A stretch of DNA of 64,000 bases from Adineta vaga (taxonomy: Eukaryota > Animalia > Rotifera): positions 5,270,001 through 5,334,000 of the forward strand of contig CP075495.1 in the NCBI GenBank assembly GCA_021613535.1. The letters are read 5' to 3'. Shown here piece by piece: positions 1 through 64,000 of this stretch. A program made the translations under genes and the position numbers. Position 1 is the stretch's first letter, and each line of letters begins with the position of its first letter. Under the pieces are notes generated by a model that saw nothing but the letters and a program-made list of their open reading frames with translations, was not told the origin of the DNA and searched no databases.

Positions 1-1723
1 CGAATACTTATTGGAGCATATTGATAAAATATATAAGATATATCTTGTGGATCAGTAACATTAACTGCTGTATCGCCTTGTAATAAATTAAATTCACGTT
101 TTAATCGTTCAATTTGTGTTTCATTTGTTCGTAATGTTGATGAATTTTTTGTTGGATCGATTAAATTTATAAATCCTATTTGTTCCATGGCATGAATTAA
201 AACAAGATATTGTAAACCAAATGTTTGTACAATATCTTTTTTAATTGCATCATAATCTTTTCGTTTCAATTGTGAACCTAATGCATGTGTAACAATGGAT
301 AAATAACGTAAAATACAAAAAACATTATCTTTCCAAGCAATACGTTCATCAAGTTGACGCATGGCATCTTGTAAAACCGGTACAAATAGCATTGATAATT
401 GTTTAGCTAAATACATATCATACATAGATGTCAATTCTTGTTTAATAGCACAAGCTAATTCAAGATGCGTTGATAATGTTTGTGTTTTAGCATTTTGATT
501 CGATATACGAGTAACAAATTCACGTAAATCAGCAAGTTTCTTTCCTTGAATTGTCGATGAAGCGCCAGAAAATTTGTCATCGAAATCTTTTCGTAATTGT
601 TTTTGTGCACGAGCACCTTCTTGAAGGATACGACCAACAGTAATCATGTGTAAATAACGTGTGTCAGAATATAATTGATCACTAGTTAATAAACGAACAG
701 CAACTTTATCTTGAGTAGTTGTATCAATTTTTTGTGCTTCACAAAAATGTGCACTGAATGATGATGTGGGTACTTCAATACGATTGAATTGAATATCTAG
801 AAGATGAAGAGTAAGAATAATAAATATTTTGTTTTTAAAATCTATATCCTACTAAAAACTTCATCAAGTAATGCTTCATATGTTGCTGGTATCATCATTG
901 GTGTAATTAAATCAACTGTACGATCAATTAAAATTAGATTTTCAATTTGTGTTGGAACTTTTTTTTCGTTATCAGGTACTTCACGTTGCATTCTCATTAT
1001 TGTATCATAGCATTGTTTAGCTTTATCACCTTTAACAAAAACATTTGGAATAATTCCATATAATTTTTGTAATGTAATAAGTCCATGTGCAAGATTGAAT
1101 AACGGTGTTGTATCATTATTTAAATAAATATCACGAAAACAATCATTGGATTCTAAAGATAAAACATCAGTATCAATTGGAATGAAATCTAAATTTAATT
1201 CATCAATAATAATATCACCACGAACACCTTGTTCTTTTAATTTTTCCTCACAAACACGTGAACGACGTGGAACAAAAATAATACCATATTGCTTTGTAAT
1301 ACCACTTTTAGATTTTTGTGGATTTAATTTATTAAGTTCATCTTTAATCATATTAGCAATAACTTCCATATAAACAACTTTTGGTCGAACAAGAAATAAT
1401 GTAACTTTATAATCTGATGTATCATGTTGACGTTCTTTAAATATTCGAATATCACTTGCACCAAGATCAGCTATTGCTTGAACATGTCCAAGTAAGTTTT
1501 TAATTGAATCATCAATGATAACGCATTTGTCTTTAGTAAATTGTTTTGGTAAATTACTTTTTTCTGTATGAAATTGATTTGTACAACGTTTAATTTCTTG
1601 AATGATATATTCACGAAGAATTGTTAAATTAATACGGCCAGTTTTTAAATATGTAAAATCCTGTTTTGGAACTGTGCCAGTTGTTCCTGCTGGTGCTGCT
1701 GTTGTTGTCGTTCTTCCTGACAT
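1..1723 (-). CDS. VPS33: Vacuolar protein sorting 33 (Sec1/Munc18 family), 3' end outside window
   Basis: Likely start MSGRTTT at 1723. Exon 1 is 1723-853, then a GT-AG intron 852-797, and exon 2 stays open to base 1. SM-family motifs: IIFVPRRS..CE..L, LDFIPIDTDVLSLE, LILIDRTVDLITPM..PATYEALLDEVF and PQDISYIFYQYAPISIR. A versus B paralogue not resolved. Confidence 0.9.
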
Positions 1724-2161
1724 ATTCACAAATTTGATTGCAAAGAAAACAAACAACTAGACTAAGTTCAATAAAGGAAAGAAAGAAAGAAGAAGAAAGA
1801 ACAGCGCTATGAATTGAACAATTATAACACCGATTGTAGCGCAATGTAATTCTAAACCAATAGAAATGAAGATCCTGAATTGTCTATCTTTATCGATGAA
1901 TCATTAATGCGATAACTACCAAAGATTGTAAAGAACAGGAGTTGAACTCGCTCAACTCGATTACGTTTTCAACGTAAATCAAACATTCTTCTATTTTGTT
2001 AATTAATAAATAATTAAAAATCGATTAATATGAGACTAAATATTTATCTCTTTCATTGTATACATGTGTCGATTCAACGCCTACGTATGCAAATTTATCT
2101 TTTCTTTTTCGATTATTTCAGATTATCATATGATAAAATAGAAGTTCTATCTCAAAGAACA

Positions 2162-3799
2162 ATGCTGCAAAGTACACCAAGTATTGCTGAAGAAGATGAA
2201 AATCATGAACAGGAACAATATGATTATGATCGATTACATTTTTCGACTGATAAACGAACAGATACTAGTCTTTTAAAAAATCAGTATGAACAATTACCTC
2301 AAATAACATCAACAACTACGTACGAGATCATAGAATTCTTTGTCAATCAAGTAGTCGTTTGTTTATTGATTCTTTAGAACTGGTTTAAGTTCATGGCGTA
2401 TCCCACGTCTTATATTAAATTTTCTCTCTGTTTCACCTCATATGCTTGCACATGCTGAAGAACGATTGTATCAAAGTATTATTCAACTGAATGATTCATT
2501 TACTTTTCATAGATGAATAATATGTTTAGATTTGAAAAATAAATATTACGGTGATTATGTACATATTCGGTAAGTTAAATTCACAAACGAGAAGTTTCAT
2601 GAAAAATGTATCATATATATATATATATATATTAGTGGTGATAATCTAATATGGACAGTACGAAGTTTAAATTCGTTACCAGATGCAACTCCAATTGTTC
2701 TTATTCATGATTTTGGTTGTGCTTCTGGTATTTGGATACAAAACATTGATTTTTTAAGTGCACGTCATCCATTATATATGTTTGATATACTTGGATTTGG
2801 TCGTTCATCACGACCATGTTTTGATCAAACTAATACAATAAATGCTGAAACAAAATTTGTAGAATCAATTGAAGATTGGCGTATAGCAGTTGATCTTCAA
2901 ACAAAATTCTATCTAGTTGGTCATGGATTTGGTGCATATTTAGCTACGCTCTATACAATGAGATATGGGCAATTTATTAAAAAATTAATCCTTCTTGATC
3001 CATGGGGTTTTAATCCAAAGCCGGATGAAAGTCAACTAAATTTGAGAACACCATTGTGGATTAAATTAATTGCTTATATTACTCAAACATGGACGTCATT
3101 TTCGGCATTTCGTTATCTTGGACCATTAGGTAAATAGAATCGGACAGGATTAATTAATATATATAAAATATAAAATAATTATTGACGATTGATCTTTTCT
3201 CTGCAGGTTTACCATTATTACAATTACTTGCACCACGTTGGAAACGTTTAGCACCGATTGATTCTTCATATGAAAAATCTAATGCACTCTATGAATATCT
3301 ATATCATGTAAATGTTCAACCGGCAAGGTAAATTTTTACATCAATATTTTTCTATAAATTTTAAATATTTTCTTTCGTTTGTAAATCAAGTGGTGATGTA
3401 GGTTTTCAAGCATTAGCATCTTGGTATGGTTGGGCTAAAGATCCAATAGTACAAGTAGATCATTCACGCATTGAAAATATTTCCGATGAAACTTTCATCG
3501 CATTTATATATGGTTCACGTACTAATATTGATAATACAGCAGCACAACAAATTCTTCATCAACGTGGTCCAGATAATACATGTATTAAAGTATGAAAAAA
3601 TCATAAAATTTGAATGATGAAATCAAGACTTTTCTTGTCGATTTCTTAGATCATTCACAATGCTGCGCATTTCTTTTTTATGGAAAAACCACTACAATTT
3701 CATGAAGTTATGAGTGAAATCTTATCTGATCTACCACATTATTTTCGTACATTGGCATCAGTTGATAGAACCATAACTACAACAGTATTACCTGAATAA
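2162..3799 (+). CDS. ABHD4/ABHD5-like alpha/beta hydrolase, copy 1, catalytic motifs degenerate
   Basis: Multi-exon gene (exons include 2162-2319, 2378-about 2476, about 2530-2569 and 2636-about 3129; stop TAA 3797-3799). Motifs PIVLIHDFGCASGIW, FDILGFGRSSRP, LVGHGFGAYLA, LILLDPWGF, YEYLYHVN, GWAKDP and NAAHFFFME. Start codon uncertain. Confidence 0.85.
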
Positions 3800-3998
3800 A
3801 AGAGAGTGAGAGAGACAGAGAGAAACAATTTGATTGATTCAATGAATATATTTTGTAGTCAGATGTATAAATTATCCGGTGTGTTAACGTTGTGTGATTT
3901 TTCCTTCATCTTCATGTATTTTGTTAAAAACAGTGATAGTTTTTCTTTATTGATATTGGATTTAAAAACTACTTGAATGTTATTTCAGATATTGAACA

Positions 3999-5777
3999 AT
4001 GACGACAACAAATGAGTTTTTGCAAAATTCTGATAATGATTTAACATCAGCATCGGATGCAATCGATCAAATGATTTCAATGTCAATTGCTGATCATAAT
4101 CCTGATCCGAATAGGCAAAATTCAGATGGAACAATATCAGAACAAACTAATGATACTAGATCAAATTGCTCTCCAAGGTTAGTACGTCACATGGAATAGA
4201 GAGAATATAGTCTTGATTTAACTTATCATTGAGTTCTGTATTATTCCATATTCATTATAGAATTTCTTCTCTATGTATATAACTAATTATTTGTAGGTAT
4301 GTGTTCGATAAAGAAATAAGCTTTGATCTCTCACAGTCTTATGCATGTATGTAATGTAGAATGATAAAAATAATTTTCAAATTGATGCTGCATGAATACA
4401 AATTTTGTTATTCATATCTTATCAGATCAGAAGAATTCTTTCTGTTGACTTCGTACACGAATGACTACGACTGATATACTCTTGTATGAGTATAGTTGGA
4501 CATAAGGCGAGTTTCATTGCATTTAAAATCTACTTTATAATTTAAAAATTCTAATTTCTTTTTACTAATTTCAACTAAATTTATCTTTGTTTCAGCCGTT
4601 TTCGTTCAATTGAATATATAAAACGACTTTCATGGACTAATACTGGTCCTGAACAATTAGCACGTGCTGAAATGAAAATCTTCGAAACATTAAAAAGTCA
4701 ATATCAAGGTCGTTCAATTCCTGTATGCAATAATACACAAAAAATTTGGACTGTTTATTCAAATTTAACATCAACAAATTATCCTATTGTTCTTGTACAT
4801 GGTTTTGGCGGTGGCGTCGGTCTATGGAGTTTGAATCTTGATCAATTATGTGTCGATCGTCCTGTCTACGCTCTCGACTTACCCGGTTTTGCACATAGTA
4901 CTCGACCAGTGTTCAGTCCTGATCCATTAGAAGCTGAAAAACAATTTGTAGATATGCTAGAAGAATGGAGAATTGGAATTGAATTAAATGAATCATTCAT
5001 ACTACTTGGTCATAGTTTTGGTGGCTTTATAAGTTCTGCATATACAATACGATATCCAAAATATGTTAAACAATTAGTTTTGGTTGATCCATGGGGTTTT
5101 GGACATAAACCTACTGATTGGCAAACATCACGAATGCAACGTATACCTCCATGGCTAAGATCATTTTCATCAGTGATGATGAAATTTTCTCCATTAGCTG
5201 GTCTACGAGCAGCAGGACCATTTGGTAAGAAATTAATTTTATTTATATCGATTGTTATGATTTCATTTCATTAGGTCTTCGAATCATGAAATATTTTCGA
5301 GCTGATCTACGGAATAAATTCGAAAAACTCTTCGATGATGATCGAATACTAGTATATTTATATCATTGTAATGCTCAAATTCCAACTGGTGAAGAAGGTT
5401 TTCGAACAATAAGTGATTTTCTTGCTTGGGCAAAACGTTCGTTTTTCTGAAATTATCTGTTTAGTTTATCACATTATTAAAATATTTGTATTTCTAGAAC
5501 CTATGATGGATCGAATAGATTCAATTGACGAACAGATTCCAATATATTTTCTTCATGGTGATCAATCATGGATCGATATTGAATCATCTGTATGTGTACA
5601 ATCAAAACGTCCAAATGTTTTTATCGATACGATTCCACAAGCAGGTCATCATGTAAGTCACTAGAATCAAATAAGTCGGAAATACAATTTTTTATTCTAT
5701 TTTCATTTCCGTAGGTTTATGCAGATGCACCGGTAGAGTTTGATATGTATTTAAAACGTGTTTTAATTAATAAATAA
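3999..5777 (+). CDS. ABHD4/ABHD5-like alpha/beta hydrolase (lyso-NAPE lipase-like), copy 2, catalytic motifs intact
   Basis: Five exons (about 3999-4177, 4596-5224, 5275-5437, 5498-5652, 5715-5777). Contains the HGFGGG oxyanion motif, GHSFG nucleophile elbow, LVDPWGF, YLYHCNAQ.PTGE and AGHHVYAD (HX4D). Confidence 0.9.
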
Positions 5778-6637
5778 TGAATGATTTTTTTATTAATCTA
5801 ATCGAGCTATTCAGAAGTATCCTACAAAAATAATGAATAGTATCAGTGCTTTTATTTTGAAACTGTGATCGTTTTATTTCGTAATAAAGTTAATAAAAAT
5901 ATATTATAACATATCAATGAAATGTTGAGAAATGCAAAGTTTCTCAAGAAGGTAAAAGCGGAAATTAGATCATTGAATGTTTCTTTGTTCCGATTAAATT
6001 GATGGTAAAATAACTTAATTTCCTTTTCTTATATGTATGTCATTAATGGACGCATTTACATATTATTCCCTGTTGGACTTTGGAAAGAAAATGTATAATC
6101 GGGAAATCCATAGGAGATCGGTTTGCTGTCTGAAGTTATAACCTTGATAAATACACATTTCCATTGTTAGTTGGTGCATTATATTTTAGACTCATCAATC
6201 TTCTTGTTTTTATCTGACGTTAAATCTGTTTCATCTGAACATGAATTAGTCGCTAATGATTTTGATTTGAATGTGAATTATAATGTTAGTTCTAGAATGC
6301 AATATTTATTTCAAGTTGTTATTCAGATTGTAAAGTATTATCATGAGAGTTAGAAGAATTGATGAGTTCAATTATTTACGCATTAGCATACTTTCTAGTG
6401 TTCGAAATCATGACATTCATCCCTTATGTGACGGAATTAACAAGTAAACAGAGTTTCCCTCTTATATTTAATATTAAAAACATGAGTTTTGTTCATATCA
6501 TATCAGTAATTAGGATATATCTTTACTTTCCAACTTGTCAATAAATTATTTTCAATTGGATAATTTCTTTTATTATAATTAACATCCATTTAAATGAAAA
6601 AGACTATGTAGTCTAATTTGTTATCAAGAGTCAAAGC

Positions 6638-8116
6638 TTAGCAACGACGGGTAGTATTTTGAAAAAGAAGAAATAAGAAAGTAAGGTAAAAAAATGTATT
6701 GCATGAAATTAATATGAAAGATTTCGACTGAATATTAGCATCAATTGTAATGGGAGGATGTAACGAAAATCGAATTGCATTGAATACTGCTTTCTGATTC
6801 AATGCTTTCAAATAAACAGTTTGTTGTCCAGAATTTAGAAGAAAATCTCCGACAGATATCCAACGTGAAACACTTGTCTGTTGATTATATACATATCCAG
6901 AATCTCCATCAGTTTCATTGTAAACATCTGTGACAGCAACATTCATTCGAAATAGCATAGTTGGAGTTGAATCAAAAGAGGATGGATTCCATATAGATAC
7001 TGTATAAACACCTCGTTTCATTAGAATCGGATGAATAATACATGAAGTATTGAAAGTAATTAATGATTGTCCAATAGTATCTTTTGGAAGTGATGATGTA
7101 TATTTCACAACATCATTTTTACATGTATAAATATCTTCATTATCAGTAGTAAAAATTTCTGTTGTAGAAGAATTCAATGAAAATTTCTCAAGAATCATTT
7201 CAGTAAATCGACCAAGAATATAAAAGTCACTTGGTGGTCTTTGAAAACCATTACTGAATGCTGAAAGAATAATTTCTTTTCCATTTGGTAATATAATATA
7301 AGCAATTTCCTCAACTGTGTCATAAGCATTTCCAACTTTTGAATAAAGTATACTACCAGCTGGTAAACCATTACCGAATGTTGTATGTTCACTTTCTAAT
7401 GTATGATATAGCATGGATTTCATATATTCGAATTCATTTTTTGGACGTGTTTGCATCAGATAAAGCATAAATGATGCTGTACAACATGATTGTAACATAT
7501 TACGTGAAGATGGACTTCTAAGAAGAAGTGATTCACTACCAATAGGTGATTGACCTGAGTTTGTTGGATATGTTTTACTTCGAACGACTTGATTTTCATA
7601 CAAATTTAAATCTATTAATAAACGTTCAATTGATAAACGTTGATATAACCAATTTGACCAACGTGTATCATTAATTGAAATTAAATCAGCAAGATTTGTT
7701 GTGTTTGTTATAGCATCAACAACATAACCTGTATCTAAATTCGATGAAACAATTATCATTGGTCGAACATATCGATCTAAACAATCAATTGAATATCCTT
7801 GAGTTTTACACCATTCTATAGCTGAATACATATACATCAATTTAACTGTTGATGCTGGATAAGCTATAAGAGTTCCATTCACACTACCTCGTTTCCATGT
7901 TTGAGATTTTTCTTCTCGAATAAGTATAGTAGCAGACAATCGAGTGAAACTACTCGATGGTTGACGAGCAAGAAATTCATCACGAACTTGTTCAATTCCG
8001 ATAGCTAGTTGTTCATCATTAACAATTTCAATTGATGGAATTTTATTACAACCACATTCTTCACAATTTATTCTTACAACGCATAAGAAACAAATAACTA
8101 TCATATAGTAAATCAT
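6638..8116 (-). CDS. Secreted or surface-anchored class A beta-lactamase-fold serine hydrolase with C-terminal golvesin/xanthan-lyase CBD-like domain; horizontal-transfer candidate
   Basis: Single exon. Likely start MIYYMIVICFLCVV (signal peptide) at 8116, although the ORF extends to 8203. SxxK (YPASTVKL), SxN (MIIVSSN) and KxG (YSKVG) occur in order. C-terminal module GVYTVSIW...YNQQ...WISVGDF..NSG...VFNAIRF, then a hydrophobic tail. Confidence 0.85.
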   Translation of the reverse strand: MIYYMIVICFLCVVRINCEECGCNKIPSIEIVNDEQLAIGIEQVRDEFLARQPSSSFTRLSATILIREEKSQTWKRGSVNGTLIAYPASTVKLMYMYSAIEWCKTQGYSIDCLDRYVRPMIIVSSNLDTGYVVDAITNTTNLADLISINDTRWSNWLYQRLSIERLLIDLNLYENQVVRSKTYPTNSGQSPIGSESLLLRSPSSRNMLQSCCTASFMLYLMQTRPKNEFEYMKSMLYHTLESEHTTFGNGLPAGSILYSKVGNAYDTVEEIAYIILPNGKEIILSAFSNGFQRPPSDFYILGRFTEMILEKFSLNSSTTEIFTTDNEDIYTCKNDVVKYTSSLPKDTIGQSLITFNTSCIIHPILMKRGVYTVSIWNPSSFDSTPTMLFRMNVAVTDVYNETDGDSGYVYNQQTSVSRWISVGDFLLNSGQQTVYLKALNQKAVFNAIRFSLHPPITIDANIQSKSFILISCNTFFYLTFLFLLFQNTTRRC

Positions 8117-8896
8117 TTTTATGTCTACGAGAGCTAAACTGATAAGCTTCAACAACAAAATGTTGGTTGATAAAGACGAACAATAAAACTTGATATCATT
8201 CATATTGACTATTTATCTTCCAGGTATCTTAAACCTTGAAAATATTTATTAAAATAACTTTGACACAAAAATTAACTATTGCCCCGATATACTCGTTAAA
8301 GATATGATTGTTTATTAAAAAACCAAGAATAACAATAGTATACATCGTAGCATACGCCTACATATATGTTTATCCTATGAAAAGAAAGGAAGAAAAGGAA
8401 ATGTAGGCGATAGAAAGAAGAAAAAATGTTCAATAACTTTGTTGATCTACTTCTTCTTATAGAAAATATGATGTAAATATTCATAAGGAGAGAGAGAGAG
8501 AGAAACTGAGAAAGAAAATGACGTTTCCTGGCTAGTTAATATAAATATCAAGTCGAAGTATAAAGTATTTTCTTCGTTGACATTAATCTTCTTGCGTAAA
8601 GAAATCCTTTGTTTTACTTTATTAAATTCCTCCATTAATCAAGTAAGTGAATATTTAACAGAAGATTAGCTCAATACGTCATAAATTATATACTTACTAT
8701 ATAAACAATTCTGTTCGTAAAAAAAAAGACACATACACACAGTAGATTCGACATAGTTTCGAAGCATACTTTTATGAGTCTTCATACTATTTTGAGTATA
8801 CAGAGGATTAGGATAAAATCGTTTATGTTTGTTTTATTAACTAAGATTTCTTTTTCTTTTCGTAGTTGTTTGATTATTTTGTTTTAGTTTTCAATC

Positions 8897-9286
8897 ATGA
8901 CACAATTATATTTTATATCCTTTCTTACATTTGTTTGCCTTCTTATTTTACAACCGTCCACGATTGAATGTCGTCCTCGTACTCAACGAATTGTTATTCA
9001 TGGTCATGAATGGACAGTACCTAACGAACCAGGATGGGAAGATGGTAGGTTTTTTTTTAGAATTTAGTTTTTGTTTCCATCATTATATTTTCTAGTTCTC
9101 AATGAAGCGGAATCTGTTCGTCATCGATTATTAAGTAATTGTGCTACTAGTCGAGAATGTCGATTGGCTGCTGAAAAAATACGACATATCTTCTTGAATC
9201 ATCCTGTTTCAGCGCGATATTATGATGAATATATAGACAATGATTCTCCTCGTCGTGAACAAGCATCGATTTTTAAATGGGGATAA
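8897..9286 (+). CDS. Small secreted protein, putative neuropeptide precursor (112 aa)
   Basis: Exons 8897-9044 and 9096-9286 join in frame across a 51-nt GT-AG intron. Signal peptide MTQLYFISFLTFVCLLILQPSTIEC; ends ...SPRR-EQASIFKWG-stop. Confidence 0.75.
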
Positions 9287-11302
9287 ACATATAATATTGA
9301 AAATCATCATCAAGAATGAATGAAAAGGAAAATCTACAAGCTTTTATGTTAATTATTTATTATGACAATAAATAATATAACCAATACAGAATTAAGATGT
9401 CTGGTACTTTACACTTTGATTTAGATAATGTTTTTCTATAAAAAAAAATAATAATAAAGATTATATCACTCTACTCAAGTTTCTTATGTTTCTATATTTA
9501 AGAAATTGGAAAATGTGGAAATTTTGTTTTCGAACTTCAAAACTTAATCAGCATTATACTACACAAAATAAGATCGAATTGGTCTAGATAAGGTGTATTT
9601 TGCAAAATGGAAAGAAATTTCGAAAATCGCTTCGGAAACGAGGAATCACAATGTCAATATATATATATATATAATAGAAAATGTTTATATTGTTTCGTTT
9701 GTTTATTAGTGCATTTAATTAAAGCTTTTTAAAATCAGAGAGGATGTCCCCTTAACCTCCTCCCAGCCGTGCTGCCCCTGGTCCCCTGTATAGATTTTTC
9801 GATGCATTTTCGTTAAAATCAATGACATCAATATCTTATTTTCTTGTCTCATATCATGACAGAGAAAAAGATGCTCTACGTTTCAGTACAATTTGATCAT
9901 TGTTGAACTAGTATTTCAATCATATTAAGTCACCGTACTCTTAAACTTTAGTTTTTGACTGCTTCATGGGTTGTATTGACAAAATATAATTTGTCAAAGC
10001 GTTGAGAAGCTCATGAAATATATGAATGAAATTCACTAAATTTCTATTTGTACATCCTGCCAAACAAGTCTCAATAAAACAAAATCACGAAAGAAAAAAA
10101 TCTTATTTGTCAGAAAATGAGAATGTTAGACTACGACGGCTATCACACTCGTAGTTTTTTGACTGAATGTGATTACTTTTAATTGAATATGTTGATTTTG
10201 TTACTCTCTTTTCAAAATAACAATCTTAAATATACTCATCTAGATATCAAAATTGAATGACGAACTTGAGCTTTAATATTAAGGAAGTGGATGAGACACC
10301 TAGAGTGCGTCTTTTCTTTATTTGAAAGAGTACCTGCTGTTCTAAAATATTATGGGACAAGAATTCGAGAGAAAGAAAAGATCAATACTTCGTTGAATTA
10401 AAAGACCGTGATATTTGTAATACAATATTATATTAGAGTATGAATATGCTAGGAAAATATGTTCTAGGGACTTGAATAATTGTTTTGACACGATGGTTCT
10501 TTTAATTCACAAGATTACTATGTATTTTTTGTTGTAATTTTATTCTAAAATAAGTTTAACTAAAAGTATTACTCATTGATATATAACATAGAAAACATTA
10601 CAAGTTTTGTCATGGAAATTATGACTCATGTTTTCATTTCTAAACTCATTGTGGGGATGCATTGCATACATATGTGTTCTTTTTCATATACCTCTCTGAA
10701 GACAGACGATAGTCAATAATTCACTTCGGTAGAAAATAAATCGATATGAATAAAAGAAAAAAAATATATTTGCGCATATATCAAAAGAAGTTTACTCTCT
10801 AGTTCTTTACATTTATAATTTGCTATTCGTTCTTTTTACTATTCATTTTCCTCTGTAAATTGTTAAATAATCACATGAAAAGTCTAATCAGTTTCATAAA
10901 AAACGAGTCCTGATCTTGTTTTCGTTCGTCACAACATTACTTAAAAGTTTTTCTTTATATAAAAATTTTATTGATCGGACATTTTCACTTGCGCATCCAT
11001 GTCTAATAACTCTCTTGACCATTATTTTATTAAGTATTTTCGTCTCGTTTGATTATTTTCAACAGCAAAAACGTACACTTGCAAATATATTTCACTGAAT
11101 CTTCTATTTACAAAATGAGTATGTTGATATTAACTAAAATGCATTGTTTTAGAAATCCGTAGTATTCGGAATCTTCTCCTACATAAAAGTATAGTCAATT
11201 TCGTACTGAGATCGTTTTTTCATAATATTATTTAATCGGAATAACATAGAACAGATTTTTTCCGAACCTCTGATTACCGTATTGCTCTATTTAATCACAG
11301 AT

Positions 11303-13427
11303 ATGTCGATGTCAGCAACAACATTCCAACCAATGATGACTACACAATCTTCTACGTTACCGATCTATATTATAACAGGTTTTACCGTACTAAGTAATTC
11401 ATAAATAATCTAGTTTCGTATGTTTCATCTATTTGTTTTTAATTGCAGCTACTACATTTCCAACATCTCAAATTACCAGTCAAACGACTCCTGTAGTCTC
11501 TAGTCGAATGACAACAAGTAGTCTAATCGGAACTAGTACATCAACATCACTACCGAATAATCTACTACCATTGAATCCTGATACTTGTAATATTTCAAAT
11601 TATGTTAGGTTATTCAATGGTACTTGCGTGTCGAAGTCAGATGCACAAGTATGAATTACGTAATTTAAAGTAGTTTTTTTTAAATATCTTTATTTCTTCT
11701 TGTAGATAATTAGTTATGATATAATACGTAATCGTTCTACGGATACTAATAAGACGGCTTACGCACTTTCCTTATACATTAGTTCAATTACTAATTTAAC
11801 TAATGTACGAAATAGTACATATGTTTTAACAGTGGATGAAATCGATAATGCATTGTCTAATCTTTCAGTTATTAATTTAGCGATCAATTCCAATACATCT
11901 TTTGTTATGGCACAACAACTAAATCAAAGTAATAATGTTCTTGTTCTAGGTGCATCATTCAAACGTGCTATTGGTGGAGATATTGTTGATACTTCAAATA
12001 GAGAAAATATAATAAAATCAAATGTAACTGCAGCAGCTATTGTTAATAGAGAATACATAACTGGTATCTCATCTATAAATATGATTATTATTGATAAACC
12101 TACGGGATATGAAAATATCGATAATAAAACAAATAAAACACTTGCTTCATCAGTAATTATTGTTAATTTACGACGAAATAGTTCAACTTTTATTCCATTA
12201 TCTGTTTCATTATATTTTAATCCATTAGCAGAATATAAACAAAATGGAAGTGGAAAATATCTTTGTTCATTTTTTAATACAAATACATCAACATGGAGTG
12301 AAATGGGTTGTACAAATGCAAATTTTTCAAAAGAATTTAATCGTTATGAATGTAGTTGTAATCATACAACTTCATTTGCTCTTCTCTGGCTCCCACAATC
12401 ATTATTAACAACAACTTATACAAAACAATTAGATGCACAAGATATTACTTCGCTAATCTTTCAATTAATTTCAATCATATGTTTTATCATTATTCTAATA
12501 CATGCTATTACCATACGAATTATCAATCCAATGATTGGTATTGAAGCACTTCATTTACTTCCATTAATTTCAACTGCAAGTTCAACACTTTTATTTATTT
12601 TTTATATTGCACTTGCTCTGACTGCCTATACACAAACATCGTCTTCAGATCAGAGGATCTGTTTTTCAAGTTCGATCGTATTGATGTTTATTACTTATTT
12701 TCTTTTAATTTTCATGTTCTGTGTTAAAACAATTACGGGTTATTTTTATTTCATTCGTTTTATTCGTCTGTTTCCTCAACCATCGCATGGAAAACTTTTT
12801 ATTATGCTTATCATTGGTTTTATTATTGCTAGTCTATGTATTGCATTGGCAATTGGTTTTAATTCTCGTTCAACTCAACAAATTACACAATTATATCCAT
12901 ATAAACTATGTTGGTTTACTTATCCAGTAATTCATTATTTTATGACAATACCAATTGGAATTTTTCTCTTTACAAATTTTATAACAATAATTTTTGTTGC
13001 AAATAGTATCTTTAATCATGCACGTAATGCTACAACATCGAAACAAATCAATGAACGATTAAAACGATGTGTTATTGTTCTGTTATCATCTTGTGTTTCA
13101 CAAGGTTTTGGTTGGATATTTGGTCCATTGATATCATTTGTTAATCCAACAGCTGGACAAGTTGTTACATGGATATTTATTATAATAAATGGTTTGGAAG
13201 GTGTTTGGTCTGTACTTTTATATGTATTCATTCGATCACAACGATTATATGAACAAAAACATACTGAAGCTGCAATAGAACTGGCCAAAGCAAGTACAAG
13301 TTCATCAAATAAAATAAAACGATTAAATAAACAAAACAGTGATCAATTTCCATTATCTTCATTGAGTAATGTACGTAAAAGAGAATCAATTAATAATTCG
13401 AGTGGTGATGATGTTGATGATATGTGA
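11303..13427 (+). CDS. Adhesion GPCR (Ser/Thr stalk, GAIN/GPS domain, 7TM), copy 1
   Basis: Exons about 11301-11393, 11449-11648 and 11706-13427. GPS motif CSFFN...WSEMGC...ECSCNHTTSFALLW, then seven hydrophobic helices (LCWF, QGFGWIFG, INGLEG). No signal-peptide exon could be identified, so the 5' end is uncertain. Confidence 0.85.
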
Positions 13428-13770
13428 TCAAAGTAAAGAACAATATTTGTTATAAATTTATTTCAAATAAATAAATTTTTATTCCTGTTTACATTTGAAA
13501 TTTTTCTTGTTCAGTTGATTTTAATTCTATTCTATTTGACAATATATTTATTGTAAACTTGCAAGGATTAAATAGCTTGATTTCTTTTCTTATTATTCGA
13601 TTAATCGATATAAGAACTCTCTTCGAATTAATTGACACGAGTGACAAATCATTTGAATAGAAGATACGATTGAATTGATCTTCGTGTCTCCATACATGTC
13701 AAATATAATTAGTGAAAAAGAAAATACAATGATTCAAAGATAGATGAAATAGTCATTTCTAACAGACATC

Positions 13771-15537
13771 ATGTGGTATATGTGGTTTGTAATTGTAACT
13801 TTTCTACAACCATTAAATACTTTATCAAATATTGAAAAATGTTGGCCAACAGCAAATAATCTAACATGTGTTCTCAATGATTTACTTTTAGGATATAATA
13901 AATATATTCGACCAAATCATACGGGTAAGCATTACTTTCCTAATACTAAAAATTCTTTATTCTTGTTAATATTTATATAGGAGATCCAATTCGTGTTCAA
14001 GTTTACGTAATGATTATTAGTTTAGGTATATAAAAGATTACTAATACTATTATTATTCTATAATATTTCATATCTATTTAGGACCAGTTTTAGAACTTGA
14101 TATGGTAAATATTGAAAAAATTTATATGTCTTAATCAGTTCATCATTTTGAAACTTAGTCATTTACAATGAATTTATTTTTTCGTCAAATATGGACTGAT
14201 AAACGATTAACATTACCAAATCAAATATCGAATGTAGCTGTTTCAACAAAATTACTTAGGTATAATGAAACTAGTCTCTTTATTATATACTTTTTGTACT
14301 CTAGTGCAATATGGAAACCTGATACATATTTTATTAATTCTCATTCTGCTTATCTTCATACAACACCAACACTTAATCATCTTTTACGTATACTAGAAAA
14401 TGGTCGATTACTTTATTCAAGTCGGTATGTTTACTCTATATTGCATATTTTCAAAAGAAAAAGATCAATAAAATCTGTTTAGATTAACTATTAAAGCTTC
14501 GTGTTCAACTTTTTTAAAACGATTTCCACTTGATGTTCAAACATGTCCTTTTATCTTATCTAGTTGTAAGTGAATTATAATTGTTTACAAATCATTTCTC
14601 ATAATACATTTATATTGCAAAGATGCATATGGAACAGAAGATATTATCTATGATTGGAAACTTGATGAACATAATGGTGTTGAATTTGAACGTTTAAAAT
14701 TATCACAATTCGATTTATTTGATCATAAAATTTCTCGTCGAGAAATGCTATTCAATGATCGTATGTATTTATTTTAACGATAGAATTCTTTATTTATTTA
14801 TCATTGAATAGGAAATCATTCTGTACTTCAACTTGATCTTTCCATGCGTCGAAATGCTGGTTACTATATCTTACAAGGTTATGTACCGGCAGGATTACTA
14901 GTTATTTTATCATGGGTGTCATTTTGGATTGATAGTGAAGCTACAGCTGATCGCGTTTATATTAGTATATCATTATAAGAATACATACAAATGATTTTCT
15001 TATTTTGACCTATATTTAGGTGTTACTTGTGTATTGAGTTTAACAACACTTACAATTGATATTCGTTCATATATTCCAGCAGTTCCATATTTTACCGCAA
15101 TTGATTATTTTTTTATTATGTGTTATCTATTTTTATTTGCTTCATTAATTCAACTCACTGCTGTTCATCGTCATCTTGATGTATATGAATAATACTCGAA
15201 TTCAAACTTTTTCTTCATTCTTCATGTGTTTCTCTTGTAGTATCGTCAATCGATCAGAAGTACAGGTAATATAAGTCGTCAACGGAAATCTTCAATTAAA
15301 TATCCTGCATCTGATGAAATTCCTCAATCCAACGTAGGTATTCTTCGAACAACACCAATTTGTCCAGTAGAGTTTGCTCGCCGATCAACACTCAGTATTA
15401 TTGTACATGGTTTACATCTGATAAAACAAAAAGCACCTTTACATAAACTTGATCGTATTGCACGGATTGCATTTCCTCTTCTATTTCTTATTTGTAATTG
15501 TATGTATTGGTATATTCTCATAGTTTACACAGCATAA
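13771..15537 (+). CDS. Cys-loop GABA-A-family receptor subunit, GRD-like
   Basis: About 10 exons, including a 23-nt exon near 14082-14104. Signal peptide, GYNKYIRP, FRQIWTDKRL, IWKPDTYF, Cys-loop CSTFLKRFPLDVQTC, M1 YYILQGYVPAGLLVILSWVSFWI, linker EATADRV and M4 LDRIARIAFPLLF. Stop at 15535-15537. Confidence 0.88.
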
Positions 15538-16586
15538 AATCATATATATGTGAGTGTTTATTCAAAAGTGGAATTTATTTTTCTATTAAGTCAAATCATA
15601 ATAAATGCTTATGTAAACTTCTTATACTCTAATGTTGTCATTTGGTTAAAGTTAACATCATGTTTTTATTGCTGTAGCTATATATTTATGACTGCGTTGA
15701 AGTGTAATTTGTATTTCGTGAAATTCAGTTATATTTACAGTGGATACTTATTCTCATATTAGATAATTATTGATCCTTTGCAAAAATGATTTTGCTTTTG
15801 AAATGCATTGTGCATGAAATCGATCTCATTGTAACTGACAATACTTGTATATTCTATACATGAAAGAGATGAAAGAATAATGGCAGCGGACTTTTTCATT
15901 TGACAGTCACTGTTTTTCTTGTGACTTTGAGAAAGTTGTTAATCGGAAGTAGGAACATCGAAAAAACAAACGGTTACTACCGTTTTTCTCGTTGTGCGAT
16001 GTGATAGATGATGAATTGTAAAAACAATAACATCTTAAAGTCTGTCAATACGATTTTTTCATTCGGTTGGTCTGGTAAATCAAACATATTTGCATTATGA
16101 AAATTTCAAAAAGATACTATTTGTTTTGCTTCTCTTGCACTTTCTTTCCTTTCAGTGTACGCGAAAATCAACAAAATGAAGGTTACGAATAGAAAATCAT
16201 ATTTCTTTTACTTCCATTTCAAAGAATAAATTTGTCGATAGGTAAAGTAGAATATGTTTGATATTTGTTGCATATATTACATATTCATTCTTTATGTTGA
16301 CTGAGGAAAATGATTGGCATTTGGCCAAGGACGCTTCCGTCTTTCAGTATGTAGTTAAATGAATGAAAACGAAGAAAAATATTACAATATGGTTAAGCAA
16401 AATTTGAGTAACCTCGAACTAAATATACAATTGATTCAATAATATTTATTCTTCAACAGAACTTGATGGTACAGGATTTCCTTTCATAAATATATCCGAG
16501 AAAAATAAAAGGAATTAGTTGTGCTAGATTTCTGTAAATATTTTTCCTATGTCGATAATTCAATTTTAGATAATAATATATTAGAG

Positions 16587-19500
16587 ATGAACAACATCAA
16601 ATTAAGATTCTACTTTATATTATTAGTAATCGTCATTGTGGGCCAATCACAATTAACTACAGGTAATAAATTTTATCTTCTGTTCATTTAAAGTCTTCGA
16701 TCGAAACCATAAAAAAAGCTGTAATAACTATATATCCGTTTCGGTGAAAAACTTGATTTTTTATAACATATAAGATTACTTTCGTACTTTTGTTCCTGCA
16801 AATATTAAGTTTCACACATTGTCATGACTACAGAATTAAACTAAATTGAGATATATCATATACACTATTACTTAGTTTATCGAATCTTCAGACTGCATTA
16901 GAAATAAAATTCCATTATTTCTCTGGAGAAATAAGATCATTTATTACTTTATAAAGCCAAATATTTCAACATAGTAGAAAAATCAAACAAAACAGTACCT
17001 CTTTTACCTAAACCTACTAGTCTGCGACACTTCATGATATGAGAATGTCACTTCAACAAGCATAGAATCCAGAAATATTAGCTGCCAAGATATTCGTTAC
17101 CTCCTACAAAAAGACAGTTTTCTACTTTCAAAAATCAGAGCACCTATGGATGATACACATATGCAAGTCAGATAAATGACTGCATCCACATGTCTTTATT
17201 ACTCCTATGACCCATATCTGCTAGCTTTAGTTTCATCCATCGACATAATAGAAAATCGGATGTAATTGATATCAAAACGCACATTATGCAACTTTAATAC
17301 ATTATATTCATTTCTTTTCCGATCCAACCACTTCTAATTATCTATTGCAGACAGTGAAACATCCACTAATGCCGATCTGTTAACTTCCTACACCACCAGT
17401 ACCACAACTACTAGCTCAACTAGTGCTACAACGACCACCTCAACTAGTAGTACGAGCACATCAAGTACTAGTTCAACGAGCACAACTACCGACACTACCT
17501 CAACTAGTAGTACGAGCACATCAAGCGCCACAACTAGTACTACGAGCATATCAAGTACTAGTTCAACAAGCACAACTACCACAACTACCTCAACTAGTAG
17601 TACGAGCACATCAAGCGCCACAACTAGTACTACGAGCATATCAAGTACTAGTTCAACAAGCACAACTACCACAACTACCTCAACTAGTAGTACGAGCACA
17701 TCAAGCGCCACAACTAGTACTACGAGCATATCAAGTACTAGTTCAACAAGCACAACTACCACAACTACCTCAACTAGTGCTACAACGACCACCTCAACTA
17801 GTAGTACGAGCACCTCAAGCACCTCAACTACCTCAACTAGTGCTACAACGACCACCTCAACTAGTAGTACGAGCACCTCAAGCACCTCAACTACCTCAAC
17901 TAGTGCTACAACGACCACCTCAACTAGTAGTACGAGCACATCAAGTACTAGCTCAACGAGCACCACTACCGACACTACCTCAACTAGTAGTACGAGCACA
18001 TCAAGCGCCACAACTAGTACTACGAGCACATCAAGTACTAGTTCAACCACCACAACTACCGACACTACCTCAACTAGTAGTACGAGCACCACTACCGACA
18101 TTACCTCAACTAGTAGTACGAGCACATCAAGCGCCACAACTAGTACTACGAGCATATCAAGTACTAGTTCAACAAGCACAACTACCACAACTACCTCAAC
18201 TAGTACTACGAGCACCTCAAGCGCCACAACTAGTACAAGCACTTCAAGCACCGCAACTAGTACAAGCACTTCAAGCACCGCAACTACCTCAACTAGTAGT
18301 GCGAGCACCCCAACTATTACAGGCAACTCAACCACCGGAACTATTGCTATAATTGCAACGTCAGTAGGAAGTAACTCATCTATGGTCACAACGGGATTTA
18401 TTATATCGTCGAGTGGTCCAATCACGACTGAAGTAACAACTATGTTGACAAGTGTGACGTCAAGTTCAATGACGACAACGACGACGAATAGTTTTTACTG
18501 TATGAACTCAACTCATGTCTTGTTAACAAATAGCAGTTGTGTTCTGAAAACGAGCGGACAGGTATTGTAGGACATCAGTTTTTATTTAAGTTTAGCATAT
18601 GTCTTTTGCTTTAGGAATCAAGCTATAGTGTATTAATTAATGAAACGGCCAATTCAACGGTTGTGGGAAATAGTCTGATCAATTACTTTGAGTCAGTAGC
18701 TAATGTCACATCTCCTAATTCTAATTTTTTAATAACACTCGGTCGAGTTGATGGATTAGTTGATAATTTGAACAGTACGAATTTTAATGTTAATGGAACA
18801 TCGAACTTTTTGATGGTACAAAATCGAAATGAAAATGATGATGTTAAAGTATTGGGTGCTTCGTTTCAACCGAGTATTCATGGTCAAATCGTTAATTCTG
18901 AAAATAAGGATAACATTCTTCGATCAAATCTATCGTGTGCTGTGGTTGTTAGTAATGATTCAATAGCTAATATTCAATCGATGAGTATACTTATTATTAA
19001 TGAACCAAGTTTATATAAAAATATTGATAATTCAACAAATGATACCGTACTTCTATCGCCAATAATTGTGGCTTCTATGAAAAGACTTACTGGCACAACA
19101 AGTTCAATAAATATTTCGTTATATTTTACACCATTGGCGGATTCTCCAGCATCAAATAATGGCACATTTCGTTGTTCATTTTACGATACAAATACATACC
19201 GTTGGAATGATTCTGGCTGTACTTCACCAACGTATAATGAAGATTATAAGCGACACGAATGCTCTTGTAGTCATACAACGTCGTTTGCTCTTATTTGGTT
19301 GCCATCATCATTATTAAAATCTAGTGGGCGAACATTTCGAGCAGCAGATATCGCTTCACTTGCAAGTCAATCATTGTCCATTGCATGTTTTTTAGGAATT
19401 CTCGCTCATGCTTTCGTTGATCGATTTATCAGACGCTCAATACTTCTATATGCAACTGTTTTACTTCCATTAATATCATATGGAAGCACGTGTATCCTTT

Positions 19501-20357
19501 TTATCTTTTATATTGCTCTTGCTCTAACAGTACACACTCGTACGACGTCAGAAAATGAAAGTCAATGTTTTTTAAGTTCAAGTATTCTTATGTTTTTCAC
19601 TTATTTCTTCTTAATCTTCATGTTATGCATTAAAACAAGTGTTGGTTATTTTAATTATCTTCGATTTGTTCAACTTTTCCCACCACCATCATCCCGACGA
19701 CTTATTATTTTACTACTGATATCATTTTTGCTCTCTATAGCATGGGTTTCTTTTGCAATTGGTTTCAATTCAAATTCTTCTTATAATATTATTCAATTAT
19801 ATCCATATAGATTTTGTTGGTTTACTCGTTCGGTAATTTACTATTTTTTAACAATACCTGTCTCGATCTTCCTTCTTTTGACTTTTATTATTATTGTTTA
19901 TGTCGGAAAACGTATGATAAATCATGTACAACGAGCAACAGCGCCACATCAAGCATATCAACGAATGAAACAATGTGTTTTCGTTTTATTAGCATCTTGT
20001 ATTACGCAAGGAATTGGTTGGTTATTTGGTCCATTCCTTTCATTCGTTAGTCCAACTGGTGCATCTGTTTTGGAATGGTTTTTTATTGTATTTAATGGAT
20101 TAGAAGGTGTATGGTCAATTGTGGCATACATAATTATTCGATTACAATTAAAAGATGAGCAGAAGCGTGTAACAGCAGCAAGGAAATTAGCCAAACAATC
20201 GGATATTAAAAGAAGCAGCACTAAAAGAGAGCCTTCAGTCAATAGACAAAAAGAAAGTAGATCTATATCAAAAGATATTGAAACTCGACCTCGCAGTAGA
20301 CGGAACGACTCAAGCCGTCCGTCAGATGATAGACATCGACAAGAATATATGTCTTAG
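16587..20357 (+). CDS. Adhesion GPCR with long mucin-like Ser/Thr stalk, GAIN/GPS and 7TM, copy 2
   Basis: Exon 1 16587-16662 (signal peptide MNNIKLRFYFILLVIVIVGQSQLTT), exon 2 17351-18561 (S/T-rich frame, mostly not shown in the ORF track), exon 3 18615-20357. GPS motif CSFYD...WNDSGC...ECSCSHTTSFALIW. Clearly paralogous to copy 1. Confidence 0.9.
17388..18330 (+). repeat. Coding minisatellite encoding the mucin-like stalk
   Basis: Three identical 90-bp units (17501-17590, 17591-17680, 17681-17770), two 63-bp units (17771-17833, 17834-17896) and degenerate flanking copies built from CAACTAGT.. submotifs. Confidence 0.95.
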
Positions 20358-21259
20358 TTTGTACAGTATTATAATCTTTTATTTAATTCACCATTTTATT
20401 AACTTAAGAATACACATCAACTAATCTATTTGAAAATTATATTCCATGTCGAAACAGAAATATGTATTTTAGTCTGTTGTAATAAAGATGATGATATTCT
20501 GTACTTTTAGTACAAAATATTTTGTATAGGGGTTGCTAAGAAAGTTACGAGTCAGTAAGGGCATTATTATCATAAGTCGATCGTGCATTATCTTGATTAA
20601 TTTCTCTGAAAAAAAACAAATGAAAGTGTAGATTTTCTTTCGATTAACTAATAAATAACTTTTCTAAACTTTGAACAAATATATTCTCTACAGGTAGTGT
20701 CGAATAACGATATGCATTTCATAACGAAATACCTCTTGGCAAACTTCGAATAAAAGATAGATCCTGTGTTTTGTTTAAGCAAATGATGATAAGACTGACA
20801 TATCTAGATTTCATGCATTTCTCTTATCAATAAACTCCTCAATACTTCTGCTCTATACACTGCTGGAACTTAATCTACATCTAAATAAAAAGAATGAATG
20901 GTGTTTTTTTTTCTATAAATTGTAAGACGGATATTAATTATATACAGACTAAAATCCAACAACGACCTAAAAAATGACATTTTTTGTCGAAGATGAATGT
21001 GTTGGTTAGAGAAGAGGTAATGTGGTACAATGGTACAAGTATCTTTAAAATCAAAGTGCAAGTATAGTAATAATCTTATTGGTACATATACATAGATACT
21101 CGTATTGAACACCCTATAAACAGGGTGACTTAACATCCTATGGAAAATAAGCTCTTTACAATAATGGATCTGTTGTTTCACCCATAATCATAATCGGTAT
21201 TGATCAAAAATATGTACAATCATCAATGAATACATTTCTTTGTTTTCAACTTGTGAAGA

Positions 21260-22130
21260 GATGTTCATTATCGAAATATAATATGACATTCAAAAGATAT
21301 CATTGCAATCGTAATTCTCAAGAACTATTTGCTCTTCTCTGAATACCAAAAACAATACAATCAAAGAGTCTTACTTTTCAAGATATTGTTTCCTTGATTT
21401 GTCTCTCGTTTCCCATTCTTTCTTTCCATCTAATAACTATTCATAGTCTCACAAGTCGACTTTTCAATCCATGAATATCTCTATTTCCTCGTGATTATTT
21501 ACCCTTGAGATCATCTGTAAGTACAATTATACTTTTCATCTTCTATATTTCATTAACTATGACCCGTATATACACGAATATCATTGATATCTTCTGAATC
21601 AACAACATGTTTTCGAAGTGCTAGCATTCGAATGTTTATTACTTATTTCTTTTTAATCTTGATGTCATGTCTTAAAACAAGTGTTGGTTATTTCAATTAT
21701 CTTCAATTTGTTCAACTTTTTCCGCCACCATCTTTTCGAAAACTATTTCTTTCAATTATTATCTCACTTCATATATCGATTATATATACTACTTTTGCAA
21801 TTGGTTTTAAGTCTAATTCATCTTATCATATTATTCAAATGTATGAGAATAAGATATTCTGGTTTACGGTACCTACACTCTACTATTTTTTAATTATTCC
21901 AGTTGCAATATTCTTTTTATTGAATATTATTCTTATTATTTATGTTGGAAAACGGCTCGTCATCAATCTTATGAATGAATAAATAAAACAAACTGTTCCG
22001 GTTGTATTAGCATCTTGCATTACACAAGGAATTGGTTGGTTATTTGGTTCAATCTTTTCGTTTGTTCATCCAACGAGTAGGTCGGCTTTAGAATGGTATT
22101 TTTTATAATATTTAATGGATTAGAAGGTAT
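21260..22130 (+). pseudogene. Decayed third adhesion-GPCR copy (GPS remnant plus 7TM)
   Basis: Homologous blocks RYHCNRNSQELFALL*IPK (TGA where the paralogues have Trp), FITYFFLILMSCLKTSVGYFNYLQFVQLFPPPS, LASCITQGIGWLFG and IFNGLEG, interrupted by stops and frameshifts. Confidence 0.85.
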
Positions 22131-22551
22131 AGATTTCGAAAATAAAACTTCGAATTACTCCTCACCATGATCACGCTATCAAGCAAATTCTAGTATTATC
22201 TATAAACGAAAACAATCAATGAGATTTTTCAATCGATGTTTTCTTCTTCAAGAATTCAAAGAGATAGTTTTTTTTATCAAAATGAAAAACAAAAAAATAA
22301 GATATTTTCGAGATGGATAAGATCCAAACTGATATAATTATCTATGAGGTTGATGAAAATATCTTGTATGACAAAAAAACAACAAAAATTTGCTAAATAT
22401 TAATACGTTTTCTTAATCTTTCCTACAGAATAATCACATTTATGTACATATATCACAGTAAAAACGAGATTAAGATTACAAACAAACAAACAAATAAGAT
22501 TTAGATGTTAATAAAAACGCTAACTGCTGGTTTTTTCTCGCTTCTTTTCTA

Positions 22552-23394
22552 TCAATCATCTTGAAGATTATTCCAAGAAATTCTTGTTTCATAGAATTGA
22601 ATAATTTCATCTTCGCAATATTTTCTTGCAACATCAGCTGGTATTAATTCCATATTATCTTCAATGCTTGTCGGAGATTCATAATGAACAAGATAATGTA
22701 ATTGTTCACCTTTCGTCCTATTAATTCCGAGAACTGCTTGAACTTTATAACCATTTTCTATTCCATAAGTTACTGAATTCGTTTTTGAACTTTTCTCAGA
22801 ATCTGCTGATGAAGCAACGGATTTCGCTGGTTCTTCTTCTCCATTTTCTTCTTTTTCATTCTTGTCTTCATTGTCGTCGTCGTCGTCGTCATCATCATCA
22901 TCGTCATCATGTATAACTTTCGTTCGTCGTTTTTTCGATCGATTAGTTTTACTACTTCGATTTCGACTTTTTTTTGAAGTATTTCTTTCTCGTTGTGTAC
23001 GTTTTCGTTTTCGTTCTTCTTCACGATTGAATTCATTTAAACGTTCAGGACAATTTAAACTTGTTGCCGGTATCCATTCATTTGCTTTATCATCATAACC
23101 AACCCATTTTATGTAATATTCATATCCACCACCACGTCGACGTTTTCGTTTAGCCAAAATTTTTTCCTTGAAAAGAATAGAAGAGAAAAGAAAAGAAAAG
23201 AAATGATTTCATAATAAATTGCTGTTCAAACTTACGACTTCATATTCACTACTGGCATTACTATCAGTATCATCATTATCGTCATCATTATCAGATTCAG
23301 TTGCTTTCGATTTTGCTTCATCGACGTCGTCAGTTTTTTCTGTACTTGATGCGACAGTTTCATTATCTTCATCAACTTGTTTCTCACTACTCAT
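22552..23394 (-). CDS. Heterochromatin protein 1 (HP1)/chromobox family: chromo plus chromo-shadow domains
   Basis: Exons 23394-23236 and 23166-22552. Chromodomain EYEVEKILAKR...YEYYIKWVGYD..ANEWIP..SLNC, a basic/acidic hinge, and shadow domain ending CEDEIIQFYETRISW. Confidence 0.88.
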
Positions 23395-23602
23395 TATTAG
23401 AAAATATAAAATGAATCGAAATAAAATCCTTCTTTATTTTCTTTCAACCAATCGATATCTTTCATGCTAGCGACATGATTAAAATTCTATTCGTCAATAA
23501 TTTAATGCCACGTTATTCTTAACATTTAATTAATTATCAATAGAAAAGAAGAACTCTTCTGCCTATTGAAGAACAAACGACACCATCCTTTCGTTTGATT
23601 GA
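23395..23602. promoter_or_regulatory. Probable bidirectional promoter shared by HP1 and SEC23
   Basis: Only 208 bp separate the divergent start codons (23394 on minus, 23603 on plus). Confidence 0.6.
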
Positions 23603-27084
<3,482 letters not shown>

Positions 27085-29184
27085 AACATCTTCGATCTTC
27101 CTAGTCTTGTGTGTGTGTGTGTGTGAATCTCATATCTATTTTTGCTGTGCTTTTGCATTTTTTTAAAATTGTTTTTGAAACTCATTTTTATTTTATTTGA
27201 TAAAATATTCTAATCATTTTCTTATTCATTTGTTACTTTTTAGTAAAAGTAAAAATAAACGAACGAATTGTTACTCATTATCTCTCAGATAGTTGATAAA
27301 TAGTTATTGATGATAGGAAGTTTTCATCAAGACGATATGTTACTTAAATGGATGAGTATGTAAAGAGATATGTATATCATTTTTCTAGATGCTAAGTTCA
27401 AGGTAAGAAAAGTCAATATTTATCATTGAATCTATCGCGTTACTATTTCTTTAAACTATTGGCATGTTTAATGAAGTGTTACAATTGAATTAGTAATCTT
27501 ATATAAATATGATTATCAATCGATCGATCGAAATATGTGATTTGATTAGTAATAAAAATGTACAATCAAGGTGAAATGATTGAGTTAATTCAAGAAAAGA
27601 AAATAGAAAACAAAAGAAAAAGAAATTTGTCAATATGTTTTTGGTACGGCTCAATAATTAGTTTGATCGGAAAATGATAAACAAACGACTTTCTTTTTTC
27701 TTTTTAATACATTTAATATTAGCTTTGAAATAACGAGAAAACTAAAGAAGGAGAAGAAGACACGGATGAAGTATCAAGTTCAAGCTTAATGTAAAGAATT
27801 TTAATAGAAAAAATATCCAATACAATTGTCAAGGTTGTTTCGTGAAAGTCAACTCAATTTGTAACAAAATGGCATGCTAAAAATGAAGACTAACAATAAC
27901 GGAAATGAGTGACGTTTATAATGATCAACGAGAATGGTGTATATGGAAATAGAGATGTGTATGCGTATGCTTGTCTACTTTTTACATTGACTATAATAGT
28001 GCGTGTTTTTAATCGTAACTTGCATGTTATGAACTATTCTTACAATGTCAATGCACGCATAGAATCCGATTAGAAATAGCAAATTGTAATAAACATTTTC
28101 ACTCTCTTTTCTCCTGTTATTTGTTTTATTCTAGTGAATTCCTTAAGGCGATAAGAGAAAAACTCTAAATCGAAATATTCTTTCTATGTCTTTTCCTACT
28201 TATCATAACAAATCGATTGATAAGATATAAAAACATCGACGTGAAAATGATAAACGATTAGATGTTTACAGATCTGTCGACATCTAATCAAGTGATATAA
28301 TCTGGAAGACGAAACCTTGTCATTGGAATTTTTCCAATCTATGTGAAACGCATACATCGGAGGAGAATGAGAATGATGAGAGAACTTGCATAATTACATT
28401 TCTGTATGTTTTAAAGGCATATAACACTTTTCTTTTTCTAGTCTTTCAGTCTGACAGTCCATCAAAAAGCCTGCTGTGCCATGAGAGGGTGTATATGTGT
28501 TCATATAGAAAAGATAATCGAACGAGACGTTCACAGTGTGTATTATAAAAGGAAAATGAGAAAAGAAACAAGAAAAAGATCTATTAAAAAGGATGATGAA
28601 TTTCTCTTCGAGTTTTTCCTTCTTCTTTTTCTTTTCTTTAGATCTATTCTAGTAATAAAATTATGATTCAATTGCTATTAAACTTTTGATATTATCTTGA
28701 CATAAATGAACTTCTTTATGTATTATTTTTCTTGATGCACAATCCAAGATAAATATATATTTATATATCAAGCATTCAAATCGTTTACGAGCGTTGAAAT
28801 GCAGTTCAAGCGAAAGCAACTAGACTAGAAAGATAATGCTCTAATCGGAACACAACACTTGAAGAAACGGGCATCAAGAATCTATCATCTCATCTCATCT
28901 CTTCTCTTCCTCGCTCTCGCGAGAGCAAGCACGTCGCTTTCTAACAGTATTTTCCCCTTTTACGAGCTACACTTTTCTCTCCTCCTTTTTTTTTGTCTCT
29001 CTTCCTCTCATCTTGTCGAATAAGAAAATGTAGAAAAACTCGTAACAACCGAAGCACCGCTATCAACACACACACACACACACGAAGACATAAGCAGCCA
29101 AACATACACACACGCACAAACGAGACGAGACCAAGTATTTCAATTTGTTTTAAAACATATCTATGAATTACAAGTGATATCACA

Positions 29185-31664
29185 ATGTTCTATTCATTTA
29201 TTCTTTTCATGTTTCTTGTCACAGGTAAACTATACTTCTATTTAATTATCTGTTCTATGAATAAATTATATAATAATAATACGTAAAATATAACTCCTAC
29301 TTCCTAATGAACGATGAATGTCAAATGAATTTCTATTGATTCTTGTTAGTTGCTTACACATCGGAACAAAAATGTAACCGACGAAATGTGACCGCATGGA
29401 ATGCTGAACAACGATTAATTTGTGATTTACTTGATAATTATCAAGTAAAATGGGGTCGACCGGTGAAAAATATGACTGAAGATGTCGAAGTTCAATTCGG
29501 TTTACAATTAATTCATATAAGTGATCTTGTATGTTATATTGACGCAAAACATAATAAGAAATCAATGATTATCTAATTTAGGATGAAAAAAATCAAGTAT
29601 TAATTACTAATCAATGGCAAATCTATGTATGTATTCAATTACATAGATTTTATTTACTCATTCTTATCTCTTCTGTCACTTTTAGGAATGGCAAGATGAA
29701 GCTTTAACATGGTAATAACATCGTTTTTTTTTTATTTATTTGATGTATTTTCTTCTTGTTTTTTTTTTGTATTTTAGGCATCCGGACGATTATGGTAAAT
29801 GCAATCGAATGAAAAATAAAAAGAAAATAAAACTATTCTTTTCATTTTTCTATTCCAACAGGTAACCTTCAAGATATACGTTTACCGATTAAACGTATTT
29901 GGCAACCAGATGTCACATTATATAACTAGTAAGTTTTCTATTAATAACAAAGAATATATTCAATAACTATCCTAAAAGACAAGTTTGACTAATCAACCAT
30001 CTGTAGCTCATTCCCGTTGTCGAATGAGAGAATAGAAGAAGAAATTCATCTTCAGGATATGTTTCCATATAACATAAATTAATGTGGTTAACTCAATTCG
30101 GAACTGTTTATTCAAAGTTAATAACCTCGATCGTTTTGTATTCTCTTCTAGTGCCGATACACGACTCGAAGAAAAACGTGAAGTTTTAGCTGTTGTTTAT
30201 TATAATGGAACTGTCGTTTGGAAACCGATGTCAATTTTCAAATCAACATGTCAAATTGACATTCGGTAATTGATTTTGTCTTTTTTGACATCTGGAAAAT
30301 AATTTATCCTATCATTAATTAGACGATTTCCCTATGATCGACAAAATTGTTCAATGAAATTTGGTACATGGACATATGATAGTTCAAAAGTGAATTTGAA
30401 TTTTTATCGTAATATTGATCAATTTGATTTAAGATCATATGTTAAATCAAATGAATGGTCAATTTTAGAAAATTATGCAAAACGTAATACAGAAAAATAT
30501 GGTAAGAAAGAAGAATTCGCTTCATTGATTATATATATATTCATTTTAGATTGTTGTCCAGAAATTTATGTTGATTTAAAATTTTATATTATACTCGAAC
30601 GTCGAGGTGGTTTTTATAATTATATTTTAATTTTACCATGTGTATTGTTATCTTGCTTAACATGTATTCTTTTTTGGTTACCTGTAAGTATAAATGATCT
30701 TATCAAATATGATCTTTAATGATTCTGTTTTGATCTGTTCATTAGCCGGAAAGTCCATCGAAATTAGTTCTGGGTAAATAAAAAACTATTTCTTTCATTT
30801 TGGTTTTATCTCTCTATTTCTTTGTTAAAAAACAGGAATGAATATCTTTACCTCATTTTTCGTCTTGTTACTTCTATTATATAAAAACATGCCTTCCAAT
30901 GCTGAACATATTCCACGTATAGGTAGGGAAAGAGAGCAAAAAATGTCATTTTCCGGCATTTTTTAATTATTTCCTTTCGTTGAAAAACGGAAATCTATAT
31001 TATTTACTCATCTAGGTGCATACTATTGTTTAAATATGGGCATGATTGCTACATCGACATTTCTGTGTACAATTGTTGTTCATATCTATTTTCGTGGTAG
31101 TGGACCGATGCCATTAATCCTACGAAAAGTATAGATATTCGAACGAATAAAAACGAAATATGATGTTTGATTTTTAATTAGATTTTTCTTGAATGTTTGG
31201 CAAAACTTTTCTGTATGGTACCACATACAAATTCTTATCAACAACATGCAGTTAACGGTTTAGTTCCACCAGTGAAAGCTACATGTGATGGTGATAAATT
31301 TGAAAAATTTGAATTACTTAAAGAACGTTTTAAAACATTTGGTGATAAACGTGTTATAACAACTAACGATGATTCAAATGATGAAACATTAGAAATGCCT
31401 GATGATGATCGTTATCATCAACATATTTTAGCTCATCGAATTCAACAACAAGTAACGGCATCGATTGCATTTATGACTGTTGAAACGGATTTAAAAGAAA
31501 TACGAGATTTCTTACGAACAACAAGAAAACGTATGGAAGATAAAGAAGCAAAAGCAAAGACAATTAACGATTGGAAACAAGTTGCACTCGTACTTGATCG
31601 AACATTTTTTTTTATCTATTTGTCAGCGATTATTATATCTCTTGCTGCGATGTTCCCTAGATAG
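29185..31664 (+). CDS. Nicotinic acetylcholine receptor alpha subunit, lophotrochozoan anion-selective type
   Basis: Signal-peptide exon at 29185; AEQRLI.DL, IWQPDVTLYN, Cys-loop CQIDIRRFPYDRQNC, GTWTYD, vicinal Cys YDCCPEIY, M1-M2 FWLPPESPSKLVLGMNIF and M4 WKQVALVLDR. Confidence 0.92.
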
Positions 31665-31865
31665 AATTAGATGATTATTTTTCTTTTGTTTTCTCTCGTT
31701 TCATGAATATGATGTGACGATTATGAGAAGAACAATTGTCCATGTTTATTCATTCGCTCAATGTACATTGAAATATAAAAAAGAAATAACAACAACAACA
31801 ACAACAACAAAGAACAGGAAGAATTCTCACTATTTCCATTGTGATTTACACATATAATTATAAGT

Positions 31866-32597
31866 TCATTTCTCATTCAAATCTGGTGAATGATGATTAT
31901 AACGTTCGTGAATACGTCTGCGAACTAATAATTCAAAAGGATTAATATTTGGTTCAAAATGTTGCTTTACAAGAAATTTAGCACGTTCAGAAGTTCTTTG
32001 ATCTTCATCTTGTTCTTCATTTTCATCAACAGTTTCCACAATCGGCACTGAACTTATTAATTTCACATATTGATGTATTGTATGAATACAAAAAGCAGTC
32101 GAAACAACTAACATAATAATACCTATCATAAATGAAATGAGTAGTACACTATTTGGTTCTTCTAAATCATATTCCGGTGCATCCCATGGTATATATAAGC
32201 AACTATTTGGTGAACGATAAAAGAATGCATAAGTTTTATCATAAAGTAAATTTACACAGATTTCATAACGACCAGGTGATAAATTATGAATATTGATTGT
32301 ATGATTTTCATTTTGTGTTCGATTGATTTGCAAATACTTACCTATTTGTTTTTCAAAATGATCTTTTAATTGAAGATTATGATTGTCTAATAAATTAATT
32401 GTTCGTAAAGTAAATGTATAATACGAAAATTGATACTGTTCACTTTGATTTAATCTTAAATGTAACCAGATACGAAGTGATGTGACATTTAATTTTTCTC
32501 GACATAAATAAACATCATTATGTTTCATAGGAGTTTTCAATGAACATTTATATCCGTATGTTAACGTGAAATAGAAAAAATATATCGGAAAAAACAT
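31866..32597 (-). CDS. Orphan single-pass type I membrane protein with a possible FN3-like ectodomain
   Basis: Intronless 243-aa ORF with signal peptide, FN3-like signature NLSPGRYEICV, TM segment LLISFMIGIIMLVVSTAFCI and a charged tail. Confidence 0.7.
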   Translation of the reverse strand: MFFPIYFFYFTLTYGYKCSLKTPMKHNDVYLCREKLNVTSLRIWLHLRLNQSEQYQFSYYTFTLRTINLLDNHNLQLKDHFEKQIGKYLQINRTQNENHTINIHNLSPGRYEICVNLLYDKTYAFFYRSPNSCLYIPWDAPEYDLEEPNSVLLISFMIGIIMLVVSTAFCIHTIHQYVKLISSVPIVETVDENEEQDEDQRTSERAKFLVKQHFEPNINPFELLVRRRIHERYNHHSPDLNEK

Positions 32598-32853
32598 TCA
32601 TCTAAATTGATCAAATGACAATATAGAGGCGAAAAAAAAACATATTTTCTTTTCTTTAGTAAAGTCTATACAACAACCAATAGGTTGCTTGAGGCAATAA
32701 TCTATCATTCATCTAAAAATAAATGCTAGTATTGATGATTAAAGAAAGAAAGAAAAGAAATAGGGTGTTTTTTTTCAATCGTCAGTATATTAACATAAAT
32801 GTAAGAGTTAAATAAATAGGAATGATGAAAAGAAAAGGAGAGAAGATGAAGCT

Positions 32854-35503
32854 TTATGTTGACTCTTGAAATCGATGACAGTAATAAGTTATTCGATCAG
32901 GTAGCGTTCGATTGATGGCAATGGAATTATTTCCTCGTCTATCAATTATGTACAAAACAAAAAGAAATGTATTGAATTAAGAAAGAAACGTTTATTCTGT
33001 CAAAACTTACGATAAACCAATCATCCTTCGTTCTGGATTTATATGTAGTTTTGTACGAGCATTGAACGCCATACATGCATTATCTGATTTTGGAGTTTTG
33101 TAATAATACCGATTGCCCACTGCAATTCGTTCGTCTAAACAAAGAAAAACGAATCTTTTATTCGTATATAAATCAAATCTTATTTGAATAATTACATTGT
33201 GTTTGACGACTGTTTTCATTAAATTGAAATTTAAGATCAGCACTGTATTTCTAGAACGAATGAAAAATTCCGTATGAGATATAATTAGTTTATTTTTTCC
33301 TTTACATTCGTTTCTTTACATATTGGAATCGTTTGAATTTCTCGATCTAAATCTGCCATTTCGGTTAACATTAAAAGCCACTATAAATGAAAAAAATTGA
33401 TTTCTTGCATATTAAAACGAAACCTTTTCCTACCAAATTTTGAAGGTATTCTTCAGTTAATAAATTTTTTGCAAGAATACCAGCAAAAAGCATTCGTGAA
33501 TTACGTTGAATGTATAGTACTAATTCATCACGTTCGATTTCATCATTTTTGTTTGGTACATCTCCCCATGATGCATGACCTTCTTGATGCTCATTGATTT
33601 TATGTTCGGAATCATTAAAATCCGAGTGACTTGTCAATGTTCTTTGTCTTGGCCGATGAAAATGTGAAAATATTGCCATGGGTGGTAAACAAATGATATC
33701 TTCTTCACGACAACTACTTTCATGTTCATCAAGTGTTTCAATAGGTTCAAAGATGAGACTATCAATATTTGTATCGATAGAACGTAATCGATCTGGATCA
33801 TTTCTGAATGAATTTTCATATTCATTATCTGACATGGATGAACGGGATCGTTCGAATTGATATCTTCTTTTATCATCATCAGTTCGTAATCCTTCTGGTG
33901 ATGTTGGTAAAAATACTAAATTAGATTGCACTTGTGGAATTGACAGAAATTTGTCATCATTCGAAGAGGAACCAGTATTTTGAATAGTTAGTTTTTTATT
34001 CAATGAAAAACTTCCTGGTCGATCAGTATCGAAATCTGTTGTTTCTCCTGATGAAGTATTTGATTCTCTTTTATTGATTGATTGTGAATAATCCATATTA
34101 TTCGATTGGAAAGTCATAGGAGATACGGGATTTTCATTGAATAATAATGTATTACGTATATTGATCGGTTCTGACGATAATTGTCGATTGGGATATACTG
34201 AACTATTAGTATTGACAGCATCCAATAAAGGTTGTAAACTTAGTGGTTGTCGGATATAGATTCGAATAAGTGATACACCATTTTTTAGTTGAGTTTCTGC
34301 ATTCAATGGAACGTATATTTCACCAGCCTAAAAGAAATCTCATTTAAATCAACAATATAATCGATCAGTTTTTCGAAATTCAATTATTCAAACGAAACAA
34401 AATACACTCTTCATAGATGAATTCTATTGATCTAGTAAAAAGAAAGACATACAGGTAGATGGTGTTCCAAATTGAGAATAACTTGAAGCAAAAATGTGGT
34501 CTCTGTATCAATCGAAGAATATAATACTCTACTAGTTCAAACAATAGAATGAATAGAAAATAGAATTTCTAGTTTTTTGAATTTACCGTTTTTCATAAGC
34601 AAATAATCCGCCTCTAATTCCATAATTTGATTCTAAATGACTTAGAAAATGTTTGATTTGTAATAAAGATCGTCTATCATTCTAAAACAAAACGAAATCT
34701 GCAAATATTATCTAGAGTAAAGAAAATTTTCTAGTCATAAATACTTTCTTCGCCGGTGCATAGTCAATAGCCGAAAAGAGACTTTGTATTGATCGATTTT
34801 CATTAAATACATAGTCAAGAATTGGTGTTAATGATTGTTTTAAATATGTTTGAACTTGTTTGTTCTCCCGCTGTGTCTATAAATATCAACATTCAAATAT
34901 AAACGAAGAATTTTCTTCAAATTCTATTTACAGATTGTATATGATTCAATGTTCCGTATAATATATGAAATAATTGTAGTATATGTGTAAGATGAATATT
35001 AGCTTCCTCGATTGTAAATCGATCTTTGGATAATACTAAAAACTTCATAGAAAACAAAACAATAAGAATATAGAAGTGACTAAGAAACAAAATTTACAAT
35101 AGAATGCCTTCCATAATGTTCACAAGTGACGAAAGATCTTTTAAAACTGAATTCTTTAGGTACACATCCAAATAGATCATGTTTAAAAAACTGAATCAAG
35201 CCAATTATCTCTCCACAATCAAGAAGTTTCTAAATAGAAAAAAAAGAAAAAAGAAAATTCGATGAATTAGTTTTGATTAGTCAAACAAAAAAGTATATTT
35301 AATCAGCAGAATTACATAGAGAGCAGATGATTTTCATTTGCATAGATTACTTGTCGTTTAAATTCGTCTTTTGATGGATAAAAATAAACGATAGAGTCTG
35401 GAACTAAATCATTATCATCGGTTGAATCTTTCATATAATAAAAATCAAATATAAAGAAATAGGATACAATTCTATTTGTAACTGTTGTCGACATCTGAAA
35501 CAT
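32854..35503 (-). CDS. HPS4: Hermansky-Pudlak syndrome 4-like longin protein (BLOC-3 subunit)
   Basis: N-terminal longin signature SYFFIFD...IVYFYPS...QKLLDCGEIIGLIQFF, a long disordered middle exon (ORF 33371-34306) and LVLYIQRNSRMLFAGI. The last exon ends RITYYCHRFQEST-stop at 32854. Confidence 0.7.
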
Positions 35504-36290
35504 ATCATGAATTATTTCAATGATTCATTTATAAATCATGTCTTAATCTCAAAGTATAGAAAAATAAATGCATGTTACTTTCACTTATGACGGAAATTAT
35601 GAATATGATAAACACATGAACAATGTTTGACGGATAGAACGAACTTTCATTTTGCGTTTGTTGAGAACGAAAAAACATAAGAGAACATAATACAAAACAC
35701 ATACAAAGATAACAAGTTACTTTTGATGCACATCATGCTGACATAAATTTAATCTATTTTCACCTATTTACATATTCAATTTATAGGTCAATTTTACATA
35801 TTTTCGAGTGTAAAACTTCACATATTAACATAGTTAACAACAATATTTTAATAGTCTGAAGTAATCTATTTATATTTATGAATACTTTTTTTTGTTAAAC
35901 AAAATTCAATCCTTATCAGTTAGAATGTAGTAATAAAAAATAAAATTTCCATTTTTCTACTGTCTGAAATGAAAGAAATTGAATAGAATGAATTTTTTTG
36001 TAAAAAATATCGATACATGACAAATTCTTTTGAATTTCGTTGAAAACTCTTTTGTGCTTTCATGTTAACAAAAGTATTTAACATTTAATTGTATATTTGT
36101 TCTTGAAAAAGCATTACATAAATGTAAAAGAAAATAATAACAATATATACCAACATCTTTTTGAACATGCCAATGAAACACAAAACAAAATCTATATGTG
36201 CAATCTGTTAAAAATACAACTGAAATCTCACGGAATTTTCACAGAAAAAAAAAGAGAAAAACAACAAAATAAATTAAATATTGTGAGTAT

Positions 36291-39200
36291 TTAAAGAAAT
36301 GATAAAGGATTCATTGTAAAACTGTTTGAACTGCTGTTATTGTCAACGTCATTGTTAGTATCATTTGATGATAAAATCATATCAAAAGGATTTGAAAAAA
36401 GTTCGGAAAAAGCATTGCTTTCTTGGAAATGATCATTCTGCCAAGAATTTCCATTTTCAAAAGTTGATGAAGATAGATTTATATCATCCAATAAAAGATC
36501 AATTTCATCCTTTAAATCATTTGAGAATGAACTCAATGACGGAAGTGCTGTTGGATCCAATAGTAGATGATCTAATGAATGGGGTGTTAGTGGCGCAGGT
36601 GGAGGTGGAGGGAGTGATGGTGGCGGTGTTTGAACAGTAATTGGTAAAGATTGAAGATTATTTATAACTGTTGATGTAGAACGGTGAATGCTAAAAAAAC
36701 GACCATCAGGTGCTCGAATATACGAACCACGAGGTGATTTAATCACATGAATTTTCATTCCAGCTGGAATGTATTCATGTTCAAGAGCATTGATCTGTAT
36801 TTCTAAACCTAAATAAGCCAGAAAAAAAAAGATATGTTGTAATTAACAATCAAATTCTATCGTACGATTGCGAAGTGTAATAACTTCTATCGCTACTTCA
36901 GATTGTTTCGAGGGTTCTTGTCTTCTTTCTGCTATTTGATAATTATTATATCCAGAATAGCGAGATTCATTTGTTGGTAAAGGTAAACGATTCGAATTTT
37001 GTACATATCCATTCAAAAATCTTGAATTATGATTAAGAAATGAAGAACTAAAGAGTAGGAAAAAAAATGAAGGATGAATGAACAGAAAAGAACAACTAAA
37101 TAATTTTTTACGCTCGATTCGAATTAAATCTTGATCGATGTCCATAGATATTCATTTGTTTTTCATGTTGATAGTGTTTTTGTGCACGACGTTTTTCTGC
37201 TGATGTTAATTGATTTTCTTTTTGATCAGATAGAAGAGACTCATGAGTAAATGGAATTTTTGTTATTGATTGAGAATATTGTTTACATGTTATTGATAGA
37301 ATTGGATCATTTGATATTTGATCAATTTTATTTATTAGATCAGGTACAACGGGTTCCTCTTCAACAGCAAAATGAAGTAAATTTTCAACTTCATTTCGTG
37401 TAAATTGATTTTGTGGTTGTAATTCATCAACCACACGATCAGACATGCCTTGTTTAGCTATTTGTCGATCATAAATACGTTTTTCCATGGTAAAATCAGC
37501 AATTAATCGATAGATATAACAATGTTTTTGTTGTCCATAACGATAAACTCGACAAATAGCTTGTGCATCGAGACAAGGATTCCATGAAACATCTAATACA
37601 ATCACACGATTAGCAGCTATTAAATTTATTCCTAGACAACCCGCTCTAAATGATTACACGATAGATATAGTTAATTGTTATTGTTCCATTATACAAAAAT
37701 TATCTTACCGTGTCGATAATAGAAATAATTGTGCATTCGAATTTGGAGCATTGAATGCATTGATTAATTTTTCGCGTTCTAAACCACTAGTACTACCATC
37801 CAATCCTAAGGAAAGATAAATTTATAACTTTTAAACAATTGCAAAACAAACTTATTTCCAAATAAGAACTTTCACTTACTATAATAATTTTTGTTCTTCT
37901 CCCAGTTTTGATCTGTATTCGGTATTTGACGTTGACTTAGAAATTCTTCAAATTTATTCAACGTTAATAAACTTTGACTAGAATCATAATATCAGAGAAA
38001 TCTCATGTACTAATTTTAAAAACAAACAAACAATCTCCTACCTGAATAGTAGAACTTTATCTCCAAGTTGCATCGATAGATCAATGATGGTTAGTGCAAC
38101 TTGAAATTTAATTCCATTTGACAATTGACCACAAATATAAGAGTCCATTATTGAATTAGCCTGAAAAATCAATTTTGTGAAAAAGAACAAGAAATATGAA
38201 ATGATATCACTTACAAAATCATAATCAAATTCTTTTCTTTCTGTTGATGTTTGTAGATCGAATAGATTATTCATAGTTGTTGTTTGTGGTGATGAACGAT
38301 TGATTGCATTTAAACGATTATTGGATCGAGTTTTTGTTGATAATGCTCGATTTGTTGAATTTGTATTTTGATCTAAGTCAATATCGAAATCAACATCAGA
38401 ATTATCTTGACGATCTCGAACAAATTTATAAAGCACATCAGCATGATTCCAGATCTATTTTAAATAATTAAAATTCTTTCTTACAAGATGTTCTCCTTAC
38501 TTTACAACAGATTGTAAAAGCTCGTAAAGGATTTAATGTTTTATCTGATGTATTCGATAGTGCACCAACTGCTTCTAAAAATTTCATGTATAATTGTCGT
38601 TGCATACTGGATAATTTCAATAAGATAACATATTCGGTTTTTGGTGGAAGATCAGTCTGAAGTACATCATGACCTCGTCTAGAATTAACAAAATGAGAAA
38701 TTACATGAAACAAACAAAAAATCCCATCATACCTCTGAATAAAACCTTCTAATAAACTATGTAAAACATGAGCACGTGCACGCATTAATTGTCTATCGTC
38801 CGATGTTGAATCAACACATTGACCATTAAGAATTGGACGTTCAAACATATTGCAAAATTCTTGTTTACTACCAAGATAATTTGGACGAATAAAATCAACC
38901 ATACACCAGTATTCTAATAAAATTAGAGAAAATACAATTCAATCGATCTGTGTAACTTACCAATGAGATTATTTTGTAATGGATAACCGGTAAGAACAAT
39001 ACGACGTCTAATAAAAAAGAAAATTTTAAAATAATGAGAGATTAATGAAAAATATTTCTACTGAGTTTTAATTGATTTTAAAGCAATTGCAACACTAGCT
39101 AGATGATTTTTAATTCGATGACCTTCATCACAAATAACAAGATCAGGATTAATTAATGCATTTCTTATATCTATATAAAAAATAGATTAATATTTGATCG

Positions 39201-40169
39201 TTTTTAATAGATTCTTTTACCTTCTATTGTTTCGAAAGTTTTCTCGTCTTCTTCATCATCGGGAAATAAAGATGTTGATGGACTAGATGCATTCATAGTT
39301 TTAATTCTATTCGTTGTTCTAGTTGATGTACTCGTTTGTGGAGTTTTTTTTGTGACCATCAAACGAAACATTTCATAACCAATAATCATCGTTCCACCAG
39401 TTTGACTCCAATTTCGAACGATTTTGGCGCGTTGTTCAAACTTTTTCGAAGTTTCATTTAATATATATAACTGATAGGGACGTTTATATCCAATAGTTGG
39501 ATCATCAACTGGACACCAACGATTGAATTCATTTGCCCAATTTTGTATTGTATTGATTGGAACAACAATTAAAACTGATTTGGCTGTTGTGTAACGTAAG
39601 AATACATCAATAAATGTAATTACCTAGACGAAGAAGAATATAATTATTTTGAAGAGAAATGATTTGTCCTTACTTGTATGGTTTTTCCACAACCCATTGA
39701 ATGTGCAAGTATACATCCCAGACCGGGTATGATTTGAAAACGTCGTAGAGATTCAACGATATTATCATACATAAAACGTATACCACCGATTTGATGAGGT
39801 TTAAGAATCGAACAAAGATGTTTGCATATATACAAATCAGGATCGTCACTCGGATGATTAACATTAATTAAAATATTTCCTAGAGTATTAAAAAACATAG
39901 TCTTATGTATAAGAGAGAAAGAGAGACATTAGACTTTGATTTCATTCATACCATTTTCATCAGGGATATTTACACGATCATAAACATGTAAACGTTGCAA
40001 TTTTTTTGTAAGTTTATCATTTACATATTCAGTATCACCGTCGACACATTGAACATCAGAATCATTCCCATCATCATTATGAGTTACTGTTCTACTATTT
40101 GCATCTATATGAAAAAGTTAGAAATAAGAATTTTCAAAATTAATTCAAAAACGATTTACCCGAATTTTG

Positions 40170-40202
<33 letters not shown>

Positions 40203-40700
40203 TTCGTCCAGAACAATACATACTTGTTCATTGGATACTTGTTTCACTTGCTGAGAATTATCTATTGATAAATGAGGATGAATATTATGAACTTGTGTAT
40301 AGCTTTCATTAATTTCTTCTAATCGTCTCAATCGATCTTGTTCAGCTTTAAGTGCTGATAATGTATCATCTTGTAATTTATCTTTTGTTAATAAATGTCG
40401 AATATTTCTTCTCATATATGCTGGAGTTTGTTTCGATTTTTTCGGTTCAGTTGACTCAGTTTTATGTTCATGTTTACGTTTTCTTTTTCGATGATCTTCA
40501 TCATTATTTGATAATAATGTATCATTTGTTTTTGTAATTGACGCGTTATTCAATGATAAAACTGGTGATAGAGGAGCAGATGTTGTTGTTGATGATGTTG
40601 ACGATGGTGAAGCTGATTGATGTGCATCAGAAGTAGCAACATTTTCATTAGGATTTAAAAACCAGTCATCAAATAGATTTATTGACGAAGAATCAACCAT
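36291..40700 (-). CDS. RAD54L2: SNF2-family helicase ARIP4 (ATRX-related)
   Basis: MRRNIRHLL..DKL...T, LKPHQIGGIRFMYDNIVESL, CILAHSMGCGKT, PDLVICDEGHRIKN, LTGYPLQNNL, WNPCLDAQAICRVYRYGQ, and the ARIP4-type C-terminal GSYIRAPDGRFF. Confidence 0.9.
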
Positions 40701-41521
40701 AATTATTTATAAAAAATAAATTCAATTCATCTAAATAAAAATATTTCTTTTCAAAATGTGATACAGTTCAAGAATAGAACATGATTAATATTTTTTATTT
40801 ATTTACTATTTGATGGACTTCCATTTCTTCACATATTTTCATGCGCTTATTTCCAATTGGATATAGAATTTTAACCAATGATGAAGAACTCTAACTGATT
40901 GGATGGATAGATGGATGCTTCGATAGCGTCAAAAAGTAAATTTCATAAAGATTGAAGAAGACAATGAAAAAGATCTACTTTACGGCATGATTTCTAAGTT
41001 ATATAATCGTTTAAACTAATTACATTCAGTTAAAAGAAGAGAATATCGATATGAATCTGTAGATATAATATAATCGTTACACAATATGAACTATTCCATC
41101 CGTGTGGAAACACAACATTAGAATAAAGACTAAGAAATAAAATGAAATATGTAAAGAACAAAAAATTTATATATCTAATGGGTAGAATTCATCCGGTGGA
41201 TTTTAATTGACTATTATGGCAAATTTTAGAGTCTTCTCCTGAAATAGAACATTTATATCAAAATAAATTGTATGTTATACTATTAGTATTTCATAGAATT
41301 TAATCGAACAAACTAAACTTCTTTATGAATTCAATATCACAGGCATTGCTCGGACTATTTATTTTACTTCAAATATCTATCTACTATGTTTTGAATATTT
41401 TTTCGATTGGTTATTTAATTTGACAAATCTTTCTATTTCATTTCATTCTAAACAAACCGACCCTGGATATTTCAGATCATATTGGTTAACAAAAAAATTC
41501 ATGTTATTTTTCATCTTTTAG

Positions 41522-42507
41522 ATGCAATCATCTAATAATACTTCACCATTATTAAATCATGCGATGAGAGTACGTACAAAAAATGTTGAATTACGAAAAA
41601 AAATCACTCAGTTAGAAAATGATATACAATTAATTGAAAAAGATATTTCAACATTAACAATAACTTATGATAATCTTGTTGACCAATGTCAAATTTTACA
41701 TGAAAAACAAACAGATAAGAAAAAAGATCTTCTATTAGAACAATATCAAAATCAATTTAATAATTATATACATGATATTGAAAATTATCTCAATAATAAA
41801 CAATGGAATATATCAGCCATTGAAAAAACAACTGTTTTGTGTAAGAGTCGTTAAGAGTTTTTTCTTGCGTATCGAGAACACTTTTTTTGACGACAGAAAT
41901 CTCTTAATAATCATATCTACAAATGAACGTTTGAAACGTAATCGTTTTCTTCTTTTTTTATAAACAAACTTGTAATTAACATCAGCACATAATTAAAATG
42001 TCTGGAAGAATTAGGTGACTGACGCTGTAAAACTCATTAAGATGTTTGAATATAAAAGAAATACTTTATATCTCTTTTCTAGCTCCAAAATCAGCATCAC
42101 CTATGACTTCTGATCATAAAACTGTCGAATTACCAGTGCAAAATTTAAACGATGTTCTCAATCAACAATTAGCATCGGTAGAAAACTGGCTTATGGAGAC
42201 TGCAGTAACAGATATTGATAAACAATCTCCCATATTAACTGAATCTCAACGTACAGATGATGGTGCTGATGATTTATATAAAGATTTAATATTTCCAACA
42301 ATATCAGATGAACTTCCTACGCAATCAGAAGAAATTCAATTTGATGAAAATGATCATGAAAAAGAATTTGTCAAAACGATTTCACCAAAATCTTCTCAAG
42401 AACAACAGCAGCAGCATCAACGGCTAGATAAAAATCAACGTCGATTTGCATTAATGAGACAACTAGCAGAAAAATCAAATAAAACAGTCACAAGAAAACT
42501 ATTGTAA
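41522..42507 (+). CDS. Uncharacterised coiled-coil protein (last two exons; 5' exons unresolved)
   Basis: Exon 41522-about 41840 (heptad-rich) splices in frame to 42083-42507. An acceptor AG precedes 41522, so upstream exons probably lie in 40900-41400. Confidence 0.55.
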
Positions 42508-42949
42508 TTATCTAATCAGATACTTCTCAAACAGATACTCTTCACTTTTTTATTATTATATATATATATATATATTTAATATTGATTCATATAAACATTC
42601 ATCTATTTCATTGTTATATTTTCTCTTCTGTAAAACTATTTGCAAAGATATGAATTTAACCATTAAAACTATCTTCTATATTTTAGAGTAGATTTTTGCA
42701 AGCTCATTCAGGGCATATAAATAATGTAAGTTGTTTTTCTGTATATTTATGTTATAGGTTTTTTTTATTAGAAGGGAAATTACTAGGATATGATTGATTT
42801 TACCTTCATGAAGAATGTTACGGTCTGATAGATAAATTATCTGAGGAAAAAATCCATTTAGTTACTAAAAAAATCAATAAGAATATATATCGAACTGTGA
42901 GTATTTAATTTGACCTCTTATTCAGTGAAGACAAACGAACTGCATTCTT

Positions 42950-44302
42950 CTATCGTGTATGATAAACATAACTATTTAATTGATAAACTAATTGTGCAAT
43001 AGTTGCACTTGGCCAAGCACGAAGACATGATGAATACGTTTCGAGTTTAAACGAAAGAATATATCCAGTATAATTTGATAATACTGTTTCATTACAAAAA
43101 TAATTGGGTTTAATTATACTATTATCTGTTGACCATTGAAAATAATTCTCAATAGGATTTGTAGTAGAAAGAAAGATGGGTGTCCAATTAAAAACACGTG
43201 CATGTTGATTAAGTAAATAATTAAACTGATAATCATATTGAATTGTTGATAAAGTATACGTTGATGAAAGTGATACATATGTTCCCAATGTTGCATTTGT
43301 TGGTAATGGAATATAATAACAAATACCATCGTAGAGAAAAAGATTTTTACCATAACATAATTCGCATGTTAATGTTTGGCTTGACCAATATTGAGTATTA
43401 ATCAATGGACATCGACAATAATTATTAATACATATTAAATTTGAATAACATTGTTGGGTATTATTACATATAGAACCATTATTTAAACGTGTACGACATA
43501 TTTGACCATCCCAATAGAAATTTGCATTACATACACATTTGGAATATGTCATATTACATATTAATAATGCTGAACTATCACAATGTGAATTTATAATACA
43601 ATATTGACCATGTGTTGACGAATTTGAACAACCATTTCCATTCCATGTTTGTGATGCTGGACATGTACATACATTTGAACTAAATATTTTCGAGATTTAT
43701 TGAAATAATCAGATGAAAACTTAAACTTACCTGCATACAAGTCCACTAATACATTGACTAGCTAATGTACATGGTTTCGTAGCATTATATGGTAATTTTG
43801 GATTACATGTTGTTTGATTATAATACGCATTAGATGGACAACTACATGTATTCGTGTTTGTTGAACATATTAAATATTCCATACAAGAATTCATTTGTGA
43901 ATTACATGTTTGACCAAAAACAAGTCTTTCTTGACAATGATTTTCTATATAATACGTACCTATTGTACAATCACAAAATGAACCATTCCAAAACATATTA
44001 TGTAAACATGCACATCGTTCTATACTTGTACTACAATAGAGTCGTAATGATCGATCACATTCAATAATTGGAGATGTAGTAATGACATCAATCGAACAAC
44101 TATCATTATACCATCGTAAATAATCGATTGTTATTGATGGTTTTCGTAAGAATGCAATCATAAGGACGATAAATAAAGTCATCAATATAAAAGTATAACA
44201 ATACCAAAAAATACGAGCATCTTTTCTTGAATGAAAACAATAGTATCGAATCTTTTTCCATATTGATCGAAGATGATTTTTGCTGATCTTTTCATCTATC
44301 AT
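42950..44302 (-). CDS. Type II membrane protein with tandem Cys-rich EB-module-like repeats and a degenerate C-type-lectin-like end
   Basis: Exons 44302-43731 and 43679-42950 join in frame. TM segment FWYCYTFILMTLFIVLMIAFL; repeated C-x-C-x4-[FY]W[ND]G-x2-C units; distal YDGICYY...FQWS...SCL. Confidence 0.75.
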
Positions 44303-45000
44303 TGCAATTGTACTTGAACTTTTACAATCACATTTGGAAATTCTTTCTCTTTTTTCAAAGTATATTATTCAATAAAATGAAACCATATAATTCTTTCAAT
44401 TGTATTTCTTTCTTTACTATTCATTTTCTTTTGAATCCAATAAATAGATCATCTTATTGATGAAATCTTGCAAAATACACTCAAAACAATATGCAATTTA
44501 TTTTATGAGAACGAAATTTTTCATCTTTTACGTCGTCGACTGTTATATTTTTCAATGCAAAGTATACTTCAGGGTAAAAAGAAAACTATGAAGAAAATGT
44601 CAATCATTGTCAAAAAGTAATCAAGAACTAATACAGATATTTATCGTTATTCCGTCATTTCTCATTACTCTAGTATATAATTAAAACGAAAAGAAATATT
44701 CATAAGAAAACAAAACGAGCACCTTAATTTTTTAGTCATTACATTATCAGTAGATGTAAATTGTCACCGGAAAAAAAACATACAGTAATGAATTTATTCG
44801 AACTTTGCACTCATTTTCAACAACGCATATACGTTTGCTTTTTTTTGTATCGAAAAATCGTTTTTATTCTAAACACAAGAAAACTTTGTTCATACATTAA
44901 AAAAAACTGAATAGATGATGTCTCCTCAAAATATTCTGTATTGATTGATTTGTCATAAAATAGATCCACAATAAGATATCATTTATAAAAAGATTCTTCA

Positions 45001-45270
45001 TTAATGAAGTAAATTTCTCATGAATGATCGCGCAAATCCACCAACATCATTGGTTATTACTGGATCTACACCAAATCGAGTGGCAGCACGAGATGCATAT
45101 GCTACTCCGTGCGTTGGTTGAAATTGATGTACACCACCAAAAGCAGAATGAAGTTGTCCATGAGAATGGTGAGAAGAAGAATGTGGATTGTTAACATATT
45201 GTTGCATTTGAGCAGCAATATTTTGATAATGCATGCCAGTGCTTGGACTCATTCCAGTTGGAACACTCAT
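45001..45270 (-). CDS. Small His/Gly/Gln-rich hydrophilic protein (89 aa), unknown family
   Basis: Intronless ORF with coding-like GC content and codon use. A TATAAA (45320-45315) and an initiator-like TCAGT (45290-45286) are correctly spaced upstream. Confidence 0.7.
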   Translation of the reverse strand: MSVPTGMSPSTGMHYQNIAAQMQQYVNNPHSSSHHSHGQLHSAFGGVHQFQPTHGVAYASRAATRFGVDPVITNDVGGFARSFMRNLLH

Positions 45271-45285
45271 TGTAAGATGATGATG

Positions 45286-45412
45286 ACTGAAGAAGAAACG
45301 ACGAGGAGATAAAGTTTATAAAACGTTAAATGTTTTATGTAATATTTTCTCACAATCGAACGTCGTAAATATAGGCGCACCTGTCCTGATCAATGGCGAC
45401 TGTGTAACGTCA
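45286..45412 (-). promoter_or_regulatory. TATA plus initiator core promoter with upstream ACGT-core sites
   Basis: On the minus strand, TATAAA starts at 45320 and TCAGT at 45290 (about 30 nt apart). ACGACGTT at 45366-45359 and TGACGTTA at 45412-45405. Confidence 0.55.
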
Positions 45413-45694
45413 ATCAAGCATAACGAAATGGAAAAAAACATTTGAGAATATGACTTGTTTCTAGTCATGATGTATGACTTGTGTAAAGAGGAAATGACAA
45501 CGATAATTGATGATATTTGCATGTATAACATCGACAATATTTGCCTTTTTTTATTTTATTTTCTCTTTTCAACAAAAAAAAATGACAAAAGAGAAGAGCA
45601 AGTTATGACATAAAATCAAGCATAACAACATTAATAATGATTCGTACAACATAAATTTATAATAGTTATAGATATATTTGAACAGAAAAAGTAT

Positions 45695-48282
45695 TTATGT
45701 TGATTTTCGTATTCCATCATGATTTTCTTTCGGTAATGACATATTTGTATTAGGTGTCCTTAACAGTTTCTCTTCAGATGATAAATCTAATCGAGGATTT
45801 GTTGATTTTCGATGTTTCGTTAAGAGATTCTGATTTGTTTTACTATCTCGAAGCCGATCACCTAATTGATATGACGATGTTCGACTAAATGCTCGACCTT
45901 TACAATGAAGGAAACGATGTTTTATATGTTGAATATCACTCTAAAAAACGAAATCTTCACATTATCAATAATATATCATTAAAAACTTCATTTACTCGAA
46001 AACGATTATTAGCAAAACCATAGATAATCGGATTAATGGCTGTATTGGAAACTGTTAAGAAATGAGATGCTATATATAGGAGCTGAAGTAGTGTTTGACG
46101 ACTACAAAAATTTTGATTTGGTGGTTCTAGATCACATAATAAATTATAACATAATTGAAATACATTCATTGGTAACCAAAGAACAGCATAAAGAATAACA
46201 ACAGCAACTAGCATTTTGAGACCCTAACAGAACAAAATACAATATTTGATTTCATGAAAATTAAAAAAACATAGATTAACAATTGTATTCATGATTTCAA
46301 GATCGATTCTAATTACAGTTAATCATATAGATATAGGTCGTTTGAATATAGTTCCCTCTTATACATTAGATTTAAATACTTTGAAGGTTTATACATATTT
46401 TCATAACGAAAAAGGAGAATATTTCCATTTTGTCAAACTATTAATGAAACACTATATTTTACTAGTAGTCTAGCTCGACAGATTTCAAAGATGTTAATCA
46501 TTCGTATGAATTGATGAATTTTTCGGTCATTCATGTCATTCAAAATGGTATATTAATCGACGTTGCGAGTTTCTCTAATGAAATTTGAATAATCTGCAAA
46601 AGATATTCTATCAGATTTCATTAATATTCATTTTAGTCTATTCAGATGTGAAAAAATGAAATCTGTCTATATAAATTTCAATCATCTTATGATATGTCAT
46701 CTTATTCGAAGGTAAGAATGCAAAAGAAATGATAATTTAATTCGTAAAAACAACTATGAGCAAAGAAAGATTATTAATTATGAATTGTTTATCTTAAATC
46801 GAATTGAATTTCAAAGAATAGAAGAAAGATAAAAATAGTCTGCCACGATTTATTATCATGAAAAGATGTGTAGGTTGTTACCGGAGAAAAAAATAATTTT
46901 AGATAAAAGTTTTCAAGAGGAAAATAACACATCTAATTTATCTCTAGGTTATATAGAAAATGTTGTCTAGCTGCGCTATTTTGGGTTGGTACAAATGAAG
47001 AAAATAATATCTTGTCTAGCTGTGCTATTTTGGGTTGGTACAAATGAAGAAAATAATATATTTCCTAGCTAGTATGTTTTGAAAAAAAGTGGCAAATTAG
47101 TAATACCCTGCTAAATCTTTCGGATGTGCGTAAAAGCTTTTGATAGAAACATTTCATTATCTAACTAATGGAAATAATTATAAATACTGATCGAAACAGG
47201 TTACTCCTTTCTTTTTAGTCTCATGTAGAATATAGATCTTCCAAAAGGTCGGAAGGTAAGTATCCTTATGATATGTTCATTTCCGATCCTTCTTAGACAA
47301 TTGAAGTGAAAACAGGAGACATGAGAGAACTTTTTAATTGAATCGATTTTGTTGTTTCTGTGTATTGAAATCTAATCATCTTATGAACAAAGATTGAAAT
47401 ATTTACTTGTTTTAATTTTCTTTTAAATTGAATACTTTCATGACTATTTAAATTATTGTCGGCAGTTCCATTTTGATCATTGGTTCCGTCATTTGAACGA
47501 TGCCATAACATAGCAGCAATACGTAAATAAACAAAAGCAAGAATAGATAAAGGAATAAAATATGTTTGTAAAAGATTAAAGATTGTTCGTTGAACTTCAA
47601 GTGATGAGCTGATTTCTTTATTTGGTACACATTGAATTGTATCAACTATTTTATATTGAATTGGATTCGATAAAAAGTAAGAATTAGATGATTGTGTGAC
47701 ATTGAATAGAACATCAATATAATCTTTGAAAGCTTTTCGAGATTGTACCCATAAACGTTTTTCTAGTTTTGGATAAGATCTTGCTTGTGATCGTAAGGCA
47801 GCTAAACCAATACTTAAGATCCAAATAATAACTAATGCAATTAGATTTCGTTTGAAACCTGAATAAATTTTAATCATTAATGGATATCTTACAGCACAAT
47901 ATCGATCGATAGCAATAGTTATTAATGTTAATAGAAGACCAGCAACTGAGAATATTTTAAATGAATCCAAAACAGAACATAATTCTCGTGCATATAACCA
48001 ACGTTGAAAAATGACCGATGTGATTGTAAATGGCATACAATAAACCGTCATAATGATATTAAAAACAGATAAATTGAGCAAAAATGGCGATAAATCGGAT
48101 CGAGAACGACGACCAAATGAAAATACGATAATGGCAATAAAATTCGTACAAAATGAAAAAATAATCATAATACCATAAATAATTAGAATGATTACTTCAT
48201 ATGTATATAAATCCGAAAAGGTTAAATTAGTTAAAGGATACATGAAAAGTTCTTGATTATATAATGTCTGATTATCAGTCAT
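45695..48282 (-). CDS. Class A (rhodopsin-like) neuropeptide GPCR
   Basis: Exons 48282-47407, 46223-45996 and 45940-45695. IAIDRYCAVRYPL, TM5 YFIPLSILAFVYLRI, TM6 KMLVAVVILYAVLWLP and TM7 SNTAINPIIYGFANNRFR. Confidence 0.9.
46963..47059. repeat. Two-copy 49-bp tandem duplication in GPCR intron 1
   Basis: TTGTCTAGCTG(C/T)GCTATTTTGGGTTGGTACAAATGAAGAAAATAATAT starts at 46963 and again at 47012, with one mismatch. Confidence 0.9.
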
Positions 48283-51200
48283 ATTGAATGACTTACTTTT
48301 GTCTCCTAAACTTTTAATTTAATCTACAAGAAAAAACGAAGATAGTGATATTCTTCTCATTATTCTACAATCTAGGTATCTATTTGATTCTTCTGTTTTC
48401 TCAAGTTTTCAAAGACACAAACGCTAATTATAGAACAGATTTCTCTTGCTAATAAATTCTGGCAGGTTAATGCGCTGTAAGATAGAGGTAGGTGAAGAGT
48501 GTTAATCGTCATCGAAGAAAAAAAATGTTACTTTCTTTTCTCTAAAAGTCTATATAAAAGAAAAACAAAATTGAAAAATAATTATTTCAGGAAAAGTTCT
48601 TTCAGTTTGTTTTTTTCTCTCGAGGCATCTATTCTCTGAAGAGCGGGAGAGAGAGAAAGTGAATAGTTAAATTGAACTCAATTATGTTTGTTGTATATCT
48701 GTATGACGTCAAAATAATGATTTTTCATAAAAACTATTGTTCAGTATTTCCATGTCTAGTTCGAAACGATAAAGAATTACGATTCTATAATTAAATTCGA
48801 AGTTTAATCACACAACGAATCGATTGCTCTCTTTCTTAGTACGATGAAAATATCTCAAAGAAGCATCTATGAAATATTTCTATCGAACTAATGAAAAACG
48901 ACTTGAGTATGTCGATTGTAAATTAACAAAATTATGTTGACAAAAAGAATGTAGACAAAGCATTCTTTCGTTACTGTTTCAAAGTACTTGATTTAGTAAA
49001 TTTCCTTACTTCATATAGAACTATTATCTGAGCATTATACGCAAGAAAAGAAGAGGCTTTTCTTTCGCAAGATAGTTAAATCTCACAAGATTTGTATTTA
49101 TCGGTACTTATTCTTTTTTTGGAAAATTCTCTTCGTGTAAACATACTGAAATAGTAATTTCATTTACCATGCATCTTACTGAAAGCACATGCATTAATAT
49201 TCAACAGATTGATGTCAAAAAAGAAAGGAGAACTTAGAATACTAGAAAGATGATTACTGTTTTCTATAGTGGTTATCAATAAATGATGTGAGAAAGAAAA
49301 ATAACAACTAATCAAAATAATTTTATTTCACAAACATCATTCTGTCATGAAAAAAATTTACTTACTCATATTTATTTCCGTGCAGAATACATATATCCAT
49401 TATATATCCTAAAGAATTAATAACATAATATTATCTAATTATCGTTGTTTTTAATGCGATTCCAATTTCTTTTCATTGAAAAGATCCTTATTATAACTAA
49501 TCATATTTTAAAGAGAAATTTTTGAATGAATTATTTGCTTATATGTCCCATCAATCATATCTGTAAAATTAGTCAAACGTGTAATGAAATATATTACATT
49601 ACAATTAATCTAAATCCGTAAATATAAAGAAGATCGATCATCCAGTAAGTTATTAATTATCAAAATGATCTTGGAATAAAAATCTAAGTTCTTTTCTACT
49701 TTGAGTTTATAGATGCGTAGTAAAAATTCAACAATTAATCTTGAAAGAACACAGTAAAATGTCATAAACTGATGACTTTATGCTGTGAATGATATAAAAC
49801 TTTTTGTTTTGACAAAATGGAGCTTAGTAACCTCAAGCATCGAAGAACATCACCAATTCGTCTACATCTGCAAGACATGTAGATTAGTCAATAGGTCCTT
49901 AATTTCCCATGATGAATAAATGTCAGTAGAATCTGGATACTTTTCGCGTGTTCATCAATCTTTTAATTTTATAATTAAGAACAGATGAACAAAACTTATC
50001 TTAAGATATTCTTCACAACAAAGTATTTTATGAAATAATAAAAAAAACCGGAATTGTTCTCCATTTCTTGCTCAGTTCTTATTTTTACAATTCTTCGAGA
50101 CTAAACTACTTTTTATATCCTTACATTTAGAATAGAACTCATTTCTCTGCACGCGATTATTATGTAGATCAAAACTATATAATACAAAAAAAAAGCTTTT
50201 TGTTCATATCTTTTCAAATCTATCATTGTCAATAGAACAACTTTCTCTTTCTTTCTTTTTGTCTCTTTTCGTAAGTCGATGTGATGCATATTAAGTAGAA
50301 TATGATATAACATTCAAGTTTGGCATGTTCGTCTTGTTCTCTATTAATTAAAATATTTATTTGAAAACTAAAGACAAAAACATGTCTTGGATTTGGAATA
50401 GTAATTTATTCAAAAACATACCAAACTAAGAAGATGTATATAGATCATATGCATATTTATATGTCAAAAATGAATACACATCTTCGTAAACAAACAAACT
50501 AGCTCCCACACACACTCTCCCACCTTCTTCGAAATCTGTGGTAAAATGTCAACGCCTACTTTTCTTGATTACGGAAATGTCTTCAATCTATTCCTATCAA
50601 AAAGAAAACTTCGAATGAACTTGTATCAACTTAATACTCTTCCGATTAAAGGCAGAAAAGTGTACCAAATGATCGGGAAAGTCAATCTATTTTCTTTTTC
50701 TTTCTCGTGAAAAGAAGGAGTTTAGATTGGCACGTCTGTGACAACATCGGAAGCTCATATACATCACTGTATAATTGGAGAAGTTTGAAAACCTACATTT
50801 TCAATCTTCATATTACGAAGTAAAATATACTCTTACAAGTATGAAAAACTTACTGCTGAATATTTTTATCCACTATAGCATTGCGTGTATTTAGATTCAT
50901 ATTGTCTGCTTAATATAATATAACCAGATGAATTATTGAAAATAAAAACAGTTCGTGATCATTTCTACATTCGAACATAAGAAATAATTTAGAGAAAAAG
51001 AACAAAATTGACATTGTGTGTTATCTAAAAAAGACTGCCTAGTCCCATTTGCATGAGAATAAATTTGTTTTTCTCTCTCTCTCTCTTCTCCTAACAACTA
51101 AATTGAAATGGTATCGATTTCTTCAGTTCACTGAATACTTCCAGTAAATCAATATTTTCTCTAATCAATTAAAGAAAATAGGCAACAATCAGTGAAGCAA

Positions 51201-52768
51201 AATGATGTGATTTTTAATCAATGTATTGATTTCATTGTGTTTGAGAAATGAATGTATTTGATTGCAGTTGTTTAATACAACGTGAACTTCTATATTATGT
51301 TTTGTACTTGAATAAAAAATAGGAAATTAATGCCATACGGCAAAATTCATTACCTATACCGAAGAGAAATCTTTGATGACGGAGAATAAATATAGATTGA
51401 GCAAAATATTCTCAAGTGTATTAATCAATCTTTTACCGTAAAATATATAGGTATATCGCACCGCTTAGACGAAAATATGAAATATATTACTAGGCATTGT
51501 TTTTCCAAAAAAGACTCGCATCGACTCTGGATGGATATATATGTAAGATGTTTTCAATGATTTACAGAGACATGATTATTGCTTTTCACTGTTTGCTTTG
51601 CAACTACTTACATTCTTCAAAACAATCTATACATGACACAGTTAGGACTGTAGTAATAGATGTAGTCAATGAATTTTAATTGCTAACTACTTGAGTGTCA
51701 TAGAGAAATGTATGTTATAAATAACGAAAGCAAACTTTTAAACTAATCTGGCTTAATGCATCTGTACTTCTGTTCGAGGAAAATATATTATTTTCTCGCT
51801 ATAATTGTCTAAAATTCCTCTAAATCCTTTCTGCAGTATGTGAAAATAACAACTTACTATAAAAATCAACGATTATTTAACTTTTATTTTGTCATGTAAA
51901 TATAGAACTTGAGTAGAGAAGTTTTATTAATTCGATAATGCAAAATAATTTATGATTCCTTACACGAATGTTGGTTAATATTATTATACATAGAATCTAA
52001 AAAAGACCTTCCATATATGTATATATCTGTAACAATTGTAAAAGGTTAATGCGTATCGGAAGTAACCTATTCTAACGAAATAAAAATACATCGAGAAACA
52101 AAAGACCGGAAGGAATTATGATTCTGACAAAAGCACCGATTAGAAACATTTCAATGACGTCTCTTTCGACGGTGCTATATATAACACATCGGAAAAGTAT
52201 TGCTATCAAACGAAACAAAACAAATATTGTCTAAGTATACTTTAGGGATACATCGAAGAGTTTCTATTATCTATAGATACTATCTTTTTTTGCTCATAGC
52301 TTTATGTTTACTTCTTTTAATTGAATCGAAATGAGTTTAATTCAAATAGATTAACAACTGATTTCTCTCTATTCAGTTCAGTTTCATTTCAATGAATGTC
52401 TTGGGAAAAAAAGATTATTGAAAATATAAAACGGTATTATATCTATAGATCAATAAATAATAATGACCTAACACCAAAGTAGAAGCAATTCATTTCTGAT
52501 AGAATTGCTTTCTCTCTCCTTCTCGCCATAAACCTAGATGTCACCAACAATCAGACAAAACACAAACTAATACGTTTTTAACTAAATCGTTCCTCTTGAA
52601 AGAGGATATAACTAAGGATGTAGATTGAAAATGAAATAAAAAATGGTTTTCAAAGAAGAACAAGAAAGTTTCTGTCAATGTAAAGCTAATGTACAACCAA
52701 ATATATGAACGTGAAATTTTTCTCTAAGCCGTATTAAAGTTTCAAAACTTAGTTTTGTCTTCTTATAG

Positions 52769-55700
52769 ATGCAAACGATCCCGCCAGTAGATGTGCATAG
52801 TGAGAATGATTGGCGTGATGGTGGCATTAACGGATCATATATAAGAAAACCGACTATAACAACTAATCGTGGAGGACGTCAAGCCCTTCGAATGCGTACT
52901 TGTGTCACAAGTAAAGCTAAAGTAATTAAAACAAAACCTTCTCAACCCGCACAAGAGATAACACAATCCAAATCATATTCATCCGCTCATTCTCGAAGTC
53001 CTTCACCCACGCGAGAACCATGGTAAGAAAATTTAAGAGAAAGATTTTCGAATTCTACATTATTATTAAAGGATTCCACCACCAGGTCGAACAACAAAAG
53101 GACAGAAATTTTTATTACAAGTAAATTATTTCTTACTACTAAGAGATTTCATGTTTTTAAATTTCAATTTGTAGAATTCTAGAACACGTTCAGAAACGAC
53201 ACCAGGTCATGTTGATATTGTCACAGATGATGTTACTGATGAAGATTATCAAAATACTGATCGTAATGAACAGAATGGTACCGTGTTTGCTGAAATTCAA
53301 GCGTATGAAAAACGTATTCAAGGATTAGTAGAAGGTGTTGATTACTTAAACAACGAGTAAATGAATATATTTTATACTTTTTTTCATTAATTGAATTTAT
53401 TCTATTAGTTACATGATCGTTTGTATTCGGATAAAACTGATCAGCTTCGTTCCGATATTGCTTCATCATTACGCGACCTTGAACAGTCTCAACAAGCATC
53501 TTATCAGACATCACTTAATAAATTTCCATTACGATCTTCTCGTTCTTCACCACCCTTACGTCATAATTATCGTTCGTCAAGTGCTGGTGAACAACGAAAT
53601 TATCAATCTTTACCTAAAGTTTCGTTTGAACATGATGCACTTAATGAACGGTAGAACTTCTCAATGATTTATACATCATCATCTTATTTTTTTATTTATT
53701 TTCTATCGAATTACTTTTAGGCGACGTGCACGTAGTACAACACCTGTTCGTGGTCCAATTCATTTAAATCCAAATCGTGAACGATTATTAATATCATTAT
53801 CTCAGTCAGAAGCGGATATTGCTCAAATAACTAAACAATTATCATCTGTCAAAGATATTCTAACAAAACTAAAATTTGTACGTATAAGGAAGGATTTTTT
53901 CTCGATCTTATTATAATAAAGAAATCGAAATCTTTTATTCGTTTATATTTGATAAGGATAAGGTATCGCATCTTTTGTTACTTCATACAAATTCTACATA
54001 TGCATTTGCTTTCAAAGAGACGAAAGTTAATAAAAAAGCAAAGAAAGACTTTCTTTTTTCGTTGCGTATATCGGCATCGATATTGAGAATGAAATCAGAA
54101 ATGAGATGTTTTACATTTTCTTTTTGACTAATTCACATAGCGACAATGACAATACTTTATGCATTGTTACATTTACATAAAGTGTTTGAGACAGACATCT
54201 TGAGAAATACAATGCAACAAACTTAACATCCAGATGACGACACACGTACGAAATTAAAACAGTGAATAGAAGAAAAAAAAGAATAACTTCTCTTTCGTAA
54301 TTCTTTTTTTTCAATTTAAAATTAAAACGTGAGGTTTCTGTTATCTTAATTATACAAGAATGAAGCCATTCGCTTGATACTCTTCACTTTCTCTTTCGTT
54401 TTATGCATATATCTTCTAGGACCATCATCCAGTTTCACTGGAAGTTGAACAATTGTATCAACAGCGAAATCAATTATTACATTTAATTGAACAATTCGAA
54501 CATTCAAATCGAAAATTAAAAGAATTCCTTCGCCATCAATATCATTTAGAAGCGGAAGAAGGTGTTCTAAATGAAAAATCTGATACAGCGGTAACACGTT
54601 TACATGACCTAGAACACGAAAATACACAATTGAGACGTTTATTACTTGATCGTGAAAATGATAATATTACTTTACAGAGTGAATTAGAACGTGTAAGAAC
54701 ACATGCAATTGGATATGATACAATGAAAACATCATTAGAACATAATCGTGCTCATTTACAGCGAGAACTCTATGCAAAAGAAGGTGAAATTAATCGACTT
54801 CAATGTGTTATACGAGTATGATATAAATAAACGTTTGAATATATTTAATTTACAAACAAAAATCAATCTTATTTTTATTTATAGTCTTTAGAACGTAATC
54901 GTACTCAATGTGATACACAGCGAAGTAATATTAAACGAACACCATCAACTCCTTTACCATCTTGTTCTTCCCTACCAAGTTTAGTTACTAAAACAAAAGC
55001 TATTACTGTTGAAAAATTACAAGCACAATTAATTGATCGTGATCGACAAATAGTTGAACTTGAAAAGAAATTATGTGGAAATAAAAATGAACAAATTGTT
55101 GATGCAAATACTGAAATTATTCGATTACGTACAAAACTTGAACATTCGGAACATTTAATTGCAGAATATAAAGAACAATTACATAATCAAACATTAAAAA
55201 CGTCCATTCACAATAGTAAAAGTCATTTGTCTGAAATTGAGTTAGATAAACTACGGTTTCGATTACAAAAACGTATCGAAGAACTTGAACCTTTACCTGA
55301 ACTGTTGCGACAAGCTGAATTAAGAAATCAAGATCTACAAACACGTTTAGCTGAAAAATCAACATATATCAATGAACTCAATTCAAAAGTCAATATTAAC
55401 AATGAAAGAAAATGAATATTTGAAATTTGATTCTCGTTTTTGTTTTAGACAACTGTTCATAATCATATATTCGATCGATTGAAAGACACTCATTTTTCAT
55501 TCGATAATGATCATTCAACATTTCCACCGAAAAATGAATCTTTACAACGGTAATTGCTGAAAATAAAAATGTTTTTCGAAGAAAAAAAGTAATCGTTTTT
55601 ATTTAGACAATTAAATGCATTAGAAGAAGATAATGCAGTTCTATTAAGAAATCTCAATGCGAAAGAAGAAGCATTGAGAAATACTCAGGTAGGAAAACGT

Positions 55701-56396
55701 ATTTTGAATACATTCATTTTCTTTCTTCATATTGACAATCAAAATCGACTTTATTTTTGGTACATATTCTTTTGTAAATTCCTTATTTTCCCTGATATCA
55801 TTTTTCAGTTTTTTATTGATCATTATAAAAATCACAGGTATAGCTATTTACATATGTTTGTAAAATACATGGATTGATTCATCATCGATCGCTAGCTCAT
55901 ATAACATCAAGTTTGAAGAAAATTAAATTATTCCTTGGTTTCTTTTACGTAGGCTCGTCTCAATGCTAAAACACATGAATTAACATCGATGAGTAAACAA
56001 ATGGATGTATCACAATCAGATCAGAAAAGTCGAGAAGATACATTTAATTCTAAAGTAAGTTATTTTCAATGAAATTGATCACTTATCAGTGGATTGACTT
56101 TTCAGGAACGTTCCCTTCAGCAACGTATCAACGAACTTGAACAGCAAATATCGAAACTTCGACTTGATTGTACTCAAATAAAACGTGATAAAGATGATGC
56201 AGAACGACGTTATACATCTCAATTAAGTGAATTACGTGATAAACTTGAACAATCAAATAATAATAATCGTTCCATGCAAAGTTATGTTAACTCTCTGAAA
56301 ACAACATATGCTACAGTATTTAATGATAATGTTCCATCATCCTTTACAGCAACACCTTTTTCACGATTTACATCAACACCAAGTGTATTTCCTTGA
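52769..56396 (+). CDS. ODF2: Outer dense fiber protein 2 / cenexin-like centriolar coiled-coil protein
   Basis: N-terminal PPVDVH and PWIPPPG motifs, LEPLPELLRQAELR, and diagnostic C-terminus LRDKLEQS..NNRSMQSYV.SLKTTYATVF. Multiple short introns. Confidence 0.82.
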
Positions 56397-57032
56397 TATA
56401 TACATATATGTAATTTCGATTTTGTTTAATCTGAATCTTTTATTTGTACACACCAGGACAAACTAGGAAAAAAAATTATGTGTATGTTTATTTGTGATCG
56501 AAATATTCGAGTTTCTTTTTTATGTATTCATATTATAGAATGTAGTCAATTTCTTTTCTTTTTTTATTGTCATAGAGTAGATTGTTTGAAAAGTATATAT
56601 TAATTTCTCAATAATATACGATACAAGTAACATCATTATTGCGTACTTCTCTTTCATAACACGATAGGATATATTGATGATTATTTTGCCAATCATTTGA
56701 TTGACATTGATTAAGCTACTTGAAAACCAATACCATTAGTAGGATGACCTTCGTTTTAATGAGAGCAATATGCTTATATCCATAATAGAAAAATTATAAA
56801 TATATCAAAGTACATAAGAAGTCGGATCACAATATTTAATCTGAGAATAATCCACAGAAGTTATTATTTCTAGGCAACAAAATGTAAAAGTTACTTATTT
56901 TGCTATCTAATATTGGATCAGCTGCTTCTCTTCTCATATGCATATACACGGGTACAAATACGATCTAATAGCATCATTTCAATCGGTTTATTGACCTTAA
57001 AATAACAATCTTATTTTATTTTATTTTTAATA

Positions 57033-58118
57033 ATGAAGTACATCTATTACTTGACTTTCTTCTTTAATCTATTTCAAATTTCATTTTCGAAAGAAAAATG
57101 CTATGGTCCTTATGTAACTGCATCAAGTATTGAAGCATTAAATAGAGTATACATCTCGTACAACCATTACCTGTTGACTGTGGTGGATTATCATGTGAAT
57201 TTTATCTGAAGCCAAGTTCAGCTTTAGGTTTACATGGACCTTTGAGGTAGTCTTTAACTAGTAGATTTCCGACATACTTAAATTTTCATTGTATATATAT
57301 ATATATGTAGTGCGTATGGTCCACTCGGATTACTTGGATCCATCGGTCATCATATATGGAATCCGACAGCATGGCGATTAGAATCAACGACACTTATTGA
57401 TTGGATGTCATCTAATATGTTATTTGGTCATGATAGTAATCCACTTTCTTCTGCAGGTCCTTTATCATCCGATTCATATCATACTAAACTTCCATCAATT
57501 AATGATTTTGGTAAACAATTACAAGCATTAGGTTTATGGGGAGTTCTGGGTCCACTTGGACCGCTTGGCAGTCTTGGACCTCTTGGTGCTCTTGGACCTA
57601 CGGGTCCATATAATACAATTAATTTAGAAGGACATCATAGTGTTCCAGTCCAATGGACATCAACTGAAACGCGTCGTTTTGATTTAGTTGAAGTTCTTGA
57701 TGAATCACATGTTCATGAAGAATTGGATTGTTCATTTATGATTCTCGGTGTTATCAATCGTCATGATGAAACCGATAGTTATTATTTCAATTGTAATTCA
57801 AATCAATTTGTTACTATTGTTCTTATACCTGAACATAGTCTTGATTATTTTAATATGACTCTTTATGAAAATAATAGTTCCTCGAAAAAGATTGCATCAA
57901 GTGATTCAATGAATTATATTAATTTTATACAATTAGGATTAGTGAAGAACACCAATGGTTCATTTCGTATTGATGTAAATCTACATGAAATGCATCAATT
58001 TATTTTGGCACATTCCTATCGATTAATTGTTACTGGTTCACAAGATTTACTTGATTTAGATGAAGAAGAAAATAATATACAAGGACCACATATTATTAAA
58101 TGTACCGATGAAAGCTAA
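57033..58118 (+). CDS. Secreted protein with GPL-repeat segments and a C-terminal PPC (pre-peptidase C-terminal)-like beta domain; horizontal-transfer candidate
   Basis: Signal peptide from ATG 57033, a frame change near 57114-57150, and an intron at 57247-57310. PSSALGLHGPLSAYGPLGLLG, LGPLGPLGSLGPLGALGPTG, then GVI..HDETDSYYF...NQFVTIVL....LDYFNMTLY. Confidence 0.7.
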
Positions 58119-58297
58119 GATAGTTTTTCTTCATATTTCAACCAAAGTGAATGAAAATAAAATCAGTATCTGAGTCAACAGAGAAGATGATACTACAAAA
58201 CGAATAAATTTGTATATTTTAAATATTTATATATATATATATATATATGATTATAAGTAAAAGTAAACTACATAAATCAAAATAATAGTGTTTTGTA

Positions 58298-58674
58298 TTA
58301 ATGTTTCTTATGAGCAGGAGGTGCATGATAAATAGGCGCTCCACCGATATATCCATCTTTATTGATATCAATATGCGTAGCTTTTTCAATTTTGCCAATT
58401 AATCCTAGTTATAGAAGAAAATCATCGATTAAACTTTAGTTTACTATAAAGTTCGTTGTACCTCCGTTAGGTGGTGGTCGATGACCACCAACAATTCCAT
58501 CACGATTGAAATCAACGTGAGTTTTCTTTTCCACATGATCGGTCAAACCAGGTCCACCAATTCGACCATCTTTATTTAAATCTAAACCAACTTTTTCTTC
58601 AATTTTATTGATAATGAAACCTAGATAAAAACTTTACATAAATCATTGATTTTACACTTTTTTTACTCACTCAT
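58298..58674 (-). CDS. 89-aa protein with three DxNxDG (calcium-loop-like) repeats; absent from the ORF track
   Basis: Exons 58674-58671 (ATGA), 58620-58462 and 58404-58298 with GT-AG introns total 270 nt. Product: MSFIINKIEEKVGLDLNKDGRIGGPGLTDHVEKKTHVDFNRDGIVGGHRPPPNGGLIGKIEKATHIDINKDGYIGGAPIYHAPPAHKKH. Confidence 0.88.
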
Positions 58675-58734
58675 TTTCGTTCTTAGATATCGCTTCGGTA
58701 CGTTTTATGTTCGTACTATTTATTTTTCTTCACC

Positions 58735-58985
58735 TTTTATAATGATGTATAATCAACTGGCTACGACGTTTGATTTCATGAATAAAACATTCATCATCAA
58801 TTATAGAGAGTGAGTAAAGTAATCCGTGAATCATGTATTCGAATCAACAAAACAAAACGAATCAAACGACGTAAAAGATACGCACGTATCTTTTCGTTTC
58901 AAATTTATATGCAAAAGAATGTCTAAATGACGTAAGAGACCATCTAATTATAGCTAAGAAACAAACTAAATAGATCTTGACGTAA
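58735..58985 (-). promoter_or_regulatory. TATA box and clustered CRE/ATF-like sites upstream of the DxNxDG gene
   Basis: TATAAAA at 58741-58735 (minus). TGACGTAA at 58928-58935 and 58978-58985 (plus). Further ACGACGT copies near 58763 and 58866. Confidence 0.55.
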
Positions 58986-59801
58986 ATAACTAGTCAACTC
59001 TATATGTATACAGAGATAAGACATTCATACTGATTTCTAATTCTTTCTCCTCGATAGATGACTTTAATCTTACTGTTCAGTTTTCCTCTCTATTCAAACA
59101 TGGCTACGCTTCTTTCAAGACGATATCGAATATTTCTAATAATTATAGTATTTCTTTTTTTAATTTTGATATTTCCAAGCAAGACTTTTCTATCTTGAGT
59201 CAATTAGATAGATGATGAACGAGGATGTCGTAACATGATTATTGACTTTAAGCCTAAAAGCAATGTAGTCTCGAACAGAGCAACAAGAACTTCAGTAGAA
59301 TTGTATTAGCCGACATATCTTTCTGTTCTTCAACTTGTATTTTTATCATTGCATATGGGAAATGTGAACAGATGGTATCACATTTGATTTAATTATTTAG
59401 GGCGATTTTACAATTGCAAGAAGTATTCAATAAAATATAGATACTTAACTAGGTTCCAAGTTTTCCGATGACTGTTTTTTACTTATTTTTAGCTATCATC
59501 TTTTTTTTAAAATAAAAACAAAAAATCACAGACAAAAACGTCAATCGAACACACTTGGGAAGTCTTCATATGTATATGTATATGTATATAAGAAATAGAT
59601 AAAAACATGCAACACTTTTATCAGTAAAAGAGACAGAAAGATAACAAACAATGATGAAAATTTCGAAAAAAATGCAAATCAACTGTCTCGTTGTTTCAAT
59701 TTTGATAAAGAAAAACGTTCAATCTATTGCATCAAAATCTTCTAATAAAAATAAATATCTGAGAAAACTTTGCTTTCTTTTTCACTCACAATTCTTCACA
59801 A

Positions 59802-62800
59802 CTAATCCAAACGACGTAAATTTTTTAAAGCACATTTTGCTGCAGCATTCTTTGCAATACGATAATTTCTTCCGACACCTTTAAAACGTCCCTTACCAAT
59901 AATTTCTACTGTTACACGTATTCGTCCATCAAGTAATCGTTCAGGTTTTTCAAATTTGACTGTTTCTGGTTCTAATTCAAGTAATTCACGTATTGGTGAT
60001 TTTGGAACTTTCGTTGTGAATTTTTCAATAAATGGTTTTAACATTCGATAATAAATTTTCCATACAGTATTAAATGATTTATTGGAATCAAGAAAGATTG
60101 CACCAGCCACTGATTCGAATATATCACCGAGACATTTTGGAACTTCAGTTTCTTCCCATTCATCAGGTTCATTCATTGTTGTTTCATCCTCTTGTTCATC
60201 ATGTGAAGTCGATAAATGTTCATCATCAATAGAAGATGATGCTATAGCATTACTGTATGTATCTTTATTATTCGATGCGGATGATGTTAAAAAATCATAA
60301 TAAAAAAATTCATCATTTTCATCATCATCATCACCTAAATTGCATTCATCAAAACCGGACCATGATGATTTATCTTTTTGTGTTTGAACAAATTTATCAA
60401 TTAATAAAAATAAGTCATTCGAATGACAACGAAAATATTTATGGAAATCATATTTCACAGCAATATATGCAAAGATATTATTATTGACTAGAGCAGAACG
60501 AAGGTCAGTTAATTCACCAGGTGAATGTCGTTTTGGATGCTAGAAAAGAAAACATACATCGAACGTTTATCAAATCAAAAGATGGATTAAATTCACTAAC
60601 TTCATAGAGATAACGAGTGATAACATAATCAAGAACAGCATCACCGAGAAATTCTAAACGTTGATAACAATCTGTAATTGTATTATAAGAATATGATGCA
60701 TGAGTAAATGCTTGAATGAGATAAGCACGTTGACGAAAACGATAGCCAATTAATTGTTCAAATCGATCGAAATCATATGATTGAATTGTTGATAGAACGG
60801 ATGGATTCGTATAATCAACGGGTGAAGGTAATGGAGGTAATTCACCAGTCATTTCTGTTCCATCCTCTAAAAACAAGAAGTAGTTTGATAGTTTTCTTTA
60901 GACATACTTTCTGATCATTCGATGAATACGAACCAAGACGAAGTTTAGGAAATATTCGAATACCAAGCCAAGCCATAAATCGAAGCGCTGCTTTAGGACC
61001 ACTGGCAATCAAATAAGCACCAATTAAAGCTTCAACTGCATCAGCAATGCTTTTATCTGATATTAAATGTTGAGTACGACGATCATATGAAGGTGTCCAT
61101 TGTTGATCATTCGTCAAAGCTGTTGTTTGAAATATAGTTGTACTTGGATTATTTAATACTGTTGTTAATGATGCAGGTACAGCTGTTGAAGATTGTAAAT
61201 TTGTTTTTGCTAGTCTTCGTTGTTCACGACGTTCTTGTAATTCAATCCAATCAACATTTGTAGTTGAGTCAGATTTTGTCCATAATTCTACACCTGAACT
61301 TGATAATAAACCATATTCAGTTGGTGTTCCCGATGTAAACAAAGGTCTACGATAATGAATGAAAAAAAATGAATGATCAAATTAAAATTTAAAAAAGAAA
61401 ACAACTTACGGAATCCAATTTTCAAATGGTTCAAATTTTGTACTAATTAAATATTCACCTAATGACTTTCGTCTACCAAGTTTATATAGATTATAATTTG
61501 AAACAATTTTTGAACGAAAAAAACTTAATTTTCCTTCATGAACATGTGTATATGTGCAATAGATATACACGGTTACTGCTTGTTTAAGAAACGAATCTCC
61601 GACTGTTTCTAAACGTTCGAGATCAAATCCATCGCCAGCATTCGATAATGTCAAGGCTTGTAAAAGTAAAGCTGGTGATGGACCTGGATGAGATTCGGGT
61701 AAATATTCGAAATCTAAATTGATATTTAATGGTTCAGAAAAATCATCAATAATGCCACTATCATATCCATTCTCTAATGAAGTAATATTTGGTTTTGATG
61801 ATGATGGCAAAGTTACTGAAGGTTTAACAAGTTCTTGTGATGATTGTTTTCTATCTTGTTCATTATCTTCATCATCATCCTGTAAAACATCTTCGATATT
61901 TAATAAACGTTTGATAAGTGGTGTAGGTTCAAAATGAATAACTGAAGAGGAAGTAGTAAATGGTTGAGACATAGTTTGAGTGGGTTCTTCAATTTGTACA
62001 TTTGTGAGATAGTTGGATTTCTCGTAAATTACTTTCTTAGGAGTATTTGTTGTTAAATTCAATGAGGAAAAAACATCGATTTCTTCTGATTTATTAGAAT
62101 CAATTGTTGGCTGTGTATTGGCCATTAATTTTGAAAGAAATTTCTTAGATTTCATTTTCAAATCTTCATGTAAACGTGGCAAATCAATATGATAATTCGG
62201 TACTTTTGTTTCCATCAAAGAATTCTTTGCTTGTTTCTTATGTTTTGTTGGTACTGAAGAATTCTTTGGTTTCTTATCTTCTTGCTGTTCATCATCATCT
62301 TCATCATCGTCATCGTCATCATCTAGAGATGATGATTCATTCAATTGTTTTTTTGGTGTAGTTATCCATGCTGAAATAGTATAGAATTGAATAACTTCTT
62401 TTGGTACGAAAACAATAAATTTACTTGATGACGATTGATTATTTTTTTGTGAATGAACAGATGGAGGAGGAGCAGTATGCTGACGATCTTCTTCCTCTTC
62501 ATCATCATCGAGATCTATATCATCATCAAAATCACCATCTTCAAACTAAAATTTTTCAGAAATATAATTTCTTGTTTCAACAAGACATGAAGAATCCAAT
62601 GACTTACATCAGCAGCATTAATCATAATGCAACGATCTTTTGCTTCAAGCCATGCAGTATCATCTGAAAATAGATAGTTTATCAAATCAGATGCTATTCT
62701 TCACATGAATTTCTACTTGTCCAACTATGAATATCATTTTCATTCCATACACTTATTTCAAAATTCCAATTTGGATCAATAGGTTCATCGGCAAAAAATA

Positions 62801-64000
62801 CATCATTATTATCTAATAGAGCAGAGAATTGTGCTTCTTTTTTCTCATCCCAATCAAAAGTTAATTTATCAAATTGTCCATCTTCAGGTGCCCAAGCAAC
62901 TCCGACACCTGTTTCCAATGCTACTGTTCGTCTTAATTGTTCTACTAATATCAAACAATTGATACGATAGAGCATACTAGGTAATGCAATAATTCCTTGC
63001 CATAATTGTGCATTAATTGGATGAATAATAACTAATTCTGGTATTAAGAAAACACCTTGATGATGATGATGATTCGTTGTTCCATTTGTTTTCGTATGTT
63101 GATTAGTTCGATTTGTATTTCGATTATTTGCTGTTGTAGTTGATTTCATCATTTTAAAATTCATATAACGTGGAATCAATTGATTGAGACGATGAGATGT
63201 ATGTGAAACACATAATAACGGTTGAGTTTTATTAGTTAAACGTAATTCATATTTTATTTCATAATAGGATGAAAATGTATCATAAATTGTTGATACAGAT
63301 GGAAATGATGAAAGTGGATTTTTATTTGTATCAATTGAATTGACAATGTAATATTGTGGTTGAGTTGAACGACGATACGATGGTAAAACAATACATGTTT
63401 GATTGAAACTATCAGCATTGAATACATAAGGATTATCGAGTGTATATTTTTGTAAATACATTGATTGTATAAAAGAGATAATATCTTTTGTTAATTTCCA
63501 ATCGATGGAATATGAACCTGAAGGATCTTTTTTTAATAAAATAATAATTAAATGAGATTGTGTTTGTTCAGGATTGAAATTAACTAATGGACGATCAAAA
63601 CCAAGTATAGAAGAAAATAAATAATAATGCACAGTTTGTAACATGCGATATTCATCAGATGTAAAACGAAGATTTTTCATAATCATATCAAGATTATAAG
63701 TTTCTTCACCGGCACGTGTAAATAATGAAAATGCTGGAATCTATCAAACAAAGAAATTCATACTGATAATCAACAGATACGTTGATTCTCTTTTTGTCTT
63801 ACTTCAAGAAGATAATTTCCTGAGAGAATACCAATTCGATTTGGATTGGATTGATTTGTATAGATATTTGTTGATTTCTGTTGTTCATTGGTTTGAACTA
63901 ATGGTGTAGTTAATGCACCATTGATACAATAAACAAAGAAATCCGATGAACTAGTAGTAGATATTGGTTCAGGTATAATCTAATTATTTCGAAAGAATGA
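59802..64000 (-). CDS. DICER1: Dicer endoribonuclease (PAZ, RNase IIIa, RNase IIIb, dsRBD); 5' part outside window
   Basis: [23 protein letters not shown]; connector [18 protein letters not shown]; RNase IIIa [12 protein letters not shown] and [13 protein letters not shown]; RNase IIIb [14 protein letters not shown] and [13 protein letters not shown]; ds[13 protein letters not shown]...[10 protein letters not shown]. Confidence 0.96.

Follow-up and report, generated by a model that had tools for sequence, protein, structure and literature searches.

A single-exon beta-lactamase/PBP-fold gene of bdelloid rotifers, very probably foreign and probably derived from a protist

The window analysed here, 64,000 nucleotides of the Adineta vaga genome, carries on its minus strand a transcribed single-exon gene for a two-domain protein, with a beta-lactamase-type catalytic domain followed by a carbohydrate-binding-type module. 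Its relatives, its locus and its phylogeny indicate that the gene is very probably of foreign origin. The overall reading that we favour, with some reserve, is that of a functional rotifer gene derived from a protist and encoding a tethered, peptidoglycan-directed serine hydrolase. The features of the gene are as follows.

6638..8116, minus strand: complete coding sequence, single exon, 492 codons plus stop (6638-6640)
8063..8116, minus strand: putative signal peptide, residues 1-18, with inferred cleavage before E-E-C-G-C-N
7172..8035, minus strand: catalytic domain of class-A beta-lactamase/PBP-A fold, residues ~28-315 (Pfam, model, structure match)
7841..7852, minus strand: S-x-x-K motif, S89-T-V-K92, S89 being the presumed nucleophile (read base by base)
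7739..7747, minus strand: S-x-N motif, S124-S-N126, aligned to S-D-N of PBP-A
7532..7534, minus strand: E195 in an omega-loop-like segment, invariant in 64/64 family members
7331..7339, minus strand: K-x-G motif, K260-V-G262 on beta-strand 256-264, aligned to K-T-G of PBP-A
6761..7162, minus strand: C-terminal beta-sandwich module, residues ~319-452 (Golvesin_C; CBM6/35/36-like), from Pfam, profile and model
6641..6754, minus strand: bdelloid-specific C-terminal extension, residues 455-492, a small-residue linker (S-K-S) and then a hydrophobic stretch
6662-6718, minus strand: hydrophobic stretch, residues 467-485
6555..6637, minus strand: 3' untranslated region, with AATAAA at 6569-6574 and an RNA contig end at 6555

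Gene structure, transcription and genomic setting

The reading frame spanning 6638-8203 on the minus strand is open throughout, and translation from 8116 gives a product of 492 amino acids to which the public gene model is a 100% self match. Orthologues of 483-496 amino acids are colinear with this product, and their N-termini agree with a start at 8116. The in-frame ATG at 8203 was rejected as a start, since RNA depth is zero at 8140-8326 and the orthologue N-termini disagree with it. Runs X1 and X5 were recognised as RNA runs because GT..AG joints are present in them (5223>5274, 5436>5498, 5652>5715 and 9043>9095); in their spliced contigs, the introns of the neighbouring genes measure 50-62 nt. 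RNA contigs lie over the gene at 6555-7593 (X5) and 6619-7959 (X1), and 6555-8056 is covered by X1 and X5 RNA without any splice joint. Intergenic bins were free of RNA, with a depth of zero at 5896-6456. The gene is thus transcribed and unspliced while its neighbours are spliced, which agrees with the original prediction of a single exon among intron-rich genes. Since two adjoining adhesion-GPCR genes also hold long single ORFs (531 and 564 amino acids), intronlessness is not very distinctive at this locus.

A single match was found in the 100.8 Mb assembly of 6 contigs, so that the gene is single copy. It lies on a chromosome-scale contig, among metazoan genes for adhesion GPCRs with a GPS motif, Sec1/Vps33 and ABHD proteins. 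The order GPS-GPCR, small gene, beta-lactamase-fold gene, two ABHD genes and Sec1 is shared with Adineta ricciae and Rotaria, and the gene stands beside the same neighbours in three assemblies made independently from other bdelloid species, as well as in one metagenome contig. DNA run X13 spans the junctions between the gene and its neighbours (5896-6643 and 8027-8742), apart from four short gaps between contigs of 24, 25, 66 and 68 bases, the 66-base gap (7960-8026) falling inside the gene. GC is host-like, as is GC3 (0.13, against 0.10-0.20 in the neighbours), and the composition is ameliorated to that of the host. The probability that the gene is an artefact, whether of microbial contamination or of a chimeric join in the assembly, is therefore negligible: the conserved neighbours, the X13 coverage of the junctions, the host-like composition and the chromosome-scale contig all argue against it. 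The linkage to flanking metazoan genes assumed in the original prediction is thereby verified. Values of dN/dS of 0.13, 0.16 and 0.30 indicate purifying selection.

Protein domains, motifs and termini

A beta-lactamase/PBP fold had been proposed from the sequence, and independent profile and structure comparisons agree with it. PF13354 (Beta-lactamase2) matched residues 72-287 over profile positions 8-213 of 214, with 28.7 bits against a gathering cut-off of 22; the NCBIfam class A equivalog NF033103 gave 14.4 bits, below its cut-off of 200. The AF2 model of the catalytic domain has a pLDDT of 91.9. VIA-align superposed this model on class A beta-lactamases, LRA-5 and PBP-A with Z of 23.4-24.4 and an rmsd of 2.3-3.0 Å (about 2.5) over 220-240 residues, and the best Foldseek match was PBP-A (2j9o/2j7v). 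PBP-A was also the best catalytic-domain match in a profile search of solved structures (E 1.9e-7). For these structures a profile search was needed, an SH3 match from the single-sequence search being discarded as chance. The ESM Atlas, searched both by features and by shape, returned generic bacterial Beta-lactamase2 clusters only.

The three predicted penicillin-recognising motifs (STVK, SSN and KVG) were all read base by base. The S-x-x-K motif stands at the start of helix 88-105, with S89 present in 63 and K92 in 62 of the 64 family members. S124 and N126 are kept in every member; the residue between them is either D (39 members) or S (25 members), with S in the bdelloids and D in most non-rotifer members. 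The K and G of the third motif are likewise invariant, and its middle residue varies widely (V20, I14, N7, P6, S5, L5, T3, W2). In place of the K-T/S-G of class A enzymes and PBP-A, the protein has V. Judged from the alignment, this variability argues against a canonical beta-lactamase and against canonical carboxylate recognition, and both the peptidoglycan and the beta-lactam readings are weakened because the middle residue is S or T in only 8 of the 64 members. The model places E195 in a short helix (193-198) between alpha6-like and alpha8-like helices, a loop segment skipped by the HMMER alignment to PBP-A; E195 is a candidate general base and may be the equivalent of E166. The family also has invariant motifs of its own that are missing from PBPs, for example K-T-Y-P-T-N-S-G.

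The extra beta-rich module anticipated in the original prediction turned out to be of Golvesin_C type, and residues ~319-452 are all-beta in the model. On the single sequence PF25275 reached 29.3 bits, under its gathering cut-off of 31.6, and it is recorded for most of the relatives. The family profile matched residues 890-1040 of the Paenibacillus xanthan lyase 6f2p with an E of 1.3e-20, and matched CBM35-type modules weakly. Golvesin_C takes its name from a Dictyostelium Golgi protein (Pfam name; PMC9166713), and two Bacteroides proteins with a domain of this type are glycan-binding lectins (PMC9166713).

The N-terminus is hydrophobic, with residues 2-18 modelled as a helix, and in every orthologue a run of about 18-20 hydrophobic residues precedes a conserved E/Q-E-C-G-C-N, in keeping with the predicted signal peptide. 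A hydrophobic C-terminal segment was also found as predicted, the best 19-residue hydropathy window starting at residue 467; in the model, a low-confidence linker is followed by a helix (472-491). Most bdelloid orthologues finish with S-K-S-S followed by 15-20 hydrophobic residues, the tail being otherwise poorly conserved, and in the Adineta vaga copy seven polar residues (Q-N-T-T-R-R-C) come after the hydrophobic stretch. This extension is a likely signal for GPI attachment, with a single-pass anchor as the alternative, and there is a reasonable probability that the protein is tethered to the membrane. Protist and bacterial relatives lack the extension and stop at ..Y-P-N-A. The description of the enzyme as retargeted to an animal cell surface was overstated, since signal peptides occur in the protist relatives too, and the tail, alone bdelloid-specific, is missing from some bdelloid copies. 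On sequence evidence, secretion is inherited and the GPI-signal-like tail is the sole bdelloid novelty.

Relatives and origin of the gene

Orthologues with 53-79% identity were found in Adineta, Rotaria and Didymodactylos. As the gene is present in Didymodactylos too, its entry predates the divergence of living bdelloids. A word-based search of limited reach among 5.8 billion proteins, about one quarter of them named, returned no homologue from any other named animal; broad metazoan homology, which would contradict the prediction of a transferred gene, was thus not seen among named proteins. Bacterial homologues built of the same two domains, with 31-39% identity, occur in Sumerlaeota, Planctomycetota, Armatimonadota, Gloeobacterales (~35%) and Steroidobacteraceae, and the phyla of these carriers are known for polymer degradation. 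FN3 or dockerin modules, which are typical of enzymes secreted to degrade polymers, are present in bacterial relatives, and in a Steroidobacteraceae subgroup the catalytic domain is fused to a fatty-acid-hydroxylase-type membrane domain, a fusion that hints at a lipid-linked substrate. The 68 flanking ORFs scanned from ~35 bacterial loci pointed to no function, the sole recurrent neighbours being EamA transporters and FGGY kinases in one subgroup. The family is small: when the 150 best representatives are clustered at 50% identity, the near-full-length clusters number roughly 50-60. Many members bear the automatic JGI name "protein phosphatase methylesterase 1", which neither Pfam nor the fold supports. 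In the literature searched we found no link between bdelloids and this beta-lactamase-like gene, nor between golvesin and lactamase.

In the tree, the eukaryote-type side is split from all sampled bacteria at 100/99. The bdelloids group with P0041/P0044 at 100/99, and their clade lies several nodes deep among sequences from eukaryotic contigs, with 96-100% support. The eukaryote-type side has 11 non-rotifer members. The genomic context of five was checked, and in each case the surrounding DNA is eukaryotic; one of the five is from the heterolobosean Willaertia and the others come from four metagenome contigs, of which one is heterolobosean-like. Neighbouring genes, identified from single uninterrupted ORFs with exons unjoined, include UGGT, G-alpha, PAK and CCDC113 (L001), Kelch/ANF-receptor proteins (L002), RecQ and an S10 peptidase (L003), TRAPPC8 and ATG17 (L084) and Sec3 (L086). 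The best named matches of the L001 kinase are from Willaertia, Acrasis and Naegleria (44-46% identity). L002, which carries P0044, is eukaryotic by gene content only, its Kelch/ephrin-receptor-like neighbour having no named match. A clade of non-rotifer sequences only was rejected by the AU test (p 1.7e-41, for a grouping picked after the tree was seen). Bdelloid and protist sequences share two features specific to their clade, a C-x-C after the signal peptide and a C-C pair at 211-212, and the bdelloids share S-S-N with P0041 and P0044 only.

The nesting of bdelloids among non-animal sequences supports the horizontal transfer originally proposed, and a foreign beta-lactamase/PBP-fold gene is indeed fixed in an animal genome. 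The part of the proposal that fails is the bacterial identity of its nearest relatives, as bdelloids nest among the checked protist sequences. Likewise, the suggested cyanobacterial link holds at a distance only, through the Gloeobacterales homologue and through PBP-A of Thermosynechococcus as the best solved fold, and not for the donor. An amoeba-like protist was probably the immediate donor; the identity of this donor depends on the one neighbouring kinase with 44-46% identity.

A transfer straight from bacteria, such as cyanobacteria, to the bdelloid ancestor, with the protist genes as separate acquisitions from similar bacteria, would fit the existence of two-domain bacterial homologues and the fact that most bdelloid foreign genes are bacterial (PMC4632278). 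We consider it improbable, given the depth at which bdelloids lie within the eukaryotic-contig sequences, the strongly supported branch that separates the bacteria, the AU result and the cysteine and S-S-N features held in common with the protists. Still less probable is vertical inheritance of an old eukaryotic "golvesin-like" gene, kept in bdelloids and lost in all other sampled animals. The family does form one eukaryote-type clade, and the naming of the module for a Dictyostelium protein suggests eukaryotic members beyond one supergroup (Pfam name; PMC9166713). However, such a history requires very many independent losses, bdelloids are the only named animals among the matches, and they adjoin heterolobosean-like sequences instead of taking the expected opisthokont position; moreover, the foreign genes of bdelloids number in the thousands, and in Rotaria transcriptomes ~29% of such genes are protist-like (PMC4632278). 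A giant virus or phage as vector was rejected, as no relatives were found among 2.9 million viral contigs.

According to the history that we propose, a protist lineage would have acquired the gene from bacteria, and a bacterivorous protist would later have passed it to the bdelloid ancestor. Bdelloids may then have added the GPI-type (or transmembrane) tail, by which the enzyme would be held on the outer face of the membrane, while soluble, tandemly duplicated copies may have been kept or regained in some lineages.

Possible activity and comparison with known systems

Our best guess from the sequence is a serine hydrolase that is directed to glycans and acts on the wall material of microbes. 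The Golvesin_C module would bind a microbial glycan and hold the catalytic domain on the polymer, S89 would attack an acyl (peptide or ester) bond of this polymer, and E195 would activate water for deacylation, allowing enzyme turnover. As substrate we tentatively propose the peptidoglycan stem peptide of ingested bacteria, cleaved by a DD-peptidase-like reaction.

Two other activities were considered. A true beta-lactamase, shielding the animal itself or the processing of its food against fungal and bacterial beta-lactams of soil and moss, would be consistent with the class-A fold (Z ~24) and with the presence of S-x-x-K, S-x-N and K-x-G together with an invariant Glu in an omega-like loop as a candidate for deacylation. 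It appears improbable in view of the low NF033103 score (14.4 vs 200 bits), the 10-18% identity to solved class A enzymes and the unconserved T/S235 that binds the beta-lactam carboxylate; nor is it obvious what a carbohydrate-binding-type module would do for a substrate that is a small molecule. An esterase or amidase directed to glycans, with a target other than D-Ala-D-Ala such as an acyl or lipid group carried by a microbial polysaccharide or glycolipid, would suit the variable K-x-G, the invariant K-T-Y-P-T-N-S-G-type motifs foreign to PBPs, the partner module common to xanthan lyase, and the bacterial fusions with FN3, dockerin and fatty-acid-hydroxylase membrane domains in phyla that degrade polymers. 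As the closest solved homologue by profile is a DD-peptidase (PMC11189452), we regard this second activity as somewhat unlikely. Also rather unlikely is a fuller form of the same idea, in which the proteins with Beta-lactamase2 plus Golvesin_C would form an enzyme family of their own in phagotrophic eukaryotes and in bacteria that degrade polymers, acting on an acyl group of a microbial glycan or glycolipid and not on beta-lactams or D-Ala-D-Ala, and would have passed from protist to bdelloid, there to be converted into an ectoenzyme with a GPI anchor, sited in the gut or on the body surface.

Whatever its substrate, the gene is a well-documented addition to the bdelloid foreign-gene catalogue, backed by linkage and synteny, by its expression and the selection on it, and by a supported tree, and a clean yet expected example of gene transfer for these animals. 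It suggests that a "bacterial-looking" animal gene may come via a protist intermediate, which bears on donor assignment in alien-index screens. In bacterivorous eukaryotes the family joins a carbohydrate-binding-type module to a penicillin-recognising fold whose catalytic set is intact. To our knowledge, it is functionally undescribed in any organism, and a single biochemical study could add an activity to those of the beta-lactamase fold. To rotifer biology the gene offers a candidate digestive or surface-defence enzyme, and the general picture is left unchanged.

Among known systems, PBP-A (Tll2115 of Thermosynechococcus elongatus; 2j7v/2j8y/2j9o) has the same fold, with S-D-N and K-x-G aligned, and is a DD-peptidase specific for amidated muropeptides and close to class A beta-lactamases (PMC11189452). 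It is bacterial, only 13-15% identical to the rotifer protein, and has no carbohydrate-binding-type module. PBP-A has Leu at the class A Glu166 site and K-T-G as third motif, whereas the rotifer family has an invariant Glu in the same loop region and a variable middle residue. Class A beta-lactamases (CTX-M, TEM-like, reconstructed ancestors and the LRA-5 precursor) also have the same fold (Z 23-24, ~2.5 Å, ~225-235 residues), share PF13354 and carry the serine, the lysine, S-x-N and K-x-G in matching structural places. The S-x-x-K to S-x-N spacing is 60 in class A numbering and 35 in the rotifer protein, hence ~25 shorter, and the latter further differs by its unconserved K-x-G middle residue, its extra C-terminal module and its tail. 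That module, a beta-sandwich, resembles those of the xanthan lyase 6f2p, of CBM6-CBM35-CBM36_like_2 and of Dictyostelium golvesin, the last being likened by Pfam domain name. Other bdelloid foreign genes, which include cell-wall-degrading enzymes and among which bacterial peptidoglycan catabolism is a listed category (PMC4632278), are similar in their non-metazoan origin, ancient entry (Adineta and Rotaria), expression and host-like composition; the beta-lactamase-fold gene differs from them in that its immediate relatives are protist and that an anchoring tail would have been added after transfer.

Transcription and genomic setting of the gene

The beta-lactamase-like gene (6638-8116, minus strand) is present as a single copy in the 100.8-Mb, six-contig assembly. 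Its neighbours are ordinary animal genes: Sec1/Vps33, two tandem ABHD-type hydrolases and two adhesion GPCRs, both with the GPS motif C-S-C-N-H-T-T-S-F-A.

Features of the region (window positions)
2778-5796, plus: tandem pair of ABHD4/5-like alpha/beta-hydrolase genes; RNA confirms three 50-62-nt GT..AG introns in the second
6569-6574: AATAAA, on the 3' side of the beta-lactamase-like gene
8203-6638, minus: uninterrupted reading frame of the beta-lactamase-like gene
8116, minus: coding start ATG (492 residues), the start fitting all evidence
8488-8520: CT/GA microsatellite
8888-9380, plus: small gene, expressed and interrupted by a single intron of 51 nt, lying between a GPCR and the beta-lactamase-like gene
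11832-13427 and 18663-20357, plus: adhesion-GPCR-like paralogues with GPS cleavage motif and seven-helix region, each one long ORF
16000-18500: GC-richer stretch (0.35) with strongly negative GC skew

Contigs of two RNA runs from different studies (X1 and X5) showed the ABHD gene to be spliced at GT..AG joints of 50-62 nt (5223>5274, 5436>5498 and 5652>5715) and the small neighbouring gene at a further one (9043>9095). Over the beta-lactamase-like gene, X1 contigs covered 6619-7959 and 7930-8056 and an X5 contig covered 6555-7593, all without a joint, and the intergenic bins 5896-6456 and 8140-8326 were devoid of RNA in both runs. The gene is therefore transcribed and unspliced, with short untranslated regions. 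The X5 contig ends 14 nt beyond the AATAAA; the 5' end is placed approximately, because heterozygous sites between 7960 and 8056 interrupt the RNA contigs. The upstream in-frame ATG at 8203 was ruled out as start, as the zero RNA depth at 8140-8326 leaves it outside the transcript. Starting at 8116, the product is identical to the public gene model (100% self match) and its N-terminus resembles those of the orthologues. Intron-poor genes are not unusual in this neighbourhood, since each GPCR paralogue is one long ORF. A low-depth X1 and X5 contig at 7018-7079 matches the window to 7079 and continues with 84-151 letters unlike it; no canonical splice acceptor is present at this point, and two explanations fit, a minor chimeric unitig and a rare alternative transcript.

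The closest relatives are entries titled 'unnamed protein product', from Adineta ricciae and A. steineri at 79% identity, from several species of Rotaria at 75-76% and from Didymodactylos carnosus at 53%. Gene order (GPS-GPCR / small gene / beta-lactamase-like gene / ABHD x2 / Sec1) is repeated in A. ricciae and in Rotaria sp. (two assemblies each) and on one metagenomic bdelloid contig. Contigs of the DNA run X13 span both gene-neighbour junctions, except for four inter-contig gaps of 24-68 bases, and the GC (0.31) and GC3 (0.13) of the gene agree with those of its neighbours. Contamination or an assembly artefact is ruled out by this shared synteny, DNA coverage and host-like composition.

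The tandem ABHD pair is kept in A. ricciae and Rotaria, where it is annotated as a single fused 756-aa model. At the position of the small gene, other bdelloids carry a 112-132-aa gene without a Pfam match. The microsatellite has a 12-base GA insertion in X13 and several contigs break there (length polymorphism). Stretch 16000-18500 holds long repetitive ORFs on both strands (minus V/L/E-rich, plus P/Q/L/V-rich), as would fit a minisatellite or a gene encoding a low-complexity repeat protein.

Domains, fold and catalytic residues

Pfam searches detected Beta-lactamase2 at residues 72-287 (28.7 bits, cut-off 22) and Golvesin_C at residues 363-443 (29.3 bits, slightly below the cut-off of 31.6); the NCBIfam class A equivalog was far from reached (14.4 vs 200). 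In the AlphaFold2 model, built with an alignment of 64 family members (mean pLDDT 91.9), the signal peptide forms an N-terminal helix, residues 28-315 fold into an alpha/beta plus all-alpha domain and residues 319-452 into an all-beta module; a linker of low confidence then leads to a terminal helix (472-491). Foldseek placed Thermosynechococcus PBP-A at the top and class A beta-lactamases next, and VIA-align gave Z 23.4-24.4 at ~2.5 A over ~229 residues against LRA-5, reconstructed ancestral enzymes, CTX-M and PBP-A. Compared with solved proteins, the family profile matched PBP-A (E 1.9e-7, S-D-N and K-T-G aligned) and the C-terminal module (890-1040) of Paenibacillus xanthan lyase 6f2p (E 1.3e-20). 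The type of this module, CBM6-CBM35-CBM36_like_2, is shared by the lyase, golvesin and two Bacteroides lectins (PMC9166713).

The three penicillin-recognising motifs of the original prediction were all confirmed base by base: S89-T-V-K92, S124-S-N126 and K260-V-G262. Residues S124, N126, E195, K260 and G262 are invariant in the 64 family members, S89 and K92 almost so, and every bdelloid orthologue retains all catalytic residues. In the model E195 sits on a short helix flanked by the alpha6-like and alpha8-like helices. This is the omega-loop region, which makes the residue a candidate counterpart of Glu166. The protein departs from the canonical enzymes in its S-x-x-K to S-x-N spacing, 35 residues instead of ~60 in class A numbering, and the family does so in the middle residue of K-x-G (S/T in just 8/64). 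An invariant motif, K-T-Y-P-T-N-S-G, is family-specific.

Relatives outside bdelloids and origin

The next matches after bdelloids (37-43%) are the metagenomic proteins P0041, P0044 and P0045 and a Willaertia magna protein. The contigs of these three metagenomic proteins and of two other relatives, P0063 and P0057, are eukaryotic by gene content. Neighbours on relative-carrying contigs are UGGT, G-alpha, PAK kinase, CCDC113 and Rpc34 (L001), RecQ and S10 carboxypeptidase (L003), TRAPPC8 and ATG17 (L084) and Sec3 (L086). The two called pieces of the L001 G-alpha are separated by 63 nt, probably an intron. Since the best named matches of the L001 kinase are Willaertia, Acrasis and Naegleria (44-46%), L001 may be weakly assigned to a protist with heterolobosean affinity; the animal matches of this kinase are solely MST/STK-type kinases (70-83% of query covered).

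Bacterial relatives (31-39% identity) are rare, with 115 confirmed stretches in 185,579 species genomes, from Sumerlaeota, Phycisphaerae and other Planctomycetota, Armatimonadota, one Gloeobacterales cyanobacterium and Steroidobacteraceae. When 1.84 billion representatives were searched exhaustively with the profile, 666 proteins reached E <= 1e-30, mostly multi-copy Golvesin_C proteins; some 50-60 among the best 150 were near-full-length two-domain relatives. No relative was found in 2.9 million viral contigs. In Steroidobacteraceae (e.g. P0098 and contigs L026 and L028) PF04116, a fatty-acid-hydroxylase/sterol-desaturase-type membrane domain, precedes the catalytic domain, with or without Golvesin_C, a fusion that hints at a membrane-lipid-linked substrate.

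An IQ-TREE phylogeny (39 rows, LG+C20+F+G4) separated 20 bacterial from 19 eukaryote-type rows (100/99), the latter comprising 8 bdelloid and 11 other rows (eukaryotic context checked for 5 of these 11, and 1 from Willaertia). Support was 100/99 for the eight bdelloid rows, 100/99 with P0041 and P0044 added, 96/94 with P0045 and Willaertia, and 100/100 with P0063. Forcing the non-rotifer rows of this side to be monophyletic, a group picked after the tree had been inspected, cost 138.8 log-likelihood units (AU p 1.7e-41). We read the presence of the gene in Didymodactylos, Adineta and Rotaria as placing it already in the bdelloid ancestor, with a lineage of protists as the probable source. That protist clade is in turn related to bacterial genes, the direction of this older step being unrooted in the tree.

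Secretion, C-terminal tail and proposed function

The protist relatives already have signal peptides, and two cysteine features are common to them and bdelloids, a C-x-C directly past the cleavage site and adjacent cysteines at 211-212; secretion would thus be inherited, not gained in the rotifer. Protist and bacterial proteins stop at or shortly past ..Y-P-N-A. Most bdelloid proteins extend with ..P-P-L-T-I-D-(x)n-S-K-S-S and 15-20 hydrophobic residues, usually to the C-terminus, an element new in bdelloids. Its sequence is poorly conserved and its character kept; a GPI-attachment signal, being cleaved off, would be expected to behave so. A single-pass anchor is possible instead, given the seven polar residues past the hydrophobic stretch in the A. 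vaga copy. On a metagenomic bdelloid contig with the same synteny (L092, 4492-7377) the gene is present twice in tandem. Both copies (459 and 458 aa) lack the tail and end just past P-P-L-S-I/V-Q, the stop being directly followed by AATAAA; they look like a soluble, duplicated variant. Since some lineages have tail-less copies, the predicted tethering is widespread in bdelloids and not universal.

The intact acyl-enzyme set and purifying selection argue for a working hydrolase (predicted) and against a lectin-like pseudoenzyme. The dN/dS was 0.13-0.30 against A. ricciae and Rotaria (Nei-Gojobori), rough values because dS is close to saturation. The constant pairing with a carbohydrate-binding-type module and the FN3 or dockerin of bacterial versions suggest that the predicted hydrolase acts outside the cell on a polymer bearing glycans; bacterial gene neighbourhoods gave no functional pointer. 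Carriers of the family comprise protists and rotifers that feed on bacteria, and bacteria that degrade polymers. The closest solved relative, PBP-A, is a muropeptide DD-peptidase (PMC11189452). On both grounds peptidoglycan stem peptides are our tentative first choice of substrate, followed closely by another glycan- or lipid-linked acyl group, about as tentative, and at a distance by beta-lactams, which are improbable.

The orthologues already stand in public proteomes, auto-titled beta-lactamase-domain proteins; the enzyme family itself is uncharacterised. The points of modest interest are the proposed protist route and the added C-terminal tail. Bdelloid foreign genes are known and abundant, mostly ancient, with ~29% protist-like in Rotaria, and peptidoglycan catabolism enzymes are a listed class among them (PMC4632278).
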